64,000 bases of DNA from Puniceicoccaceae bacterium (GTDB taxonomy: Bacteria > Verrucomicrobiota > Verrucomicrobiia > Opitutales > Oceanipulchritudinaceae): assembly GCA_040830765.1 (NCBI GenBank), contig JBFOMH010000005.1, positions 256,001 to 320,000 on the forward strand, read 5' to 3'. How positions within the stretch are numbered: position 1 is the first letter of the stretch; every line of letters begins with the position of its first letter. Positions 1 through 64,000 of the stretch are shown here, in pieces. Position numbers and translations under genes: made by a program. The notes under the pieces are model-generated. The model ran no database searches. It saw nothing but the letters and a program-made list of their open reading frames with translations, and had not been told where the DNA came from.

Positions 1-1
1 G

Positions 2-1867
2 CCGGAGCCCGTCAGCTACAGTTTCATGCCCAACGTCAGCCTGGTCCTCAATGTCATTGACCGGATCAAGCCGGAGTGGAATGTGACGGAAGCGCATGGC
101 AACATATTTGATGGAATCTTCCTCTTCGACTACCTCCGCAATCCAGACCGCCGATTTGTCCGCTACGGGGATTCCAAGCGCAACAACGACAGTACGGGAG
201 CGCTCTATCGCTATGCCCTTCATATCGCCACCCGCCGCGGCTATACGGACCTTGAGGAACAGGCACAAGTGGCCTTGAAAAAGGCCTACGATGCCAACGG
301 GGGTAGCCGGCCGGCAATTGCCGGGGGCACCTTCGACAATTATGAAGCACTGAAGCTCTTCTGGGGACTCAACCTTCCCGATACGGTCGAAGGCGGATTT
401 GACTTCACCAAACCGACCGTGCTTGTGACACATGCCGGTGTAGCCCTGCAACGCAATGCTGTGGATACGGACAATGTTGATTACGGCCTGACAGGCATCA
501 TTGGCGGAGCCCATTACGTCCACTCCCACGTTACCGGCATTTCAATGGAGCTTTACGGTGCCGGCTATGTGATGGCACCGAACGCTGGCCTGGCAGCAAC
601 GCTGGCCGATCGACAGCTCCCGGAAAACAAGAACTACTTCCGCCTCCACGCGGGTAACAATTGCGTCATTATCAATGGAACATCCCATGGTCGCCAGTCT
701 GGAGCTTGGGCGAGCAATTCCTATGTCTGGCAGGACAGGGCCGTGAATGTGGGTGCGGAACCACAGCATCTGGAAGACCCGATCAGTCCGCATTACAGCT
801 TCGCCACCCAGTACTTGAACGACACCGTGAACCAGGCCCAGCAGCAACGCACCCTGGCAATTATCCGTACCAGCCCGACAACCGGATTCTACTTCGACCT
901 CTTCCGCTCCCGCTCCCTGGTCGAAAACAATTTCCATGACTACATCTATCACAACATAGGTGATGAGACCATCATCAGCGACACCTCGGGTGTCCTTAGT
1001 CTCACCCCGACTGACCGCTACGACAACGATATCGGGGATCCTGTGCAATCCCCCGGCTGGCGGTTTTTCGAAAACGAACAGGTCACGCCGGAGACAGCTG
1101 ATTCCGTCAAGGTCCAGTTCCGGGTCAATTTCAATAATCGTTCCATGAACCTGTTTGTTCCCAACGGCATTGCCCGGGAATACACCCATGCCCTTGCCCC
1201 GGCCACGCGTGAAGCGAAAAATGGATACGTGAACAAGAAGACCCAGGTCCTGGCCATCCGGCAACAGGGCGAAGCCTGGGAGCGGCCCTTTGTCGCGGTT
1301 ATCGAACCCTCCACTAATTTCGACACCAGCGTCCAGTCTGTGACCCAGCTTACCCAAGGGGAACAGGTCGTTGGCGCCAAGGTGGTTTCCATGATCGATG
1401 GCCAAAGCGTCACCAACTACATTATCTGCCTCGACAGTCCCGATGCCTCCTACGAGGACACGGAGCTCGGTCTAGGCTTCACGGGTCGCTTCGGAGCGGT
1501 TACCGACCGTGGTGGCGATGATGTGGAACTCTTCATCGGCGAGGGCTCGTTTCTTACCTACGGCTCCCATGTGGTTTCCTCCACTTCGGGCGAAACCACC
1601 GCTGCATGGTGCCAGTTTGATGAAAGCAGCAGTCCGACTGTCGCCACGCGGGCACAGGTCAATGTTGCACGGGCCGACAATTCCCAGCTCTTCATGGATA
1701 TCCATGGTTCCAACGCAGTCCTGAGCTGGCCGGGAACGGACATGAAATTGCAGCAGAGCCGGTTCTTGACCCGCTTCAGTTGGGCAACGGTTCCCGGCGG
1801 GAAAGTGCGCCCCGTGGTCGTCCCCCTGGCGGACCATCCCGTCTTCTTCCGGATTCTCGAGAAGTAA
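2..1867 (+). CDS. Secreted heparinase II/III-like (polysaccharide lyase-type) protein, 5'-truncated by the window edge, with C-terminal 'SW...S..L..W...FFR' domain
   Basis: Frame is open from base 2, so the true start is upstream of the window. Motifs 'HYVHSH..GISMELYG.G' and 'HAGNNCVIING' resemble heparinase II/III C-terminal domains. Ends in VFFRILEK. Confidence 0.6.
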   Translation, partial: PEPVSYSFMPNVSLVLNVIDRIKPEWNVTEAHGNIFDGIFLFDYLRNPDRRFVRYGDSKRNNDSTGALYRYALHIATRRGYTDLEEQAQVALKKAYDANGGSRPAIAGGTFDNYEALKLFWGLNLPDTVEGGFDFTKPTVLVTHAGVALQRNAVDTDNVDYGLTGIIGGAHYVHSHVTGISMELYGAGYVMAPNAGLAATLADRQLPENKNYFRLHAGNNCVIINGTSHGRQSGAWASNSYVWQDRAVNVGAEPQHLEDPISPHYSFATQYLNDTVNQAQQQRTLAIIRTSPTTGFYFDLFRSRSLVENNFHDYIYHNIGDETIISDTSGVLSLTPTDRYDNDIGDPVQSPGWRFFENEQVTPETADSVKVQFRVNFNNRSMNLFVPNGIAREYTHALAPATREAKNGYVNKKTQVLAIRQQGEAWERPFVAVIEPSTNFDTSVQSVTQLTQGEQVVGAKVVSMIDGQSVTNYIICLDSPDASYEDTELGLGFTGRFGAVTDRGGDDVELFIGEGSFLTYGSHVVSSTSGETTAAWCQFDESSSPTVATRAQVNVARADNSQLFMDIHGSNAVLSWPGTDMKLQQSRFLTRFSWATVPGGKVRPVVVPLADHPVFFRILEK

Positions 1868-1994
1868 GCTAACTATTAATCCGGCATCAATAGGGAATTC
1901 AGGAAGGCAATTCAAGGGCCCGAGGTCACTGCGCCATGCATCCAGCGAGAATTCGCTTGCCATCCGTCCAGATACTGGGATAACCAAAGGTCCC

Positions 1995-2849
1995 ATGAGC
2001 CGACTGCTACCCTTCCTCATGGTTACCCTGTTCCTGGCCAGTAGTACTTTTGCCACTATCCCCATCTTCAGCCCCACAACTGAATGGAATCCGATTACCT
2101 ATCCGGGTGTCACTTCAGACTACCCCTCCGACACCCAGGCCAGCTCACTTGACCTCGACCTCGTCGGGGATGTAACACACGCAGCGTTCTACACCCGCTT
2201 TGATGCCACCCCCTCGCCCCAAGCACCGGAAGGTGAAGTGGGCTATCGACTGCGCATGGCTGGCAACCAATCACCGGCGACCTTTGCCGGCCAGGCATGG
2301 ATTGGGGCGGATGTTAATAGCGATGGTGCCCTGGATCTTTTTGTGGGAGCCAATAATAACACCGTCAGCATCAACTTCGCCGGTGCGGACTCCAATACCT
2401 CCCCCAATACAACCTCGATCGACTCCACGCCTTTCTGGTCAGCCAGTGTCTCGGCGACAAATTTCAGCTGGACAGAAAACAACAGCAGTCTGGATCCCGA
2501 TGGTACCAACTTTGACATCGATAATGGCGGGGAAACGGACTACTTTCTCACTTTCATCGTCCCCTTCGACCAACTTGCGGCAGCTGTGAACTCCCTTTCC
2601 CTGGGATTCACTTTCGACAATACGTCCCCCTTAGCCTACATTGCCGCCACCGCCACCCAGGGACAAACCCTGAATGCGGACTTGAATGGCGTCAATGGCA
2701 CGGCCGGCACCCTTTCCTGGACTGAACTGGATGCCATCAGCCCGGAGGTCGGGATAGATGGCGAACCCGCAGTTCCGGAGCCCGGACTGACAGCCCTGAT
2801 CGTGGCGCTGGCGGGAGGATTCTTTTTGTTCGTGCAGAAGCGCCGCTGA
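1995..2849 (+). CDS. PEP-CTERM sorting-domain protein
   Basis: N-terminal signal peptide; Asp/Thr/Ser-rich body with DxNxDG-like motifs; C-terminal VPEP + hydrophobic helix + KRR. Confidence 0.9.
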   Translation: MSRLLPFLMVTLFLASSTFATIPIFSPTTEWNPITYPGVTSDYPSDTQASSLDLDLVGDVTHAAFYTRFDATPSPQAPEGEVGYRLRMAGNQSPATFAGQAWIGADVNSDGALDLFVGANNNTVSINFAGADSNTSPNTTSIDSTPFWSASVSATNFSWTENNSSLDPDGTNFDIDNGGETDYFLTFIVPFDQLAAAVNSLSLGFTFDNTSPLAYIAATATQGQTLNADLNGVNGTAGTLSWTELDAISPEVGIDGEPAVPEPGLTALIVALAGGFFLFVQKRR

Positions 2850-2867
2850 TCGGTCACGCTTGTCAAT

Positions 2868-3749
2868 GTGAGCCGACCGCCGGAGTCCATTGGGGCATTC
2901 AACTTTATTGCCAATATTTCACTCGCCGGAGTGAAGATAATTGTTGGTGTCGCAGGTTCTTCGTACGCCCTCATCGCTGATGGCATAGAGTCCCTGGCGG
3001 ATTGCGTCTCTTCCCTGATCGTCTGGAACGGATTAAAGGTGGCCAGCCGGGAAGCCGACCATGACCATCCTTATGGACATGGAAAGGCCGAGGCCGTCGC
3101 AGCCTTATTGGCTGGGGTTGGTTTGGTTGTTTCCGCTGTCATCATTGCCTACCATGCCATAAGCGAAATCCTAACTCCACACCTTGTACCGGCTGCTTTT
3201 ACCATTCCCGCTCTCATCGGCATCATCCTGGTCAAGGAACTGCTTTACCGGTTGACGGTTCGTGGAGCTGAGCATCATGACAGCAGTGCACTCCGTGCCG
3301 AAGCCTGGCACCACCGGAGTGATTCCCTGACATCCCTCGGCGTCCTTCTTGGCATAGTCATTGCGGTCCTCGGTGGTCAGCGCCTGGCCTACTCTGACGA
3401 TATTGCCGCCTGTCTGGTCACACTCCTCATCCTCTATAATGCCTACAAGATCATCCGCCCGTCCCTTGATGAACTGATGGACCGCCGCATTGAGGATGAA
3501 AAACATCTCCTCATCCTCGATTGTATTGCTGGAATTGAGGGCGTTCAGGAAGTAGAGACCCTGATTGTCCGCCGAAGCGGGCGCCATTTCCTCGTCGACG
3601 TCCACATCGAGGTGGATCCCGGCATTACGGTTGAGGCAGGACACAAAATCTCCCATGCCGTAAAAGACGCCCTTCTGGCAATGGAAACTCCCCAGGTCCA
3701 GCACGTGACGACCCACATTGAACCGCATGCTCCCGACGGGGGAAATTGA
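2868..3749 (+). CDS. Cation diffusion facilitator (FieF-like) transporter
   Basis: S.ALIADGIESLAD, 'HPYGHGKAE', 'HHRSD' motifs; C-terminal HIEP. Confidence 0.9.
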   Translation: MSRPPESIGAFNFIANISLAGVKIIVGVAGSSYALIADGIESLADCVSSLIVWNGLKVASREADHDHPYGHGKAEAVAALLAGVGLVVSAVIIAYHAISEILTPHLVPAAFTIPALIGIILVKELLYRLTVRGAEHHDSSALRAEAWHHRSDSLTSLGVLLGIVIAVLGGQRLAYSDDIAACLVTLLILYNAYKIIRPSLDELMDRRIEDEKHLLILDCIAGIEGVQEVETLIVRRSGRHFLVDVHIEVDPGITVEAGHKISHAVKDALLAMETPQVQHVTTHIEPHAPDGGN

Positions 3750-3750
3750 T

Positions 3751-4593
3751 ATGCGCCGTCGCAAAAAGCTATATCAACTGGTTTTCAGCCTCATTATCCT
3801 GGCTCTTTCCTGCTGGGCATTACTTTGGTTCCTGCGTCCGGGGACCCAGCCGCGGACACAAATTTTCCAGGGAATATTCCTGACCGTTGAAGAAACGCCC
3901 AGTGGTCGCCTGATGATTGTCGAGGTCCACTGGGACACCCCGGGAGTACAGTTCTCCAACCGGGCCTACTCCTTCCCTGTCGATCCAACGAATCAGGATT
4001 CCCCGCACTACCGTACCACTTTTGCCGATTGGGCCCTATTTCGTGAAGGGGCGGCTGTCCTCGTGAACACGACCCTCTTTCTACCTGATTCCCTGAAGAC
4101 CTTCCTGCCCGGATATCCTGTTCGCTCGAACGAGACCCTGGTCGTCGACGGGGAAGTGTCCCATGTCCATGATCACAGCTACCTGCTTTACTGGGACGCT
4201 GACGGGAATGTCCACTTACAACGGTCGAAGCCGCCCTCTCCGGAAAGTCTGGATGCCGCTGTATCAGGCATTGGTCTACAGGGCATTCCAGTCAGCCAGG
4301 GCCAGGTCCGTCCCCGTGCAATCAGCGATCATGGGGAAGCAAATGCACGCACCTTCATCGGGGTGGATCCGGAGAGGAAAGTCCTTTTCCTGATGGCCTT
4401 CGAGAAGGCAACCCCCATCCAGATGCTGGAACAAGCGGTTGCCCATGGTGTAAAAGTCGGTGGCCAGGTAGATGGCGGCAGTTCAACCAACCTCATCATC
4501 GGCACAGGCGCGAAAGACCTTCCTCCTCATACCGGCATTCGCGGCTGGCGTCCCGTAGGCCCATACCTCATTGTCAAGGCTGAGTCCCTTTAA
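3751..4593 (+). CDS. Phosphodiester glycosidase (NAGPA/DUF2233-like) family protein
   Basis: N-terminal membrane anchor; 'ARTFIG' and 'DGGSST' motifs; ATG at 3751 follows the upstream stop. Confidence 0.7.
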   Translation: MRRRKKLYQLVFSLIILALSCWALLWFLRPGTQPRTQIFQGIFLTVEETPSGRLMIVEVHWDTPGVQFSNRAYSFPVDPTNQDSPHYRTTFADWALFREGAAVLVNTTLFLPDSLKTFLPGYPVRSNETLVVDGEVSHVHDHSYLLYWDADGNVHLQRSKPPSPESLDAAVSGIGLQGIPVSQGQVRPRAISDHGEANARTFIGVDPERKVLFLMAFEKATPIQMLEQAVAHGVKVGGQVDGGSSTNLIIGTGAKDLPPHTGIRGWRPVGPYLIVKAESL

Positions 4594-4611
4594 CCTTCAA
4601 TCAAGGATATC

Positions 4612-5022
4612 ATGAAACGCGTAACTGGAATCGGAGGCATCTTCTTCAAGAGCAAAAATCCACAGGCGATGAACGCCTGGTACCGCAAGCACCTCGGTTT
4701 CAAGGTCAACGAATACGGCTCCCTCTTCCAGGGCCGCGAATTCGAGGAACCAGACAACCGGACACTCCTTCAGTGGGCCCCGTTTGAGGCGGATACCGAC
4801 TACTTCGAGCCCTGCAAGAAGGAATTCATGATCAATTATCGCGTCGACGATCTGGAAGCCTTGCTGGAAGAACTGGAAAAGGAAGGTATCGAGATTGTCA
4901 CTCCCTTGAAGTCCTACCCCTACGGGAAGTTTGCCCACGTCATGGATCCCGAAGGGAACAAGGTGGAACTCTGGGAACCGATTGACGAGGGGCTCGATGC
5001 CGATCTGGAAAGCCAGAAGTGA
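4612..5022 (+). CDS. VOC/glyoxalase family protein
   Basis: 'RVTGIGGIFFK', 'YGKFAHVMDPEGNKVELWEP'. Confidence 0.9.
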   Translation: MKRVTGIGGIFFKSKNPQAMNAWYRKHLGFKVNEYGSLFQGREFEEPDNRTLLQWAPFEADTDYFEPCKKEFMINYRVDDLEALLEELEKEGIEIVTPLKSYPYGKFAHVMDPEGNKVELWEPIDEGLDADLESQK

Positions 5023-5036
5023 TATCGGGAGATTAA

Positions 5037-7847
5037 CTACAAATGCTGCCCCGTAACGCTGCGCTTGGCGGTCTTCAGATCGAGCACCGGACCGGCATAG
5101 AGCAGCTCGCCCCCTTCTTCCCCTCCCCCGGGTCCGAGGTCAATGACCCAGTCCGCCAGGCGAATGACATCCAGGTTGTGCTCGATAAGAATCAGCGTCT
5201 GCCCCTGTTCACGCAGTTTGAAGAGCAGGTCCATGAGGTGCTGGATGTCGACCCAGTGGAGTCCCGTCGTCGGCTCGTCGAGCAGGTAGAGGTTCCGGCT
5301 GCGTTGGCTTTTGCTCAGCTCAAGGGATAACTTCAGCCGCTGGGCTTCACCACCGGAGAGGGTTGGCGCTGCCTGTCCCAGCTTGATGTAACCCAAGCCC
5401 ACGGCCTGGAGGGTCTCCAGTTTGGCCAGCACCTTGGGCTGGTGGGCGAAGAGCTTGATCGCCTCGTCAACCGTCATCTCGAGGACATCAGCAATGTTGT
5501 ACCCCTTGAAACGGACTTCCAGGGTCTCCCGGTTGTAACGCTTCCCGTGGCAACTGGGACATTCCGCATAGACATCGCTGAGGAACTGCATGTCCATCTT
5601 GATCAATCCATCCCCCTGGCAGCGTTCGCAGCGGCCGCCCCGGACATTGAAGCTGAAACGCCCGGGTCCATAACCGCGCACCTTCGCCAGTGGGGTTTGC
5701 GCATAAAGCCGCCTGAGGTCATCAAATATCTTTGTAAAGGTCGCCGGATTGGACCGCGGGCTGCGTCCGATCGGATCCTGGTCCACCCGGACGATGCGCT
5801 CGAAATTTTCCAAACCATCCAGGCCCCTATGCCGACCGGGTATATCCTTGGTCCGGTTCAATTTGAAGGCAGCCGCCTTGCCCAGGATCTCATTGACGAG
5901 GGTGCTTTTGCCGGATCCGCTGACTCCCGTAACCACTGTCAGGAGCCCGACTGGAAAGGATACATCCAGCTCCTTGAGGTTGTGTTCATGGGCACCCTTC
6001 ACCGTCACCCAACCCTCATCCGGTTCCTTGACCGGAACCGACCGCTCAACACTGGCCGTCCCCGAGAGAAAGGCCCCGGTACGGGAAGTGCGGGACTTTT
6101 TTGCCGCACTGACAGTTCCCTGGAAAATAACCTCTCCCCCGGCCTCACCCGCTCCCGGTCCGATTTCCAAGAGGTGATCCGCCGCCTCGATGACATCGGG
6201 ATCATGCTCCACCACGATAACGCTGCTTCCTCGCTCCCTGAGACCCTCCAGGGTGGCAATCAGCTTCCTTGTGTTGGCCGGGTGCAGGCCGATTGTCGGT
6301 TCATCCAGAACATAGGTCACTCCGACCAAGCCCATTCCGACCTGCGTGGCCAGTCGAACCCTCTGGGCTTCTCCCCCGCTCAGGCTGCCATAAGGCCGAG
6401 CCAGACTCAAGTAGTGCAAGCCCACCTCGTTCAAGAATACCAAACGGTTCCTCAGGCCATTGACCGCATCTTCAAATCCAGGCAACTCCAGGGATTCAAC
6501 GAAGGTCAGCGCATCCCGCAGGGAATAGCCAAGGAACTCAGAATAACTCAGATCCTTGAGGAGGACGGCTCGTGATGTATCCCGAAGCCGCGTTCCCTGG
6601 CAGTCCTCGCAACCACTCCTTGTCTGGTAAGCCATCAGCCGGTTGCGCAATCCATCGCTGCTGGTATCCCGGCGGGTCTTTTCCAAATCCGCCAGCACAC
6701 CCTCGAAAGGCATTGCCTCCGGCTTGCGGTTGCCCGGTTTCGTCTTGAACAGGAACTCCCTATCCCCCGCCCCGTGGAGAATGACCTGGCGAACCGCTTC
6801 CGGCAATTCCTGCCACGGTGTCGTCGGGTCGAAAGGCAGCTGCTCGGCCAATTGCTTCAAGCGGGCATTGCGTTCAATAATCATCCGCCGCGAGCCTAGC
6901 CGCCATGGCTTGATGGCCCCCTTGCGGACCGACTTCACTGGATCCGGGACAACCAGTTCCGGACTGAATTGTAAAGTCTCGCCAAGTCCACCACAGGAAG
7001 GACAGGCCCCGTCCGGATGGTCCCAGGAGAATTGCTTTGGCGTGACCTCCGGATAAACCGTCCCGCACACCTCGCAGGAAAGGTGTTGGCTGACAACAAA
7101 GGTCGTCCATTCAGCACCCTGCTCCCGCTGGACCATCACTTCCGCCCGGTTGTCCGCCTCCCGGAAGGCCAGTTCGAGGGAATCCGCTATGCGGCTACGC
7201 TGGTCCTCCCTGAGGACCAGGCGGTCGATGACCAGGTCCATCTGATGTTCCGCGCTTCCTTTTGGAAAGAGGTCGCTATCTTCCAATTCGCGAATTTCCC
7301 CGTCCAGCCTGACCCGGAGATATCCCTTTTGTTTGAGGTGGGGAATCTCATTCCGCAGGACAGAGGACTTGGCCCGCATATAAGGGGCGAGGATCATGAA
7401 TCGACTCCCATCCGGCTCCTGGTAGATACGGTCCAGACAGTCATCGAGGGATTTCCGGACTATCTGGCCGCCGTCTTTCGGGCAATGGGCCTTGCCGCAA
7501 AGCGACCATAGCAAGCGGGCATAATCCGCAATTTCCGTGATTGTCGCCACCGTGCTGCGGGGATTGGCTCCCGTCCCTGTGCGCTGCTCAATGGCAATAA
7601 CCGGGGTCAAGCCGTCAATATAGTCCACTTCCGGCCGTTCGATCTGGTCCATTAACTGCCGGGCACGCGTGGACAAGCTGTCCATGAACTTCCGGTAGCC
7701 CTCCGCGAAGATTGTATCAAAGGCCAGCGAGGACTTTCCAGACCCGCTGACACCGGTTACCACCACCAATTGGTCGCGGGGAATTGTCACATCAATTCCC
7801 TTCAGGTTGTGCACGCGTGCGCCTTTTATGTGGATGACTTTCCGCAT
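5037..7847 (-). CDS. uvrA: Excinuclease ABC subunit A
   Basis: Two ABC ATPase modules (GVSGSGKS twice, LSGGEAQR twice) and CxxC zinc fingers; 936 aa. Confidence 0.98.
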
Positions 7848-7920
7848 CGTTTAACTATGCCGCCAATTTTTATTGCGCATTTGCCTTGCGGTCAATCCGT
7901 GCTAGGATAAATCGCAGGGT

Positions 7921-8211
7921 ATGAACGACAAAAGCCCCATAGTCTACATTAAGCCGGGTTGTCCATGGTGCCGTGAAGCACTGGCTTTCTTTTCCGAACA
8001 TGGCGTTCCTCTGGAAATCCGTGATGTTAACTCCGAGCCCCAGAGCATGCAACGCATGGTCGAAATCAGCGGCCAGTCCAAGACACCTACCTTCGAGTTT
8101 GGGGAATTTATTGTCGCCGACTTTGACGTCCAGGAGTTCCTCGACGCCCTTGAGCAGGTTCCCGAAATCAAACAGCAACTTGGTTTCGGCGATAGCGAGG
8201 ACTGGAACTAA
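7921..8211 (+). CDS. Glutaredoxin/NrdH-like redoxin
   Basis: CPWC active site; 'SGQSKTP' cis-Pro region. Confidence 0.9.
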
Positions 8212-9599
8212 AACTCCGCATTGCCCGGAGTTCGGGCAAAGGGGATGACGTCCCGGATGTTGGCCACACCCGTGACAAACATCAGCATTCGCTCAAATCC
8301 AAGCCCGAAGCCGGAGTGCGGGGCCGTGCCATAGCGTCGCAAATCCCGGTACCACCAATACTCCTCCTTCGACAAGTCGTGGTGCTCGAGTGCGGCATCC
8401 AGGCGCTCCAGACGCTCCTCACGCTGACTGCCCCCGATTATTTCACCTATTCCCGGAACCAGCACGTCCATGGCGGCAACGGTCTTGTCATCATCATTCT
8501 GGCGCATGTAGAAGGGCTTGATCTCCTTCGGGTAATTGAAAACGGTGACCGGGCGCTGAAAGTGGGTTTCCGTCAGCCAGCGCTCATGCTCACTCTGGAG
8601 ATTGGCCCCATATTCCACCGGGTAGTCGAATTTGACATCCGCTGTTTTCAGCAACTCTACCGCATCGGTATAACTGATGCGCTCAAAGGGCCGTTCCAGC
8701 ACGAACCGCAGGCGTTCATGAAGGCCCTTGTCGACGAATTTGCCGAACATCTCCAGGTCCTCCTGACAATGCTCAAGGATATCCCCGATGAGGTACTTGA
8801 TGAAATCCTCCGCCAAGCCCATGTCGCCTTGCAAATCGCAAAAGGCCATTTCCGGCTCAATCATCCAGAACTCGCTGGCATGACGGGAAGTGTTGGAATT
8901 TTCCGCCCGAAAAGTGGGGCCGAAGGTATAGACATTGCTGTGCGATAAGGCGAATATCTCCGCCTCCAGCTGGCCACTGACCGTCAAGTAGGTTGGCCGG
9001 CCGAAGAAATCCTTTTCATAATCAATGTTCCCGTCCTCGTCCCGTGGCGGATTGCCCGGTTCCAAGGTGGAAACGCGGAACATTTCACCGGCCCCTTCAC
9101 AGTCGCTCGCCGTGATCAACGGCGTGTGCACATAAACGAATCCACGTTCCTGAAAGAACTGGTGCACCGCATAGGAGAGCCGTGAACGAACCCGGAATAC
9201 CGCCCCAAACAGGTTTGCCCGAGGCCGTAGGTGCGCGATCTCACGCATGTACTCCAGCGAGTGACGCTTCTTCTGCAGGGGATAACTCTCCTCCGCCTGT
9301 CCGATCAGCTCCAGCTCAGTGGCCTTGATCTCCCAGCGTTGGCCCTTCCCCTGGCTCTCCACAAGCTCCCCGGCCATCCGCACAGCTGAACCAGTCGTGA
9401 AGGCGTGGATGTTATCATACCCGGGACACCCTTCATCGGCAATTACCTGCAAATTCGCCAGGGAACTGCCGTCGTTTAATTCAATAAAGGAAAAGCCCTT
9501 CGAATCCCGCCGGGTCCGTACCCAGCCATACACTTCTACCGCATCGATCGGTCCGTCGGATTCCAGGGCTTCTTTTACTCTCAGTCTTTGCAAGCTCAT
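8208..9599 (-). CDS. asnS: Asparagine--tRNA ligase
   Basis: OB-fold 'GWVRTRR', 'YLTVSGQL', '[21 protein letters not shown]', 'GFGLGFER'. Confidence 0.98.
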
Positions 9600-9641
9600 A
9601 AGTTGCTCCTACTCCTACATCCCCGGCAGCTTCCATAAAGC

Positions 9642-9684
9642 AAAAAAACAAAAAGGCCCTGCTCCCCAAAGGGAACAGGACCTT
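9642..9684 (-). terminator. Intrinsic terminator closing the large ncRNA unit
   Basis: Minus strand reads AAGGUCCUGUUCCC-UUUG-GGGAGCAGGGCCUU followed by a U-rich tail. Confidence 0.85.
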
Positions 9685-10553
9685 AAAATGTGGGACGGCG
9701 CTCGCCACACGCTCTTTCCCGGTTGCTGACATTTGGCGCTCGTGATTCTTCATCATGGCTGCCAGCTCCCCGACGCTATTCTCCGAGGCACTTCGGAGTC
9801 CCGGCCTCGTAGCAGGGCCGTAGATGGAATTACTCCCATCTAATTCAAGAGTGAGGCCTCTCAGCATGGTCACCCCACAGGTGCTACCTGCGGACCTTCC
9901 TTACCCGCCGAGGATATCGCTGTAATCCGGTATCCTCCGCGATTCTTCCCAAGGTCGGCTCCACTGTCTCCAGCGGACGTTTGCCTTGAGTTACGGGTCT
10001 GACCTCTTACCTCTCGGGGATGCGTTCAGTTTACAGGCAGTCGACTCGGTTTTTCGAGCCCACTGCTTCTCGAAGGAAACCTGCGGCTGTTGTCATGTAC
10101 TCGGCCGCCTGTTTCCCCGCTTACCAAGACGTTTTCGCTGCACCGACGTTTTTCCGGTCGCTTATGGTGAGATTAGCCCTCACCCGCCTCGCCAAACGGA
10201 CGAACTGCACGGTAACATCCCTTGACCTTCCAGGTCACCGCGTTGAAGTCTCCCAGGGCACAACCCCTTCGGATCCTTCTAACTCAACCTGCTGGCATTG
10301 TGCTTGGCCTCGCTCTCGCTCGGCCGCCAGCCGATCGCCGGTCGTGTGCTTTCACAATTCAGGGCTGTGTGACCAACCCTGGCACCGACGGTGAAATTTG
10401 CCTCACTTCCTGGAGCCTTTAGTGGACGTCTCCTCAGAGCCGCCCGACTCCCCTCCATGAGGAGCCAGATTCGTTCGATAAACCTGACTGTTCCCCGGTT
10501 ACCCGGGATTATCCTGGGGCTTTCGAGTTGAATGCCCGTTCTTTCAAAGAACT
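9685..10553 (-). ncRNA. Large (~870 nt) highly structured non-coding RNA, candidate MISL-class RNA or a new giant RNA
   Basis: No credible ORF. Consecutive hairpins include 9781-9798, 9802-9820, 9821-9842 (GUAA loop), 9875-9893, 9910-9937, 9960-9977 (GAGA loop), 10075-10116, 10166-10184, 10360-10381 and 10494-10507 (GUAA loop). Has its own promoter and terminator. Family identity is inferred only from size and likely phylum. Confidence 0.8.
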
Positions 10554-10559
10554 GACCAT

Positions 10560-10589
10560 ATTGTGCTCTTCAGGGGTCCCGACTGTCAA
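10560..10589 (-). promoter_or_regulatory. Sigma70-type promoter for the large ncRNA
   Basis: Minus strand TTGACA (10589-10584), 18-nt spacer, CACAAT (10565-10560); boxA-like GTTCTTTGAAA follows a few nt downstream. Confidence 0.65.
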
Positions 10590-10602
10590 CCCTAAAACAT
10601 TC

Positions 10603-10752
10603 GTTATCAACGTTTTGTGAACAATCAAAGGTTATTGACACTCGCTTTTTACAACCTGTTCGTAAGTCCCTCATTTGGATGGCGATACACACCGGAGCCA
10701 ATGTGAATAACTTCGCTTTTTCTGTGAGTTAGTGTGAACAACTCGGGAATAA
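10603..10752. promoter_or_regulatory. Cluster of DnaA-box-like 9-mers plus an IHF consensus site
   Basis: TGTGAATAA at 10702-10710 is a perfect TTWTNCACA match on the minus strand. One-mismatch boxes: TGTGAACAA at 10616 and 10733, TTATTGACA at 10632. TATCAACGTTTTG at 10605-10617 matches WATCAANNNNTTR. Confidence 0.5.
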
Positions 10753-10828
10753 CGAATTTCCGGAAATTTTTTTTTGAAAAAAAACGCTCCTGCTGGCGGA
10801 AAAAAGTGAGTGAAAAACCGCTACAAGC

Positions 10829-11824
10829 TCAGGGATTGGCCTCGAGGTCCTGATCGAGAGCCTCCCGGATGGCATTGACCTCAATGGCAATGGCCTGAAC
10901 GAGCTGTATTTGCTCATAGAAAGAGGCTTCCTGTTCCGGATTCTGAAAGAGGACCCGCTGTTCACGGGGATTGTAGGACCAAGTTCCCCAGGCCTCACGG
11001 AGGACGTTGAGGGCGGCAATGGCGGAGCCAAGCAGGCGAACCTCGAGCTGCCGCAGGTCATAGACGCGGGATCGCTCCCAGAATTGGAGCACGCGTTCCA
11101 TTTCGGCAATGGCGATACGGTCGGCCGGGGGTTGCAGGTCCAGAGACTCGATTGAGCGCGTATAAGTATCCTCGAAGGACTCGATGAACTGGGTGAAGGC
11201 CCGGGTCTGTTCATAGAGCACCCTGTGGGCAGCCAATTCGACTTCCAGTTGGTCGATGGTCCGAAACCGAATCCACGATTCGGGGCCTTTGGTGGGATTG
11301 GCCTCCATGGCGGCGGCATAGGCTTCGGACTGGGCATCCAAGGCCTCGCGCATTTGCTGGTCCAGCTGCCGCAGGGCATCCAAGGTATCATACGGGATTC
11401 TGCCCTCATACTGGACAAAACGGTCCGTCTGGCCCCGCTGCTCCCGCTCGGCCCTCTCGGCGGCCCTTCGTTCCTCCTCGGCCTTGGCGAGGCGAAGCCG
11501 TTGCAATCTCAACTGTTCACGGGAGTCCTGTATGGCCTCCTGCCGGGCGCTATCCCGGTCGGCCTGGTTCTCGCGGGCAAGTATCAATGGAAAGATTAGA
11601 AGACAGCCCGCCAATCCGACAATCGCCCAAGAGATGAGGACCGGATCCCGGGCAAAAAGCCAGCGGGCGATCAGATTCAGGCAAATCCCCGTGGCGGTAA
11701 TCGCCACTGGCCAGACCAGATGAAAGAGAGTCCCCTGCAGCCATGGGACATCGGGATACCATCCGGTCAGCAGGTAGTATCCCAGCCCCATCAAGACGCA
11801 AACAATTGCCAGAATTAGCCTCAT
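10829..11824 (-). CDS. Hypothetical membrane protein (3 N-terminal TM helices + coiled/helical domain)
   Basis: 331-aa ORF whose start overlaps the tatD stop (ATGA coupling). Confidence 0.75.
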   Translation of the reverse strand: MRLILAIVCVLMGLGYYLLTGWYPDVPWLQGTLFHLVWPVAITATGICLNLIARWLFARDPVLISWAIVGLAGCLLIFPLILARENQADRDSARQEAIQDSREQLRLQRLRLAKAEEERRAAERAEREQRGQTDRFVQYEGRIPYDTLDALRQLDQQMREALDAQSEAYAAAMEANPTKGPESWIRFRTIDQLEVELAAHRVLYEQTRAFTQFIESFEDTYTRSIESLDLQPPADRIAIAEMERVLQFWERSRVYDLRQLEVRLLGSAIAALNVLREAWGTWSYNPREQRVLFQNPEQEASFYEQIQLVQAIAIEVNAIREALDQDLEANP

Positions 11825-12627
11825 GCCGGTTCCAAGCCGTAGAACTGAAGGGCGTTCCGTGTCGTGATTCGAGCCAAATCCTCCATGCTGATGCCGAACA
11901 GTTCGGCTGCAAAACGGCCGATGTGGGCCACGTTGGCGGGCTCATTCGGCTGGCCCCTCATTGGTTCCGGGGTCAGGTAAGGCGAATCCGTTTCCAGCAT
12001 GAGTCTTTCCAGTCCCTGTTCCAGGGCAGCTTGGCGAATGGGCTCCGCGGAGGCATTCTTATAGGTCAGGATACCGGTGAAGGAAGCCCGTCCACCGCGG
12101 CTGTTGATTTCGCGGACCAGTTCGGGCCCGTCAGTAAAGCAGTGAAAGACAACCCGCTGCCAATCCACTCCGCTCTGGTCAATCAGGCGGATGCATTCCT
12201 TGACGGCATTGCGCGAATGAATGACCACCGGACAGTCCAATTGGTAGGCAAGCGTCAACTGGTCCTTAAAAACACGTTCCTGCAGGGCCTTCAGCTCGGC
12301 AGCTTCATCGGGATACTTGGGCATGTGAAAGTGGTCCAGTCCAATTTCGCCAAGGGCGACTGGTTGAGGGTCGGTCCCGAAATAGGTCGGGATGGCCTTT
12401 ATCTGCTCTCCCCAGTCGTCATCAATGTCGCAGGGATGAATACCAACCGTCCAGTCGACCCGGCCGCTCTCGCGAGCCGTGAGACGATAATAAGTTTCCC
12501 AGTCCTTCTGGCTCGTTCCCACGGTAATGCAGCGGTGGACTCCAGCGGCCTGCATCCGCTCCAGCACAGCTTCCCCTTCTCCCCGGGTAAGTGCCTTTTC
12601 CAAGTGACAATGGGTATCGATCAGCAT
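11821..12627 (-). CDS. tatD: TatD family hydrolase/DNase
   Basis: 'DTHCHL', 'GIHP', 'GEIGLD', 'VVIHSR', 'HCF', 'ETDSPYL'. Confidence 0.95.
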   Translation of the reverse strand: MLIDTHCHLEKALTRGEGEAVLERMQAAGVHRCITVGTSQKDWETYYRLTARESGRVDWTVGIHPCDIDDDWGEQIKAIPTYFGTDPQPVALGEIGLDHFHMPKYPDEAAELKALQERVFKDQLTLAYQLDCPVVIHSRNAVKECIRLIDQSGVDWQRVVFHCFTDGPELVREINSRGGRASFTGILTYKNASAEPIRQAALEQGLERLMLETDSPYLTPEPMRGQPNEPANVAHIGRFAAELFGISMEDLARITTRNALQFYGLEPA

Positions 12628-12724
12628 GCCTCTTCAATGAGCCAGAATATGAAGGAACTTCAACTGTTATCCTATTGTTCTTTTTAGTTTGAAAGGAACC
12701 CACTTTTCCCATTCTCATGATTGC

Positions 12725-13606
12725 ATGATTGGTGAACGTCTAGAAGAGGGTCGCAAACGCAAGGGAGTATCCATCCGCGAGGCAGCGGAAGCCACCAAAA
12801 TCCGGGGAGATTATCTTCTGGCAATGGAGGACAACTCCTTCGACATTCCCCTGCCACAAATTTATGTCCGTGGCTTCCTGAAGAACTACGCCCGCTACCT
12901 GAAGCTTGATCCAAACAAGATCCTTACGGATTACGATGCGCACCTCCTTGGCAAATCAACCCGGCCGGCAGGTTCAGGAACCCGCAGTGACCGCGATTCC
13001 CTCGGTCAGGTGGAAATCCCGGAGGAACGCGAGGAAGAAGAGGACCGCGTGGTTATTACCGAAGCACCCGAGGATGAGGGTCCCGATCCGGAGCTTACTT
13101 TCAACCTGGGGCAAAGGGAGCGCCCAGCCCCGCCCCCGCCAACCCTCGACCGGGAAGCAACCCGCCACGACCAGGAGTCATGGAATGAAAACAAGACCCT
13201 GTATATAAAGATCGGGGTTGTTTTTGCGGCCATCCTGCTGGTTTCCATTATCCTGATTGTCATGATCCAACTCCTCACCCGGGAAAAGGATACACCGGCA
13301 ATTAATCCCGAGCTGGCAACAACCCCGGCGGAAACCGTCCAGACCCAGCCCGAGGTTGTCACGGGAGGGATTACCCGCGACAGCATCCTGATCACCGCTT
13401 CCGACAACCTCACCGTAATCGTCGAGCAAACCGTGGACCGGAAGCGCCTGTTCAGTGGCTCACTCAATACCGGGGAAACCCTCTCCTTGGAAAAGGAAGG
13501 TCCGGTCTCCATCCGTTTTACCAACGGCTCCGCCCTGACGATTGAGAAGGATGGCCAGAAGTTCCGTCCGCAGCAGACGGGGGTTGGCCGGACAGTGGTC
13601 GACTAG
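12725..13606 (+). CDS. RodZ-like HTH membrane protein
   Basis: N-terminal HTH_25 'GERLEEGR..KGVSI...TKIR..YL.AME...YVRGFLKNYARYL'; single TM helix; C-terminal DUF4115-like domain. Confidence 0.85.
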   Translation: MIGERLEEGRKRKGVSIREAAEATKIRGDYLLAMEDNSFDIPLPQIYVRGFLKNYARYLKLDPNKILTDYDAHLLGKSTRPAGSGTRSDRDSLGQVEIPEEREEEEDRVVITEAPEDEGPDPELTFNLGQRERPAPPPPTLDREATRHDQESWNENKTLYIKIGVVFAAILLVSIILIVMIQLLTREKDTPAINPELATTPAETVQTQPEVVTGGITRDSILITASDNLTVIVEQTVDRKRLFSGSLNTGETLSLEKEGPVSIRFTNGSALTIEKDGQKFRPQQTGVGRTVVD

Positions 13607-13619
13607 GCAAGGATAAGGC

Positions 13620-14297
13620 TCAAGCCTGCTGGTCTTCGGACAGCTTTGCCTGCAGGACCTGTTCCCGGCTGAGATGAATAATGTACTTCTCCTCGAAGTA
13701 CGGGTCCGGGATCTTTTCCCAGAGCGGATAAACCGCGAAGGGCTCAAGGCCCATCTGCTCCAACTCCTCCTTGTAGAGGCTGCCTTTCCAGTAAAGGACC
13801 CCGTTGGGCAGGGATTCTTTGCCTCCCTGTCGGATATTGCCGCGAATCCAGCCGAGGAACCGGGGAAGCGAGGTCACCGCCCGGCCAAGGATGAAGTCCC
13901 AGCGCGACTCGAGCGTTTCCGCCCGCTTGTTCACCACCTGGACATTCGGGATATTCAGGGCCTGCACCATGTCCTCGACTGCCTTGGCCTTCTTCGTAAT
14001 CGAGTCACAGAGAAAAAATTCCGCCTCCGGAAAGCAGATGGCCAGTGGCATTCCGGGCAATCCCCCACCTGTCCCGACGTCGAGGACCCGGGCTCCAGCC
14101 GGAATTTGGACCCAATTGACCAAGGCCAGCGAATGCACCAGGTGATGGAGGGCAAACTGGTCCATGTCCTTCCGGGAAACCAGGTTGATGCGGCTGTTCC
14201 ATTCCTTGAAGACCGTTTCCAGCTTGCCCATCTGGTCCAGCTTGGCGGGACCAAGGTCAGGAAAAAAGGATTCCAGAAGGTTTGCCATGCCCTGCAC
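13620..14297 (-). CDS. rsmG: 16S rRNA m7G527 methyltransferase
   Basis: 'WNSRINLVS', 'LDVGTGGGLPG.PLAI', 'RAV' motifs. Confidence 0.95.
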   Translation of the reverse strand: MQGMANLLESFFPDLGPAKLDQMGKLETVFKEWNSRINLVSRKDMDQFALHHLVHSLALVNWVQIPAGARVLDVGTGGGLPGMPLAICFPEAEFFLCDSITKKAKAVEDMVQALNIPNVQVVNKRAETLESRWDFILGRAVTSLPRFLGWIRGNIRQGGKESLPNGVLYWKGSLYKEELEQMGLEPFAVYPLWEKIPDPYFEEKYIIHLSREQVLQAKLSEDQQA

Positions 14298-15229
14298 TAG
14301 GCCTGTTCAGCGAGCCAGCGCTCCGCCTCGATGGCTGACTGGCAGCCCATGCCAGCGGCCGTGATGGCCTGCCGGTAAACATGGTCGGCACAGTCACCTG
14401 CGACGAATACGCCCGGGACCCGGGTCTTCACCTGGCTCCCCGGCTGCGGGATAAAGTAACCGTTGTGGTCGGTTTCGATTTCCTGGGCGAAGGGACCGGT
14501 ATTGGGAATATGACCAATGGCAATAAAGAAGCCCTTGGCCTCCAGTTCGCTCTCCTGCCCGGTCTTGACGTCCTTGATCCGGGCCGCCCGCATCGTGCCG
14601 TCGTCACCAGCGATGACTTCCATCGGCACGGTATTCCAATGGACCTCAATCTTTTCGTGGGCCTTGACCCGGTCAGCCATGATCGAGGAGGCCCGCAGCT
14701 CGTCACGGCGGTGCAGCAGATGGATGCGGCTGCAAAAATGCGTCAGGAACAAGGCCTCTTCACAAGCGCTGTCGCCACCCCCGACGACAATCACTTCCAT
14801 ATCGCGGTAAAAAGCGCCATCACAGGTGGCACAGGTGGTGACCCCCTTGCCGCCGAACATCTCCTTCTCGCCGGGAATATCCAACAGGCGCGGGCTGGCG
14901 CCTGTGGCAATAATGACGGACTTGGCTTCAAATTCCTTTCCGTCCTCTGCCGTCAGGACCTTCTTGTCGCCCCCAAAATGCACCGACTGGATACGGGCGT
15001 ACTCCGTTCGCGCCCCGAAGCGTTCCGCCTGCTTGCGCAGCTTGTCCATCAGAGTGAAGCCATCGATGCCCTCCGGCCATCCGGGGAAATTTTCCACTTC
15101 GCTGGTTGTTGTCAGTTGTCCGCCCGGCTGGGTCCCTTCAAGGACCAGGGGACTTAAATTCGCACGCGCTGCATAAATGGCCGCGGTCAGGCCGGCGCAG
15201 CCGGTTCCAAGTATGATTACATCTTCCAT
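14297..15229 (-). CDS. trxB: Thioredoxin-disulfide reductase
   Basis: '[15 protein letters not shown]', CATCDG, '[11 protein letters not shown]'. Confidence 0.98.
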
Positions 15230-15241
15230 AATTGAATTTCT

Positions 15242-16753
15242 CTACGGGTCAGAGGATTTATCCGGTACTTTAATCCGGACATAAACATCAAAATAACCAA
15301 ATCGCTCCTTTTTGTAGGTTTGTTGGAGGTATTCGAATAGAAGTTCCTTGTACTCCCCTTCAGTCGGACCGATGCCAACTGCCTCCACTCCGGAACTTTC
15401 CATGGAGCGAATGAATCCGGAGATTCCTCCCGGCCACTGCGCCATGATCTTGCGGTCGATGCCAGCAATGATGAAGCCGTACGGGTTGACATTGCTGCGA
15501 TTGGACAAGACCAGCAATTCCGGAAGGCCGATGGACGCGATTTGCGTTTCCCCGGGGAAGCGCTCAGCCACTTGCTCGGCCGAAACACGCTGAGCCTTCA
15601 AACCGTCCTCGGAAGTGCCATGATAGAGCATCACTGAGGAAAGCGCCAGAAGGGCCGCCACGGTCGCACCGACCCGTTTGGGCGTCAGGCCGGCCAAGCC
15701 CTGAAGGGAACAAACGCCCTCCGAGAGTTTCCAGAAGAGCCCGGCCATCCCAATGGCCATGTAAGGAAGAAATGGATACAAGTCTGCCGCTCCCTGAAAA
15801 TCGAGAAAAGTCCACAGGAAAACGAACGGCAGGGTCCCGACAATTGGCAACCAAACCGGCCATTCCTGTACACGGTGGACAGGATGGCGGTAAATCACCG
15901 CTGACTGAAGAAGCAGGTAAAACAAGCCCATGATTGCCGGTACAGCCATCAGGGTGTAGCCCTTGAAAAGCGACTCCACCGGCGCTAGCAGGTGTTCAAT
16001 GACATCAAATGGCGGACGGTCCAGGTAAGTCAGGTTGAAGACGACACTGCCATCGATCAGGGCCACCAGGGCGCCTTTGGATATAAAGTAACCGAACAGA
16101 ACCAGGCAGGGGACGAATACGCCAATGGCCGCGTAGCCGAGTCCTCGAAACCGCAATTCCCGGTCCTCCTTATGGATAAGTAACGGCGCCAGCAGGGCAA
16201 AGAGGACATAAACCACCCCAGGTTGCCAGACCCAGGTCGCCAGGGCTGCGAAAAACCCGGCCCATCCCCAGCGTTGCCGGGCAGCGAAGTAAAGGAATGC
16301 CACCTCAAAGAGGACGAAGGGCGTCTTGGCCCGCGGCCCGGACACGGCTTCCCGGCCAAAACTCCAGAAGCCCGTAAAGGCCATCGCGCCAATCAGCCCA
16401 GCAAGCGCATTGCGATAAAGGAGACGACCCAGAAGGTAAATGAATCCGCCTGCCAGTCCGCTCATGACCCACCATCCGGCGCGCACCGCGAGGACATCCT
16501 CAAGTCCGGAGAACCGCCCCATGGAAACAAAGAGACCACTCAGGATGGGCGTCAGTGGTGTCTTGTGATCAAAAATGGATAGGTAAGGGGCAACCCCATC
16601 GGCAAACTGCTGGCCGGCATAGAGGTATATGGCATCATCCCGGTAGAGCCAGCCCTCAAATCCGTAGACAGCGTAAATCCCGAGACTGATTGCCGTCGCC
16701 AGTAAAAACCCGAATACGGGCGAGCCGGTGATGCGCTGTCCCGATTCCCCCAT
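15242..16753 (-). CDS. Polytopic membrane glycosyltransferase (GT-C, ArnT/PMT-like)
   Basis: Many TM helices; 'RDDAIY' and 'PY..IFDHKTP' in the first loop. Confidence 0.7.
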   Translation of the reverse strand: MGESGQRITGSPVFGFLLATAISLGIYAVYGFEGWLYRDDAIYLYAGQQFADGVAPYLSIFDHKTPLTPILSGLFVSMGRFSGLEDVLAVRAGWWVMSGLAGGFIYLLGRLLYRNALAGLIGAMAFTGFWSFGREAVSGPRAKTPFVLFEVAFLYFAARQRWGWAGFFAALATWVWQPGVVYVLFALLAPLLIHKEDRELRFRGLGYAAIGVFVPCLVLFGYFISKGALVALIDGSVVFNLTYLDRPPFDVIEHLLAPVESLFKGYTLMAVPAIMGLFYLLLQSAVIYRHPVHRVQEWPVWLPIVGTLPFVFLWTFLDFQGAADLYPFLPYMAIGMAGLFWKLSEGVCSLQGLAGLTPKRVGATVAALLALSSVMLYHGTSEDGLKAQRVSAEQVAERFPGETQIASIGLPELLVLSNRSNVNPYGFIIAGIDRKIMAQWPGGISGFIRSMESSGVEAVGIGPTEGEYKELLFEYLQQTYKKERFGYFDVYVRIKVPDKSSDP

Positions 16754-16757
16754 GACC

Positions 16758-17303
16758 CTAGTAGAGGAATGCGGTAACCAGGAGGGCGAGGGCCATCATC
16801 ACGAAGACTCCGCCAAAGGCCCGGACACGGACTGTCGAGACATAGAGCCAATTCAGGAAATCCCGCATCTTGTATGGCATCACCCCAATAAATATGGAGA
16901 GGGTGACAAAGAGGTAAATGAGGGTTACCAGGACCAGCCGCTCCGGGATATCATACAGTCCAAAGGCCGACTTCAGACCGACGTTCCCGCTTAGGAGCAC
17001 GAGGACTGCCAGGCCCCTGACAGCCAGGAAATCACGGACGTAGAAAATGGTCCCCAGGAGGGTTGCCGCAAAGAGGGCAAAGAGAATCTCCTTGTAGTCG
17101 CCAAAGTCGGACTGTCCGAGCATCCAGATTTTCCAGAGGAACCAACCTCCCCCGAGAAGCATGAGGCCAACGCCCGCCGCGCGGTTGCGCGGGAAGGCCA
17201 GGACGCGTTCCCGGATCTTATCCGGAAGCGCCAGAAAGGGGATGCCCGCGACCAGCAGGACAAGGGCCATCAGGATAGTGAAAGTATAAAGAGAGGGAAT
17301 CAT
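16758..17303 (-). CDS. Hypothetical integral membrane protein
   Basis: ~6 hydrophobic helices; ATG at 17303 lies just after the miaB stop. Confidence 0.75.
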   Translation of the reverse strand: MIPSLYTFTILMALVLLVAGIPFLALPDKIRERVLAFPRNRAAGVGLMLLGGGWFLWKIWMLGQSDFGDYKEILFALFAATLLGTIFYVRDFLAVRGLAVLVLLSGNVGLKSAFGLYDIPERLVLVTLIYLFVTLSIFIGVMPYKMRDFLNWLYVSTVRVRAFGGVFVMMALALLVTAFLY

Positions 17304-17313
17304 TTGATTAGAA

Positions 17314-18702
17314 TTACTGAGCAAGCAGTGCCGGACCGTTTTCGTCAACCCCGCTGAGACAGAGTTCGCCCAGAAGAATGCTGACCGTGGCATCAGTTAC
17401 CCGGACCGGGACCACCTGGCCCACGAGTCGTTCGGTGGCCGGAAAGATCAACTTGCGATTGCCCGGATTGCGCCCCATGAACATGCCCTCCCCTTTTCGG
17501 GCCGGCCCCTCGACAAGGACTGACTGGACAGATCCCAGCAAGCCCTGGTTACGCCGCAGAGAGCTTTCCCCCAGCACCTCGAGGAGGATCTTGTTGCGCT
17601 GGTCCTTGACCTCAGCGGAAATATCATCGCCCATCTCGGCGGCCTTGGTCCCGGCACGCTCGGAATACTTGAAGATGAAGGCCATATCAAAGCCAACCTC
17701 CTCAAAGAGCGACCGGGTCGCTTCAAATTCATCCTCTGTCTCACCCGGGAATCCGACGATGATATCGGTTGAGAGGCAGATATCCGGCTGTACCTCCCGC
17801 AGCTGGTCGACAATTTCCAGAAACCGGCGGCGCGTGTAGGGCCGGCGCATGCGCTTTAACATGGAGTCCGCCCCGCTTTGCAGCGGCAAATGGACATAGG
17901 GCATTAACTTCTCCAGCCGTCCGTAGGCCTCGACAAGGTCCTTTTGGAAGCCGCGCGGGTGCGGTGAGGTAAAGCGGATCCGCTCCAGGCCGTCGATGGC
18001 ATTGACCCGCTCCAGCAACTGGACAAAGGGACTGATGCCGTTGCGGTACGGAATTTCCCGCATGCCATAGCTGTTGACGATTTGCCCCAACAGGGTGACT
18101 TCGCGCGTGCCTGCCGCCACCAGCTCCTCGATTTCCTCGCAGATGGAGTCCATGCTGCGGTAGCGCTCCGCACCGCGGGTCTTGGGCACAATACAGAAGG
18201 TGCAATGCATGTTACAGCCCTGCATGATGCTGACAAAGGCCGATACCTGCGCCTTTTCACTGATGTGTTCCCGGATCGTCTCCTCCGAACCACTCTCCTC
18301 ATCGAGATCGACGAGGGTGGCCGGGCGCGGGCCCAGCCCATTGTGGCTGGCGATGAACTGGTCAAGCATCTGCGGTACCCGGTGAAACTTCTGGGTTCCC
18401 ACCAGCAAATCCAGATCCGGAAGCTTCTCCAGCAAGTCCGTTCCCCGGTTTTGTACCATGCAGCCCATCAGCCCGAGGACAAAGTTCGGATCCTCCTTCT
18501 TTCGCTTGGCGAGATGACCGGTCTTGCCAATGGCCTTCTGCTCCGCCTGTTCCCGGACAGCGCAGGTGTTCAGGAGGACAATATCCGCGGTGTGCTCATC
18601 GCAGACGATGGTGTAGCCCCGATCCCGCAGCTGGGCTGATACAGCCTCCGAGTCACGCTCGTTCATCTGGCAACCATAGGTCTTGATGTAGACGCGGTTC
18701 AT
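17314..18702 (-). CDS. miaB: tRNA-2-methylthio-N6-dimethylallyladenosine synthase
   Basis: 'TYGCQMNERDSE', radical SAM CNMHCTFC, C-terminal TRAM domain. Confidence 0.97.
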   Translation of the reverse strand: MNRVYIKTYGCQMNERDSEAVSAQLRDRGYTIVCDEHTADIVLLNTCAVREQAEQKAIGKTGHLAKRKKEDPNFVLGLMGCMVQNRGTDLLEKLPDLDLLVGTQKFHRVPQMLDQFIASHNGLGPRPATLVDLDEESGSEETIREHISEKAQVSAFVSIMQGCNMHCTFCIVPKTRGAERYRSMDSICEEIEELVAAGTREVTLLGQIVNSYGMREIPYRNGISPFVQLLERVNAIDGLERIRFTSPHPRGFQKDLVEAYGRLEKLMPYVHLPLQSGADSMLKRMRRPYTRRRFLEIVDQLREVQPDICLSTDIIVGFPGETEDEFEATRSLFEEVGFDMAFIFKYSERAGTKAAEMGDDISAEVKDQRNKILLEVLGESSLRRNQGLLGSVQSVLVEGPARKGEGMFMGRNPGNRKLIFPATERLVGQVVPVRVTDATVSILLGELCLSGVDENGPALLAQ

Positions 18703-18744
18703 AAGCGGATCATGTTCACTTGCTCCAGCAAAGGGGGTCAAGCC

Positions 18745-19131
18745 TTAGATACCCTTGACCGGGTAGCCCCGGGATTCCAGCAGAGGCTTCAGTTTCTCCC
18801 GCCATTCGCCCTGTAATTCCAAAACCCTGCCCTTGCAGGTGCCACCGGTGCCAAGAGCGCCCTGCAGATCCTTAAGCAAGCGCTGGTGAACCTCCGGTGC
18901 TCCGGTAAATCCACTGATCTCAGTCACCACCTTGCCCCCCTTTCCCGCCTTGAGGCGGCGCAAAAGGAGCGTCTCCCGCTTCTTGGGCTGGCCACGCCGC
19001 TTCTCGCCTGCCGGCGGAGCCTGGACGGGCTTGGCTTGCGGGAGATCCAGTCCCCCGAGGCTGGCGAAGGGATTATCGGCGGAAAGGTTTTCACCTCCGC
19101 TGGTGTCGATGCGTTCCTTTTTCCGGCTCAT
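18745..19131 (-). CDS. Translation initiation factor SUI1/YciH family
   Basis: 'GKGGKVVTEI.G', 'LGTGGTCK...ELQG'. Confidence 0.85.
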   Translation of the reverse strand: MSRKKERIDTSGGENLSADNPFASLGGLDLPQAKPVQAPPAGEKRRGQPKKRETLLLRRLKAGKGGKVVTEISGFTGAPEVHQRLLKDLQGALGTGGTCKGRVLELQGEWREKLKPLLESRGYPVKGI

Positions 19132-19137
19132 GGCTGC

Positions 19138-19350
19138 TCAGGAGCAAACGCCCTTCTCCGGGTCCCCACCCTCAAGCAGGACCCATGCTTTCTGGTAGCT
19201 GCGCTTGGCGAGGTAATGGGCAAGGTGACCCCGGGCCTCGGATTTCAATGCATCAAGGGCCTGAATCGAGGCCGCCAGGTCGCCACTCGCGTGTCCAAGG
19301 ATAACCGCAAGGTGCTGCCGAATCGTTGTTCGAAAATTCTCGTCCATCAT
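19138..19350 (-). CDS. Small hypothetical protein
   Basis: 70-aa helical ORF packed directly upstream of the SUI1 gene; 'HLAHYLAKRSYQKA'. Confidence 0.65.
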   Translation of the reverse strand: MMDENFRTTIRQHLAVILGHASGDLAASIQALDALKSEARGHLAHYLAKRSYQKAWVLLEGGDPEKGVCS

Positions 19351-19395
19351 GGTTTATGCTTTTCATTCCATAGAAAATCGCCTCACTCAAGCCTC

Positions 19396-19752
19396 ATGCC
19401 ACAACAATTTTACCAAATTATCCACCTGACCGGTATTTTCATGATATTTCTGGGCTACGGTGGCCTGATTATCCGCAGCGTCACGGGTACCGAAAGCAAG
19501 GATATCCGTCGATTGGGGGCAATCACCAGCGGCCTTGGTTTGGTCCTGAGTCTCGTTGGGGGCTTTGGCCTGCTGGCCAAGCTCAATTACGGTTGGCCGG
19601 TCTGGGTTCTTATCAAAATAGCCATCTGGGTCATTCTCGGGGCCATGATTGTCGTCATCAACCGCAAGCCGCGCCTGTCGCAGGAGCTGTGGTGGAGCAC
19701 CATCGTTCTCGGGGTCATTTCCCTCCTGATGGTTGTCCTGAAGCCGTTTTAA
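19396..19752 (+). CDS. Small 4-TM membrane protein (SirB2-like)
   Basis: 'YQIIHL' start, four TM helices, ends KPF. Confidence 0.7.
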
Positions 19753-20051
19753 TAACTGATCGTAAAGCCCATGAAGGACTGCTGGCGATGTTCTTCATGG
19801 CTTTCGGTCCGGCGGATGTAGACGGAAAGGCGGTCATTGACCTCCGCCACGAAACCACGGACCTCGGCATCCATGCCCTCTGCCTCCAACTGGACCCGGC
19901 CGTCGGGGAGGTTGCGGACAAAGCCGCTGACTTCAAACTCCTTGGCTATCTGCAGCGTCTTGTAACGAAAACCCACTCCCTGCACGTGACCGCTGAAAAA
20001 TACGGAGAGATGCAGGACTTCCACGGTGGTTGCTGGACGGGAAGAAGCCAT
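19749..20051 (-). CDS. acyP: Acylphosphatase
   Basis: 'GHVQGVGFR', '[11 protein letters not shown]'. Confidence 0.95.
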
Positions 20052-20209
20052 TATCAGAGAAGGAACTGAAAAGCATGGCAGCAGGCTCCAACCTCGGCAA
20101 GCATATTGGTTCTGGGGCGATTTTTATGGCCTCAAGCCTACTTCATCATTGCCAAACCGGCCAAGCCCCTCCAACTATGAAGCTAAATTCCGAAGCACTG
20201 TTTTTTTAA

Positions 20210-20905
20210 ATGACAAATTACAACTTTGAAGGTCAGCCCGAGGGAGATTGGGACGACCGTGGCAATCTCTCCTGGAGCGAGGTCGATTGGCAGAAATTCC
20301 TGCAGCGGCAGGAAAAGGAAGTGGCTCGGTTTCTTCGCTTCTACGATGAATGCCCCCTGGGGCAGAGTGAACGCCTCGACTGGGTAGCCCGCCAAATGGG
20401 CTGGGACTCCGAGGATTGGTCCGTCAGTGACCTTCCCGAGGAAGATGAAGAAGGGGAAGCCTGGCAGAAGTCCGCCGAGGACAGCCGGGAACACCCGGAT
20501 TCCGATCCCTACACCCTGCACCGGCATCCCGTCTACGTGGTTTGTTCAGGGCTTTTCCTGCAACTGCGCTACCTGTGGCGGACCGCCTTGAAATCAAAGA
20601 GCGGACCGGTGGACGCCCTCCTCTGCTGGGACTACGCGGAAAGCCTCAATGAGGCCGAAAAGCACAGCCTGATGGCCATGCAATCCATGGACATGGGCGA
20701 CTTCCTTCTCTGCGTCATTCATTTGAAGCGGGCCCTCCGTGGCGTTAATCTCGCCATGAGCCTCCTTCCATCGCTGATTGAATCCGCTTCTGCCGGGGAA
20801 TATTTCCGACAATCCATGGTTAGCCGCCTTTTTGACCTCCGCGAGGTCTTCCTGAGGGTGATGCAGGACTGCCGGGATGAAGACCGGAGGGATTTCCGAG
20901 AGTGA
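20210..20905 (+). CDS. Hypothetical acidic helical protein
   Basis: 231-aa ORF with typical codon usage filling the gap between known genes. Confidence 0.75.
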   Translation: MTNYNFEGQPEGDWDDRGNLSWSEVDWQKFLQRQEKEVARFLRFYDECPLGQSERLDWVARQMGWDSEDWSVSDLPEEDEEGEAWQKSAEDSREHPDSDPYTLHRHPVYVVCSGLFLQLRYLWRTALKSKSGPVDALLCWDYAESLNEAEKHSLMAMQSMDMGDFLLCVIHLKRALRGVNLAMSLLPSLIESASAGEYFRQSMVSRLFDLREVFLRVMQDCRDEDRRDFRE

Positions 20906-20977
20906 GTAAATGCGCATTGAATTGCGCTTTGGGGTTGAAACAGGCCTGATATTGGCAAACTTCTCTTCTAATCTGAT

Positions 20978-22003
20978 ATGCGTTCTTACTTTCTCCGCAG
21001 ACTGCTCCTTATTCCCCCGACCATTTTCGGAATCACCATCATCGTCTTCCTGATTACGCGGGTGGTACCTGGTGGGCCCATCGAACGGGCATTGATGGAA
21101 ATGCAGTCTGTCAATGTCAGTGCCGGCGTGACCGGAGGCAGCTTTTCCAACCAGCAACAGGCTATTTCCGAGGAACAACTGGAGCAACTGAAGGAATACT
21201 ACGGCTTCGACAAGCATCCCGTGGTCTCCTACTTCCACTGGCTGGGCAATGTCGTCCGGGGTGACCTGGGGACTTCCTACCGCTATAATGAGCCGGTGTG
21301 GTCGATTATCCGCGAGCGCTTCCCGATTTCCATATTCTACGGTATCCTGACCCTGATCATCACCTACTCGATTTGCGTTCCACTGGGCATCGTGAAGGCC
21401 ATCAAGCACCGAACCATGGTCGACAACATGTCCTCCATCCTCATCTTCACCGGCTACGCCATCCCGGGCTATGTGCTCGGGGCCCTGCTGGTCGTCTTTT
21501 TCGCCGCCCGGATGGAGTGGTTTCCCATGGGTGGCTTCACCAGTATCTACTTTGAGGACCTGAGCACCTGGGGCAAAGTCAAGGACATCGCCTCCCACGC
21601 GGTTCTTCCCCTCTGCTCCTACCTGATCGGGGCCTTTGCCCTGACTACCCTCCTGATGAAGAACCACCTCATGGACAACCTGGCGGCGGACTACATTCGC
21701 ACAGCGGTGGCCAAGGGCGTCTCGTTCAAGCAGGCGGTTGTCGGGCATGCCTTGAGGAATTCGCTCATTCCCATCGCCACCACTTTCGGCCAGAATATCA
21801 TCCTCCTGGTTGGCGGGTCTTTCCTCATCGAGACCATTTTCGATATCAACGGATTTGGGTTGCTGGGTTTCACCGCCATTCTCGACCGGGACTACCCGAT
21901 TGTCATGGGCGTCCTCCTCCTGACCAGTTTTCTCCTTTTGCTGGGCAACATCATCAGTGACTTCATCGTCGCCATGATTGATCCGCGCGTCCGTTTCCAG
22001 TGA
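20978..22003 (+). CDS. Peptide ABC transporter permease (YejB/OppB-like)
   Basis: 'YFLRRLLLI.PT..GI', 'PGGPIE', EAA-type loop 'RTAVAKG', ends DPRVRF. Confidence 0.92.
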   Translation: MRSYFLRRLLLIPPTIFGITIIVFLITRVVPGGPIERALMEMQSVNVSAGVTGGSFSNQQQAISEEQLEQLKEYYGFDKHPVVSYFHWLGNVVRGDLGTSYRYNEPVWSIIRERFPISIFYGILTLIITYSICVPLGIVKAIKHRTMVDNMSSILIFTGYAIPGYVLGALLVVFFAARMEWFPMGGFTSIYFEDLSTWGKVKDIASHAVLPLCSYLIGAFALTTLLMKNHLMDNLAADYIRTAVAKGVSFKQAVVGHALRNSLIPIATTFGQNIILLVGGSFLIETIFDINGFGLLGFTAILDRDYPIVMGVLLLTSFLLLLGNIISDFIVAMIDPRVRFQ

Positions 22004-22013
22004 TTTCCGCTCC

Positions 22014-23249
22014 ATGATTACCAACAAGCCAACCTCGACGATCTCCTTCCCCACCAAGCGTGTGGCGGTCTATGGGACCGTGGCCTTCCTGGGTCTGCTG
22101 AGCTTTCTCTTTGTCAACTGGCGCTTCGGGCTGGGTATCATCCTCATCGCCCTGATTCTTTCCATTTTCTCTATTCCCATCCGGCTCAATCCCCTGACGG
22201 TCAAGAAGATTGTCCGCTTCAAGCATATCCGCCGCGGTTATTATTCCTTCCTGGTTCTCCTTTTCCTGTCGGTGTTCTCCCTTTTCGCGGAGCTCGTTGC
22301 CAACAACCGGGCCCTGGTGGTTCGCTATGGGGGCGATACCTACTTTCCGACCTATTCGGATGTAAAGCTGGGCAAGACCTTTGGACTGGAAGGGCCGTTG
22401 GCTAACGCCCCGGTCAATTACCGCGACCTGCAAGCGAAGTTCAAGGCGGAGGGCGGCAATAACTGGGTCCTGATGCCGGTTGTTCCCTACGGACCAAATG
22501 AAAACAACCAGTTTGAGGGCGTTCTCAAGCCACGACCCCCAAACGCCGAGGCCAAGCATTACCTGGGGACCGACGGGACCGGTCGCGACATTACCTCACG
22601 TCTGATTTACGGGTTTCGCATAGCGGTCTTCTTCTCCCTCGCCTTCATGAGCTTGGTCTACCTGATCGGGATCACCATCGGTTCCCTGATGGGATATTTC
22701 GGGGGCTGGTTTGACCTCTTCGTGCAGCGGCTCATCGAAATCTGGTCGCTAGTTCCGTTTATTTACATGGTCATCATCATCTTCTCGGTGATTCCGACCA
22801 GTTTCTCGATCAGCACCCGGGTCAGTATCCTGCTCGGGATCATGGTGTTGTTTTCCTGGACCGGCATGACCTACTACATGCGGACGGCGACCTACAGGGA
22901 GAAGGCCCGCGATTACACCGCGGCTGCCCAAATCATCGGGGCCGGCCCGGCAAGGATTATTTTCAATCACATCCTGCCCAACACCATCAGCACGATCGTG
23001 ACCTTTATGCCATTCACCATGGCAGCTGCCATCACGGCCATCACCGCCCTCGACTTCCTTGGCTTCGGATTACCGCCCCCCACCCCGAGTATCGGGGAAA
23101 TCCTCAAGCAGGGAACGGCCCGTCTAGATGCGCCATGGATTGTCACCAGCGCCTTCGTGGCCCTTGTTTTCATTCTGACCCTCGTCACCTTTATCGGGGA
23201 AGCTGTCCGCGAGGCCTTCGACCCGAAGAAATTCACCACCTATCGTTAA
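22014..23249 (+). CDS. Peptide ABC transporter permease (YejE/OppC-like)
   Basis: 'HYLGTDGTGRD', 'HILPN', 'LDFLGFGLPPPTPS.GE', 'GEAVREAFDP'. Confidence 0.92.
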   Translation: MITNKPTSTISFPTKRVAVYGTVAFLGLLSFLFVNWRFGLGIILIALILSIFSIPIRLNPLTVKKIVRFKHIRRGYYSFLVLLFLSVFSLFAELVANNRALVVRYGGDTYFPTYSDVKLGKTFGLEGPLANAPVNYRDLQAKFKAEGGNNWVLMPVVPYGPNENNQFEGVLKPRPPNAEAKHYLGTDGTGRDITSRLIYGFRIAVFFSLAFMSLVYLIGITIGSLMGYFGGWFDLFVQRLIEIWSLVPFIYMVIIIFSVIPTSFSISTRVSILLGIMVLFSWTGMTYYMRTATYREKARDYTAAAQIIGAGPARIIFNHILPNTISTIVTFMPFTMAAAITAITALDFLGFGLPPPTPSIGEILKQGTARLDAPWIVTSAFVALVFILTLVTFIGEAVREAFDPKKFTTYR

Positions 23250-23253
23250 CGTC

Positions 23254-25371
23254 ATGAACCAATCCCTAACCTCATTACTGAAGTATCTCTCCCTCTTCTC
23301 CGTCCTGGCCGCGCTTCTCAGCGGATGTGGCGGCGGGTCCGATGACGCCGATACGGCCGAAGTCATCGACAACACCGCAGAGGTCGAGGAATACTACGCC
23401 ACTTTCAAACGCGTTCCCCTTGAATTGAAGGCCAAACTCGATTCCGGTGCCATCGGGCAGGAGGATTTCAACCGCGCCATGGAAGATGTCCCGCTATTCT
23501 TCCAATTCAAGACCATCGCCGACATCCCGGAGGGCCTTAACTGGACCAATGGCATGGAATTGCCGGAGTTTGGTTCCCCGAATGCCAAGAAAGGGGGAAC
23601 CATTTATTCCGCGCTGCAGGACTTCCCCCGGACCTTGCGTCGCGTTGGCCCGGATGCCAACGGCGGATTCAGGCCCTACATTCTCGACGATGTTGCCATG
23701 CGGATGGCCAAGCGTCACCCCAACGTGACGGGAATTGGTCCGGACGGACACTATTACTATCCCGAACTGGCCAAGGAATGGGCCGTGGACAAGGAAAACA
23801 AGACGGTCTATGTGCGCCTCGACCCGGACGCCCGCTGGTCCGATGGCGAGCGTGTGACAGTAGATGACTACATGTTCATGTTCTTCTTCTTCCAGTCCTC
23901 CTACATTCAGGCCCCATGGTACAACAACTGGTACACGGAGATGTACACCAACATCACCAAGTATGACGACCACACTCTCTCCATGAGTGTTCCGGAAGCC
24001 AAACCCGACATGAATTCAAGGGTGCTGGAACTGGTCCCGGTGGCCCGCCACTTCTTCAAGGAGTTGGGTGATGACTACGTCCAGCGTTACCAGTGGCGCT
24101 TCCAACCGACGACCGGGGCCTATGTCATCAAGGAGGAAGATATCAAGAAAGGCCGCTCCATTACCCTCACCCGCCAGAAGGACTGGTGGGCCAAGGACAA
24201 GAAGTTTCTCCGCTACCGCTACAATTACGACCGCATCCACCTGACGGTCATCCGCGATATTCCCAAGATGTTCGAATCCTTCAAGCGGGGAGACCTGGAT
24301 GCCACCGGCTTGGTTAACCTACCGGAGTACAATTATGAGAAGCTGCCGGACAGCGATCCTGACATCCAGAAGGGCTACATCCACAAGGCCACTTTCTACA
24401 ACGACATACCGCGTCCCAGCTACGGCTTATGGATCAACCAGGCCAAGCCGCTTTTGGACAACCAGAACATCCGCGTCGGTATCCACCATGCGACCAACTG
24501 GCAGCGGGTTATTGATGAGTATTTTCGTGGTGACTACATCCGTATGAATACCACCGCTGACGGGTATGGTGAATTCACCCATCCCACCCTGCGCTCACGG
24601 CCTTACGATGTCGACAAGGCCCTTGAGGAATTCGCCAAGGCAGGCTTCACCGAGCGCGGTCCCGATGGAATCCTTGTCAACGCCGATGGCCAGCGCCTCT
24701 CCTTTACCCTCAGCACCGGATACCGCACCTTCCAGGACCTCCTGACCATCCTCAAGGAAGAGGCGGCCAATGCAGGCCTGGAATTCCGTCTCGAGGTCCT
24801 CGACGGTACGGCCGGCTGGAAAATGGCCCAGGAGAAGAAGCACGATATCACTTTCTCCGCCCTGAATGTGTCCCCGGAGATGTATCCCCGTTACTGGGAA
24901 ACTTACCACGCCGACAATGCCTACGACAAACCATGGCTTGAAGACGGCGTGACGCCCAATCCTGAGCGCAAGATCAAGACCCAGACCAACAACCTGCAGT
25001 CGGTCGCCATTCCCGAACTGGATGCCCTTATCTCCGCCTACCGCCGCTCGGATGACGCGGATGAGATGAGGCAACTGGCCTTCCAGATGGAAGAAATCCT
25101 CTACGAGGACGCCTCTTTCGTCCCGGCCTTTGTCCGGCCCAACTACCGGGCCGCTTATTGGCGCTGGGTCCAGTATCCGGAAGACTTCAACGTCAAGTTG
25201 AGCCGCAGCAGTGGGGAGTACTTCCTTGCCTGGATTGACGAGGACTTGAAAAAGGAAACCCAGGAAGCCCGCAAGTCGGGCAAGACCTTCCCGGTCTCAA
25301 TCGAGGTATACGACCAGTATGCACCTAAATCCATAACGGAGGAACCAAGCCTTGCCGGAATTGCTCCTTGA
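23254..25371 (+). CDS. Peptide ABC transporter substrate-binding lipoprotein (YejA-like, family 5)
   Basis: Lipobox LSGC; 'PNAKKGG', 'ARWSDG..VT.DD'. Confidence 0.9.
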   Translation: MNQSLTSLLKYLSLFSVLAALLSGCGGGSDDADTAEVIDNTAEVEEYYATFKRVPLELKAKLDSGAIGQEDFNRAMEDVPLFFQFKTIADIPEGLNWTNGMELPEFGSPNAKKGGTIYSALQDFPRTLRRVGPDANGGFRPYILDDVAMRMAKRHPNVTGIGPDGHYYYPELAKEWAVDKENKTVYVRLDPDARWSDGERVTVDDYMFMFFFFQSSYIQAPWYNNWYTEMYTNITKYDDHTLSMSVPEAKPDMNSRVLELVPVARHFFKELGDDYVQRYQWRFQPTTGAYVIKEEDIKKGRSITLTRQKDWWAKDKKFLRYRYNYDRIHLTVIRDIPKMFESFKRGDLDATGLVNLPEYNYEKLPDSDPDIQKGYIHKATFYNDIPRPSYGLWINQAKPLLDNQNIRVGIHHATNWQRVIDEYFRGDYIRMNTTADGYGEFTHPTLRSRPYDVDKALEEFAKAGFTERGPDGILVNADGQRLSFTLSTGYRTFQDLLTILKEEAANAGLEFRLEVLDGTAGWKMAQEKKHDITFSALNVSPEMYPRYWETYHADNAYDKPWLEDGVTPNPERKIKTQTNNLQSVAIPELDALISAYRRSDDADEMRQLAFQMEEILYEDASFVPAFVRPNYRAAYWRWVQYPEDFNVKLSRSSGEYFLAWIDEDLKKETQEARKSGKTFPVSIEVYDQYAPKSITEEPSLAGIAP

Positions 25372-26371
25372 TGTCCGGAATCTGGTCACGGCGTTCGACA
25401 CGGACGCTGGACAGGTAACGGCTGTTGACGGTGTCAGCTTCACCGTCGAGAAAGGCAAAACCCTCGGGATTGTCGGTGAGTCCGGCTGTGGAAAAAGCGT
25501 CACTGCGCTTTCCATCATCCGCCTCCTGCCGCAACCGATGGGCAAGATCCTCGGCGGGCAGGTGCTCTTCGGCGACCGCGACCTGACGAAGGTCTCAGAT
25601 GAGGAGATCCACAAGGTCCGGGGTGGCCAAATCGGCATGATCTTCCAAGAGCCGCTTACCGCTCTCAATCCAGTGCACCGGATTGGGCGCCAGTTGAGCG
25701 AGGTCTTCCTCCTTCACATGGACATTTCCAAGAAGGAAGCTTGGGACCGGTCCATCGAAATTCTCAAGAAGGTGGGAATCCCCTCCCCGGAAATCCGGGC
25801 CACGGAGTATCCCCACCAGCTTTCCGGCGGCATGCGACAGCGCGTCGTCATCGCAATGGCGCTGGCCTGCAAACCGAGCTTGGTCATTGCCGACGAGCCA
25901 ACGACCGCCCTCGATGTCACCATTCAGGCCCAGATTCTCGAGCTGATGAAGGAGCTTCAGCGGGACATGGGAATGTCCATCATCATGATCACCCATGACC
26001 TCGGTGTCATCGCCGAGACTTGTGACGATGTGGTTGTCATGTACGCCGGGCGGGTTGCCGAGAAGGGCTCTGTGGAGGATATCTTCCACCGGCCTGCCCA
26101 CCTCTACACCAAGGGCCTGCTGGATTCGATTCCCCGCTTGGAAAACGAGCGCAAAAGCCGCCTCCAGACGATCGACGGATATGTCCCCGGCCTTCTGGAA
26201 CTGCCGGTCGGGGCCCGCTTTGCCCCGCGTTCACCCCACCCGGATGCCGCCGCCTACACCGAGTCGGATGCCTACCGCTCCGAGCGCCCCGAGCTGATTG
26301 AAATTGAACCCGGCCACTGGGTCGAGGACCACCCGGTTGTCCGGGTTGACCAAATGCCTTCCGTCACATGA
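25352..26371 (+). CDS. Oligopeptide ABC ATP-binding protein (OppD-like)
   Basis: GESGCGKS, YPHQLSGGMRQR, DEPTTALDVT. Confidence 0.95.
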   Translation: MPELLLDVRNLVTAFDTDAGQVTAVDGVSFTVEKGKTLGIVGESGCGKSVTALSIIRLLPQPMGKILGGQVLFGDRDLTKVSDEEIHKVRGGQIGMIFQEPLTALNPVHRIGRQLSEVFLLHMDISKKEAWDRSIEILKKVGIPSPEIRATEYPHQLSGGMRQRVVIAMALACKPSLVIADEPTTALDVTIQAQILELMKELQRDMGMSIIMITHDLGVIAETCDDVVVMYAGRVAEKGSVEDIFHRPAHLYTKGLLDSIPRLENERKSRLQTIDGYVPGLLELPVGARFAPRSPHPDAAAYTESDAYRSERPELIEIEPGHWVEDHPVVRVDQMPSVT

Positions 26372-27402
26372 GCGCCACGACCACACATACGGAGCCGTCC
26401 ACCAACGGGAAGCCTCTGCTGGAAATCAAGGGGCTCAAGAAGTATTTCCCGGTCAAGGGAGGGGTGTTTCTGCGAACCAAGGCGCACCTTAAGGCGGTTG
26501 ATGATGTCAGCCTCTTTATCAAACCCGGTGAAACCCTGGGTCTTGTCGGGGAATCCGGTTGCGGCAAATCGACCCTGGGGAAGTGTGTCTGTCGATTACA
26601 CGAAGTCACTGGCGGGGAAATCCATTTCAAGGGAGACGACATCACCCACCTCCACCGAAAGGCCCTGAAGCCCTACCGTCGGGATATCCAGATGATTTTC
26701 CAGGATCCCGCGGAATCCCTCAATTCGCGGCATTCAGTGGGTAATATCCTTGAGGAACCCCTCCTCATCCACGGGGTCAAGGAAGGGCGGGAGCGGCGCC
26801 AGAAGGTGGCCAAGATCCTCGATACAGTTGGCCTTCCTTCCGATTCGGTACACCGCTTTCCCTTTGAATTTTCGGGTGGCCAGCGTCAGCGTATCGGCAT
26901 TGCCCGGGCCATCTCCCTCAATCCGGAACTGGTCGTTTGCGATGAGCCGGTTTCGGCACTCGATGTTTCCGTGCAAAGCCAGATCCTCAACCTGATGATG
27001 GACCTGCAGAAGGAGTTCAATCTCTCCTATCTCTTCATTGCCCATGATCTGGCGGTGGTGAAGCATATTTCCGACCGCATCGCCATCATGTACCTCGGGA
27101 AGATTGTCGAGTTGGGCCCGGCTGATGAGATTTTCCGCAATCCCATCCATGCCTACACCAAGGCCCTGATTTCCGCCATCCCACTTCCCGAGCCGCATGC
27201 CAAGCGCGAGCATATTCTCCTCAAGGGCGACGTTCCCTCCCCAATCGATCCACCACCGGGTTGCGCCTTTGCCCGCCGGTCCTGGATCTCCTGTACCGAG
27301 GAGGAAATGAACCAGCCCGGCGAGTTCAAGGAGGTCAAACCGGGTCACTGGGTGGAGGTCCATCCGGGTACGGTCGAGAACTACGCCCAGTACGTCTCCT
27401 GA
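26368..27402 (+). CDS. Oligopeptide ABC ATP-binding protein (OppF-like)
   Basis: GESGCGKS, FSGGQRQRIGIAR, DEPVSALDVS. Confidence 0.95.
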   Translation: MSATTTHTEPSTNGKPLLEIKGLKKYFPVKGGVFLRTKAHLKAVDDVSLFIKPGETLGLVGESGCGKSTLGKCVCRLHEVTGGEIHFKGDDITHLHRKALKPYRRDIQMIFQDPAESLNSRHSVGNILEEPLLIHGVKEGRERRQKVAKILDTVGLPSDSVHRFPFEFSGGQRQRIGIARAISLNPELVVCDEPVSALDVSVQSQILNLMMDLQKEFNLSYLFIAHDLAVVKHISDRIAIMYLGKIVELGPADEIFRNPIHAYTKALISAIPLPEPHAKREHILLKGDVPSPIDPPPGCAFARRSWISCTEEEMNQPGEFKEVKPGHWVEVHPGTVENYAQYVS

Positions 27403-27428
27403 ACTGGAAATTCACTTTTCCTTTTGCC

Positions 27429-27445
27429 TGGGCACGCAATCTGCT
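27429..27445 (+). promoter_or_regulatory. Candidate sigma54 (-24/-12) promoter
   Basis: TGGGCACGCAATCTGCT has exact GG-N10-GC spacing and the GGCACG core; it ends 16 nt before the ATG at 27461. Confidence 0.6.
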
Positions 27446-27460
27446 CTTAACTCAGGTGAG

Positions 27461-28633
27461 ATGAGTGGGAACGCTAAAAACGACACGGCCGTCGCGTCCG
27501 TGGCGGCATACCGTGACAAGTTGGAATCGCTCCGGGAGCAGGTTCTGGCGGATGCCGTAATGATTGGGGAAATCCCGGCCCCGACCTTTGAGGAAGATCG
27601 CCTCGTCAACTTCCTTAGCGACCGTTTTACCGAGGAAGGCCTGGATCAAGTCACCGTGGACGAGGTCCATAACGTGACGGCTATCCTGCCCGGAAAAACG
27701 GGTGCAAAGAACATTCTTGTCGCCGCCCATATTGACCGGGTCTGGGATGCCTCCATCGACCACACCATCACGGTCACCTCCGACAGCCTGATCGGTCCGG
27801 GAATAGCAGATAACGCTCTCGGAGTAGCCTCCCTTCCAATGTTGCCCGTAATGCTGCAAGTCCTTGGTATTGAGTTAGATGCCAACCTCGTCCTCCTGGG
27901 TGCCAGCCGAAGTCTGGGTCGCGGGGATTTGGAAGGCCTGCGCTTTTTCACCGACAATGTCCCCATGACCATCGGGGCGGGGGTTTGTGTTGAAGGGGTG
28001 CAGCTGGGACGGCTCAGCTATTCCTCACTGGGAATGAACCGCTGCGAGATAAATGTCAGCACGCCGGAGGAGCAGCATTGGGAGTCGTGGAGCCTTTCCG
28101 GGGCCATCATAACCCTCAACAAGATTGTCCAGCAGATCCTCGCCATCAAGATTCCGGTTGTTCCCAAGACCTCCATTATTCTCGGGTCCATTTTCTCGGG
28201 CAGCTCCTTCAATGTTCCCTCCACCCGGGCCACCCTGCGATTTGAAGTACGCAGCGAGGAACCCGGCATGGTGGCAAGTATCCGGGAGCAGATTGAGGAG
28301 CTGATCGAGATGACCATCGCCGAGCAGCGGGTGGACGTCTCGCTGGAAGTGCTGGCGCGACGCAAGCCCGGTTCCATCGGGTTTGATCATCCTTATGTCA
28401 GGGCCGCAAGGGATATCCTCAAGGGCCTCGACATCGATCCACTGGTTGCCCCTTCGATTAGTGAACTCTCTGTTCTTATTGAAAAAGGCATCCCCTCCAT
28501 GACACTCGGCCTGACACATGGGGACCGGAAACACCAACTCGATGAATCTGTCCAGATTGCCCCTTTGTTCAAAGGTCTGGCGCAACTGGTGGCCGTTCTT
28601 CAATCCATCGACCAACTTCTCGAAAATGAATAA
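27461..28633 (+). CDS. M20/M25/M40-fold peptidase-like protein, possibly catalytically degenerate
   Basis: 'AHID', 'GPGIADN', dimerisation domain 'SFNVP', C-terminal His; the expected 'EE' motif is replaced in 'SRSLGRGDL'. Confidence 0.8.
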   Translation: MSGNAKNDTAVASVAAYRDKLESLREQVLADAVMIGEIPAPTFEEDRLVNFLSDRFTEEGLDQVTVDEVHNVTAILPGKTGAKNILVAAHIDRVWDASIDHTITVTSDSLIGPGIADNALGVASLPMLPVMLQVLGIELDANLVLLGASRSLGRGDLEGLRFFTDNVPMTIGAGVCVEGVQLGRLSYSSLGMNRCEINVSTPEEQHWESWSLSGAIITLNKIVQQILAIKIPVVPKTSIILGSIFSGSSFNVPSTRATLRFEVRSEEPGMVASIREQIEELIEMTIAEQRVDVSLEVLARRKPGSIGFDHPYVRAARDILKGLDIDPLVAPSISELSVLIEKGIPSMTLGLTHGDRKHQLDESVQIAPLFKGLAQLVAVLQSIDQLLENE

Positions 28634-29618
28634 GATAGACAGCTGGCTGAAGTCGAACACCTTCCACCACGGTGAGTTCTGGGACCTGCTCAAGCTGGTC
28701 AAGGAGAAGGAGAAGAAGAACCTGAAAATTTCCCTCTGTATCCCAACCCTCAATGAGGAGAAAACGATTGGGAAGGAAATCATTATTTTCAAAAGCGCCC
28801 TCATGGACCGGTATCCGCTCATTGATGAAATAGCGGTTATTGATTCCGGCTCAACCGACAAGACGGCCGAGGTGGCCGAAGCCTATGGGGCAGATGTCTA
28901 CCTCTCCGCGGACATCCTCCCCAGCCAGGGATTCAAACGCGGCAAGGGGGAGAATCTCTGGAAAGCCATCTACCAACTGGAAGGGGACATCATCTGCTAT
29001 GTCGATGCGGATATTAAAAACATCCACCCGCGCTTTGCCACCGGCCTGGTAGCCCCGCTCATTTATCATGATGAAATGCAGTACATCAAGGCCTTCTACG
29101 ACCGCCCGCTGGCCTTCTCCCAAGGAGTTCGTCCCTCCGGCGGGGGACGGGTGACTGAAATCCTCGTCCGGCCGCTGTTCTCCCTCTTCTTTCCAGAATT
29201 GACGGCGTTGATCCAACCCCTCTCCGGGGAATATGCCGTCCGACGGGAAGTTTTGCAATCGATCCCCTTCCCCATCGGTTATGGCGTCGAAACTTCACAC
29301 ATCATTGATGTCTATATGAAGCACGGTCTGGAGGCCTTCGGACAGACAGACCTCGACCAGCGGGTCCACCGCAATCAGGCGACCCTGGATCTCGGGAAAA
29401 TGTCCTTCGGCATCCTGCAAAGCTTCCTTAACCGGATGGAATCCTACGGACTGGTCGACAAGTTCCCGGAGATGTCGAACACCTTCCGCCAGTTCCAGGC
29501 GGAGGGGAACCGCTACGAGCAGGTTTTAAAGGAAATTGTCGAGGAAGAGCGCCCACCCATGGTGACCATTCCTGAATATTGTCAGAAGTTCGGTATCGAG
29601 GATTCTGCTACGGGCTGA
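28626..29618 (+). CDS. gpgS: Glucosyl-3-phosphoglycerate synthase (GT81)
   Basis: 'IPTLNEE.TIG', 'DSGSTD', 'GKGENLWK', DAD, 'GGRVTEILVRP', 'QPLSGEYA', 'GYGVE', 'RVHRNQ'. Confidence 0.9.
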   Translation: MNKIDSWLKSNTFHHGEFWDLLKLVKEKEKKNLKISLCIPTLNEEKTIGKEIIIFKSALMDRYPLIDEIAVIDSGSTDKTAEVAEAYGADVYLSADILPSQGFKRGKGENLWKAIYQLEGDIICYVDADIKNIHPRFATGLVAPLIYHDEMQYIKAFYDRPLAFSQGVRPSGGGRVTEILVRPLFSLFFPELTALIQPLSGEYAVRREVLQSIPFPIGYGVETSHIIDVYMKHGLEAFGQTDLDQRVHRNQATLDLGKMSFGILQSFLNRMESYGLVDKFPEMSNTFRQFQAEGNRYEQVLKEIVEEERPPMVTIPEYCQKFGIEDSATG

Positions 29619-29619
29619 G

Positions 29620-31062
29620 ATGCGACTGGCCATTGTCCATTATCACCTGCGGCGTGGAGGGGTGACCCGGGTCATCGCCAATGCACTGAAAGCACTGGGT
29701 GATGAGGGAAAGGAAGCGGTTGTCCTATCATCCACTGAATCCGAAGAGCCACTCCCCTGCAAGGTGGCTGTTGTCCCAGAGTTGGCCTACTGCGAATCTG
29801 CCTCAAGGGAGGCTGTGGATGGGCTTTACCAGGGCATGCTAAAGGCAGCTGAGGACGCCTTGGGCGGAACTCCCGACTTGTGGCACATCCACAACCATGG
29901 TCTTGGCAAGAACGTCAACTTTCCGCCGGTTCTCAAGCGTTTGCTGAATGAGGGACATCGGGCCCTCCTGCAGATTCACGACTTCTCCGAGGATGGCCGC
30001 CCGGGCAATTACACCAGTCAGCTGAATCCATTTACTGAGGGATTATTTGATAACTACGACCAATGCCTCTATCCACTGGCACCACAGGTGGCCTATGCCG
30101 TCCTCAATGGGCGGGACCGGTCCATCCTTGAAAAGGCCGGTATACCGCCTGAGCAAATTCACTGGCTGCCTAATGCGGTCACGGTCCCGCGGATCGAGGC
30201 GAATCCCCGCCCGGCAGAATCCGGCAAGCCGCTTATTCTCTACCCAACCCGTGGGATACGTCGCAAGAACCTGGGAGAGATCCTGCTTTTATCTCAACTG
30301 CACCCGGAGGCCCGCTTCGGAACGACTTTGGCTCCCAAGAATCCGCAGTGGTTCAAATATTATGACGAATGGACGCGCCTTTCCAGTGAACTGGGACTCG
30401 GGGTGGAGTTTGGATTGGGCGAACAAGCAGATATCAGCTTCGGGGACCTGGTGGCTTCCGCTTCCGCCATGGTAACCACCAGCGTCGGCGAGGGCTTTGG
30501 TCTCGCTTACCTTGAGCCATGGCTATTTGGCAAACAGCTCTGCGGTCGGGATCTGCCCGAGATAACCCGGGACTTCAAGGATAACAACATCCGGTTGGCA
30601 GACCTTTACGAAGAACTTCCCGTCCCCTGCTCCTCCTTTGCCAGCGATAAGCTCCGTGAGCGTTATTCGGATTCATTGGCCTCAACGTACGCCGCCTACG
30701 GCCGGACAACCGACCGGGAACTCCTTGATGAAGCATGGGACGCAATCACCAGCGGCGGACAGATCGACTTTGGCCGGCTTGATGAAATCGCCCAGGCAGA
30801 AGTTATCCGTTACACAAAAGACCATCCCAGCGCCATTCAATCACCCCTGCCTTCTCTTCCGGATCTACTCGATCACGAGGCCCTCCAGGTGAACGCCGAA
30901 CGCATTCGATCAACCTACGGATTGACGCAGTATGGAACATTGCTGCGGCAAATCTACCATACGGTCCTGGAGGCACCTGCTGAGGAAGTACTGGGTCTTC
31001 CCTCAGAGGCGGTTCTGCAGGAATTCCTCGATACCCGACGCTTCAACCTACTGCGGACGTAG
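29620..31062 (+). CDS. GT4-type glycosyltransferase, possibly mannosylglucosyl-3-phosphoglycerate synthase-like
   Basis: 'HYHLRRGGVTRV', 'HNH.LGKN', 'R.IRRKN', 'EGFGLAYLE'; adjacent to gpgS. Confidence 0.75.
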   Translation: MRLAIVHYHLRRGGVTRVIANALKALGDEGKEAVVLSSTESEEPLPCKVAVVPELAYCESASREAVDGLYQGMLKAAEDALGGTPDLWHIHNHGLGKNVNFPPVLKRLLNEGHRALLQIHDFSEDGRPGNYTSQLNPFTEGLFDNYDQCLYPLAPQVAYAVLNGRDRSILEKAGIPPEQIHWLPNAVTVPRIEANPRPAESGKPLILYPTRGIRRKNLGEILLLSQLHPEARFGTTLAPKNPQWFKYYDEWTRLSSELGLGVEFGLGEQADISFGDLVASASAMVTTSVGEGFGLAYLEPWLFGKQLCGRDLPEITRDFKDNNIRLADLYEELPVPCSSFASDKLRERYSDSLASTYAAYGRTTDRELLDEAWDAITSGGQIDFGRLDEIAQAEVIRYTKDHPSAIQSPLPSLPDLLDHEALQVNAERIRSTYGLTQYGTLLRQIYHTVLEAPAEEVLGLPSEAVLQEFLDTRRFNLLRT

Positions 31063-31073
31063 CGGAAATCCAG

Positions 31074-32510
31074 CTACTGGAAGAGTTTTTCACTTAGCAC
31101 GCGGAAGAAAACCTTTTCCGGATCCCCGTCCACGGTACCACTCCAGGAGGTTGGCCCCAAGTCACCCTCAGCCGGCAGCCAGTTGATTAAATCGAGACTG
31201 TACTCGACCTGCGGCAGGCCTTGGGCCGGTTGCCAGGAAAAACCAGCTTCCTTTTGCGCATTGTAATAGCCGCCGGTTATCTCAATGGGATCGCGGTCCG
31301 GTAGCTCACTCCCAAAGTGGAGGTCATCGGCAAAACCTACCTGATACGTATTTGATAGAGGCAGGCCATCCATGAGCACACGTTTGACCCATGTCCGCTC
31401 GTCCCCGGGATCCCCTACCCATCCGACAAATTCATGATTGGCTGTATTTTGGTGTTCCCCCAGCAAGGTTCCATCTTCCGCAAAGAACCGGGTCAGGGAA
31501 TTGGTGTTCCAGCGACGCATCACGGCAACACGGTGCTGCGGATTGGTGAAGACTATTTCGTAGGGATTTTGACCATCCGGGGCACCGTAACTGGCCCCGG
31601 ATCCCATCAGCTCGTTCGTTCCACTCGGTGGATTGACGCCATACAGCGGGACCACACAGACTGGATAATCGACAGCCACCGTCGGCGGCGGGTAGCGACG
31701 TTCGAGGGTCTTCAGGGTTAGAGTTTCCCCACCGGCTGGAATCTGGCGTACCGGGCCATTGGCCAGGCTGTTGAAATCAACAAGGGTATCTCCGAGAAAC
31801 TCGCGATAGAGGGTAAAGCGAGCAACGGCATCCTCCCCGTTGACGATTCCCAACTTCGCTGGTGGACCATCCGGCTTGGCGGTCCCGAAGAACAAGTCGT
31901 CGGTTTCGCCCACCTGGTAAGTTCCGCCCGGATTCATCCCGTCAATCTCAACGCGACTGACCCACTCGTTCTCATCCGGCCCTCCGGCAAACCAGGCAAC
32001 AAATTCGTTGGCGACAGTGTTCTGGTGCTCCCCAAGCAGATCCCCGGAGGGATTGTAGAACCGGGTCAGGGAATCGGGTGTCCAGAGCCGCATCATGCCC
32101 ACCCGGGCCTGGGGTTGCGAAAACACGATTTCGTAGCGGCTTTGACCATCCGGCAAACCGCCCGATGAGCGGGAGCCCATCAGGGTATGGGTTCCATTTT
32201 TGGTGCCGGTGACGAAACTGAAAGGCAGGACAACCACGGGATAATCCACCGACACCAGCGCAGGATAGCGTTGCTCGGTGGTCGCAAATGTCAGCTCGAC
32301 CCCACCCACCGATATCGGACCCAGCGGCCCACCGGTGATTTCCGGCTCATCAAAGGTTACGTGGGAATCGCCCAAGCGGTCCCGGTACTCCTCAAACTGC
32401 GCCAGCGCATCGGGTCCATAGGCAATTTCTCCGGCAAGGCAATTCCCCGGGAGTGTCAAAAGCCATAACCATACGACGCATCCGATTACTTTGCTCAATT
32501 GAGTTTTCAA
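31074..32510 (-). CDS. Secreted protein with two tandem ~185-aa repeats and a C-terminal 'FFR' domain
   Basis: Signal peptide; duplicated motifs such as VDYPV, PDGQ..YEIVF, SLTRF, LLGEHQNT, TYQVG..DDL.FG. Confidence 0.8.
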   Translation of the reverse strand: MKTQLSKVIGCVVWLWLLTLPGNCLAGEIAYGPDALAQFEEYRDRLGDSHVTFDEPEITGGPLGPISVGGVELTFATTEQRYPALVSVDYPVVVLPFSFVTGTKNGTHTLMGSRSSGGLPDGQSRYEIVFSQPQARVGMMRLWTPDSLTRFYNPSGDLLGEHQNTVANEFVAWFAGGPDENEWVSRVEIDGMNPGGTYQVGETDDLFFGTAKPDGPPAKLGIVNGEDAVARFTLYREFLGDTLVDFNSLANGPVRQIPAGGETLTLKTLERRYPPPTVAVDYPVCVVPLYGVNPPSGTNELMGSGASYGAPDGQNPYEIVFTNPQHRVAVMRRWNTNSLTRFFAEDGTLLGEHQNTANHEFVGWVGDPGDERTWVKRVLMDGLPLSNTYQVGFADDLHFGSELPDRDPIEITGGYYNAQKEAGFSWQPAQGLPQVEYSLDLINWLPAEGDLGPTSWSGTVDGDPEKVFFRVLSEKLFQ

Positions 32511-32684
32511 TCTGGGCCTCCTCTCATTTTGTATCCGCTTGGAAGTAAATGGTTATTATCAAATCACCCCACTTTGGGCAAGTCCAAGCCCTCTCTGAAA
32601 CCTCAATTTTCGGCTAGGCTTATACGGCCAAGAAGCTTTTATCTTTGCCAATCTGCTCCTGGAATCTATTCAATCAGGGAGCAA

Positions 32685-33599
32685 ATGGACGACCAAATCA
32701 CGCTTCTAGTACTCGCTGCCGGAATGGGGAGTCGATATGGCGGCATTAAGCAGCTGGAACCCATGGGGCCTAACGGGGAAACCCTCCTGGACTACTCCGT
32801 CCATGACGCCCTAAAGGCAGGTTTTGGCAAGGTTGTCTTTGTCATTCGGCGGGAAATCGAGGAACCCTTCAGGAAAACGGTCGGCAAGCGCTACGAAGAC
32901 CTGGTGCCGATTGAATATGTCTTTCAAGAACTTGATGACCTGCCTCAAGGCCATACCGCTCCCGAGGGTCGTTCAAAACCATGGGGGACCGGTCAGGCAA
33001 TCCTGGCAGCCCGTGATGTCATCGATGGATGTTTTGCCGTCATCAATGCCGATGACTTTTACGGACAGGAAGCCTATGCCGTCATCAGTCGCTACTTCAC
33101 TGAGAGTATCGAGAAAGGCACGACACCGCTCTGCATGGTCGGGTATCTCCTGGATCACACTCTTTCCCTTCACGGCAGCGTCAATCGCGGCCTTTGCCAA
33201 GGAACTGCGGGACGCCTTCAATCCGTTGAGGAAATAATCGATATCGACCGGGACCGCCACGGCACCATCCTCGGGACCAACGGGAATGGGAAGGAGGTCA
33301 TTCTTCCCCCCGATGCACTGGTCTCCATGAACTTTTGGGGCTTTTCCTCAATGGTTTTTCCTGACCTTGAACGCCACTTCATCCGCTTCCTTCAAGGCCA
33401 TAGTGAATCCCTAACCGGGGAATTCTACATTCCAACCTTTGTTGATGACCTCATCACCATGGAGGGTGCACAGTGCGACCTGTTACAGACGGACGCCTCC
33501 TGGTTCGGGGTAACCTATCCCGGCGACAAGCCGTACGTACAACAGCGTCTAAGTGAACTGATCGGGAATGGTGTTTATCCCTCCCCACTGAACGGATAA
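32685..33599 (+). CDS. Sugar-phosphate nucleotidyltransferase family protein
   Basis: 'LAAGMGSRYGGIKQ', 'KPWGTGQA', 'INADDFYG', 'WFGVTY..D'. Confidence 0.9.
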   Translation: MDDQITLLVLAAGMGSRYGGIKQLEPMGPNGETLLDYSVHDALKAGFGKVVFVIRREIEEPFRKTVGKRYEDLVPIEYVFQELDDLPQGHTAPEGRSKPWGTGQAILAARDVIDGCFAVINADDFYGQEAYAVISRYFTESIEKGTTPLCMVGYLLDHTLSLHGSVNRGLCQGTAGRLQSVEEIIDIDRDRHGTILGTNGNGKEVILPPDALVSMNFWGFSSMVFPDLERHFIRFLQGHSESLTGEFYIPTFVDDLITMEGAQCDLLQTDASWFGVTYPGDKPYVQQRLSELIGNGVYPSPLNG

Positions 33600-33603
33600 G
33601 CCG

Positions 33604-33990
33604 ATGAAGCAATCCAGGCTTATCCTGTTAACCCGGGGATTCAAGAGTCAGTGCCCGCGGTGCTGCAATCCTGACCTCTTCCAGACCCATTACCGGTTGC
33701 GGGAATGCTGCCCGTCATGCGGCCTTGCCCTTGAGCAGGAGGATGGTTGGGGGCTCGGGGCCATTCCCCTGAACTACGTTTTCACCTGCCTCTGCTGGAT
33801 ACTGCCGGTCGCCCTTGCCTACCTCATCGGATGGGTGTCCCTTACCCTGGCATTCATCCTTGCCGGTCTCGGTGCTGTCTTGGTCCCCTTTCTTACTTAT
33901 CGCCGGGCTAAGTGCCTTTGGGTTGGCATCTATTACGCCGTCCTGCCCCATGAACTCGATTCCAATATTGGCAATAAAAAGGGCGCCTGA
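33604..33990 (+). CDS. DUF983-like zinc-ribbon membrane protein
   Basis: CPRC...CPSCG followed by two TM helices. Confidence 0.8.
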   Translation: MKQSRLILLTRGFKSQCPRCCNPDLFQTHYRLRECCPSCGLALEQEDGWGLGAIPLNYVFTCLCWILPVALAYLIGWVSLTLAFILAGLGAVLVPFLTYRRAKCLWVGIYYAVLPHELDSNIGNKKGA

Positions 33991-34004
33991 TTGCTCAGGC
34001 ACCC
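33977..34004 (-). terminator. Intrinsic terminator of the RRM gene
   Basis: Minus strand GGGUGCCUGA-GCAA-UCAGGCGCCC-UUUU. Confidence 0.75.
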
Positions 34005-34033
34005 CAGAGAATTTTCGGCTTTTGGGCAGGCAC

Positions 34034-34396
34034 TTAACGGTAACGCGGACGACCGCCATCACGGTTGCCCCCACGTCCACCAAAGCCACCGCGACCTCCG
34101 CCACGCTGGAAGCCACCGCCGCCGCCACCGCCACCGAATCCGCCACTGCGGGGCTTGCGCTCCTCAGCTTCGCGAACCCGTAACGGGCGACCTTGCAACT
34201 CCGATTCATTCAAGGCGTCAATTGCCGCTTGGCCTTCCTCGTTGTTCGGCATCTTGACAAAGCCAAAACCACGGGAGCGTCCGGACTCACGGTCAAGGAT
34301 GACGCGTGCAGACTCAACTGTGCCATATTGTTCAAACGCGCTTTGAAGTTCATCATCGCGAACTTCATAAGCGAGGTTTCCTACATAGATATCCAT
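34034..34396 (-). CDS. RRM RNA-binding protein with Gly/Arg-rich tail
   Basis: RNP2 'IYVGNL', RNP1 'RGFGFV'; RGG-rich C-terminus. Confidence 0.96.
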   Translation of the reverse strand: MDIYVGNLAYEVRDDELQSAFEQYGTVESARVILDRESGRSRGFGFVKMPNNEEGQAAIDALNESELQGRPLRVREAEERKPRSGGFGGGGGGGGFQRGGGRGGFGGRGGNRDGGRPRYR

Positions 34397-34619
34397 TTAA
34401 CTTATACTAACTCGTGTGCGCACCTTTAATGGGTTCCTGCCGGTGGGTGCGCATTCCGTCATGAAACCGTTTGTTTGTCTCGATAAATCGGCTTCACATT
34501 TTCCGGATGGGATCACTGAGTTTCCAACGAATCGACGATTCCAAGCCAATGCTGCAAAGCACCATTTTAATGGAATCGACACCTATCCATGCAGGAATCC
34601 AACCCGGGAGCAATCCTAT

Positions 34620-34943
34620 TTATTCCACTCCCTCGCAGTACAATCCATACAGCGTCTCCAGCAGATGACCCACGTCGTCCCGTCCCACCCGGTAATATAC
34701 CGTCTGCCGCTCCTTGCGCGTCGCGACCAAACCTCCTCGACGTAACCGGGCCAGGTGTTGCGAAAGCGCCGAGGGACTCAGCTCAATCCGCTCCAGTAAC
34801 TGTCCCACCGATAACTCCCCCTCCTGGCTCAGCAGGCAAAGCACCCGCAATCGCTCCCCGTGACTCATCAGCCCCAAAACTGCCGTCGCCTGCTCCAGGC
34901 CAGCACTCCCCGCCAGTTCTTCCAGTTTGTCCCGCTTCTTCAT
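34620..34943 (-). CDS. ArsR/SmtB family repressor, BigR/SqrR-like (two Cys)
   Basis: 'RLRVLC.L', 'SALSQHLARLR', C-terminal 'LYGLYC'. Confidence 0.88.
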   Translation of the reverse strand: MKKRDKLEELAGSAGLEQATAVLGLMSHGERLRVLCLLSQEGELSVGQLLERIELSPSALSQHLARLRRGGLVATRKERQTVYYRVGRDDVGHLLETLYGLYCEGVE

Positions 34944-34946
34944 CGT

Positions 34947-34992
34947 AATTAATAATTTAGTGTTGACTAATTTAGTTTTTGCTTAATTTAGT
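34947..34992. promoter_or_regulatory. Divergent promoter/operator with three TAATTTAGT repeats
   Basis: TAATTTAGT at 34953, 34968 and 34984; inverted repeat TTAGT-GTTG-ACTAA; AT-rich 55-bp gap between the ArsR and DUF2892 genes. Confidence 0.65.
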
Positions 34993-34998
34993 GGGGGT

Positions 34999-35241
34999 AT
35001 GCAAGCAGAAAAGCAAAAAAAGATGAATCTGGACCGGGCCGTGATGGCGATGGCAGGGAGCTTTATCGTGATCAGTGTGGTCCTTGGGATCATTTGGACG
35101 CAATGGGCCCTGCTGTTCACGGCTTTCGTGGGCGCAAATCTCCTTCAAGCAGCCTTTACAGGTTTCTGTCCGGCGGCTATGATTTTCCGCAAGCTGGGTT
35201 TGCGAGCGGGCTGTGCCTTTGGCGGTTCCGAGGAAGCCTGA
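34999..35241 (+). CDS. DUF2892 (YgaP-like transmembrane) protein
   Basis: 'FVGANLLQAAFTGFCP' signature. Confidence 0.9.
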   Translation: MQAEKQKKMNLDRAVMAMAGSFIVISVVLGIIWTQWALLFTAFVGANLLQAAFTGFCPAAMIFRKLGLRAGCAFGGSEEA

Positions 35242-35262
35242 AACGAATCAAGGAAGGGGAAA

Positions 35263-36270
35263 ATGGTGAGAAGCGTATCAATGGGATTGGCGATCCTGCT
35301 GTTGGCCGGATGTGGTCATCAGGAGGGAAAAGATACGGCGATTGTACTGCCCGAGGCTGACGTTTGGACCCATCTGGTTGGCGAGCGTACACACACCCGC
35401 ATGCAATGGTTACCGGGGACAGTCTATCCGGTCGAGCAAGCGCTGGTTGCGGCAAAGATCATGGCAACCGTGGAGGAGGTTTCCTTCACGATCGGGCAGG
35501 CTGTGACTGCGGGGGACATTTTAATCGAGTTACGCGCGGATGAGATTGATGCCCGGGTGGAACAGGCGGAAGCAGCGTTGGCACAACTGGAACGCAATTA
35601 TGAGCGGGACAAGGGCCTGCTGGCCCAAAGCGCGACTACCGCGGAAGCAGTTCGCACCCTTGAGGACAGGATTCGGCTGGCAAAAGCCGAACTGGCAGAA
35701 GCCAAGACAATGGAAGGCTACCAGCTGATACGGGCACCTTTCAACGGGACGGTAACTTCGAAGAAGGTACGCCGGGGAGACTTGGCGACGCCGGGTATGG
35801 TCCTATTCTCGATTGAAGGAAGCGGCGCTTTGGAAATACAGGTGCAGGTCCCGGACTCGCTTTCCGCCCTGCCCTATGGAACGGTGGTGGCGATTGAAGC
35901 AGACAGGCAGAAGCTTGAGAGCCGCCTTGCGGAATGGTCACCAGCTGCGGATCCGGCAAGCCGGACCCGGCTGGTAAAACTGGTCCTCCCGGCTGAATCA
36001 CCGGTTCGATCCGGTCAGTATGTACGTGTGGGCTGGCCCGCCGGCGAGACCACATCCATCTGGATACCTGCGGAAGCCCTCAGCATTCACGGCCAGATGG
36101 AACGGGTTTACCTGGTTGAGGAAAGCTTCCTTCGTCTGCGGATGATCAAGACCGGTATCCGCGAGGCTGGCTGGATTCAAGTCCTGGCTGGCCTGAAATC
36201 CGGTGACCAGGTGGTCCTTTCCCCTGGAAACCAACTGAAGGACGGACAACCCGCAAAGGTAATCCAGTGA
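35263..36270 (+). CDS. RND efflux periplasmic adaptor (MFP) lipoprotein
   Basis: Lipobox LAGC; lipoyl-hairpin halves '[10 protein letters not shown]' and 'IRAPFNG.V'. Confidence 0.92.
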
Positions 36271-39200
36271 AAAACGATACCCAATTTGGATTTGCGGGAC
36301 GGCTGGCTTCATTCTTCATCGATTCCAAGCTGACCCCGATCGCGATTATTGCCTCCATCCTGCTGGGCATATTCGCGGTCCTGCAGCTACCGCGCGAGGA
36401 AGAGCCGCAAATCAAGGTGCCGATGATAGATGTCTTCGTCTCCATGCCGGGCACCCAACCGAGGGAGCTGGAGAACCGGGTAACCCGCCCGATGGAGAAG
36501 TTGCTCTGGGAAATTCCTGACGTTGAGTACATCTATTCCACCACCAGTCCCGGACAGGCCATGGTCATTGTCCGCTTTGAAGTTGGGACCGATTTGGAAG
36601 CCGCTCTGGTCAGGTTGAACCAGAAGTTGCAGACCAATTTCGATCGCATCCCTCCCGAGGCCAGCTTGCCGATGATCAAGCCAAGGACGATCGATGATGT
36701 CCCGGTACTGGCAATGACCTTCCACTCGGAATCCTATGACCACCTCACCCTGCGGCGGATAGCAGCCCAGGTTGATGACGCTATCAAGCCCATCAATCAG
36801 GTTGCGGAGACCACATTGATCGGCGGCACGACCCGGCAAATTCGGATTACCCTTGATCATGCTGCGCTGGCCGCCCATCAAATCAATCCGCTGTCCCTGG
36901 CGGCCACCCTCAGGAGTGCCAACACCAGTCGGCAGCTGGGCTCCTTGCCGATGGACAGTGAAGACGTTCTTCTTGAGACAGGAGACTTCTTCAAGACCGT
37001 CGAGGATGTGGATAATCTTGTCGTCGGGGTCTTTGCCGACCGGCCCGTTTACCTGGGTACTGTCGCCGAAGTTCGGGACATGTCGTCCGAGCCTGTTGAC
37101 TATGTCTTTCACACGCGTCCCGGTGGTTCCTTCGAAAGTGCGGTCACCTTGAGTGTTTCCAAGCGCCCGGGAGCCAACGCCATTGATGTCGTCAACGAAG
37201 TCCTGACCAAGGTCGATTCCTTCAAGGGGACCCTGATCCCAGCCGACATTGAGGTCACGGTGACCCGGGATTATGGCCACACGGCAGCCGAAAAGAGTAA
37301 CGAACTCCTCCTTCACATGGGCATTGCTGTATTCGGAGTCGCCTTGTTGATCCTCTTTTTCCTCGGATGGCGGGAGTCGCTGGTCGTCCTTCTGGCCATC
37401 CCCTCCACTCTTGCTCTGACGCTACTTGTTTTCTTTCTCTACGGCTACACCCTCAACCGGATCACCCTTTTCGCCCTTATATTCTCGATCGGGATCCTCG
37501 TCGATGATGCCATCGTTGTCGTTGAAAACATCGTCCGCCATGTGCGGATGAAGTCCAGCCAGGGCAAAACATTGACCGAAGTCGCCTTGACGGCAGTTGA
37601 CGAAGTCGGGAACCCCACTGTCCTTGCCACATGGGCAGTCATAGCGGCCATCCTGCCGATGGCCTTTGTCGGAGGCCTTATGGGACCCTACATGCGGCCG
37701 ATCCCCATTGGTTCGACTGCGGCCATGCTTTTTTCCCTGGTGATTGCCTTTACTGTTACCCCGTGGGCTGCTGTCCGGGTCATCCGTCGCCATGCCAAAG
37801 CAGAGGTGCCTGAAGGGGAAGGAACGACTGCTGACGGCCATGAAGTGCCAGATGACATCTTCACCCGGCTCTATCACAAAGTCATGGAGCCCTTGCTGGA
37901 CAAAGGCCTGTGGCGCTGGAGCTTCCTCGTAGCCATCGGCTTCCTGCTGGTCGCATCCATGGCTCTGGTCGGGCTCGGCTTGGTGAAAGTCAAAATGCTG
38001 CCTTTCGACAACAAGTCGGAGTTCCAAGTGATTATCAATGCGAAGGAAGGATCCACCTTGGAGGAAACCACCCGGATGGCGATGGAGATGGCGGAAGCTG
38101 TCCGCGGGGAACCGGAGGTCAGTGATATCCAGGTCTACGCGGGAACGGCCGCTCCATTTAATTTCAATGGCCTGGTTCGTCACTACTTCCTCCGCAAGGG
38201 ACCGAATGTCGCCGACCTGCAGGTCAATCTGGTCGGCAAGCACGACCGGGACCTGCAAAGCCACGATATTGCTGGTCGCATCCGGCCGGTCGTCACGGAG
38301 ATTGCCGAACGATATGGAGCCGTCGTCGCTGTAGCCGAAGTACCCCCTGGCCCGCCAGTTCTGCAAACAATTGTTGCAGAGGTCTACGGACCGGATCCGG
38401 ACAAGCGGACCGAGCTGGCCCGCAAAGTGCGGCAAATCATGCTGGAGACCGATGGCGTCGTTGATGTCGACTGGTACATCCAGGAGCCGCAGACAAAACT
38501 GAGATATATCGTCGACGAGGCCAAAGCCGCTCTCCACGGAATCACCGAGGATGACCTGAACAAGGTTCTCGGACTGGCCAGCCAGGGCATGGCCGTCGAC
38601 TTGCTGCACCTGCCGGATGAACGGGAGGACGTCCTCATCCACCTGGAGTTTCCCGACGAGGCCAAAGCCAAGCCGGAAGACCTCCTCGCCCTGCAGGTCC
38701 GCTCTCCGAGGATGCCCGAATCACCACTGGTTCCCCTTTCTGAATTGGTCAGGATTGAGAGCGCTATCGCGGAACAGCCGCTCTACCGGAAAAACCTGAA
38801 ACCGGTGACCTATGTCACGGCTGACGTCGGGGGTGCCATCGAGAGCCCGGCCTACGCCCTATTCAAGATCAACAAGGCCTTGAAGGAAATTGACATGCGG
38901 GCCTACGGCGCGAGCACCAGTGATTTCAAGCTGCATCATCTCAATCTTCCTTTTGACGACCAGGAACCGGCCATGAAATGGGACGGTGAGTGGCATATAA
39001 CCCTCGAGGTATTCCGCGACCTTGGCCTCGCTTTTGCCGCCGTCCTGGTCTTGATCGCAATGTTGATGGTGGGATGGTTCAAGAGCTACAAGACCCCACT
39101 GGTCGTCATGGCGGCAATTCCCTTCTCCCTCGTCGGGATTCTCCCCGCTCATTGGGCCATGGGCGCGTTTTTTACCGCCACTTCCATGATCGGGTTCATG

Positions 39201-39497
39201 GCCGGCGCGGGGATCGTTGTGCGCAACTCGATTATCCTCGTGGACTTCATCGAGCTTCGCCGTGAGCAGGGCCTGGCGCTTCGCGAGGCGGTTGTCGAGG
39301 CGGGTGCGGTGCGTTTCCGACCGATGCTGCTGACTGCACTGGCTGTTGTCGTGGGAGCGAGTGTCATCCTCGCGGATCCGATCTTCCAGGGCCTTGCCAT
39401 CAGCCTCATGTTTGGGGAAATCGCTTCCCTGGCAATCAGCCGCATGGCCGTACCAGTGCTTTATTACATGAGTGCCGGAAAGGCGGATCAGGATTGA
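36267..39497 (+). CDS. RND efflux permease (AcrB/AcrD/AcrF family)
   Basis: 1076 aa; '[14 protein letters not shown]', 'RFRPMLLT', 'PREEEPQI'. Confidence 0.95.
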
Positions 39498-40219
39498 AGC
39501 AGCTGGATGGCCTCAGCCACATCCAAGTGATCGTCGTAAATAGCCTTCCCGCTGATCACCCCGTTGAGGTTGGAATGGGTGGAGGCGATTTCCTTGAATC
39601 GGGCAACGTCATCCAGCGAGGCTACCCCACCTGATGCAATGACATCGATCTCCAGGTTGTTCAGCATCTCCAACTGGGCCTCAAAATTCGGCCCAATCAT
39701 CATGCCATCCCGGCTGATGTCGGTGTAGATAATGGTGTGAATGCCAATATCCTGCACGGTCCGGGCAAACTCAAGGGCCGAGAGGTCGACGTTCTCGATC
39801 CAGCCCTTGACGGCTACCTTGCCATCCTTGGCATCAATGCCGACAGCCAGGTTATCCGGATCAAAATGGTGAAGACAGGCATAGAGGAAGTTCGGGTCCG
39901 TGACCGCCTTGGTCCCAATAATCACTCGCTGGACGCCAAGGTCGAGCCAGTGGCGAATCACTTCAATGGAACGGATGCCGCCTCCCAGCTCGACTTTCAG
40001 GCCGGACTCAAGGATGGCCTCAACCGCCTGGCCGTTTTCCTGCTTACCGGTAAACGCCCCATCAAGGTCCACCACATGAACCCATTCAGCACCAGCTTCC
40101 CGGAACTTTCCCGCCGGTTCAGAGGCATCGTCCGCATAGACGGTCTCTGCATCGGCCCGCCCCTGTTCGAGCCGGACAACGCGTCCTCCCTTGAGGTCAA
40201 TTGCTGGGTAAAAAATCAT
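39488..40219 (-). CDS. hisA: ProFAR isomerase
   Basis: '[15 protein letters not shown]', 'HVVDLDGA', 'GGGIRS', 'TDISRDG'. Confidence 0.96.
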
Positions 40220-40349
40220 TTCCTTAACGCTGTACGCGAAAAACCATAACGACCAGTTCATTTTCCAGAACTTCTCCTTCTTAACATAAATTTTTAATTA
40301 ATTCACGCGCGGACTGGCAGGAAAGCATTCGAGCCCTATAGTAGCAGAC

Positions 40350-41420
40350 ATGGTACAAAAATCCCAAGCTCCGGCCTTTCTGGTCGACCTCCTCAATGCC
40401 CGCTCTCCCTCCGGATATGAATCGGAGGCCCAAGCCGTTGTTGATGAATATGTTCAACCCGCATCGGATCAATATCGCAAGGATGCCCTTGGTAACCGCA
40501 TTGCCTCCCTGGAGGCAAATGGTGGGCCGACGGTGATGATGGCCGGCCACATGGATGAACTCGGACTCCTCATTACCTACGTTGATGATAATGGCTTTCT
40601 CTACTTCAGAAACGTAGGCGGGATTGACCTGACCACCATCGCTGGTCGACGGGTCTCCATCCTTACACGTGATGGCGTCGTAACCGGCGTGACCGGTCGC
40701 AGGGCGATTCACCTCTTGAACGCCGAGGAGAGGAAGAAGGTCCCCGAGTTGCAAAACCTCTGGATCGATATCGGGGCCAAGGACAAGGAGGACGCACTAA
40801 AACGGGTCCGCATCGGGGATGTGGCCGTGTACGACCATGGATTCGAGATGATGACGGACTCGATCGGTATTGCGAGGGCCTTTGATGACAAGGCAGGCTG
40901 CTACGTTGTCTGCGAAGTCCTGAGAAGGTTGGCCAAGGAGCGGGAGTCCTTTACCGCCGGCATGGTGGCCATTGCCACCAGCCAGGAGGAAATCGGGTGC
41001 CGCGGTGCCCGGGCAGTGGCCGGCGGCGTGGAGGCAGATTTTGCCATTGCCGTGGATGTGGGCCACGCGACGGATCATCCGGAATGCGACAACCGACGCT
41101 TTGGCGAGTTCAAACTTGGCGGTGGTCCCATCATCACCCGGGGGGCTAATATTAATCCGTTTGTCTTCGAGCGTCTGGTCGAGGTTGCTGAAGCCAAGAA
41201 GATCCCTTTCCAGATCGAGGCAGATCCCCGCCCCACCGGAACCGATGGACGTGAACTGCAAATGGCTCCGGGTGGATTGGCCACCGGCGTTGTCTCCATC
41301 CCGCTCCGCTACATGCATACCCCGAGTGAGATGGTCGACCTGCGGGACGTTGAAAACACAGTCCAGTTGCTCACCGCCTTTACCCAGTCCCTCAAAGCCG
41401 GCGATTCCGGGGAGTGGTAA
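40350..41420 (+). CDS. M42 family metallo-aminopeptidase
   Basis: 'GHMDE', 'FDDKAG', 'QEEIG', 'AVDV', 'RYMHTP.E'. Confidence 0.93.
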   Translation: MVQKSQAPAFLVDLLNARSPSGYESEAQAVVDEYVQPASDQYRKDALGNRIASLEANGGPTVMMAGHMDELGLLITYVDDNGFLYFRNVGGIDLTTIAGRRVSILTRDGVVTGVTGRRAIHLLNAEERKKVPELQNLWIDIGAKDKEDALKRVRIGDVAVYDHGFEMMTDSIGIARAFDDKAGCYVVCEVLRRLAKERESFTAGMVAIATSQEEIGCRGARAVAGGVEADFAIAVDVGHATDHPECDNRRFGEFKLGGGPIITRGANINPFVFERLVEVAEAKKIPFQIEADPRPTGTDGRELQMAPGGLATGVVSIPLRYMHTPSEMVDLRDVENTVQLLTAFTQSLKAGDSGEW

Positions 41421-41445
41421 ACAACTCTGGAGGTTGCATGCAGAA

Positions 41446-41497
41446 ACTACAGGCGGGACGCCTGTAGTCCATTGGAGTACAGGCGTCCCGCCTGTAC
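41446..41497. repeat. Pair of inverted REP-like palindromes
   Basis: ACTACAGGCGGGACGCCTGTAGT and GTACAGGCGTCCCGCCTGTAC between convergent genes. Confidence 0.75.
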
Positions 41498-41503
41498 CGC
41501 AAT

Positions 41504-42790
41504 CTAGGCCGCGTCTTCCTTGTACTTCAGCTTTGGCTTGGCCTTGCCGGTCACAACTGACTGGGTAATGATCACTTCCTTGACATCCTTGTACTCAGGA
41601 AGCTGATACATGATATCCAGCATGATGCCTTCCATGATGGAGCGCAGGGCCCGGGCACCTGTTTTCAGGACAAGCGCCTTTTCCGCAACCGCACGAATGG
41701 CATCCTTGCGGAAAGTCAGCTTCACCCCTTCCATTTCGAAGAGTTTGACGTACTGCTTGGTGATAGCGTTGCGGGTCTGGGTCAGGATGTGCTCCAACTG
41801 CCCTTGATCCAGTTCCTCCAGAACGGAAACAACCGGCAAGCGACCAATGAATTCCGGAATCAGTCCATAACGGACCAGGTCCTCCGGAGCCAGCTCAGTA
41901 AAAATGTGTTCGCCGTCCCAGTTAGTATGGCCTGTCTCTTCCCACCCAATGGTACCTTTGCCCATGCGGCGGCGAATGATGTCTTCGAGGCCGACGAAGG
42001 CCCCGCCACAGATGAAGAGGACATTCTCCGTATTGACCTGGATGTATTCCTGATTGGGATGCTTGCGCCCCCCTTGTGGTGGAACGTTGCAGACCGTGCC
42101 CTCGAGGATTTTCAAAAGCGCTTGCTGTACGCCTTCACCGGAAACATCGCGGGTAATGGAGACATTATCGGTTTTGCGGCCGATCTTATCGATCTCATCG
42201 ACGTAGATAATGCCACACTCCGCCTTGGCCACATCATAGTTGGCAGCCTGAAGAAGACGCAGGACGATGTTCTCGACGTCTTCACCGACGTAGCCCGCCT
42301 CTGTCAGGGTTGTGGCATCTGCGATGGCAAAAGGAACTTCCAGAAGATCCGCCAATGTCCGGGCAAGGAGCGTTTTCCCGCTACCAGTTGGTCCGGCCAG
42401 GAGGACATTGCTTTTCTCAATCCGAACCTCGCTCTCGTCACCTGCGGCGGCCGCTTCCTTCTTCTCCTCATCGGTCTTCAACTCAGCCTGCAAACGCTTG
42501 TAGTGGTTGTACACCGCGACCGAGAGGACCTTCTTGGCATGGTCCTGACCCACTACGTCAAGGTCCAGCATAGCCTTAATCTCGGTCGGCTTGGAGAGTT
42601 TGAAGGGCTTGGTGGCCTCAGCCCGGGCCGTCGCTCCAGCTTCCCTCAGTTCCCGGTCGATGATGGTCTTGCAGACATCCACGCAGGAATCACAGATGTA
42701 CACACCAGCAGGTCCGGCAATAATCTTGCGGACTTCAGACTGCGATTTACCGCAGAAACTGCAAAAGGTCATCTTTGAGGCACGAGCCAT
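41504..42790 (-). CDS. clpX: ATP-dependent Clp protease ATP-binding subunit
   Basis: Zn finger [14 protein letters not shown]; '[14 protein letters not shown]'. Confidence 0.98.
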
Positions 42791-42796
42791 GGGAAG

Positions 42797-42907
42797 AGGT
42801 CTTAGGTCTTAGGTCTTAGGTCTTAGGTAGTATTTCAGCGATTTGCTCAACCAAGTCAAAGGTTTCCGTCAAAGGAACCTACGACCTATGACCTACGACC
42901 TGCGACC
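42797..42907. repeat. Inverted heptamer microsatellite arms between clpP and clpX
   Basis: (AGGTCTT)x4 at 42797-42828; the reverse-complement-type arm ACCT-ACGACCT-ATGACCT-ACGACCT-GCGACCT at 42877-42907. Confidence 0.85.
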
Positions 42908-42910
42908 TGA

Positions 42911-43507
42911 TTACTTGTCCTTGAACTGGATTACCTGATCAACAAGCCCATATTCCAAGGCTTCTTCAGCTGTCATGTAGAAATCGCGGTCGGAATCGAC
43001 CTCGATCTTTTCCACATCCTGGCCGGAATGCTCGGCCAAAACCTGATTGATGGTCTTCTTCCAGCGAAGGATTTCCCGTGCGGCAATGGATATGTCGGCT
43101 GACTGGCCGGTGGCACCGCCGGTTGGCTGGTGAATCATCATCCGGCTATGCGGCAGGGCATAGCGCTTACCGGGCGTTCCGGCGGCAAGGAGGACGGTCG
43201 CCATACTGGCAGCCTGTCCCATGCAGTAGGTCTTGATGTCACAACTGAGGAACCGCATGGTATCGTAGATCGCCATGCCATCAGTGACGCTGCCACCTGG
43301 GGAATTGATATAAAGCTGGATATCCTTTTTCGGATCCTCCATCTGCAGGAGGAGCATCTGGGCGATAACCGCATTGGCCACGTAATCATCAATCGGTGTC
43401 CCGATAAAGATGATTCGGTCCTTCAGCAAGCGGCTGTAGATATCCCAGCTCTTCTCAGTACGGCCGTCACTCTCGACGACGTGCGGTAAGGGCAAATAGT
43501 AACTCAT
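42911..43507 (-). CDS. clpP: Clp protease proteolytic subunit
   Basis: '[12 protein letters not shown]', 'YINSPGG', 'AASM', 'MIHQP'. Confidence 0.98.
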
Positions 43508-43542
43508 GCAGACAAGATGGGCCGATCTTTCAAGGAGCGCAA

Positions 43543-44883
43543 TCAGGATTCCGATTTTTCAGCAGCGCCGGCACTGGCTTCCTTGAGCAGGAAATCAAGC
43601 GTCTTGGAAAAGAGGATCTGCCGCTGGAGTTGCACCAGCCGCCCACGGTCCTTGCGGAACTCCTTGGCCAGCTCTTCCGGCTTGCGCTGTTGCTGCATGG
43701 CCATGCCATAGACAGCGCGGGTCAGGTCTTCATTGTCAATTTGGATTTCCTCCGCCTCAGCTACCCGGTTGAGGATAATCTGCAGCTTGACGTCCCGACT
43801 GGCGGCCTGGTTGGCACCGGCGAAAATCGCTTCCTTGTTCTTCTCGAATTCCTCCTCGGCCATTCCCATCTGCATGTTCTGGTTGATGATGCGACCCATG
43901 GCATTTTGGGTTTCAGCCTCGACGGCGCTTTCCGGGAGAGGGAAATCAACCGCCTCATCAAGGAACTTGAGGATCTGGTCACGCTGCTTGTCTTCAGCTT
44001 CCCGCTTTTTCCGGGCTTCCAGTTCATCCAGGATCTGCGCCTTGAAGTCCTCCAGGCTTTCCGCCCGGACACTCTTGAGGAAATCCTCGTCAATCTCAGG
44101 CAACTTCCGCTCCCGGACTTCTGTCACCTCGATGGCATAGTTGACCGTCTTGCCCTGCAGCTCCTCAACGGCGAAATCGTCGGCAAGCGTCTGTTCGACG
44201 GTCTTGCTCTCCCCAGCCTTCATCCCGACAAGGGCATCAATGACAGCAGGAACACCAAATTCCTTGGCTTCATCGGTACCGGCCTCTTCCCAGCCATCCT
44301 TGACGGCCCCCCACGCCTGCAGGCGCGGCTGGTCCTTGAGTTGGTCGGCAATGGGATCGCCGGCAAGTGTCCCGGTGTAGCTCAGCTTGACGTAATCCTT
44401 GGCTTCCGCCGCCCGGTCAACCACCTCGAAATCGGCCCGTTGGCGCCGGATTCGATCAATGGTCTCGTCAATCTCGCTGTCCTCGACTTCCGTCTCCGGG
44501 GCTTCGATGGCAATACCCTTGTACTCCGGGAGGTCGAATTGCGGATTCACATCAATGGTCAGGTCGAGGGAAATTTCCTGGCCGGCGAGAAAGTCGCCCG
44601 GTTCCGGGAACTCAACGATATTGTAGACATCCAGATTGTCTTGCCCGACCACCTCGTCGTAGGCAGAGCGCATCAAGGCGCCCCGCAGTTCCTCGCTCAG
44701 TTGCTTGGCGTAAAGTTGACGTACCCGCGCTTCGGGTGCCTTGCCGGGGCGGAATCCCGGCACCTTGGCCTGCTTGATGAAAGACTTGAGGATGCGGCTC
44801 TCTTCCTGAGCAACCTCGTCGCCACTGATGGTGACAACCACGTCTTTTCGCGTTTCGCTGATGTCGTTAATCGTAACGTTCAC
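43543..44883 (-). CDS. tig: Trigger factor
   Basis: 'PGFRPGKAP' ribosome-binding motif; tig-clpP-clpX gene order. Confidence 0.96.
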
Positions 44884-45034
44884 GGTACCTATCGTTTTGA
44901 TGATTAATGGGCTTTGAAAAAACGGCCAATAAAGGTCATCGGGATTTCCCGGTCAACTCATTTTGCAAGAAACTCCCGGCCCTCTGTCGGGACAAAAAGC
45001 CGCTTCGGGCTTTTCAAACGGTGGGAATTGTCCC

Positions 45035-46768
45035 ATGTTGTTCGCCATGCTCCGGCTTCAGCTACAAACCGCCTGGATTCTCCTTCTCTGCCTGCCCGCG
45101 TTGCTGAGTGCCGACCCCATTTACCGACCCAAACACATTGTGTGGTCAGCAAAGGGCATGAATGGCGCAATTGCTGCAGCCGAACACCATGCCACGGAAG
45201 CGGGCCTGCAAGTCCTCAGGGAAGGCGGTAATGCCCTTGATGCAGCAATAACAGTCGGATTTACCCTTTCGGTCACCCTGCCGCGGGCAGCCAACATTGG
45301 CGGAGGTGGATTCCTACTTTACCACGATGCTGCCACCGGCCAGACCTTCGCCCTCGATTATCGTGAGATGGCTCCTTCAAAGGCCTCCAGGGACATGTTT
45401 CTTGATGACCAAGGTAATGCGGATAGCTATCTTTCGCGCAAGTCCCCACTTGCGGTGGGAGTTCCCGGTACCGTAGCTGGACTACTCGAGGCGCACCGGC
45501 GCTTTGGTACCCTACCCTTGGAGCGGCTCATGGAACCGGCCATCACCCTCGCAAGGGATGGATTCGTCATCTCCGCCCATTTCCAGGACCTGCTGGAAAA
45601 GGCGGCAGGCGACAACCGACTGGATGCGGCGGCAAGACAAGTGTTCCACGGACCTGACGGCGAACCCCGAAAGGCCGGGGAGGTCCTTATCCAGGAAGAT
45701 TTGGCACAGACCTTCGAGTTGATCGTCCAGCAGGGACGGGACGGATTCTATACCGGACCGGTGGCTCAGGCCATCGTGGATACGCTGGCGGAAAAAGGCG
45801 GTCTCATCACCATCGAGGACATGACCAGTTACCAACCGGTATGGCGAGATCCCGTTACCGGGAACTACAAGGGGCATACGATTCTCTCCATGCCACCACC
45901 CAGTTCAGGAGGCGTTCATCTTGTCCAGATGCTGCACCTGCTGGAAAACTTTCCACTTGGGGATTGGGGCCATAACAGCAGCAAGGCCATCCATATCATC
46001 GCGGAAGTAATGAAGCGGGCCTATGCGGACCGCAGCAAGTATCTTGGTGATCCGGATTATGCCAATGTTCCGATTCAAGATCTGTTATCCGAAGAGTATG
46101 AGGCCGCAACCCTCGAGCAAATCGACTTGACCAGCCCCACGCCCAGCGACCTGGTGCGGCCGGGCCTTCCGGAACATTCTCCCGAGAGCACAGAAACCAC
46201 CCATTTCTCCATCGTGGACAAGGACGGCAATGCCGTGGCCAATACCACAACGCTCAATTTCAGCTTTGGATCCGGCATTATGGCCCGGGGAACAGGTGTC
46301 TTGCTCAATAATGAGATGGACGACTTTTCCGCCAAGCCCGGCGTCCCGAATGCCTACGGGCTCATTGGGGGAGAGTTTAACGCCGTTGAGCCAGGCAAGC
46401 GGCCCTTGAGTTCCATGACTCCAACCATTGTCCTTGAGGATGGCCAAGTCCAACTGGTCACCGGTAGCCCCGGCGGCAGTCGCATTATCAACACGGCCCT
46501 GCAGATTATCCTCAACGTCCTTGCGTTCGACCTGACGATTGCTGAAGCCACCTACGCCCCCCGCTTTCATCACCAGTGGCTCCCGGACACACTCTTTATT
46601 GAACGCACCTTCCCATCGGACGCCCTTCGAATTCTCAAGTCGATGGGCTACACCATCGAAAGCAACTATACCATCGGAGCCGCTCAATCCGTGTACCGCG
46701 ATGCGGAGGGCGAATTCTCCGCCACTGCTGACTCCCGGCGACCCGGCAGCACTGCACTGGCCTATTAA
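45035..46768 (+). CDS. ggt: Gamma-glutamyltransferase
   Basis: Signal peptide; 'GGNALDAA', 'ETTHFSIVD', 'LNNEMDDFS', 'RPLSSMTP', 'GSPGG'; start may instead be 45047. Confidence 0.95.
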   Translation: MLFAMLRLQLQTAWILLLCLPALLSADPIYRPKHIVWSAKGMNGAIAAAEHHATEAGLQVLREGGNALDAAITVGFTLSVTLPRAANIGGGGFLLYHDAATGQTFALDYREMAPSKASRDMFLDDQGNADSYLSRKSPLAVGVPGTVAGLLEAHRRFGTLPLERLMEPAITLARDGFVISAHFQDLLEKAAGDNRLDAAARQVFHGPDGEPRKAGEVLIQEDLAQTFELIVQQGRDGFYTGPVAQAIVDTLAEKGGLITIEDMTSYQPVWRDPVTGNYKGHTILSMPPPSSGGVHLVQMLHLLENFPLGDWGHNSSKAIHIIAEVMKRAYADRSKYLGDPDYANVPIQDLLSEEYEAATLEQIDLTSPTPSDLVRPGLPEHSPESTETTHFSIVDKDGNAVANTTTLNFSFGSGIMARGTGVLLNNEMDDFSAKPGVPNAYGLIGGEFNAVEPGKRPLSSMTPTIVLEDGQVQLVTGSPGGSRIINTALQIILNVLAFDLTIAEATYAPRFHHQWLPDTLFIERTFPSDALRILKSMGYTIESNYTIGAAQSVYRDAEGEFSATADSRRPGSTALAY

Positions 46769-46776
46769 CAGTAAAC

Positions 46777-47730
46777 ATGGAACCTGCAATAGACATCCTT
46801 GACCTGCGTGTTGATTACGGCGACTTGACCGCCGTCAACAACCTGTCCCTGACAATTGAATCAGGGGAAATCTATGGCCTTGTAGGCCCCAACGGGGCCG
46901 GCAAGACCAGTACCCTCAACGTGCTTGCCACGCTTCTGGTCCCGACCTACGGGACCGTCCGCATGGCCGGTTACGACCTTGAGGAAAACCCGGAGGCCAT
47001 CCGGGCCCGGCTCGGCTACATGCCGGACCTCGCCCCGATCATCGGCAACCTCAAGGTGTGGGAGTTTCTTGACCTCTTTGCCGCCGCCCACGGGATCTGG
47101 GGAGCGGAAAAAGCCAAGACGGTTGACAAGTGCCTCGAACTGGTGGGCATGGATGAAAAGCGAAATGTCCTTTGCGGAACGCTTTCCCGCGGCATGACCC
47201 AACGCGTGGTGCTCGCCAAGACCCTATTGCACAGCCCCGGCATCCTCCTTCTCGATGAGCCAGCCAGCGGTATGGACCCGATTGCCCGGATCGAGCTCAA
47301 GGATGCCCTCCAGAACGTTGCCAGTGAGGGGGCCACCGTCATAGTCTCCTCCCATATCCTGAGCGAGCTCTCGGAAATGGCCACTTCCATTGGCATCCTC
47401 CACAAGGGCCGTCTCCGGGAACATGGCCCAGTGATGCAGGTCCTCTCTTCATTAAAGCAGGCTAGCAACATAATTGCCCTCGATCTTATCGGGGATCCGG
47501 AACCGTGTCGACAATGGCTCACCGACCGCCACATCAAGGCCACTCCTGATGAAAAGCACCCCAGCCGGCTAATGGTCGAGTTGGCTGGAGACGAAATCCA
47601 CCAGGCACAGCTCCTGAAGGACATCGTCCAGGCAGACTTTTCCGTCCATGGCTTCCAAGCCAAGCATTCAAGCCTCGAGGACCTCATGAGGGCCATCTCC
47701 GCCGAACCCGACGAAGAAACAGAATCCTAA
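46777..47730 (+). CDS. ABC-2 type ATP-binding protein
   Basis: GPNGAGKT, LSRGM, LDEP. Confidence 0.92.
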   Translation: MEPAIDILDLRVDYGDLTAVNNLSLTIESGEIYGLVGPNGAGKTSTLNVLATLLVPTYGTVRMAGYDLEENPEAIRARLGYMPDLAPIIGNLKVWEFLDLFAAAHGIWGAEKAKTVDKCLELVGMDEKRNVLCGTLSRGMTQRVVLAKTLLHSPGILLLDEPASGMDPIARIELKDALQNVASEGATVIVSSHILSELSEMATSIGILHKGRLREHGPVMQVLSSLKQASNIIALDLIGDPEPCRQWLTDRHIKATPDEKHPSRLMVELAGDEIHQAQLLKDIVQADFSVHGFQAKHSSLEDLMRAISAEPDEETES

Positions 47731-47734
47731 GATC

Positions 47735-49321
47735 ATGCTACACAAGAATCCAATTTTTATCCGTTTCTGCCGCTCCGAACTACGGCCCAAGAAGGCCTTC
47801 TTCTGGTATCTCCTGACTCTCATTGGTACCGCTTTCGCAGTGGCTGTAACCTACGCCCCGCAGGTTGCCCAGGGGCGTGAAGCCATGGCCGCCGCCCGAA
47901 ACGCCCTTCTGCCAGTGATGATTATCCAGGGCGTCATTCTTTTGTTCATGGGTACCGGAAGCATTGCCAGTGGCATTACGCGTGAGAAAGTCGAAAATGT
48001 TCTCGATTACCAGCGGCTGACCCCGCTGGCGACCCGGGACAAGATAATCGGCTACCTATTTGGCCTGCCGATCCGCCACTACGTGATGTTCTCCATTACT
48101 CTGCCCTTCCTCCTCTTCATCCTCATCGTCGGGCAGATCCCACCCAGTGCATTTGTTCCCTATTACCTTGTCTTTTTCACCTCGACCTTGCTGTACCACT
48201 TTACCGGTCTGGTTGCCGGGATGATTAGCCGCAAGTGGCGTTGGTCGGCCCGCATTTCCCAAGGGCTGATTTTCCTCCTTTATTTCGTCCTTCCGCAATT
48301 GTCTCACATCGGTTTGGTCTTCCTTGAGTTCCTGACTGTCCGTCCTGTGTTTGCGGAAAAAATCATCCCGGTCATTGGGTCCAACGCCAACATCTCCATT
48401 CAAGGAATGGGCTTCATGGCGGGTCAGAGCGTTCCACTGTTTCACCTGACGTTGTCGGGAACGCTCTTCTCCTTCATCATACAGGCTGGCCTGGTTGTCC
48501 TCTTTGCCGGAATTGTCGCCCGCAAATGGAAGGCTGATTCCATTCCCGCCATCAGCAAAAAGATGGCCCTCATTACGTTTGCGGCCTTCAGCATCATGTC
48601 CCTGGCCAACATCTGGCCCAACCTGACCCGGGCCGAGAATGCCCTCAATATTTTCCAGTCAGATGGTGACCTCGGAGCGGAAATCGCCGTTGTCGTCCTG
48701 CCGCTTATCATGGCGCTGGTCACCACCTACCTGGCTTTTGTCCTCATGACTTCCGCCCTGCCGGACCCGATGCAATTCCGCCATGGCCGCATTCGCGCCA
48801 TGCGTCTCGGGCATGACAAGTTAAAGCCGTGGGAGGATGCTGCCGGCGGGTATCCCTTTATTGCCTTCATCCTGCTCATCCAGGTCGTCTTCTTTGGGGT
48901 TGTCATTTACACACTCAATCAGGCCGGGTACTATGCCGATATCGAATTGAATCCACTGCAGGGTTTGTGGCTTCTCCTTGGGACCGCCCTGACCTTGTTC
49001 TATTTCCAGGCGCTTAAGGAGAATTTCGGAACCGGCCTCCTGGCAATGTTTGTCCTCATCAGCTGGGCTGTTCCCATCCTCCTTGCCATTGTCATTTTTG
49101 CCGTCAACCAGGACCAATGGCCCCTCGCCCTGGCCGTCACCGGACTATCCCCCATTGCCCTGATTCCGTTCTCCGTCTTCCAGATGGCCCCGGTGGATGA
49201 AATCCAGGAGAACTTCATCTATCTCCAGCGGGCCCTCGGGGTCGCCCTCCTGACCATGACTGGTCTCAATGTCTGGCTCCACCTGCGTCTCCGTAAACTT
49301 CGCAAGGCCCTCCCGATCTAA
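47735..49321 (+). CDS. ABC-2-like multi-pass membrane protein
   Basis: ~12 TM helices; 'ITREK....LD..RLTP'; follows the ATPase. Confidence 0.75.
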   Translation: MLHKNPIFIRFCRSELRPKKAFFWYLLTLIGTAFAVAVTYAPQVAQGREAMAAARNALLPVMIIQGVILLFMGTGSIASGITREKVENVLDYQRLTPLATRDKIIGYLFGLPIRHYVMFSITLPFLLFILIVGQIPPSAFVPYYLVFFTSTLLYHFTGLVAGMISRKWRWSARISQGLIFLLYFVLPQLSHIGLVFLEFLTVRPVFAEKIIPVIGSNANISIQGMGFMAGQSVPLFHLTLSGTLFSFIIQAGLVVLFAGIVARKWKADSIPAISKKMALITFAAFSIMSLANIWPNLTRAENALNIFQSDGDLGAEIAVVVLPLIMALVTTYLAFVLMTSALPDPMQFRHGRIRAMRLGHDKLKPWEDAAGGYPFIAFILLIQVVFFGVVIYTLNQAGYYADIELNPLQGLWLLLGTALTLFYFQALKENFGTGLLAMFVLISWAVPILLAIVIFAVNQDQWPLALAVTGLSPIALIPFSVFQMAPVDEIQENFIYLQRALGVALLTMTGLNVWLHLRLRKLRKALPI

Positions 49322-49457
49322 ATCTTAATCTTAGCCTTAATCTTAATCTTAGCCTTATCTTAACCTTAATCTCAGTCTTAATCTCCCGGACGGGAGCGCG
49401 CACCAATGCAGTGGGCCGGTATCTAGATTAAGATCAAGATTAAGACTAAGATTAAGA
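49321..49457. repeat. Inverted hexamer (TTAATC-type) microsatellite arms
   Basis: About ten AATCTT/AGCCTT units at 49321-49384; complementary AGATTA/AGACTA units at 49425-49457. Confidence 0.85.
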
Positions 49458-49462
49458 GGAAC

Positions 49463-49495
49463 AAAAAACCCGGAGCCGCATCGCGACCCCGGGTT
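49463..49495 (-). terminator. Intrinsic terminator after the PEP-CTERM gene
   Basis: Minus strand AACCCGGGGUCGC-GAU-GCGGCUCCGGGUUUUUU. Confidence 0.75.
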
Positions 49496-49521
49496 GAAAA
49501 AGTGATTCTATCCCTTGTGTC

Positions 49522-50136
49522 CTAGCGGCGCCGGCGCCACATCACGAACATGAGACCGACCGCACCCAGAAGGGCTGCATAATGCGCCGGTTCGGGGACA
49601 GCAGTTTGTACAAGATTGATTGAGCCTGAAGTGCCCAGCTTAAAGGTGTCCCACGTATCTCCTGCACCATTGAAATTCACCAGGAACGGGGCGAGGGAGT
49701 TGAAAACTGCTGTGCTTGATGCCACGATACCAACGTATTCACCACCGGTAAGGGAGCCAACAGTACCTTGAGTAATCAGAATCACAGGTACCAATCCATT
49801 CTGGTCCTCGGTGAAGGTCCGGGAGGTACTCCAGTCAAGGATGGTATCAAATGGCGGTGGTGGCGTTGTCAGGGCTTCCCATGCCACATCAAAAATAGGA
49901 TTTGTCGCCAATGCGTTAATCTCCGAGGCAAGTGGAGTTGATGAAAAACTTAACGCATTAAAATCAACCAGGGATACCATGCTGGAATAAACATTCACAT
50001 CGCCAGGATTCTGGTCGACCCCACCGGCAAATATCTGATCCACTTCAATTTGGAAATTAACCGATTGGGCATAAGCCGAAACGCCGACTATGAATGCTAC
50101 AGCCAATGATAGTGTTTTTTTAGTTAAGCTCATCAC
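49522..50136 (-). CDS. PEP-CTERM sorting-domain protein
   Basis: Signal peptide; C-terminal 'AVPEPAHYAALLGAVGLMFVMWRRRR'. Confidence 0.92.
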   Translation of the reverse strand: MMSLTKKTLSLAVAFIVGVSAYAQSVNFQIEVDQIFAGGVDQNPGDVNVYSSMVSLVDFNALSFSSTPLASEINALATNPIFDVAWEALTTPPPPFDTILDWSTSRTFTEDQNGLVPVILITQGTVGSLTGGEYVGIVASSTAVFNSLAPFLVNFNGAGDTWDTFKLGTSGSINLVQTAVPEPAHYAALLGAVGLMFVMWRRRR

Positions 50137-50176
50137 GTATTTTGGTTAGATTAAAAGTTAGTCACAGAATAAATTA

Positions 50177-51073
50177 CTAATAGGCGGCCTCATGCAGGGC
50201 ATCAGAATCGGCCGATGTCTTCATCACTGCAGCTGAGCCAGAGTCGATAACGGCAGAATCCCTGAGAGTGAAACTTCCGTCATACCAACCAGCAAATGTT
50301 GTATAGTACTGGGCAGTGAATAATGGAGTCAAGGACCCCTCAGAGTAAATCGAAACCAATGTGCCATCTGCAGGACTGGGGAATGTTTCGACCAATGTTT
50401 GGCCGCTTACCGGCTCCAGAGTTCCAATAATGTTGATGATGTTTGAACCCGCATATGGACTCAGGATCGCATTGTCGATGACGGATCCATAGAAGACTGC
50501 CTCCCTGGAAACAGTGCTATTCATCACGACGCCTTCACCCGGAAAAATAATCAAGTCATCCTGAAGGGCAAATGCACCGTCATACCAACCGTTGAACGCA
50601 GTATAGTACTGCGCGGTAATTGTTGTCCCGTCCGTGTTGTAAACTGAGACCAAGTCGCCGTCCTGAACGTTAACAAAGTTACCGAAATCGGCCAAGGTCA
50701 CATGCTCCCTAATACTGACCATGTCAGAAGCGGCCAACCCAGTGACTTCAAATTCCAAAGTAACGCTATCGACTGTCGAGGAAACAATAGAGACCACCGT
50801 TCCGGATCCCGTTCCTGAAAGAACGTGCAGGTATGCTTGAGCAGGGAGTGTTGGCAGGCCTGTCAAATCAACAACCGCCCCTGAAACCGAATCAACTGAC
50901 CCTTGGTAGGCAACTTGCTTGAGGAATGGGACAGAGACCAATTGGGGACCGGCAGGGATTGTAAAGGAAGAGGCCCCAACCACTGGGGTTGTCGCAGCCG
51001 AAGTCGAAAGACAGGATAAGAGAAGCGAAACGAGGCAGCAATTTCGTATGTGAGACCAATTCATAACAAACAT
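50177..51073 (-). CDS. Secreted TIGR02597-like Verrucomicrobia protein
   Basis: Signal peptide, 'TTPVVG', 'IIFPGEG', internal duplication; located next to a PEP-CTERM gene. Confidence 0.6.
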   Translation of the reverse strand: MFVMNWSHIRNCCLVSLLLSCLSTSAATTPVVGASSFTIPAGPQLVSVPFLKQVAYQGSVDSVSGAVVDLTGLPTLPAQAYLHVLSGTGSGTVVSIVSSTVDSVTLEFEVTGLAASDMVSIREHVTLADFGNFVNVQDGDLVSVYNTDGTTITAQYYTAFNGWYDGAFALQDDLIIFPGEGVVMNSTVSREAVFYGSVIDNAILSPYAGSNIINIIGTLEPVSGQTLVETFPSPADGTLVSIYSEGSLTPLFTAQYYTTFAGWYDGSFTLRDSAVIDSGSAAVMKTSADSDALHEAAY

Positions 51074-51209
51074 AATTTTTGCTGAATAGGACCCGTACTG
51101 TAAAGGGTATTTTCTGTTTAATACGCCTATTTATAAGGATTTTACGGCCTTGCGGGGGCTAGGTGAACCGCCTAGTCGGATTCCCTGCGCAGAACCTTAA
51201 CTGGTTGTA

Positions 51210-52436
51210 TTAGTGGGAGGTATCGACGCGGGAGCCCTTGGGCTGCCCGATGGCAGCGAGTAAGTCAGAGAACCATTCCGTCTCGATATCGAATGGCTTG
51301 CCGCCCTTGATACGCTCGAACTCTATGGCGCGCAACACGTTAGCGTTGTCCTCATCATGTCCGATTACCCCACCCTCACGGCGCAGGGAGCACTCCACGG
51401 CAAGGTCGACACAGGACTTGATAAGCCTCAGATCATCCTCGTTGGCTGCGGCAGCCCGGGAATAATAGCCGCTTTTCTGGACCATGACCTTCTCCGCCCC
51501 GATTTTGGCGGAAAATTGCTCCGCGAAGTACTTGCCGGGGTTAACCGCATCCAATTTGACGTGGCCAAAGGCGTCGCGGGGGACTTCCTGGCCATCCGTT
51601 TCCATCTGCTTGACGATGTCAGCGACCCCGGCGCCCTCGGAAATGAAGATGTTCACACAGTCGTGCTCATCCATGATGCCCTTGAGGCGGGCCGCTTCGG
51701 CATCGATATCGAGTGACATTTCCGGAATGTAGATGCCGTGGACCTCGAAACGCTCCTTTTCAAGGCCGATTTCCGGGACATACATTTCGTGGTCGATGTT
51801 GTTCATGTACTCGGAGGCAGTCGCAGCGGTGAGCCAGCCACAGTGGCGTCCCATGACTTCATGAACGATGAGCATGCGCGGGTTGGCGTTGTGTTCATTG
51901 ACCACATTCTCAAAGAAATAGGCTCCCTCTTCGGCCGCCGTCCAGGCACCGAGGCTCTGCTTGATCGGGAAGACGTCGTTATCGATGGTCTTCGGCAGGC
52001 CAATGACCGTCAGTTCGTAGTCATTCTCCTTGAGAAACTGGGCGAGGTCGGCGGCTGCCGTATTGGTATCATCGCCCCCAATGGTATGGAGGACATCCAC
52101 GCCATCCTTGACCAATTGGTCGGCGGCAACCTTTTGCGGGTCCTCACCTTCCTTGACCAGACCCCGCTTAACGCAGTCCTTGACGTTGGTCAGCTTGACC
52201 CGGCTGTTGCCAATTGCACTGCCCCCGAACTTGTGCAGCAGGCCGGCATCCTCGCGAATAACCTCGATGACTTCAATCGAGTCTCCCAGCAGCAGGCCTT
52301 TATAGCCACTGCGGTAACAAATGATCTCAATGGAGGGATCGATTTCCGTATAGCGTTCAATCAATCCGCCAACGGCGGAATTCAGGCAGGGAGCCAGGCC
52401 CCCGGCGGTCAGTAAGGCAACTTTCTTCGGTTTCAT
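51210..52436 (-). CDS. pfp: Pyrophosphate--fructose-6-phosphate 1-phosphotransferase
   Basis: 'TAGGLAPCL', GGDD (PPi-type), 'PKTIDND', 'MGR.CG'. Confidence 0.93.
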   Translation of the reverse strand: MKPKKVALLTAGGLAPCLNSAVGGLIERYTEIDPSIEIICYRSGYKGLLLGDSIEVIEVIREDAGLLHKFGGSAIGNSRVKLTNVKDCVKRGLVKEGEDPQKVAADQLVKDGVDVLHTIGGDDTNTAAADLAQFLKENDYELTVIGLPKTIDNDVFPIKQSLGAWTAAEEGAYFFENVVNEHNANPRMLIVHEVMGRHCGWLTAATASEYMNNIDHEMYVPEIGLEKERFEVHGIYIPEMSLDIDAEAARLKGIMDEHDCVNIFISEGAGVADIVKQMETDGQEVPRDAFGHVKLDAVNPGKYFAEQFSAKIGAEKVMVQKSGYYSRAAAANEDDLRLIKSCVDLAVECSLRREGGVIGHDEDNANVLRAIEFERIKGGKPFDIETEWFSDLLAAIGQPKGSRVDTSH

Positions 52437-52443
52437 TTTAAGT

Positions 52444-52468
52444 GGTCGTAGGTCTTAGGTATTAGGTC
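52444..52468. repeat. Heptamer repeat (AGGTCNT type) at the gpmI-pfp junction
   Basis: GGTCGT-AGGTCTT-AGGTATT-AGGTC, the same unit as at clpP-clpX. Confidence 0.65.
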
Positions 52469-54032
52469 AAAGGATGAGGTTATCCCCGGTCATGGCTTCG
52501 GGTTGGTCAATGCCCATCAGCTTGAGCGCCGTCGGGGCGATATCAGCAAGGCGACCGCCTTCGGCCAACTTGAGGTCCTGGAGGTCCTTGCCATAGATTA
52601 CCAGCTCCACCGGATTGAGCGTGTGGGCAGTATGCGGACTGCCGGTCTCCGGGACAAACATCTGGTCACTATTGCCATGGTCGGCCGTGATAATGGCCGC
52701 GGCGCCTGTTTCATCGCAGGCCGCAAGAACATCACCGACACAGCCATCGACTGCCTCACAGGCGGCAATGGCAGCTTCCTGCGATCCCGTGTGTCCGACC
52801 ATGTCAGCATTGGCGTAGTTAATGACGACCAGGCCATACTTGCCTGAGCGGATAGCCTTGCAGGCGGCATCGCGGATGCCGTAGGCCGACATCTCCGGCT
52901 TCTGGTCATACGTGGAAACTTCCTGCGGGCTCGGAATTAGCTCCCGGTCTTCGCCAGGCAACGGCTCCTCGCGATAGTCATTGAAGAAAAAGGTAACGTG
53001 GGGAAATTTCTCGGTCTCCGCGGTCCGGAACTGCGGTATCCCCTTGTCGGCGACCACAGTGCCGAGGATGTCCGGCATCTTCGGCGGCTTGGTGAAGATG
53101 ACCTTATCGCAGAGACCCTTCTGGTACTCGGTCATCGTGGCATAATAAAGATCGAGCTTCCGGCCGCGGTCAAATCCGTCGAAATCCTCCTCAATAAAAG
53201 CTCGGGTCAGCTCCCGCGGCCGGTCGCCCCGGAAGTTAAAGAAGACAACTGCATCCCCGTCTTTCACGAGCCCGCTTGGCTCGCCGTCAGCGTCTGTGAT
53301 AACCGTGGGCACAATGAACTCATCCCCTTGGCGGTTGCTGTCGAGCGGGGAATCGTAATAGGCCTGTACGGCCGCTTTGGCGCTTTCCGCGGTACGCTCG
53401 ATGGCACGCCCGGTCAGGCAATCGAAGGCCTTCTGGACACGGTCCCAGCGCAAGTCACGATCCATCGACCAGAAGCGTCCGGAAATGGAAGCAATCCTGC
53501 CAATCCCAATTTCCTCACACTTGGCTTCCAGTTCCTTGATGTAACCCATTCCGGACTTCGGGGGCGTATCCCGCCCGTCCGTGAAGCAATGGATGAAGAC
53601 CTTCTCCAGACCCGCTTCCCTGGCGAGTTTCAATAATCCGTAGAGATGGTCCAGCATGGCATGGACACCTGCATCAGAAACAAGGCCCATCAGGTGTAAT
53701 GCACCATCCTTGGCCTGGGTGAAGGCGCCCTGCAGAACGGCATTGTCATTCACACTCCCGGTAGCAAATCCCTTGTCGATACGGACAATCTCCTGATCAA
53801 CAATGCGGCCCGCACCAATGTTCTGGTGACCCACTTCGGAATTCCCCATGACCCCCTCCGGCAATCCGACATCCAGCCCGCAGGCCATGAGTTCGGTCCG
53901 GGGCCATTCAGCGGTCAGCTTTTCGGCGACTGGTGTGCTCGCCAGCTTGACCGCATTGAACGCGTCATGCTCCGCATTGTGATTCTCTCCCCATCCGTCC
54001 CGGATGATTAATACGACAGGTCTCGTCTCCAT
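52467..54032 (-). CDS. gpmI: 2,3-bisphosphoglycerate-independent phosphoglycerate mutase
   Basis: 'DGWG', 'MGNSEVGH', 'AETEK.PHVT', 'DMVGHTG', 'TADHGN'. Confidence 0.97.
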
Positions 54033-54040
54033 AAATTCCC

Positions 54041-54068
54041 AATCTTAATCTTAGCCTTAATCTTAATC
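54041..54068. repeat. Hexamer repeat upstream of gpmI
   Basis: AATCTTAATCTTAGCCTTAATCTTAATC is identical over 28 bp to 49321-49348. Confidence 0.75.
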
Positions 54069-54080
54069 CCAATCCCATCC

Positions 54081-55097
54081 CTAGTGGGTATAGGATAAAA
54101 TAGTGACAACAATATAAGTTCCTAAAAGCAAGAATCCGCTCCAGCGCTTCAGTTCCGTTCCCGAAAAGATAACCGACACTCGCAAGACAATGAGGACGAA
54201 CATCATCGCCGGGAAAAGCAACTGGAAGAACCGCGGATCCGCCTTCAGGCCACCCGGTGTAACAGCAGCCGCCGCTCCGGCGACAAACAGGACATTGAGG
54301 ATATCCGCCCCAATGATGTTACCAAGGGCCAGGGAGGCATGTCCCCTGCGGACGGCGGTAAGAACGGTTATCAATTCCGGCAGGGACGTCCCGAAAGCGA
54401 CAAGGGTTGCGGCAATAATCGGCTCGGGAACATGCAGCCGGATGGCCGTTTCCTCAACAGTCGGAATCAGCACCTTGGAGGCAAGAATGACGAGGGTAAT
54501 TCCGAATACCAGCTTGGCAACAACCATGCCCATCCTGGCCTCATCAACTTCGGTCTCCGGTTGTTCGATACCTTCACCGGAACGGGCCCATTGGATCGAT
54601 TTCCAAATATAGATCACCAGCAGCACCAGGCAAAGCCAACCGGCCCACTGGGGAAAGGTACCCCCCTCCGTGAATGTCGACCCGAGCGAGGAAAATGGCA
54701 GACTGAGCACGACAAGTAGCGCTCCGGCACCCAATTGAATCCAGCCCTGCCGATTGACGATATGGGGATCAAAGGGAAGCGGCTTCATCAAGGCCGCAAT
54801 GCCCAGGATCAGTCCCGTGTCGCAGATGATCGATCCCACTGCGTTACCGAGGGCCAGACCGGGACGGCCTCCAACCGCCGCAGCTACAGATACGGCCGCC
54901 TCCGGGAGAGTTGTCCCCAGGCTGACGATGGTGGCCCCGATGAGGATTATCGGCACGCCCCAGCGCATGGACAAGGTGACCGCCTCGGCCACCAAAATAT
55001 CCGCTCCCTTGGCAAGGACATAAAGGAAAACTGCGATGACGATAAACAGGCCCCAGACCGGCAGGGACTGGGCGATGGACTGGACCCAAGCTTCCAT
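54081..55097 (-). CDS. Calcium/sodium antiporter (YrbG/CaCA family)
   Basis: Two alpha repeats, 'GTTLPE...GNAVGS' and 'GTSLPE...GNIIG'. Confidence 0.92.
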   Translation of the reverse strand: MEAWVQSIAQSLPVWGLFIVIAVFLYVLAKGADILVAEAVTLSMRWGVPIILIGATIVSLGTTLPEAAVSVAAAVGGRPGLALGNAVGSIICDTGLILGIAALMKPLPFDPHIVNRQGWIQLGAGALLVVLSLPFSSLGSTFTEGGTFPQWAGWLCLVLLVIYIWKSIQWARSGEGIEQPETEVDEARMGMVVAKLVFGITLVILASKVLIPTVEETAIRLHVPEPIIAATLVAFGTSLPELITVLTAVRRGHASLALGNIIGADILNVLFVAGAAAAVTPGGLKADPRFFQLLFPAMMFVLIVLRVSVIFSGTELKRWSGFLLLGTYIVVTILSYTH

Positions 55098-55191
55098 AAG
55101 ATCAAAGATGCGAGGAAGGGAATTTCCCGGTTAACTGCAAGCAGGAACACGTTAAAAGGAGTATCCGAGGACCATTTCGTTGTCAGCCCGC

Positions 55192-55248
55192 CGGAGGCGA
55201 GCCCTCCGACCCGAGGATTCTTCCGAAGGTCCGCGTCCCGCGGACCTT
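55192..55248. repeat. REP-like palindromes downstream of the sigma54 regulator
   Basis: CGGAGG-CGAGC-CCTCCG and AAGGTCCGCGTCCCGCGGACCTT; the GCGTCCCGC core is shared with 41477-41497. Confidence 0.55.
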
Positions 55249-56611
55249 AGCGCACATCCAGGTCCGGCCACTGTTTCAGTTTCCGGTGCAGGGTGCGGCG
55301 GCTCATGCCGAGCAGTTTCGCCGCTTGGGTTCGATTGCCCTTTGCCTGGACAAGGGCATTGCGCAAAAGCCGCTTCTCGTTCTCCTCGACGGACAGCGGA
55401 TTGCTCAGGGCCGGACCGGTTGTGGCCACTTCCTGGTGCTGTTCCCCGAGAAACCGGGGATCCAAATCATAGGTGGTCAGCCGCCCACCCCGCTTCATGA
55501 CCACCGTGTTCTCGGCGAAATTGCGCAGCTCGCGAATGTTACCTGGCCACTTGTAGGCTTGCAGGACATGGGTCACCTCCGGATCCAATTCGACCACCGG
55601 AACATCATTTTCCTCGGCAAACTGGTTCATAAAGTGGTTCAGCAAAACAGGAATGTCGTCCTGGCGCTCCCTCAATGGCGGCATCGTCAACTTGACGACG
55701 TTCAGCCGATAGAGAAGGTCCTCCCGGAATTTCCCTTCCTTGACCATCGCCTCCAGGTCCCGGTTGGTCGCTGCCACTAGCCTCACATCCACGGTGACCG
55801 GCTTGACGCTCCCCAGCCGCTCAAAGGACTTCGTTTCCAGGAAACGCAACAACTTGACCTGGGTACTGGCATCAATTTCCCCGATTTCGTCGAGGAAGAG
55901 GGTCCCGTTGTCCGCCGCCTCAAAGCGGCCGATGCGGCGCTCATTGGCCCCCGTGAAAGCACCCCGCTCATGCCCGAACAATTCACTCTCCAGCAAGTTG
56001 GCCGCCAAAGCCGCGCAATGCACCGCGATGAAGGGGCGTCTCGACCGGTCGCTATTCTGATGGATGGCCTGGGCAATGAGCTCCTTGCCAGTACCGGTCT
56101 CCCCTTCAATGAGCACGGTCGTCTTTGTCGGTGCCACCAAGCGGACCTTGTCGATGACATCCTTCAAGGCCGCTGAGCGCCCGACAATGCCATCAAAGCT
56201 GAAGCGCTTGTCCAGCCGCTGGTGCAGGTCCTTGACCTGTTCCTTGGTCTGGCGGTCCTGCAAAGCCCTCCGGATGAGGATTTCCAGCTTCTCAATGCTG
56301 ACTGGCTTGGTCAGGAAATCGTAGGCCCCCCGCTTCATCGCCTCCACCGCCGTCTCCACGTTGCCGTAAGCAGTCATCATGATGATGATCGGATGGGCTG
56401 GAAGAGTCATCGCCTTCTCGATCACTTTCATGCCGCTCTTCCCAGCCATGCGAAGGTCGGTCAGCACAACATCGAAGGGCTCTGACTCCATCAGGCGGAA
56501 GGCCTCCTCGGCGTCACTCGCCAAGTAAACGTCGTATTCGTCCTCCAGAGCCAGCATCAGTCCCTCACGGGTATGCTTCTCATCATCAACGATTAACAGG
56601 GTTGCCGGCAT
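55247..56611 (-). CDS. Sigma54-dependent response regulator (NtrC/AtoC family)
   Basis: Receiver domain (VDDE, D-L-R-M, KP), GETGTGKE, GAFTGA, Fis-type HTH. Confidence 0.96.
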   Translation of the reverse strand: MPATLLIVDDEKHTREGLMLALEDEYDVYLASDAEEAFRLMESEPFDVVLTDLRMAGKSGMKVIEKAMTLPAHPIIIMMTAYGNVETAVEAMKRGAYDFLTKPVSIEKLEILIRRALQDRQTKEQVKDLHQRLDKRFSFDGIVGRSAALKDVIDKVRLVAPTKTTVLIEGETGTGKELIAQAIHQNSDRSRRPFIAVHCAALAANLLESELFGHERGAFTGANERRIGRFEAADNGTLFLDEIGEIDASTQVKLLRFLETKSFERLGSVKPVTVDVRLVAATNRDLEAMVKEGKFREDLLYRLNVVKLTMPPLRERQDDIPVLLNHFMNQFAEENDVPVVELDPEVTHVLQAYKWPGNIRELRNFAENTVVMKRGGRLTTYDLDPRFLGEQHQEVATTGPALSNPLSVEENEKRLLRNALVQAKGNRTQAAKLLGMSRRTLHRKLKQWPDLDVR

Positions 56612-56704
56612 GATACCTTTCAAGGTGGGTAATTCTGTCACAGGTGCAATGCTGAAAATTCCCATTGCCAGCAGAGGACTGCCCACCAAATTCTTCAATT
56701 CTTG

Positions 56705-57514
56705 ATGAGTGAGTCTTCACCAACCGATCCCTACCTTGAACGCTTCGGCGGTATCGGCCGGCTATACGGAAAGGATACGCTCGAAAAGTTCCGCTCTGCC
56801 CATGTTGCCATTGTCGGAATCGGCGGGGTTGGCTCATGGGTGGCGGAAGCGCTGGCCCGCAGCGGGATCGGGACGATCACCCTGGTCGACCTCGACGACA
56901 TCTGCCTGACCAATACCAACCGCCAGATTCATGCCATCGAAGGCACTGTCGGCAAACCGAAGATCCAGGTCATGGCGGAGCGCCTGAAAGCCATCAACCC
57001 GGAGGTCACGGTTGTCGAGGAGGCCATGTTCTTCAACGAATCAACGGCCGAGGCCTTCTTCGCCAAGTCATTTGACGCGATTGTCGATGCCATCGACAGC
57101 GTACGCCAGAAATCCCTTCTCCTGGCCATGGCGAGAGAGCGGAAGATTGCCACCGTCACCGTTGGCGGAGCCGGTGGACGGGTCGATCCCGGCCGTATCA
57201 AGGTGGCCGACATGAGCCAGACCTACGGGGACCGACTCCTCATGCTGACCCGCAAGAAACTCCGTCAGCAATACCGCTTTCCCCGTACCGGCAAAGGAAA
57301 ATTCAAGATCCCCTGCGTCTATTCCAGCGAGCCACCCCGCTTTCCCTGGTCGGATGGCTCCATCTGCGATACCCGCGAACCGGATTCCCCCGGCGGGCTT
57401 AACTGCGAGGCCGGGCTTGGCAGCGCCACCCACATCACCGCCTCCATGGGCCTCTTTGCGGCCGGGCTTACTTTGGAGCTGCTCGAACGCTTTGGAGTGC
57501 TCAAACATGTTTGA
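56705..57514 (+). CDS. tcdA: tRNA threonylcarbamoyladenosine dehydratase (ThiF family)
   Basis: 'RFGGIGRLYG', 'GIGGVGSW.AEALARSG', 'TNTNRQIHA'. Confidence 0.9.
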   Translation: MSESSPTDPYLERFGGIGRLYGKDTLEKFRSAHVAIVGIGGVGSWVAEALARSGIGTITLVDLDDICLTNTNRQIHAIEGTVGKPKIQVMAERLKAINPEVTVVEEAMFFNESTAEAFFAKSFDAIVDAIDSVRQKSLLLAMARERKIATVTVGGAGGRVDPGRIKVADMSQTYGDRLLMLTRKKLRQQYRFPRTGKGKFKIPCVYSSEPPRFPWSDGSICDTREPDSPGGLNCEAGLGSATHITASMGLFAAGLTLELLERFGVLKHV

Positions 57515-57559
57515 GCTTTTTAAAGCTGCATCATGATGCAGCACTCCAAATTATTTCCC

Positions 57560-58195
57560 TTACAAATTCCGCACCACTGCGCGGGCCACGCCCTGGACGA
57601 CCAACTCGGCCACCGGATGCAACTCCGGGAAGTTCCTGTTTTCCGCCTTCAGGTAAGGCGAGCGGCCGGGCTTGTTAATGAAGCGCTTGAGGGTGGTTTC
57701 CCCGTCAATTAGGGCGGCCACGATATCGCCGTCCCGGGGCGGGCACTGCTCAATGACCACGGTGTCCCCGTCAAAGATGCCGACATCGATCATCGACTCC
57801 CCTCGAACCTTGAGCGCAAAGCTGCGCCGCGAGCGGCGAATGCCGGCCGTCTCGGTATCGATTTGCAGGCGGCCAATCTCGCCCCCCGACTCCACCCCGT
57901 CGGGAAAGCCGGCGGCGATGCTGCCGTAAATGGGAATGTCGATGACCTCGAGGGAATCGATGGGCTGGGTCTCCTCGTTCAGATCGAGGTTGATCCGGAA
58001 GGTCCGGGCCTGGCCCGGCACCCGGCTGATGTAGCCCTTCTTTTCCAGGGCCTTGAGGTGCCCCATCACCGCGTTGGTGCTCTTGAATCCAAAATGCTGT
58101 TCAATCTCCCGGAAGCTGGGCCAGGTACCCCGCTGCCGCATGTGGAGTTGAATGTAGCCCAAAACTTCCTGCTGCCTAAACGTCAATTCCTTCAT
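57560..58195 (-). CDS. lexA: LexA repressor
   Basis: wHTH 'LT.RQ..VL...PS.REI', AAG cleavage site, catalytic 'GESM' Ser and 'TLKR' Lys. Confidence 0.93.
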   Translation of the reverse strand: MKELTFRQQEVLGYIQLHMRQRGTWPSFREIEQHFGFKSTNAVMGHLKALEKKGYISRVPGQARTFRINLDLNEETQPIDSLEVIDIPIYGSIAAGFPDGVESGGEIGRLQIDTETAGIRRSRRSFALKVRGESMIDVGIFDGDTVVIEQCPPRDGDIVAALIDGETTLKRFINKPGRSPYLKAENRNFPELHPVAELVVQGVARAVVRNL

Positions 58196-58198
58196 ATA

Positions 58199-58234
58199 AA
58201 CATCCGTATAGCATATACAGACGTTCACTGTCAA
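58199..58234 (-). promoter_or_regulatory. lexA promoter overlapped by an inverted repeat (candidate operator)
   Basis: Minus strand TTGACA-18 nt-TATACG; palindrome AACATCCGTATA-GCA-TATACAGACGTT (10 of 12 pairs). Confidence 0.6.
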
Positions 58235-58255
58235 CTCATCTTGCCGCAAAGCCTC

Positions 58256-59581
58256 TTAACGGAAGAGGTCCCCACGGCGGAAGCGCCAGAGGGAGAAAGC
58301 GAGCACAACCACACTGATGCCTCCGAGGACCGCCAGGTTGGGCAGGATTTGCTGCAGCGCGGCATCCCGCCAGAGGACGGCGAGGATACCATCCATGGCC
58401 CAGTAGACGAGGGTAAAGGGGGAAATGAAGGTACGGATGAATTCCGGCATCATGAAGAGGGGCATCATGGCGCCCCCGAAGGCACTCATGCCGAGGATGA
58501 AAAGGGTGCCCAGTCCGTTGGCCTGTGCCGGCGTCTTCGCAATGGAGGAGAGGAGCATGCCGAAGGCGGTGGCCGCGGTCGCGGTGAGGACGGAGACAAC
58601 CAACAGGGGGAGGATTTGTCCGGCTGAGGTGATGATGTCAAAAAGCAGTTCCCCGAAGATAATGAGGACGATCATTTGCAGGAGTCCGAGCGAGGAACAA
58701 AAGACAAACTTGCTCCAGAGCACCTGGGCCCGGCTGGCAGGCCCCGAAAGGAGGCGGAAGAAAAGCCCCTTGTCCCGTTCCTCGAAGAGGCTGGAAGCAG
58801 CACCGGTCAGGGAGAAAAGGAGAAACATGACCGCCCAGCCACCGACACTTTGGGCGGCAGGGTTCTTGTTCTTCCCGTAGACCTGACTCAACTCGAGATT
58901 AAAGATGCCGCTGAAAATATCCGTTCCACTCCCCTCGCCCGCGGCCTCGCCACCTGAACCCAGCTCACTCATGGCCCAGAATCCGTCGGATTGGATTTCC
59001 TCCAGAATCAGTTCGGGATCGCCACCGAAGTGCTCCGAGATAACCTCCGCAAGACCCAAGTCGAACGACTGCCGGAGCTCGTCATCAAGGCCATAATCGG
59101 AGGACTCGAGGAGCAGCGGAAAGGCCCGCGCAAAAAGGGTCTTCTGGAGGATTCCCTGGACGATGTTGTACTCAATCGTGTTCTGGGGATTGTAAAGCAG
59201 CTCCATGTTGAGCCCGAATTCCTCATCAACCAGATCCTTTGGGAAAACCAGCAAGTAGCGGTAGGAACCGGCATCAGATTTCAGGAGCGACGCCGCATAC
59301 TCGCGGTCCAAGGGCACCGACTCCTCCTCACTGATGGTACGCTTGGTGAGGACCCGGAAGGTCTCTTCCTCCTGCAGGAAGCCGATCAGCTTGGCGGAGG
59401 TCTCCGATTGGGCCTCGTCGACCACCAGGATACGGATACCCGATGGACTGCCCCCGCCCCCGAAAATGAACCCGAAGATGGTGATCAGCGCCATCGGCAC
59501 AAAAAACGTCAGCACAAAAGCCATCCGGTCATTCCAGAAAATCCGGAAGTCCTTGGCGACGAGGGCGTAGATGGTTCTCAT
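58256..59581 (-). CDS. ABC-2 transporter permease
   Basis: N-terminal TM + extracytoplasmic loop + C-terminal TM bundle; 'EER..G...RL'. Confidence 0.9.
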   Translation of the reverse strand: MRTIYALVAKDFRIFWNDRMAFVLTFFVPMALITIFGFIFGGGGSPSGIRILVVDEAQSETSAKLIGFLQEEETFRVLTKRTISEEESVPLDREYAASLLKSDAGSYRYLLVFPKDLVDEEFGLNMELLYNPQNTIEYNIVQGILQKTLFARAFPLLLESSDYGLDDELRQSFDLGLAEVISEHFGGDPELILEEIQSDGFWAMSELGSGGEAAGEGSGTDIFSGIFNLELSQVYGKNKNPAAQSVGGWAVMFLLFSLTGAASSLFEERDKGLFFRLLSGPASRAQVLWSKFVFCSSLGLLQMIVLIIFGELLFDIITSAGQILPLLVVSVLTATAATAFGMLLSSIAKTPAQANGLGTLFILGMSAFGGAMMPLFMMPEFIRTFISPFTLVYWAMDGILAVLWRDAALQQILPNLAVLGGISVVVLAFSLWRFRRGDLFR

Positions 59582-59597
59582 GGTTCGTCAGTTGTGG

Positions 59598-60533
59598 CTA
59601 ATCACGGAGCCGGTGGCCGGTGAGTTGGAGAAAGAGGCTTTCCAGGGATGGTGTCCGTAGCTGGACCCGTTCGTAGGCGATTCCTTCCCGCTCAATGATC
59701 CCATAAATGGTGGACAGGCGGGCATCGTCATACGGTACCAGGCGGTACTGCAAATCCTCCTCCATGAGCTGCCCATGGGAACGCACTTCCTCGACGAATG
59801 CATCCATTTCCGGGCCCTTGGCAATGAGCAGTTCCCGGGTCGACTCGGAAAGCGCGAGCAGGGAATCGAGGTCACCGCAGGCCATGAAGGCCCCATGGTC
59901 GATAATCGCGATGCGCCGGCATAGCCGCTCCGCCTCCTCCATGTAGTGGGTCGTGTAGACAATGGTCAGGCCATCCTTGTTAAGGGCCTCCAAAAAGGTG
60001 AAGATGGCATTTCGCGACTGGGGATCGACCCCCACCGTCGGCTCATCGCAAAGCAGGATGTCCGGCTCATGCAGGAGGCTGGCAATGATGTTGAGGCGTC
60101 GTTTCATGCCCCCGGAGAAATCCTTTACCGGATCGTTTTTCCTGTCCCACAAACCGACCGCCTGGAGCAGGTCTTCGCTTCGTTCGCGAATCTGCTTGTG
60201 GCCCATGCCATACAGGTCGCCGAACACCTTCAGGTTCTGCAGGGGGGAAATGGAATCATAAAGCGCGATTTCCTGAGGAACCAGACCACAGGTCATGCGC
60301 GCCTTCCGGTCATGGAAATCCACCTCTTGGCCACGAATCAGGACCTTACCTTCGTCAGCGGCCAGAAAACCGCTGAAAATCTTCATAAGGGTACTTTTGC
60401 CGGCCCCATTGGGCCCCAGAAATCCGAAGAACTCACCCTGCTGAATGGACAGGTCGACCCCTTTCAATGCTTCCAATTCACCGAACCGCTTGCGGACGCC
60501 CTGCAGTTCAAGAATCGCATTGTCGTTGGTCAT
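59598..60533 (-). CDS. ABC-2 transporter ATP-binding protein
   Basis: GPNGAGKS, FSGGMKRR, DEPTVGVDPQSR, THYMEEAE. Confidence 0.93.
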   Translation of the reverse strand: MTNDNAILELQGVRKRFGELEALKGVDLSIQQGEFFGFLGPNGAGKSTLMKIFSGFLAADEGKVLIRGQEVDFHDRKARMTCGLVPQEIALYDSISPLQNLKVFGDLYGMGHKQIRERSEDLLQAVGLWDRKNDPVKDFSGGMKRRLNIIASLLHEPDILLCDEPTVGVDPQSRNAIFTFLEALNKDGLTIVYTTHYMEEAERLCRRIAIIDHGAFMACGDLDSLLALSESTRELLIAKGPEMDAFVEEVRSHGQLMEEDLQYRLVPYDDARLSTIYGIIEREGIAYERVQLRTPSLESLFLQLTGHRLRD

Positions 60534-61173
60534 GAAGATGTACCTGCTTGAAGAATTCTTTCAGTTTGTTCGGGTCCTTGATGCCTGGAGAGGACTCGAC
60601 CCCGCTGGCGACATCAATCGTATCCGCTTGGGTGAAAGCGAGCGCCTCCCTCACATTGTCCGGAGAAAGCCCCCCTGCCAGCACCCATTTCTTGTGCTGG
60701 TAAAGGAGGGTGCAGTCAAGAAAACGCTGCCAGTTCTGGCCGGATTCCCCAGTTCCCCCATAGGCCGCTTTGGAATAGGTATCGAGGAGGATGGTTTCGG
60801 AAAACTCCATCAGGATTTGCGGAAAGGTCTGTTCCTGCGGTGGAATCCGGGGGGCCACCCAGAGGGCTTCCGGACCAGCAAGGCCTGACCACGCCGCCAC
60901 GGCCGCCATGGATACATCGAGGTCGAAATGGAGCTGGTAGAAATCAAATCCCAGATCCAGGTACGCCTCCAGTCGCTCCTGGGAAGGGGCGACATCAACC
61001 AACACCCGCCTTCCTTCAGGAATGGCTTCCAGCAGGGAAGGAATCTGGTCCAGCCCGACCGACCGCGGTGACTTCTCATAGACGTTAATCCCGATATAAT
61101 CAGCGCCTAGCGAGAGGGCCAAGTCGGCATCCTCTGGCCGCGTGACTCCACATATTTTGACCTTGGTGGACAT
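60508..61173 (-). CDS. trpF: Phosphoribosylanthranilate isomerase
   Basis: 'KVKICG.T', 'QLH', 'GGTG', 'LAGGL.PDNV', 'DVASGVE..PG.KD'. Confidence 0.95.
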   Translation of the reverse strand: MSTKVKICGVTRPEDADLALSLGADYIGINVYEKSPRSVGLDQIPSLLEAIPEGRRVLVDVAPSQERLEAYLDLGFDFYQLHFDLDVSMAAVAAWSGLAGPEALWVAPRIPPQEQTFPQILMEFSETILLDTYSKAAYGGTGESGQNWQRFLDCTLLYQHKKWVLAGGLSPDNVREALAFTQADTIDVASGVESSPGIKDPNKLKEFFKQVHLHDQRQCDS

Positions 61174-61185
61174 GGCTCGGGTCCC

Positions 61186-61980
61186 TCAATCCTTGCTGGC
61201 AAAGTAACCCACCAGTGCCTCGACCATTCCGTCGATGCCTGGATTGTCCGCCTCGATGGCCACTGGGATTCCAGCCGCCTTCATCCGTTCGCTGGTGGTG
61301 GGGCCAAAGCTGCACAAGGCCGGAACAGCCGCCCCGGATTCGAGGGAGAGATGCTTGGCCTGCTCCCCGAAAGCCTGCACTGCCGAGGCGCTGGCAAAGA
61401 CAATCGCATCCGCCCCTTCTTTCCGGAAGCGAGCGGCATTGGCATCATCCGCCAGGTCGCAGAAATGGGTCGAATAGACCTGCAGGGAATCGACGATGGC
61501 CCGTTCCTCCCAGAGGGCCTTGACCAGGTCCTCCTTGTTGCGGTTGCCGACGATCACCAGGACCTTCAGGTTGTCGAGGGTCTCCTCTTCCGAAAGGGCC
61601 AGGGCGAAGTCCTTGGCCGTCGCCTTCGGAGAAACCAGGTCCGCCCTTAAATGGAATTCCGCCAGCGCTTCCAGCGTCCCCTTGCCGACTGCCCCAATGC
61701 GGACAAAGCCGAGCGAGCGAATGTCGTCGTAGGCCTGAAAGAAGGCTTCGAAGAAGTGCTTCACTCCGTTGCGGCTGGTAAAGAGCAGCCATTCGTAACT
61801 GGCCAGCTCCTTGAAAATCTCGGATGCCGCCTCGGTATCAACATCATGGCGGACGTCAATCAAGGGAATGTCCATAATCTCCGCACCAAGTGCCTGCAGG
61901 CGTTCACCAAGACGGCTGGAGCCTTCTGGATTACGGGTCAGGACGATAAGGCGTCCCTGCAATGGAAGGGGTTGGATCAA
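61186..61980 (-). CDS. hemD: Uroporphyrinogen-III synthase
   Basis: 'IVLTR', 'FTSRNGV', 'AVG..T', 'FAS.SAV', 'GPTT'; TTG start overlaps the hemC stop. Confidence 0.9.
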   Translation of the reverse strand: MIQPLPLQGRLIVLTRNPEGSSRLGERLQALGAEIMDIPLIDVRHDVDTEAASEIFKELASYEWLLFTSRNGVKHFFEAFFQAYDDIRSLGFVRIGAVGKGTLEALAEFHLRADLVSPKATAKDFALALSEEETLDNLKVLVIVGNRNKEDLVKALWEERAIVDSLQVYSTHFCDLADDANAARFRKEGADAIVFASASAVQAFGEQAKHLSLESGAAVPALCSFGPTTSERMKAAGIPVAIEADNPGIDGMVEALVGYFASKD

Positions 61981-62834
61981 GACCGCAGTTCCTCCATCAG
62001 TTTGTCGACAAATGCTGGAGCCGCCCAATCCTGATCCGCTGGCAGGTCAATGTTCTTGTACCCGAAGCTCTCATCGAAGACATGGAGGACGCCTTCGGCA
62101 ACATGGGCGGCTGTAGCGGAATGGCAACCCCCGCCCATCGCTGCCAGAATGGCCCGTTCCAGATGGACGGCCCGTGCCGTTTCCTCACAGAGCAATCCCT
62201 CATAGAGCGAAAAATCGGCAGTCCGGATCTGCAGGCCAATGGCGCCCTGACCGGCAGCTGGTACGCTTTCTTCAATGGATATGGGCTCGAAGCAAATACC
62301 GTCCGGGCTCTCAATGCCGAGCCGGGCCAGGCCGGCCATCGCCATCACTGTGGCATCGGCAAAGCCATCGGAAATCTTTTGCAGGCGGGTCGAGACATTA
62401 CCCCGGATTTCCTTCCAGGCGGCCTTCGGAAAGCGCTTCTTCAACTGGGCCCGGCGACGCGGGCTGCTGGTGGCAATCAATGTCGGTTCCTCGACTGACT
62501 CCCTCCGGATGAGCATGTCACGGGCAGGTGCCCGGGGCAGAAAGCCAACCAGGGAAACGCCCTCCGGCATCTCCGTCGGCAGGTCCTTGGCCGAATGAAC
62601 AGCCAGGTCCGCCTCTCCCTTGACGATGGCCTCCTCCAGCGCGGAGGTGAACAGGCCCTTGCCACCGGTTGTTTCGAGCGACCATGCCAGGCGGTCATCA
62701 CCCGTGGTGCTCATCGGGATGATCTCAAAATCCCACTCAGGCCGCAATGCCTGCAGCGCTTCAATGGCCATGTCAGTCTGCTTCCGTGCAAGGGGGGACT
62801 TGCGGGTCGCCACGCGTATTGTCTGCTTACTCAT
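61977..62834 (-). CDS. hemC: Hydroxymethylbilane synthase
   Basis: 'ATRKSPLA..Q', 'GKGLFT', 'VHSAKDLP', 'TSS.RR', 'RGNV.TRL', cofactor Cys in 'GGGC'. Confidence 0.95.
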   Translation of the reverse strand: MSKQTIRVATRKSPLARKQTDMAIEALQALRPEWDFEIIPMSTTGDDRLAWSLETTGGKGLFTSALEEAIVKGEADLAVHSAKDLPTEMPEGVSLVGFLPRAPARDMLIRRESVEEPTLIATSSPRRRAQLKKRFPKAAWKEIRGNVSTRLQKISDGFADATVMAMAGLARLGIESPDGICFEPISIEESVPAAGQGAIGLQIRTADFSLYEGLLCEETARAVHLERAILAAMGGGCHSATAAHVAEGVLHVFDESFGYKNIDLPADQDWAAPAFVDKLMEELRS

Positions 62835-62839
62835 TGGTT

Positions 62840-62885
62840 AAAAAAACACCCGGCCTGCCGGAACAAGGTGCCGACCGGCCGGGTG
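62840..62885 (-). terminator. Intrinsic terminator after ilvC
   Basis: Minus strand CACCCGGCC...GGCCGGGUG followed by U7. Confidence 0.75.
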
Positions 62886-62905
62886 CCGTAAATTGTCACT
62901 ACAAT

Positions 62906-63937
62906 TTAGTTGGAATAACCGGCCTGCGCTCCCTTAATGTCGCGCTTCTTGACCCACGGCATAAGGCTCCGCAGGCGGGCACCGGTCTTTTCAATCGGAT
63001 GCTTCACGCTTTCCTCCTGGAAGCGCTTGTAGTTCGGGAATCCGGCTTCGGCCTCCTTTACCCACTCGCGGGCAAACTTGCCGCTCTGGATTTCTGTCAG
63101 GATCTTCTTCATCGACCGCTTGGTGTTGGCGTTGATGACGCGCGGACCGCGCGTGTAGTCGCCGTACTCAGCGGTCTCGGAAATGCTGAACCGCATCCCG
63201 CTGACACCGGACTCAACCATCATGTCGACGATCAGCTTCAGTTCGTGGAGACACTCGAAATAAGCCATCTCCGGCTGGTAGCCAGCCTCGACCAGGGTTT
63301 CAAAACCGGCCTGGACCAGTGCGCTGGCACCGCCACAGAGGACGGCCTGCTCACCGAAGAGGTCGGTTTCGGTCTCTTCCTTGAAAGTGGTCTGGATAAC
63401 ACCGGCCCGGGCGGAGCCGATACCCTTGGCCCAGGAAAGAGCGATCTTCTTGGAGTCCTTGGCGGAACCCTTGAGGATGGCGATCAATGCCGGAACGCCC
63501 TTGCCCTCCTGATACTGGGCGCGCACGGTGTGGCCGGGACCCTTCGGGGCAACCATGATCACGCTGACCCCCTTCGGCGGCTTGATCAGTTCATAGAGGA
63601 TGGCAAACCCATGGACGAAGAGCAGCGTCTTGCCCTTGGTCAGGTTTGGCGCAATCTCGGACTCGTAAACCGCCTTCTGCTTCATGTCGGGAATTCCCAC
63701 CATGATGACATCGGCCTTCTGCACGGCTTCCGCTACTTCCATCACCGCAAAGCCCAGCTTCTTGGCGACCGGAATCGACTTGCTCCCCTTGTAGAGGCCA
63801 ATGATGACTTTCATGCCGCTGTCCTTGAGGTTCAGCGCATGGGCGTGGCCTTGTGAACCAAAGCCGATCACGGCCAGGGTCTTGTTCTTCAAAACGCGGA
63901 GGTCCCCGTCTTTTTCAGTATACACCTTTGCAGGCAT
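62906..63937 (-). CDS. ilvC: Ketol-acid reductoisomerase
   Basis: '[13 protein letters not shown]', 'APKGPGH', '[16 protein letters not shown]'. Confidence 0.98.
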
Positions 63938-63961
63938 CGTTCCTTCTTACCTTTCCTGTTG

Positions 63962-64000
63962 TTAGAGTTCGAGTTTGCGGTTGCGACGCAGGGCGGCAGT
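63962..64000 (-). CDS. 3' end of a gene, probably the acetolactate synthase small subunit (IlvH/IlvN)
   Basis: Minus strand reads TAALRRNRKLEL*; directly upstream of ilvC. Identity rests mainly on gene order. Confidence 0.5.
   Translation of the reverse strand, partial: TAALRRNRKLEL

Follow-up and report, generated by a model that had tools for sequence, protein, structure and literature searches.

A divergent MISL RNA gene from a relative of Oceanipulchritudo, with features that may extend beyond the Rfam model

The described systems closest to the locus analysed here are the large bacterial RNAs OLE, ROOL and GOLLD, together with the MISL family itself. OLE, from Firmicutes, is large and structured, functions as a ribonucleoprotein and is encoded beside the gene for its partner, oapA. 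ROOL and GOLLD are often borne by phages or plasmids and show a patchy distribution, and RNA-only assemblies have been reported for ROOL, GOLLD and OLE. MISL is a family already catalogued from Verrucomicrobia, a large folded RNA that is classed in Rfam as 'Gene; sRNA'. In our preferred reading MISL works like OLE, as a chromosomal, vertically inherited, ornate RNA of ~0.6-0.9 kb that has its own promoter and terminator and in which some unpaired nucleotides are invariant. It differs from OLE in having neither an Rfam OLE match nor a neighbouring protein that is conserved across lineages, and it is not a member of that family. With ROOL and GOLLD it has in common the size class and the many helices, whereas its chromosomal location, its synteny within clades and its lack of an Rfam match to ROOL or GOLLD set it apart, and it is not a member of either family. 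The only paper naming MISL that we found is the Ribonanza preprint, in which it is an example of chemical mapping; the name is absent from the main text of PMC5737381.

The window, by which we mean the whole 64-kb stretch of DNA analysed, has its largest stretch without a credible ORF at 9600-10828 (1229 nt). Greedy ORF tiling left only two other gaps above 350 nt, of 361 and 379 nt, which agrees with an earlier description of this region as the sole large protein-free gap, of about 1.2 kb. The genes named there as its flanks were also identified correctly: asnS matches the NF003037 equivalog with 664 bits (cut-off 414) and tatD matches TIGR00010 with 218.8 bits (cut-off 206), and a 331-aa ORF without a family match lies between tatD and the RNA. 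We consider it very probable that the gap holds a divergent MISL RNA gene (Rfam RF03079) of a bacterium related to Oceanipulchritudo (Opitutia, Verrucomicrobiota). An Rfam covariance-model scan matched RF03079 with E 1.8e-100 and 338.4 bits, the gathering score being 274.6; the match spans model positions 1-751 of 751, is not truncated and delimits a core of 818 nt, and a rescan of a 1.5-kb sub-region gave the same MISL result. No second Rfam family appeared at E < 0.1 in a permissive cmscan of 9400-10900, nor did GOLLD, ROOL, OLE, RNase P, tmRNA, 6S, group I/II introns or T-box give any match in that interval at E up to 1. Besides MISL, the same scan returned one chance snoRNA match (E 0.17; 19.4 bits where the gathering score is 75), and ARAGORN found no tRNA or tmRNA in the 64-kb window. 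Since the MISL match lies above threshold and no other family competes with it, MISL is the right one of the two identities that the preliminary description had offered, and the other, an undescribed giant RNA, is excluded. The RNA is real and the family is not new; the loss of novelty at the family level had been foreseen in case the Rfam scan, which was suggested at the time, gave a strong MISL match. A real giant RNA had been called correctly, and any Rfam annotation would label the same region.

Relatives were collected in a genome scan for one exact core motif (GAGAGGUAAGAGGUCAGACCCGUA), which yielded at least 119 stretches, at least 80 of them with flanks. Because the scan selected this one motif, Opitutaceae and conserved cores are over-represented in the sample. 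All 14 related Verrucomicrobiota loci tested are full-length MISL, at 337-589 bits, and the window RNA is among the lowest true scorers (338 bits against 367-589 at 13 other loci), with only locus L019 comparable. Window and family have in common the helices, the conserved blocks, an intergenic stand-alone gene and a verrucomicrobial host. The conserved blocks of MISL are all present in the window row of the cmscan alignment, namely the 5' GGAUAAU, GAGAGNUAAGAGG..AGACCCGUA, GCCUCACUC, the CCUGCUAYGAG loop, GCGUCGGGGAGC and GGGAAAGAGCG, and these six are invariant or nearly invariant in an alignment of 65 sequences. The window departs from the model in lineage-specific expansions, with 44 nt against 18 in the model and a 20-nt insertion in the next helix; its predicted transcript also extends past the model, by ~38 nt of conserved structured sequence at the 5' end and by the 3' terminator. 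As to the host, the nearest MISL RNAs with flanking genes, among the matches listed, come from an uncultured Opitutales MAG (L019) and from an Oceanipulchritudo MAG (L046), whose AsnRS is 83% identical to that of the window.

The locus has the make-up of a self-contained, non-coding minus-strand transcription unit: predicted promoter, 5' hairpin, 818-nt MISL core and predicted terminator (Table 1). The predicted transcript, from a start at ~10552 to the end of the T-run at ~9645, measures ~908 nt, a small correction to the ~0.9 kb first proposed. The promoter TTGACA-18-CACAAT and the strong terminator reported previously are both found where they had been placed. Promoter-like sites in 9000-11500 number 2, against 0.9 +/- 1.0 in shuffles. 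At other loci, which were inspected by eye and not counted, the 5' hairpin is preceded at 7-8 nt by a -10-like hexamer (CAYNNT or TAAATT) and, at a greater distance, by a -35-like one, and low-GC lineages show, also by eye, an A/T-rich tract followed by TTGACA or TTGACT. Terminator-like sites are not enriched as a class in 9000-11500 (4 against 3.3 +/- 1.6), and the MISL terminator is by far the longest of them. A terminator scan run across 75 sequences without a sequence anchor located a strong hairpin and T-run at the equivalent place in 69 of the 75 among the matches listed, at a median of +362 from the core motif, with stem sequences that differ between lineages. Three of the 69 hits look doubtful (L003, L072, L077), and the six misses likewise show a hairpin rich in G+C, together with a weak T tract. 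Folding gave -402.8 kcal/mol for the minus-strand RNA 10560..9642 (z = -9.24, 20 shuffles) and -336.1 kcal/mol for the plus strand of the same region (z = -4.42). In one MAG there are two copies (L027 and L059) whose 99.5% identity is confined to 1171 nt (-781 to +389 relative to the core motif); their flanks are unrelated, and the two share the RNA unit only. This duplicate, the recurrent terminator and downstream genes that vary between lineages all support the earlier proposal that the RNA, transcribed leftward, is independent of asnS.

Table 1. Positions in the window of the features of the MISL transcription unit and of the sequences upstream of it
Feature	Position	Strand	Remarks
DnaA-box-like 9-mer TTGTTCACA, distal	10733..10741	-	TTRTTCACA match; upstream of promoter
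DnaA-box-like 9-mer TTATTCACA, middle	10702..10710	-	TTRTTCACA match
DnaA-box-like 9-mer TTGTTCACA, proximal	10616..10624	-	3' end 26 nt upstream of -35 hexamer
Sigma-70-type promoter	10560..10589	-	-35 TTGACA 10589-10584, 18-nt spacer, -10 CACAAT 10565-10560; 10/12 matches
P0a, conserved 5'-terminal element GTTCTTTGAAAGAAC	10538..10552	-	Exact match; at predicted transcription start; outside Rfam model
P0b, second 5' extension helix GGGC...GCCC	10517..10537	-	Closes the stretch from P0a to start of Rfam model
MISL core, RF03079 positions 1-751	9697..10514	-	338.4 bits
Hairpin CCCGG-GUAA-CCGGG	10494..10507	-	GNRA loop family-conserved; helix 93% paired
Invariant core GAGAGGUAAGAGGUCAGACCCGUA	9992..10015	-	GAG...GAGG pairs long-range with CCUC-A-CUC within about 9865-9845
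Hairpin UCCGCU(G)-GAGA-(C)AGUGGA	9960..9977	-	Helix 18 conserved; GNRA loop specific to window
Hairpin UAGAUGGGA-GUAA-UUCCAUCUA	9821..9842	-	GNRA loop family-conserved
Intrinsic terminator	9642..9684	-	Hairpin 9684..9653: 14-pair stem (8 G-C), 4-nt loop, then T-run TTTGTTTTTT

The core is built of ~30 helices with covarying pairs, two family-conserved GNRA tetraloops, and an invariant long-range helix with adjacent unpaired nucleotides. Standard pairs (G-C, A-U, G-U) are formed in the window at 157 of the 169 mapped consensus pairs; the remaining 12 are not standard. Covariation of the helices in homologues, which the preliminary description had named as a test, was assessed by mapping the Rfam consensus structure onto a MAFFT alignment of 65 sequences built without structural information, and across these sequences the structure does covary. 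Paired cells make up 72.3%, against 62.7% in shuffles and 37-46% with partners slid, the relatives compared not being independent of each other. Changes on both sides occur at 134/169 pairs, and the covariation score is 0.283 against 0.06-0.12 in controls; the observed values for pairing and covariation were reached in 0/500 shuffles, a control that ignores phylogeny. Rfam helices 4, 6, 7, 19, 20 and 25 are only 36-46% paired on this alignment, which we tentatively attribute to misalignment by MAFFT of variable regions, mapped through the divergent row of the window. The structure computed by RNAalifold on the whole alignment was only partly sensible, and the Rfam consensus structure was used instead.

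Helices 15 and 16, comprising 7 pairs, are paired in 100% of the 65 sequences, and 6 of these pairs never vary. The invariance of GAGAGGUAAGAGGUCAGACCCGUA is partly a matter of selection, since the same motif was the pattern of the genome search; that of the partner strand is not. All three GNRA hairpins pointed out before exist, and the loops of the first and third are conserved in the family. The loop of the hairpin at 10494..10507 is GNRA in 57/65 sequences (GCGA 29, GCAA 12, GUGA 9, GUAA 6, GAGA 1), and that at 9821..9842 in 65/65, in five variants, on a helix of which 9/9 pairs have changed on both sides and which is 88.4% paired. The second hairpin corresponds to helix 18, which is well conserved (6/6 pairs changed on both sides, 98.7% paired), but its loop is GNRA in 1/65, the usual loop being CAAAA. 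Reading a conserved motif as an 11-nt tetraloop receptor was considered and dropped by eye, as the partner strand was not found.

Upstream of the core lies a covarying 5' extension that may go beyond the Rfam model. The functional RNA may exceed the model in size and include a covarying 5' domain whose beginning coincides exactly with the predicted transcription start. P0a is both a hairpin and a GTTC-N7-GAAC palindrome; it is present in 71/73 sequences among the matches listed and is 97.9% paired, and the palindrome occurs 65 times at the position of the 5' hairpin and 13 times elsewhere in 703 kb. Because the sequence of P0a hardly varies, an RNA hairpin and a DNA operator are indistinguishable in this element. 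For P0b, 5/5 pairs in the family show changes on both sides and the helix is 92.8% paired, against 18-50% when partners are slid. The window has a short version of P0b that was read from its sequence, its row being mostly gapped at the P0b columns of the alignment. Over its whole length the 5' extension reaches 95% pairing, as compared with 18-50% for slid partners (MAFFT alignment, 65 sequences).

A further element that may go beyond the Rfam model, to judge from its sequence, is an array of DnaA-box-like 9-mers upstream of the promoter. The 3 matches to TTRTTCACA are the only ones in the 64-kb window (expected 0.51; 0/100 shuffles reach 3), and L019, the nearest relative among the matches listed, has its three boxes at identical distances (-189, -158 and -72 relative to the 5' hairpin). 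In the 230 nt that precede the 5' hairpin, TT[ACG]TNCACA has a density of 5.46 per kb (93 in 17,020 nt); over the remainder of these loci it is 0.016 per kb (10 in 635,200 nt), which makes the upstream enrichment ~340-fold. Among the matches listed, 58/74 loci carry a strict DnaA-box-like 9-mer and 16/74 are without one. Calling these boxes DnaA-like expresses their resemblance to TTATNCACA, which we take to be the DnaA-box consensus and which may not be that of Verrucomicrobiota; a search by title and abstract found no paper on a DnaA-box consensus for this phylum. As in DnaA-regulated promoters and DnaA-box clusters outside oriC (the dnaA promoter, B. subtilis clusters), MISL has 1-4 such TTATNCACA-like 9-mers, at about -40 to -200 relative to the start. 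LexA-box and CRP half-site readings of conserved motifs were dropped by eye, the second half-site not being found.

Among the matches listed, the gene order tatD-hyp-MISL-asnS-uvrA is common only to the window and L019, and the adjacency of MISL and asnS is found also in L046. A HrpB-like helicase gene lies upstream on the opposite strand in 38 loci, and in 41 a gene for a TypA/BipA-like GTPase follows downstream at 446-4413 nt with other genes in between, again among the matches listed. When flanking ORFs were clustered to find a protein partner conserved by synteny, the hrpB-like and typA-like genes were the candidates. They were rejected, and their association with MISL is ascribed to clade inheritance, because the 28 other loci tested among the matches listed have heterogeneous, unrelated neighbours. 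Translation-related neighbours seem to be in weak excess across contexts.

Several other accounts of the region have to be weighed against a stand-alone RNA gene. Both strands of the gap have long stop-free stretches, the plus strand one of 124 aa (10020-10394) and the minus strand one of 59 aa, which could be taken for a degenerate protein-coding gene, but stretches of this kind are expected at 57% G+C. Moreover, 0/6 internal ORFs match Pfam, indels of 1 and 2 nt relative to the 82%-identical L019 break both long internal ORFs, and substitutions follow base pairs; an open-frame test (>=60 codons) was uninformative at this G+C, every column being covered in most sequences. For the RNA of a mobile element (intron, retron or transposon-nuclease guide RNA) there is neither a family match of any of these kinds nor a transposase, reverse transcriptase or nuclease among the neighbours, and the position is syntenic within clades, so that we regard the probability of a degenerate gene or a mobile-element RNA as negligible. 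Alternatively, MISL might control asnS in cis as a giant leader of an attenuator- or riboswitch-like kind, whose terminator would be the regulated switch. It lies on the asnS strand, 45 nt upstream of that gene, and ends in a terminator, and translation-related genes are found nearby in several lineages: asnS in the window, L019 and L046, typA/bipA in 41 loci among the matches listed, lepA near L031, and a class-I Glu/Gln-type synthetase fragment near L068, L072 and L077. As we read the locus coordinates, however, the synthetase is convergent and lepA is upstream, while the distance to typA is far from constant, the duplicated copy carries the RNA unit only, and no T-box or other leader family is matched, Rfam classing MISL as a gene. 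As the neighbouring genes, including the one downstream, differ between lineages, MISL is not the leader of asnS, and we find such a leader extremely improbable. An origin-associated transcript, made within or beside the chromosomal origin of replication, is highly improbable as well. It would be in keeping with three DnaA-box-like 9-mers within 130 nt, next to an A/T-rich tract at ~10750-10790, with the presence 3 kb away of rsmG (gidB), which is often origin-proximal in other bacteria, and with the divergence in Opitutaceae of the hrpB-like gene and MISL from the box region. Yet the GC skew stays negative over the whole 64 kb and does not change sign at 10.7 kb, and origin-like skew (negative upstream, positive downstream) is seen in 7/48 loci against 35/48 in which it is negative on both sides. 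In addition, the NCBIfam matches of 40 window ORFs (E up to 1e-40) include no dnaA, dnaN or parAB, and the genes on both sides of MISL are on the same strand in the window. The origin reading of the box cluster was rejected on GC skew and gene content.

With regard to function, our leading guess makes MISL a structured RNA that is abundant, acts in trans and keeps an invariant core. The RNA would be made as a stable, probably abundant molecule of ~0.9 kb that acts in trans and not on asnS. Its GNRA loops may dock into helices around the invariant GAGAG-UAAGAGG/CCUCACUC core to give a compact tertiary fold, and this core could be the working site, serving either as the platform on which a protein partner sits or as a centre of catalysis or ligand binding. 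Were MISL a ribozyme, the active site would be formed by the invariant GAGAG-UAAGAGG/CCUCACUC helix and the adjacent AGACCCGUA, in the manner of the invariant helices in RNase P or group II introns. The size and complexity of the RNA and its two conserved GNRA loops are in line with catalysis, as is a constraint on helices 15 and 16 that exceeds what pairing needs, and large, ornate bacterial RNAs are frequently catalytic according to the main text of PMC5737381. Against this, the Rfam scan revealed no similarity to any known ribozyme family, there is no substrate and no cleavage-site signature, and the core motif owes part of its invariance to its use as search key. OLE, ROOL and GOLLD are as ornate and are not known to be catalytic; a ribozyme is unlikely. 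An RNA-only homo-oligomeric assembly, a cage or ring by analogy with ROOL, GOLLD and OLE, seems to us distinctly unlikely: the size is similar, conserved GNRA loops could make intermolecular contacts and no protein-coding neighbour is conserved across the phylum among the matches listed, but no paper was found that treats MISL together with GOLLD. By analogy with OLE RNA, we lean towards a housekeeping-type ribonucleoprotein scaffold in preference to a ribozyme or an RNA-only multimer. The full transcription unit with its conserved 5' extension could make the function of MISL testable, and the invariant long-range core is the place to mutate in such work.

Control of MISL transcription probably runs through the DnaA-box-like 9-mers that stand ahead of the promoter in most lineages. 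A tentative reading of these boxes, possible and short of probable, is that MISL is a replication- or cell-cycle-coupled giant RNA whose promoter would be governed phylum-wide by DnaA or some other factor recognising TTATNCACA-like boxes. In that event the role of MISL would lie in a process connected with initiation or with replication stress, and not in translation or general housekeeping. The array thereby offers a specific hypothesis on regulation and points to replication status as the condition in which a phenotype may be sought. Variation in the MISL boxes is concentrated at positions 3 and 5, and Opitutaceae mostly carry the TTCTNCACA variant in the opposite orientation.

The giant RNA gene on the minus strand between asnS and the tatD operon belongs to the MISL family. 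The Rfam scan proposed in the preliminary description returned MISL RNA (RF03079) as the sole match at gathering thresholds in the whole window, scoring 338.4 bits, above the gathering score of 274.6 (E 1.8e-100), and the match spans model positions 1-751 of 751, untruncated. A permissive Rfam scan of 9400-10900 gave nothing beyond MISL except one chance match to a eukaryotic snoRNA (19.4 bits vs a gathering score of 75, E 0.17), and ARAGORN detected neither tRNA nor tmRNA across the window. Since the match is full-length and no other family competes for it, the leading guess of a MISL-class RNA is correct, and the alternative of an undescribed giant RNA family is excluded. The gene is autonomous, non-coding and highly structured; the feature is genuine and was rightly interpreted, and its family is already known. 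The residual interest lies in the function of MISL and in a regulatory lead upstream of the promoter.

Features of the MISL locus and of two nearby ORFs in the window
Feature	Position	Strand	Basis
TTRTTCACA box	10741-10733	-, RNA orientation	motif scan
TTRTTCACA box	10710-10702	-, RNA orientation	motif scan
TTRTTCACA box	10624-10616	-, RNA orientation	motif scan
Promoter TTGACA-18-CACAAT	10589..10560	-	pattern scan
15-nt element GTTCYTTGAWAGAAC (5' hairpin)	10552-10538	-	
MISL model match, RF03079	10514..9697	-	Rfam scan
First hairpin	10507-10494	-	
Invariant 24-nt core motif	9992..10015	-	
Second hairpin	9977-9960	-	
Third hairpin	9842-9821	-	
Terminator: stem of 14 pairs, then T-run to 9642	9684..9653	-	pattern scan
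331-aa ORF	10829-11824	-	
503-aa ORF	15242-16753	-	

The promoter and the terminator of the preliminary description were both recovered in place. The minus-strand RNA folds at -402.8 kcal/mol, far better than shuffles (z -9.24), and the plus-strand fold is weaker (z -4.42). When ORFs of 100 aa or more are tiled greedily, one gap of 1229 nt is left, all others being 379 nt or shorter. A 124-aa antisense ORF inside the RNA was discounted because it has no Pfam match and indels break its reading frame in L019, a related locus; the gap is therefore, as described, the only large protein-free one in the window. The asnS flank was confirmed (NCBIfam equivalog NF003037, 664 bits, cut-off 414), and the other flank consists of the 331-aa ORF followed by a TatD-family gene. 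This ORF and the tatD stop overlap by 4 nt. It matches no family in Pfam or NCBIfam and is only 52% identical to its L019 counterpart, TatD and AsnRS being 82-83% identical; it is a fast-evolving protein of no recognised family. The 503-aa ORF, which separates trxB from the next gene, likewise matches neither Pfam nor NCBIfam.

A genome collection was scanned once with the invariant core motif, which gave at least 119 stretches, and 80 of these were retrieved together with as much as 5 kb of flanking sequence. Hosts among the matches listed are nearly all MAGs labelled Opitutaceae, Opitutales, Opitutia, Verrucomicrobiales, Chthoniobacteraceae or Verrucomicrobia. Full-length MISL was present in 14 of 14 loci picked across the range for Rfam scanning (337-589 bits). 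The closest relative among the matches listed is L019, 82% identical over 940 nt; it shares with the window the lowest scores of the window plus 14 loci scanned, and the two form a divergent MISL subgroup with expansions (44 nt vs 18 in the model, and a 20-nt insertion). The AsnRS of the window is 83% identical to that of L046, a MAG of Oceanipulchritudo, which NCBI places in Puniceicoccales, Opitutia. The core motif also occurs on an 858-bp scaffold of a gammaproteobacterial Stutzerimonas assembly (L016), whose closest relatives among the fetched sequences, all just ~72% identical, are Verrucomicrobia loci; this scaffold probably represents contamination from a verrucomicrobium that has yet to be sampled.

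Covariation among homologues, the other computational check proposed, was assessed on a MAFFT alignment of the window and 64 loci (65 sequences), onto which the Rfam consensus structure was mapped through the window row; the loci came from 72 full-length ones reduced at 95% identity, with L014, L026, L028, L037, L047, L056 and L059 dropped. Standard pairs are formed at 157/169 consensus pairs in the window, and 72.3% of cells are paired across the alignment, vs 62.7% for shuffled controls and 37-46% when the pairing partners are slid 1-3 columns along. Changes on both sides were seen in 134/169 pairs, and the covariation score is 0.283 vs 0.06-0.12 in slid controls. Six helices are poorly paired (only 36-46% of cells), which we think reflects misalignment of variable regions. 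In all 65 sequences, of which the relatives were retrieved by core-motif search, GAG/GAGG pairs at long range with CCUC/CUC, and six of the seven pairs in this helix are invariant. The described hairpins with GNRA loops held up in large part: a GNRA loop is present in 57/65 sequences in the first hairpin and in 65/65 in the third, where 9/9 pairs show double changes, and its retention in several variants at both places fits conserved tertiary contacts. The second hairpin covaries as well (6/6 pairs), but its GAGA loop is peculiar to the window, with GNRA in 1/65 sequences.

The gene would yield a stable, probably abundant RNA of ~0.9 kb acting in trans, in a compact fold whose GNRA loops would dock around the invariant core, the putative functional site. 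We lean towards a ribonucleoprotein scaffold, ahead of a ribozyme or an RNA-only multimer, either of which the RNA may be. MISL was reportedly described in a study introducing 224 candidate RNAs, presumably in its supplement. The paper that introduced these candidates (PMC5737381) does not mention MISL in its main text, and literature searches for RF03079, the MISL motif, and MISL with GOLLD found nothing. The one paper in the searched library seen to name MISL is the Ribonanza preprint, in which it serves as an example of chemical mapping.

The transcription unit appears to be larger than the Rfam model. The element GTTCYTTGAWAGAAC is found ahead of the model start in 71/73 sequences, 7-8 nt after a -10-like hexamer (read by eye from printed sequences, uncounted), a spacing by which the RNA should begin with it. 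A hairpin of 4-6 bp can form within the element (97.9% paired), and a second 5' helix after it closes off the stretch that leads to the model start, with double changes in 5/5 pairs and 92.8% pairing vs 18-50% when slid. The element is palindromic as well (GTTC-N7-GAAC); in 703 kb this palindrome turns up 65 times at the same place and 13 times at other sites. Since the element hardly varies, a DNA operator at +1 is as possible a reading as a 5' RNA hairpin. Beyond the model end, a strong hairpin and T-run occur in 69/75 sequences, the stem sequences differing by lineage. Two contigs of one long-read MAG (L027 and L059) carry MISL copies that match at 99.5% identity for 1171 nt only (-781 to +389 relative to the core motif), their flanks being unrelated. 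Identity so confined marks out a unit that moves as a gene; the pair would reflect either recent duplication of the entire RNA unit or the presence of two strains in one bin.

A reading of the RNA as an asnS leader was rejected, as neighbouring genes vary between lineages. Among the matches listed, the tatD-hyp-MISL-asnS-uvrA order is common only to L019, and MISL-asnS adjacency is limited to L019 and L046; with the widespread terminator equivalent, this bears out the independence from asnS originally proposed. A gene for an HrpB-like helicase is located upstream, in the opposite orientation, in 38 of the loci listed, and a TypA/BipA-like GTPase gene downstream on the same strand in 41, at 446-4413 nt and in some loci with intervening genes. 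Neighbours are heterogeneous in 28 further listed loci (photolyase, LexA, nucleoside transporter, DtxR-type repressor, AhpC, sigma-70 factor, LepA, PriA and others). Translation-related genes recur beside MISL across contexts (asnS, typA/bipA, lepA and a short class-I Glu/Gln-type synthetase homologue), which may be chance.

Upstream of the promoter, the three TTRTTCACA boxes are the sole matches in the 64 kb window (expected 0.51; 0/100 shuffles reach three). All three offsets recur in L019, and distant lineages have one to four boxes amid unrelated flanking sequence. The broader pattern TT[ACG]TNCACA, counted on either strand, has 93 matches in the 17,020 nt made up by the 230 nt ahead of each 5' hairpin, with at least one in 58/74 loci, vs 10 in 635,200 nt of the rest of the same loci, a ~340-fold enrichment. 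Boxes lie 40-200 nt upstream of the 5' hairpin in L003, L005, L010, L015, L019, L020, L027, L034, L038, L041, L042, L053, L068, L072, L075, L077 and others. The variants are TTATTCACA (39), TTGTTCACA (12), TTCTGCACA (12), TTCTTCACA (9), TTCTCCACA (7), TTATCCACA (5) and others, and their degeneracy resembles that of TTATNCACA, which we take to be the DnaA box consensus. The simplest reading is a putative regulatory array for DnaA or another factor; of the papers listed for the DnaA box in Verrucomicrobia, none looked relevant by title or abstract. In Opitutaceae loci (e.g. L006, L012, L045 and L066) a strongly conserved block, GGTGAAGAAGTTGTGNAGAACAAAGNCTTCA, lies between positions -62 and -37 relative to the 5' hairpin; it abuts the -35 region and holds the box variant TTCTNCACA on its opposite strand, and low-GC lineages have an A/T-rich, UP-element-like tract in its place.

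A replication origin at the array was rejected on GC skew and gene content: skew is negative throughout the window, an origin-like sign change occurs in only 7/48 loci, and no dnaA, dnaN or parAB is among the strong NCBIfam matches of 40 window ORFs. On the RNA-sense strand, skew is negative on both sides of MISL (4-5 kb each) in 35/48 loci, the window having the opposite sign; MISL could usually lie on the lagging strand, or local gene-strand effects could be at work.

Follow-up and report, generated by a model that had tools for sequence, protein, structure and literature searches.

The minus strand at 9697–10514 of the window (the whole stretch of 64,000 nt that was analysed) carries a full-length member of the MISL RNA family, an assignment that we regard as close to certain. 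MISL RNA (RF03079) was the single Rfam match in the whole window; cmscan scored it at 338.4 bits against a cut-off of 274.6 (E = 1.8e-100) and covered the model end to end, positions 1–751, without truncation. Since no rival family came near its cut-off and the genome carries one MISL copy, this match makes the locus a new copy of a large, folded verrucomicrobial RNA already on record, not a new class. A preliminary description of the locus, which had proposed the Rfam search, left the choice between a MISL-class RNA and an undescribed giant RNA. The first option is borne out, and the second is ruled out by the full-length match, a strong MISL hit being what that description itself held would remove the novelty.

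RF03079 is typed as 'Gene; sRNA' in Rfam. Relaxing the search to E values up to 10 added six weak matches to other families, all far below their cut-offs. Neither ROOL nor GOLLD matched at the gathering cut-off or at E up to 10, nor did OLE RNA (for which a linked partner-protein gene was also absent) or the T-box at E up to 10, and there was no Rfam core match to group I or group II introns, no exon context and no intron-encoded protein. A suspected resemblance to a TPP riboswitch or T-loop was without Rfam support at E up to 10, and identity with RNase P, SRP, 6S or tmRNA was rejected because each is a separate gene in the same genome. Short motifs in MISL that we took to look like 23S rRNA prompted a BLAST comparison with the unmasked part of the organism's own 23S, and derivation from it was dismissed (best E 1.1).

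MISL was reportedly first described in Weinberg et al. 2017, and the supplement to the original description may already show some pseudoknots. The name occurs 0 times in the main text of PMC5737381. The sole paper naming the RNA that we found in largely open-access literature is Ribonanza (PMC10925082), where MISL serves as chemical-mapping input; the same search found no functional study of MISL. Compared with the RF03079 model, one segment of the window copy is longer, at 44 nt instead of 18, and there is an extra insertion of ~20 nt. The model in turn leaves the 5′ boxA hairpin and the variable leader out, stops short of the segment that can close the last domain at the 3′ end, and draws no pseudoknots in its structure line; lying outside it are the 5′ boxA, phased DnaA-type boxes and four to seven loop pairings. 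The locus and its surroundings comprise the following features:

9697–10514, minus strand: MISL RNA core (cmscan, RF03079 positions 1–751)
9642–10553, minus strand: predicted whole transcript, ~910 nt (promoter and terminator scan, depth in bins 9601–10600)
10560–10589, minus strand: sigma-70-type promoter TTGACA-18-CACAAT (promoter scan)
10538–10552, minus strand: rrn-type boxA (10552–10542) in a short hairpin, outside the Rfam model (match to rrn leaders)
10515–10537, minus strand: leader segment of variable length (homologue comparison)
9690–9696, minus strand: conserved, (nearly) invariant 3′ segment past the Rfam end (alignment A1, helix 26)
9642–9684, minus strand: intrinsic terminator, a 14-pair stem (9684–9653) with a U tail
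8208–9599, minus strand: neighbouring gene asnS, a class II aminoacyl-tRNA synthetase (Pfam)
10829–11824, minus strand: neighbouring upstream gene for a 331-aa protein without a Pfam family, overlapping the tatD stop
11821–12627: TatD (Pfam)
10602–10820, no strand assigned: cluster of DnaA-type boxes (motif search)
10616–10624, 10632–10640, 10702–10710 (exact consensus) and 10733–10741: DnaA-type boxes
10773–10781 and 10809–10817: weak DnaA-type boxes

The RNA lies in the largest gap of the window by codon-usage gene calling (9600–10828). The preliminary description had called this the sole large protein-free gap, rightly, as the other gap longer than 1 kb (50137–51209) holds a 298-aa ORF. Its naming of asnS and tatD as flanks agrees with Pfam, with the 331-aa ORF sitting between the gap and tatD. 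That protein has N-terminal hydrophobic segments and look-alikes that are all hypothetical, and its gene adjoins MISL only among close kin, in 8 of 113 loci. Elsewhere in the window, the 298-aa ORF (50177–51073, minus strand) is unusual in its codon usage, contains a repeat with 41-nt copies spaced 300 nt from each other and lies upstream of a secreted-looking 204-aa ORF, the two possibly forming a surface-protein pair. A 658-nt gap at 27860–28517 is without a called gene, repeats or an Rfam match.

The promoter-like site is present at 10589–10560 as previously described, with 10/12 consensus matches, and from its −10 element we place the transcript start near 10553. Taken alone the site is weak, since the promoter scan turned up 2 of this kind where shuffled sequence gave 0.8. 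Its spacing to the 5′ element is kept in Opitutales homologues, and the −10 element has A in 71% and T in 79% of 92 homologues. The strong terminator of the preliminary description is likewise there, and 82 of 91 homologues have a terminator-like hairpin followed by a U-run. Counted from the 5′ element up to where the Rfam model starts, the whole leader measures 38 nt here and 38–158 nt in homologues; at the other end of the core, the segment at 9690–9696 could close the last domain of MISL.

Folding distinguishes the two strands, the minus strand reaching −402.8 kcal/mol (z −9.2) and the plus strand −336.1 kcal/mol (z −4.4; 20 shuffles each), and the sense strand was the better folded in 19 of 23 homologues (every fourth of 92 sampled). 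The three minus-strand hairpins quoted earlier all exist, and together with the RNA's own promoter and terminator and the MISL match, the minus-strand fold upholds the proposal of a leftward, stand-alone structured RNA of ~0.9 kb. The covariation check on homologues that had been proposed gave a matching answer: in 21 Opitutales sequences, two-sided change was seen at 107 of the 163 pairs predicted (0 of 500 shuffles were as high), and 94.4% of cells were paired against 79.6% when shuffled and 37–44% when slid, a contrast inflated by the structure having been derived from the same alignment. Folding of MISL into more than 20 covarying helices is thus well supported by the alignment. The region is non-coding. 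All five ORFs scored in or overlapping the gap came out as non-coding by codon usage, of 3247 indels just 573 have a length divisible by 3, so that MISL has no reading frame, and the commonest shared stop occurs in 28 of 92 homologues; no ORF is conserved, a conserved translated ORF being what the preliminary description had named as grounds for abandoning its proposal. Expanded MISL variants with a core of ~870–990 nt occur at loci L022, L024, L026, L098, L117 and L118, some of them below the Rfam cut-off, and the L022 variant has a large insertion mid-molecule.

Expression was assessed in 4 of 24 listed public runs (X1, X3, X10 and X23). In X1, a metatranscriptome in which 36,414 of 727,366 contig records map on the stretch, summed depth was 1.6–2.2 million over 9801–10600, compared with 0–99 in the flanking genes and 0 over 10601–11600. 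In X3, the RNA status of which is guessed, the exact MISL contig had a depth of 5717 against 6.6–42 for the exact flank contigs listed. Depth was restricted to bins 9601–10600. Run X10 yielded relatives' contigs only, and because these cover MISL there its flank contrast is invalid; the raw-read run X23 gave 0 reads and carries no weight either way. As depth summed over contigs is an overcount, blind to strand and to transcript ends, we claim only that MISL is enriched at least 100-fold, a conclusion supported by these runs, with the strand-blind jump in depth falling within the span bounded by the promoter and terminator, where the preliminary description had predicted a transcript.

Transcription does not appear to stop entirely at the terminator. 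Exact contigs at 8995–9712 and 9346–9722 cross it at low depth, the terminator tail ends 42 nt from the asnS start and a promoter scan of those 42 nt found no promoter. Read-through from MISL is therefore the simplest source of asnS mRNA, and asnS is probably fed by it. The preliminary description had held MISL to be independent of asnS and separated from it by the terminator. The independence stands for MISL, since downstream genes differ between lineages; the separation does not, given the probable read-through. Independence would thus be one-way, MISL having no need of asnS and asnS probably relying on the MISL leak. The short spacing, the bridging contigs and the presence of asnS after MISL in 10 genus-level loci could also be read as signs of a giant cis-regulatory leader, or attenuator, of asnS. 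This we consider extremely improbable, because other lineages have other genes downstream, some of them convergent, a methyltransferase-like ORF intervenes between MISL and asnS in one locus (L011), a T-box match is lacking and the contigs bridging into asnS have less than 1% of MISL depth in X3.

At its 5′ end MISL carries an rrn-type boxA, a predicted NusB–S10 site. The 11-nt word there recurs, identical, behind the rrn promoter in the leaders of 4/4 Opitutales genomes, and a 5′ GUUC-N-UUG-N-N-AG hairpin stands just past the promoter in 24/24 Opitutales loci with an intact 5′ flank. In a wider set, 90 distinct segments match the 5′ element (one of them mis-picked) and 7 loci do not, comprising 4 that are variant by eye, 2 viral contigs and 1 with a replaced 5′ end. 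Eight genomes have both MISL and rrn boxes, which agree at 11/11 positions in 2, 10/11 in 3 and 9/11 in 3. A T-to-A change is common to the rrn leader and the MISL box in 2/2 genomes of a Limisphaerales-type clade; the MISL box is off the rrn word at 2/11 positions in 3/3 Opitutaceae-type genomes and at 1/11 in genome G060. One such deviation may be explained by a structural constraint, the box loop pairing with 10395–10392, and in two rrn operons (L028 and L029) the word pairs with a downstream complement in much the same way. MISL and Opitutales rrn leaders thus share the word, but the MISL box lies at about +2 rather than roughly +17 or further, is closed by a local hairpin and shows 1–2 deviations in several lineages. 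The boxA of B. subtilis to which NusB binds (PMC13753749) is nearly identical to the MISL word. The genome encodes NusB, and Rho-domain proteins are present. A Rho profile was discarded as a correlate of MISL, since 60/61 genomes are positive and the domain also matches a second protein; most relatives have two proteins with a Rho RNA-binding domain, of ~380–440 aa and ~560–920 aa.

An rRNA-type boxA, a very high level and a leading-strand location would also suit an rRNA mimic that serves as a decoy or sink, buffering Nus factors, ribosomal proteins, ribosomes or tRNA as growth changes, and so would the genes next to MISL in some lineages, namely bipA, hrpB, rho or a synthetase. This explanation is nevertheless improbable in our judgement: comparison with the unmasked part of the 23S gave no significant likeness, 900 conserved nucleotides are hard to justify for a decoy and the neighbours are accounted for by synteny within families.

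Upstream of the promoter lie the DnaA-type boxes, counted as such when within one mismatch of the DnaA consensus in the 300 bp upstream of MISL. The six boxes here are tied for the densest cluster in the genome. Across loci the mean is 3.4 boxes against 0.33 in shuffles, with two or more in 84 of 92, and the boxes recur with about 10.5-bp phasing at fixed positions relative to the RNA start. An OmpR/PhoB-type factor, which we presume to use 11-bp direct-repeat sites, would be an alternative reader of them. A single box of the TTATTCAC(A/C) type lies 18–34 nt before the dnaA start in 5/5 genomes (L171–L175) and is likely to be the Verrucomicrobiota DnaA box; such a position fits DnaA autoregulation as reviewed in PMC8203912. 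A search for papers on DnaA boxes in Verrucomicrobia found nothing relevant. The upstream boxes match this consensus of the organism's own and are accordingly predicted DnaA sites.

The density and phasing of the boxes would be expected, too, if the main function were exercised by the DNA, as oriC or a datA-like site titrating DnaA, with the RNA a passenger. We hold this to be very improbable. GC skew does not switch at the locus but stays negative to its left and right, a better origin candidate exists on another contig, box positions are fixed with respect to the start of the RNA, and selection acts on the RNA structure itself; the locus as oriC was rejected on the first of these grounds. 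MISL lies on the leading strand. The other candidate oriC is a second six-box cluster of DnaA type (G000:C4:163200–163500) near the cumulative GC-skew minimum (169,720). It precedes what looks like an ATP synthase operon. The dnaA gene is on contig C17, away from the C4 candidate, and contig C19 also has a V-shaped skew.

Mutual information, computed on a set of 92 distinct homologues without L026 and L079, revealed pairings missing from the RF03079 structure line, all on the minus strand:

5′ box loop with 10395–10392: pairing a (mutual information)
10477–10473 with 10205–10201: pairing b, long-range, 86–92 of 92 paired per position, with compensatory changes
10372–10368 with 10356–10352: pseudoknot c, local, 83–92 of 92 paired
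10301–10297 with 10264–10260: candidate pairing d (92 homologues)
10220–10218 with 10019–10017: candidate pairing e, register uncertain (92 homologues)
10036–10031 with 9925–9920: pairing f, long-range, 82–90 of 92 paired
loop 9814–9810 with 9778–9774: candidate pseudoknot g, 92/92 paired at 5/5 positions, with few changes

The summed scores of b, c, e and f (1.6–2.1) were on a par with ordinary helices, those of d, a and g were 0.5–0.9, and most other candidate runs fell below 0.3. In alignment A1, two-sided change was seen in 4/5 pairs of b, 3/5 of c and 3/6 of f, and e was paired in only 65% of cells. The fourth pair of a was A-U, U-A, U-G or C-G in 87 of the 92 homologues (88 paired in all), and g adjoins the invariant GCGUCGGG block. 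Taken together, the 33 pseudoknot pairs were paired in 93.0% of A1 cells against 83.5% shuffled, with 18 two-sided against 10.0 in shuffles, a test that is not independent as A1 is a subset of the 92 homologues. Under a rough tree-aware null no individual pseudoknot pair passed (best E 1.2). With support at the helix level and no single pair past that null, we consider four pseudoknots likely and three further ones possible. Intra- and intermolecular pairs are indistinguishable by covariation. A 5′-to-3′ closing helix predicted by RNAalifold was rejected, its two outer positions being paired in only 62 and 74 of the 92 and the helix competing with pseudoknot g. By eye, the 5′ box could pair with the U-rich stretch preceding the terminator.

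MISL is patchy, single-copy and chromosomal. Of 61 related genomes searched with the model, 26 have it, 21 of them with scores above the cut-off; among the 49 near-complete ones the number is 23. A 3′-domain pattern matched all 26 model-positive genomes and two others (G020 and G036), which look like chance matches since a reversed control matches at a similar rate; at L002 this pattern lies at two contig ends (G057:C61 and C38), reflecting a duplicate or an assembly break. Within the near-complete set, genomes with MISL are larger than those without (median 3.9 vs 2.7 Mb) and 1 of 23 carriers compared with 11 of 26 non-carriers is ≤2.5 Mb, in comparisons where kin are not independent. A species-genome scan recovered at least 120 MISL loci, with 119 of 120 among the matches listed fitting the profile, and 18 of the 19 loci scored with Rfam (16 genomic, 3 viral) passed its cut-off. 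The titles among the matches listed are mostly Opitutales, Limisphaerales and other Verrucomicrobiota, and the few other taxon labels, whose MISL copies are 70–96% like Verrucomicrobiota ones, are probably mislabelled or contaminated. In a phylum sample, scored at 4 candidates per genome, MISL was present in at least 9 of 151 genomes, probably an undercount. Searches of 50,697 phage and 72,556 plasmid records gave no match. Three IMG/VR contigs (L038, L039 and L040) match MISL, without the 5′ element or truncated, and join it to unrelated ORFs, in one of the contigs an RNA-virus polymerase and capsid region; all three are probably assembly chimeras produced by the abundance of MISL in metatranscriptomes. 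Neighbouring genes vary by lineage, being hrpB and bipA, a cysK-like gene and rho, or asnS, and no reverse transcriptase or transposase is among the commonest annotated neighbour families. The MISL locus showed no intron-like or mobile features and, among the joints listed, no precise excision joint.

Conservation and context bear on two further readings. Among 786 well-filled columns 125 are ≥97% conserved, several such blocks are unpaired, as protein-binding sites would be, and MISL is a single-copy chromosomal gene, all of which would fit the RNA subunit of a dedicated ribonucleoprotein resembling OLE, monomeric or dimeric and acting, for example, at the membrane or in a stress response. 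Yet no partner gene travels along: the commonest neighbour family is found at 21 of 113 loci, neighbours in general vary with lineage, and Ro60/TROVE, rejected as a partner, occurs in 2/61 genomes compared with 26/61 for MISL. We judge this reading somewhat unlikely. Decidedly unlikely is a trans-acting ribozyme or ligand-binding RNA with the invariant 3′ blocks and pseudoknots as its active site. The size and complexity of MISL speak for it, as does the gathering of invariant blocks in the 3′ half, and large bacterial RNAs are often catalytic (PMC5737381). Against it, even at E up to 10 there is no Rfam ribozyme or intron family, and MISL has one copy per genome without exon context, without a precise excision joint among those listed and without a reverse transcriptase or transposase among the commonest annotated neighbour families; the genes for RNase P, SRP, 6S and tmRNA are separate.

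The reading that we favour, tentatively and by analogy, is that MISL may act as a structural RNA particle, an oligomer or scaffold like ROOL, GOLLD or OLE, with rRNA-like and DnaA-linked control. Of the roles floated in the preliminary description, a ribozyme or an RNA scaffold, the evidence thus leans towards a structural one. MISL parallels ROOL and GOLLD in its size, loop–loop contacts, abundance and probable dispensability and in having no linked protein gene; like MISL, they have many helices with pseudoknots or kissing loops. A kissing loop of ROOL, initially recognised from covariation, turned out to bridge separate molecules, and ROOL, though abundant, is not essential (10.1101/2024.12.08.627333). 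ROOL and GOLLD are RNA-only nanocages; they are also linked to phages or prophages and lie near tRNAs, whereas MISL is without phage or plasmid matches and the 64,000-nt window has no tRNA genes. OLE is a large ornate chromosomal RNA that forms a dimer and binds proteins; MISL differs in having no Rfam match to it and no conserved adjacent partner gene.

For the structural particle, expression would begin at the sigma-70-type promoter, which would drive an untranslated RNA of ~910 nt ending at the intrinsic terminator. DnaA on the phased upstream boxes may tune this promoter and so couple output to replication state. NusB–S10 would load on the 5′ boxA as on pre-rRNA and could shield the long ribosome-free RNA from Rho, the boxA later being buried through pairing into folded MISL. 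Loop–loop pairings would tie the covarying helices together, and the RNA, as contig depth supports, accumulates to a very high level. The resulting particle might hold or sequester other macromolecules, useful yet dispensable, while a small terminator leak would express asnS. A narrower version, in which MISL would be a chromosomal RNA-only cage or scaffold made like rRNA through boxA antitermination, dosed by DnaA and joined by loop–loop contacts, we consider unlikely.

These data add to MISL its likely transcript ends beyond the Rfam model, NusB and DnaA as candidate control proteins, and long-range pairings. The RNA appears abundant enough to be purified and would make a ready target for cryo-EM. 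How common cages are among large bacterial RNAs is left open in the ROOL/GOLLD paper (10.1101/2024.12.08.627333). Were MISL to form such a cage under DnaA control, many members of a bacterial phylum would have an RNA compartment that the host itself encodes and links to its cell cycle.
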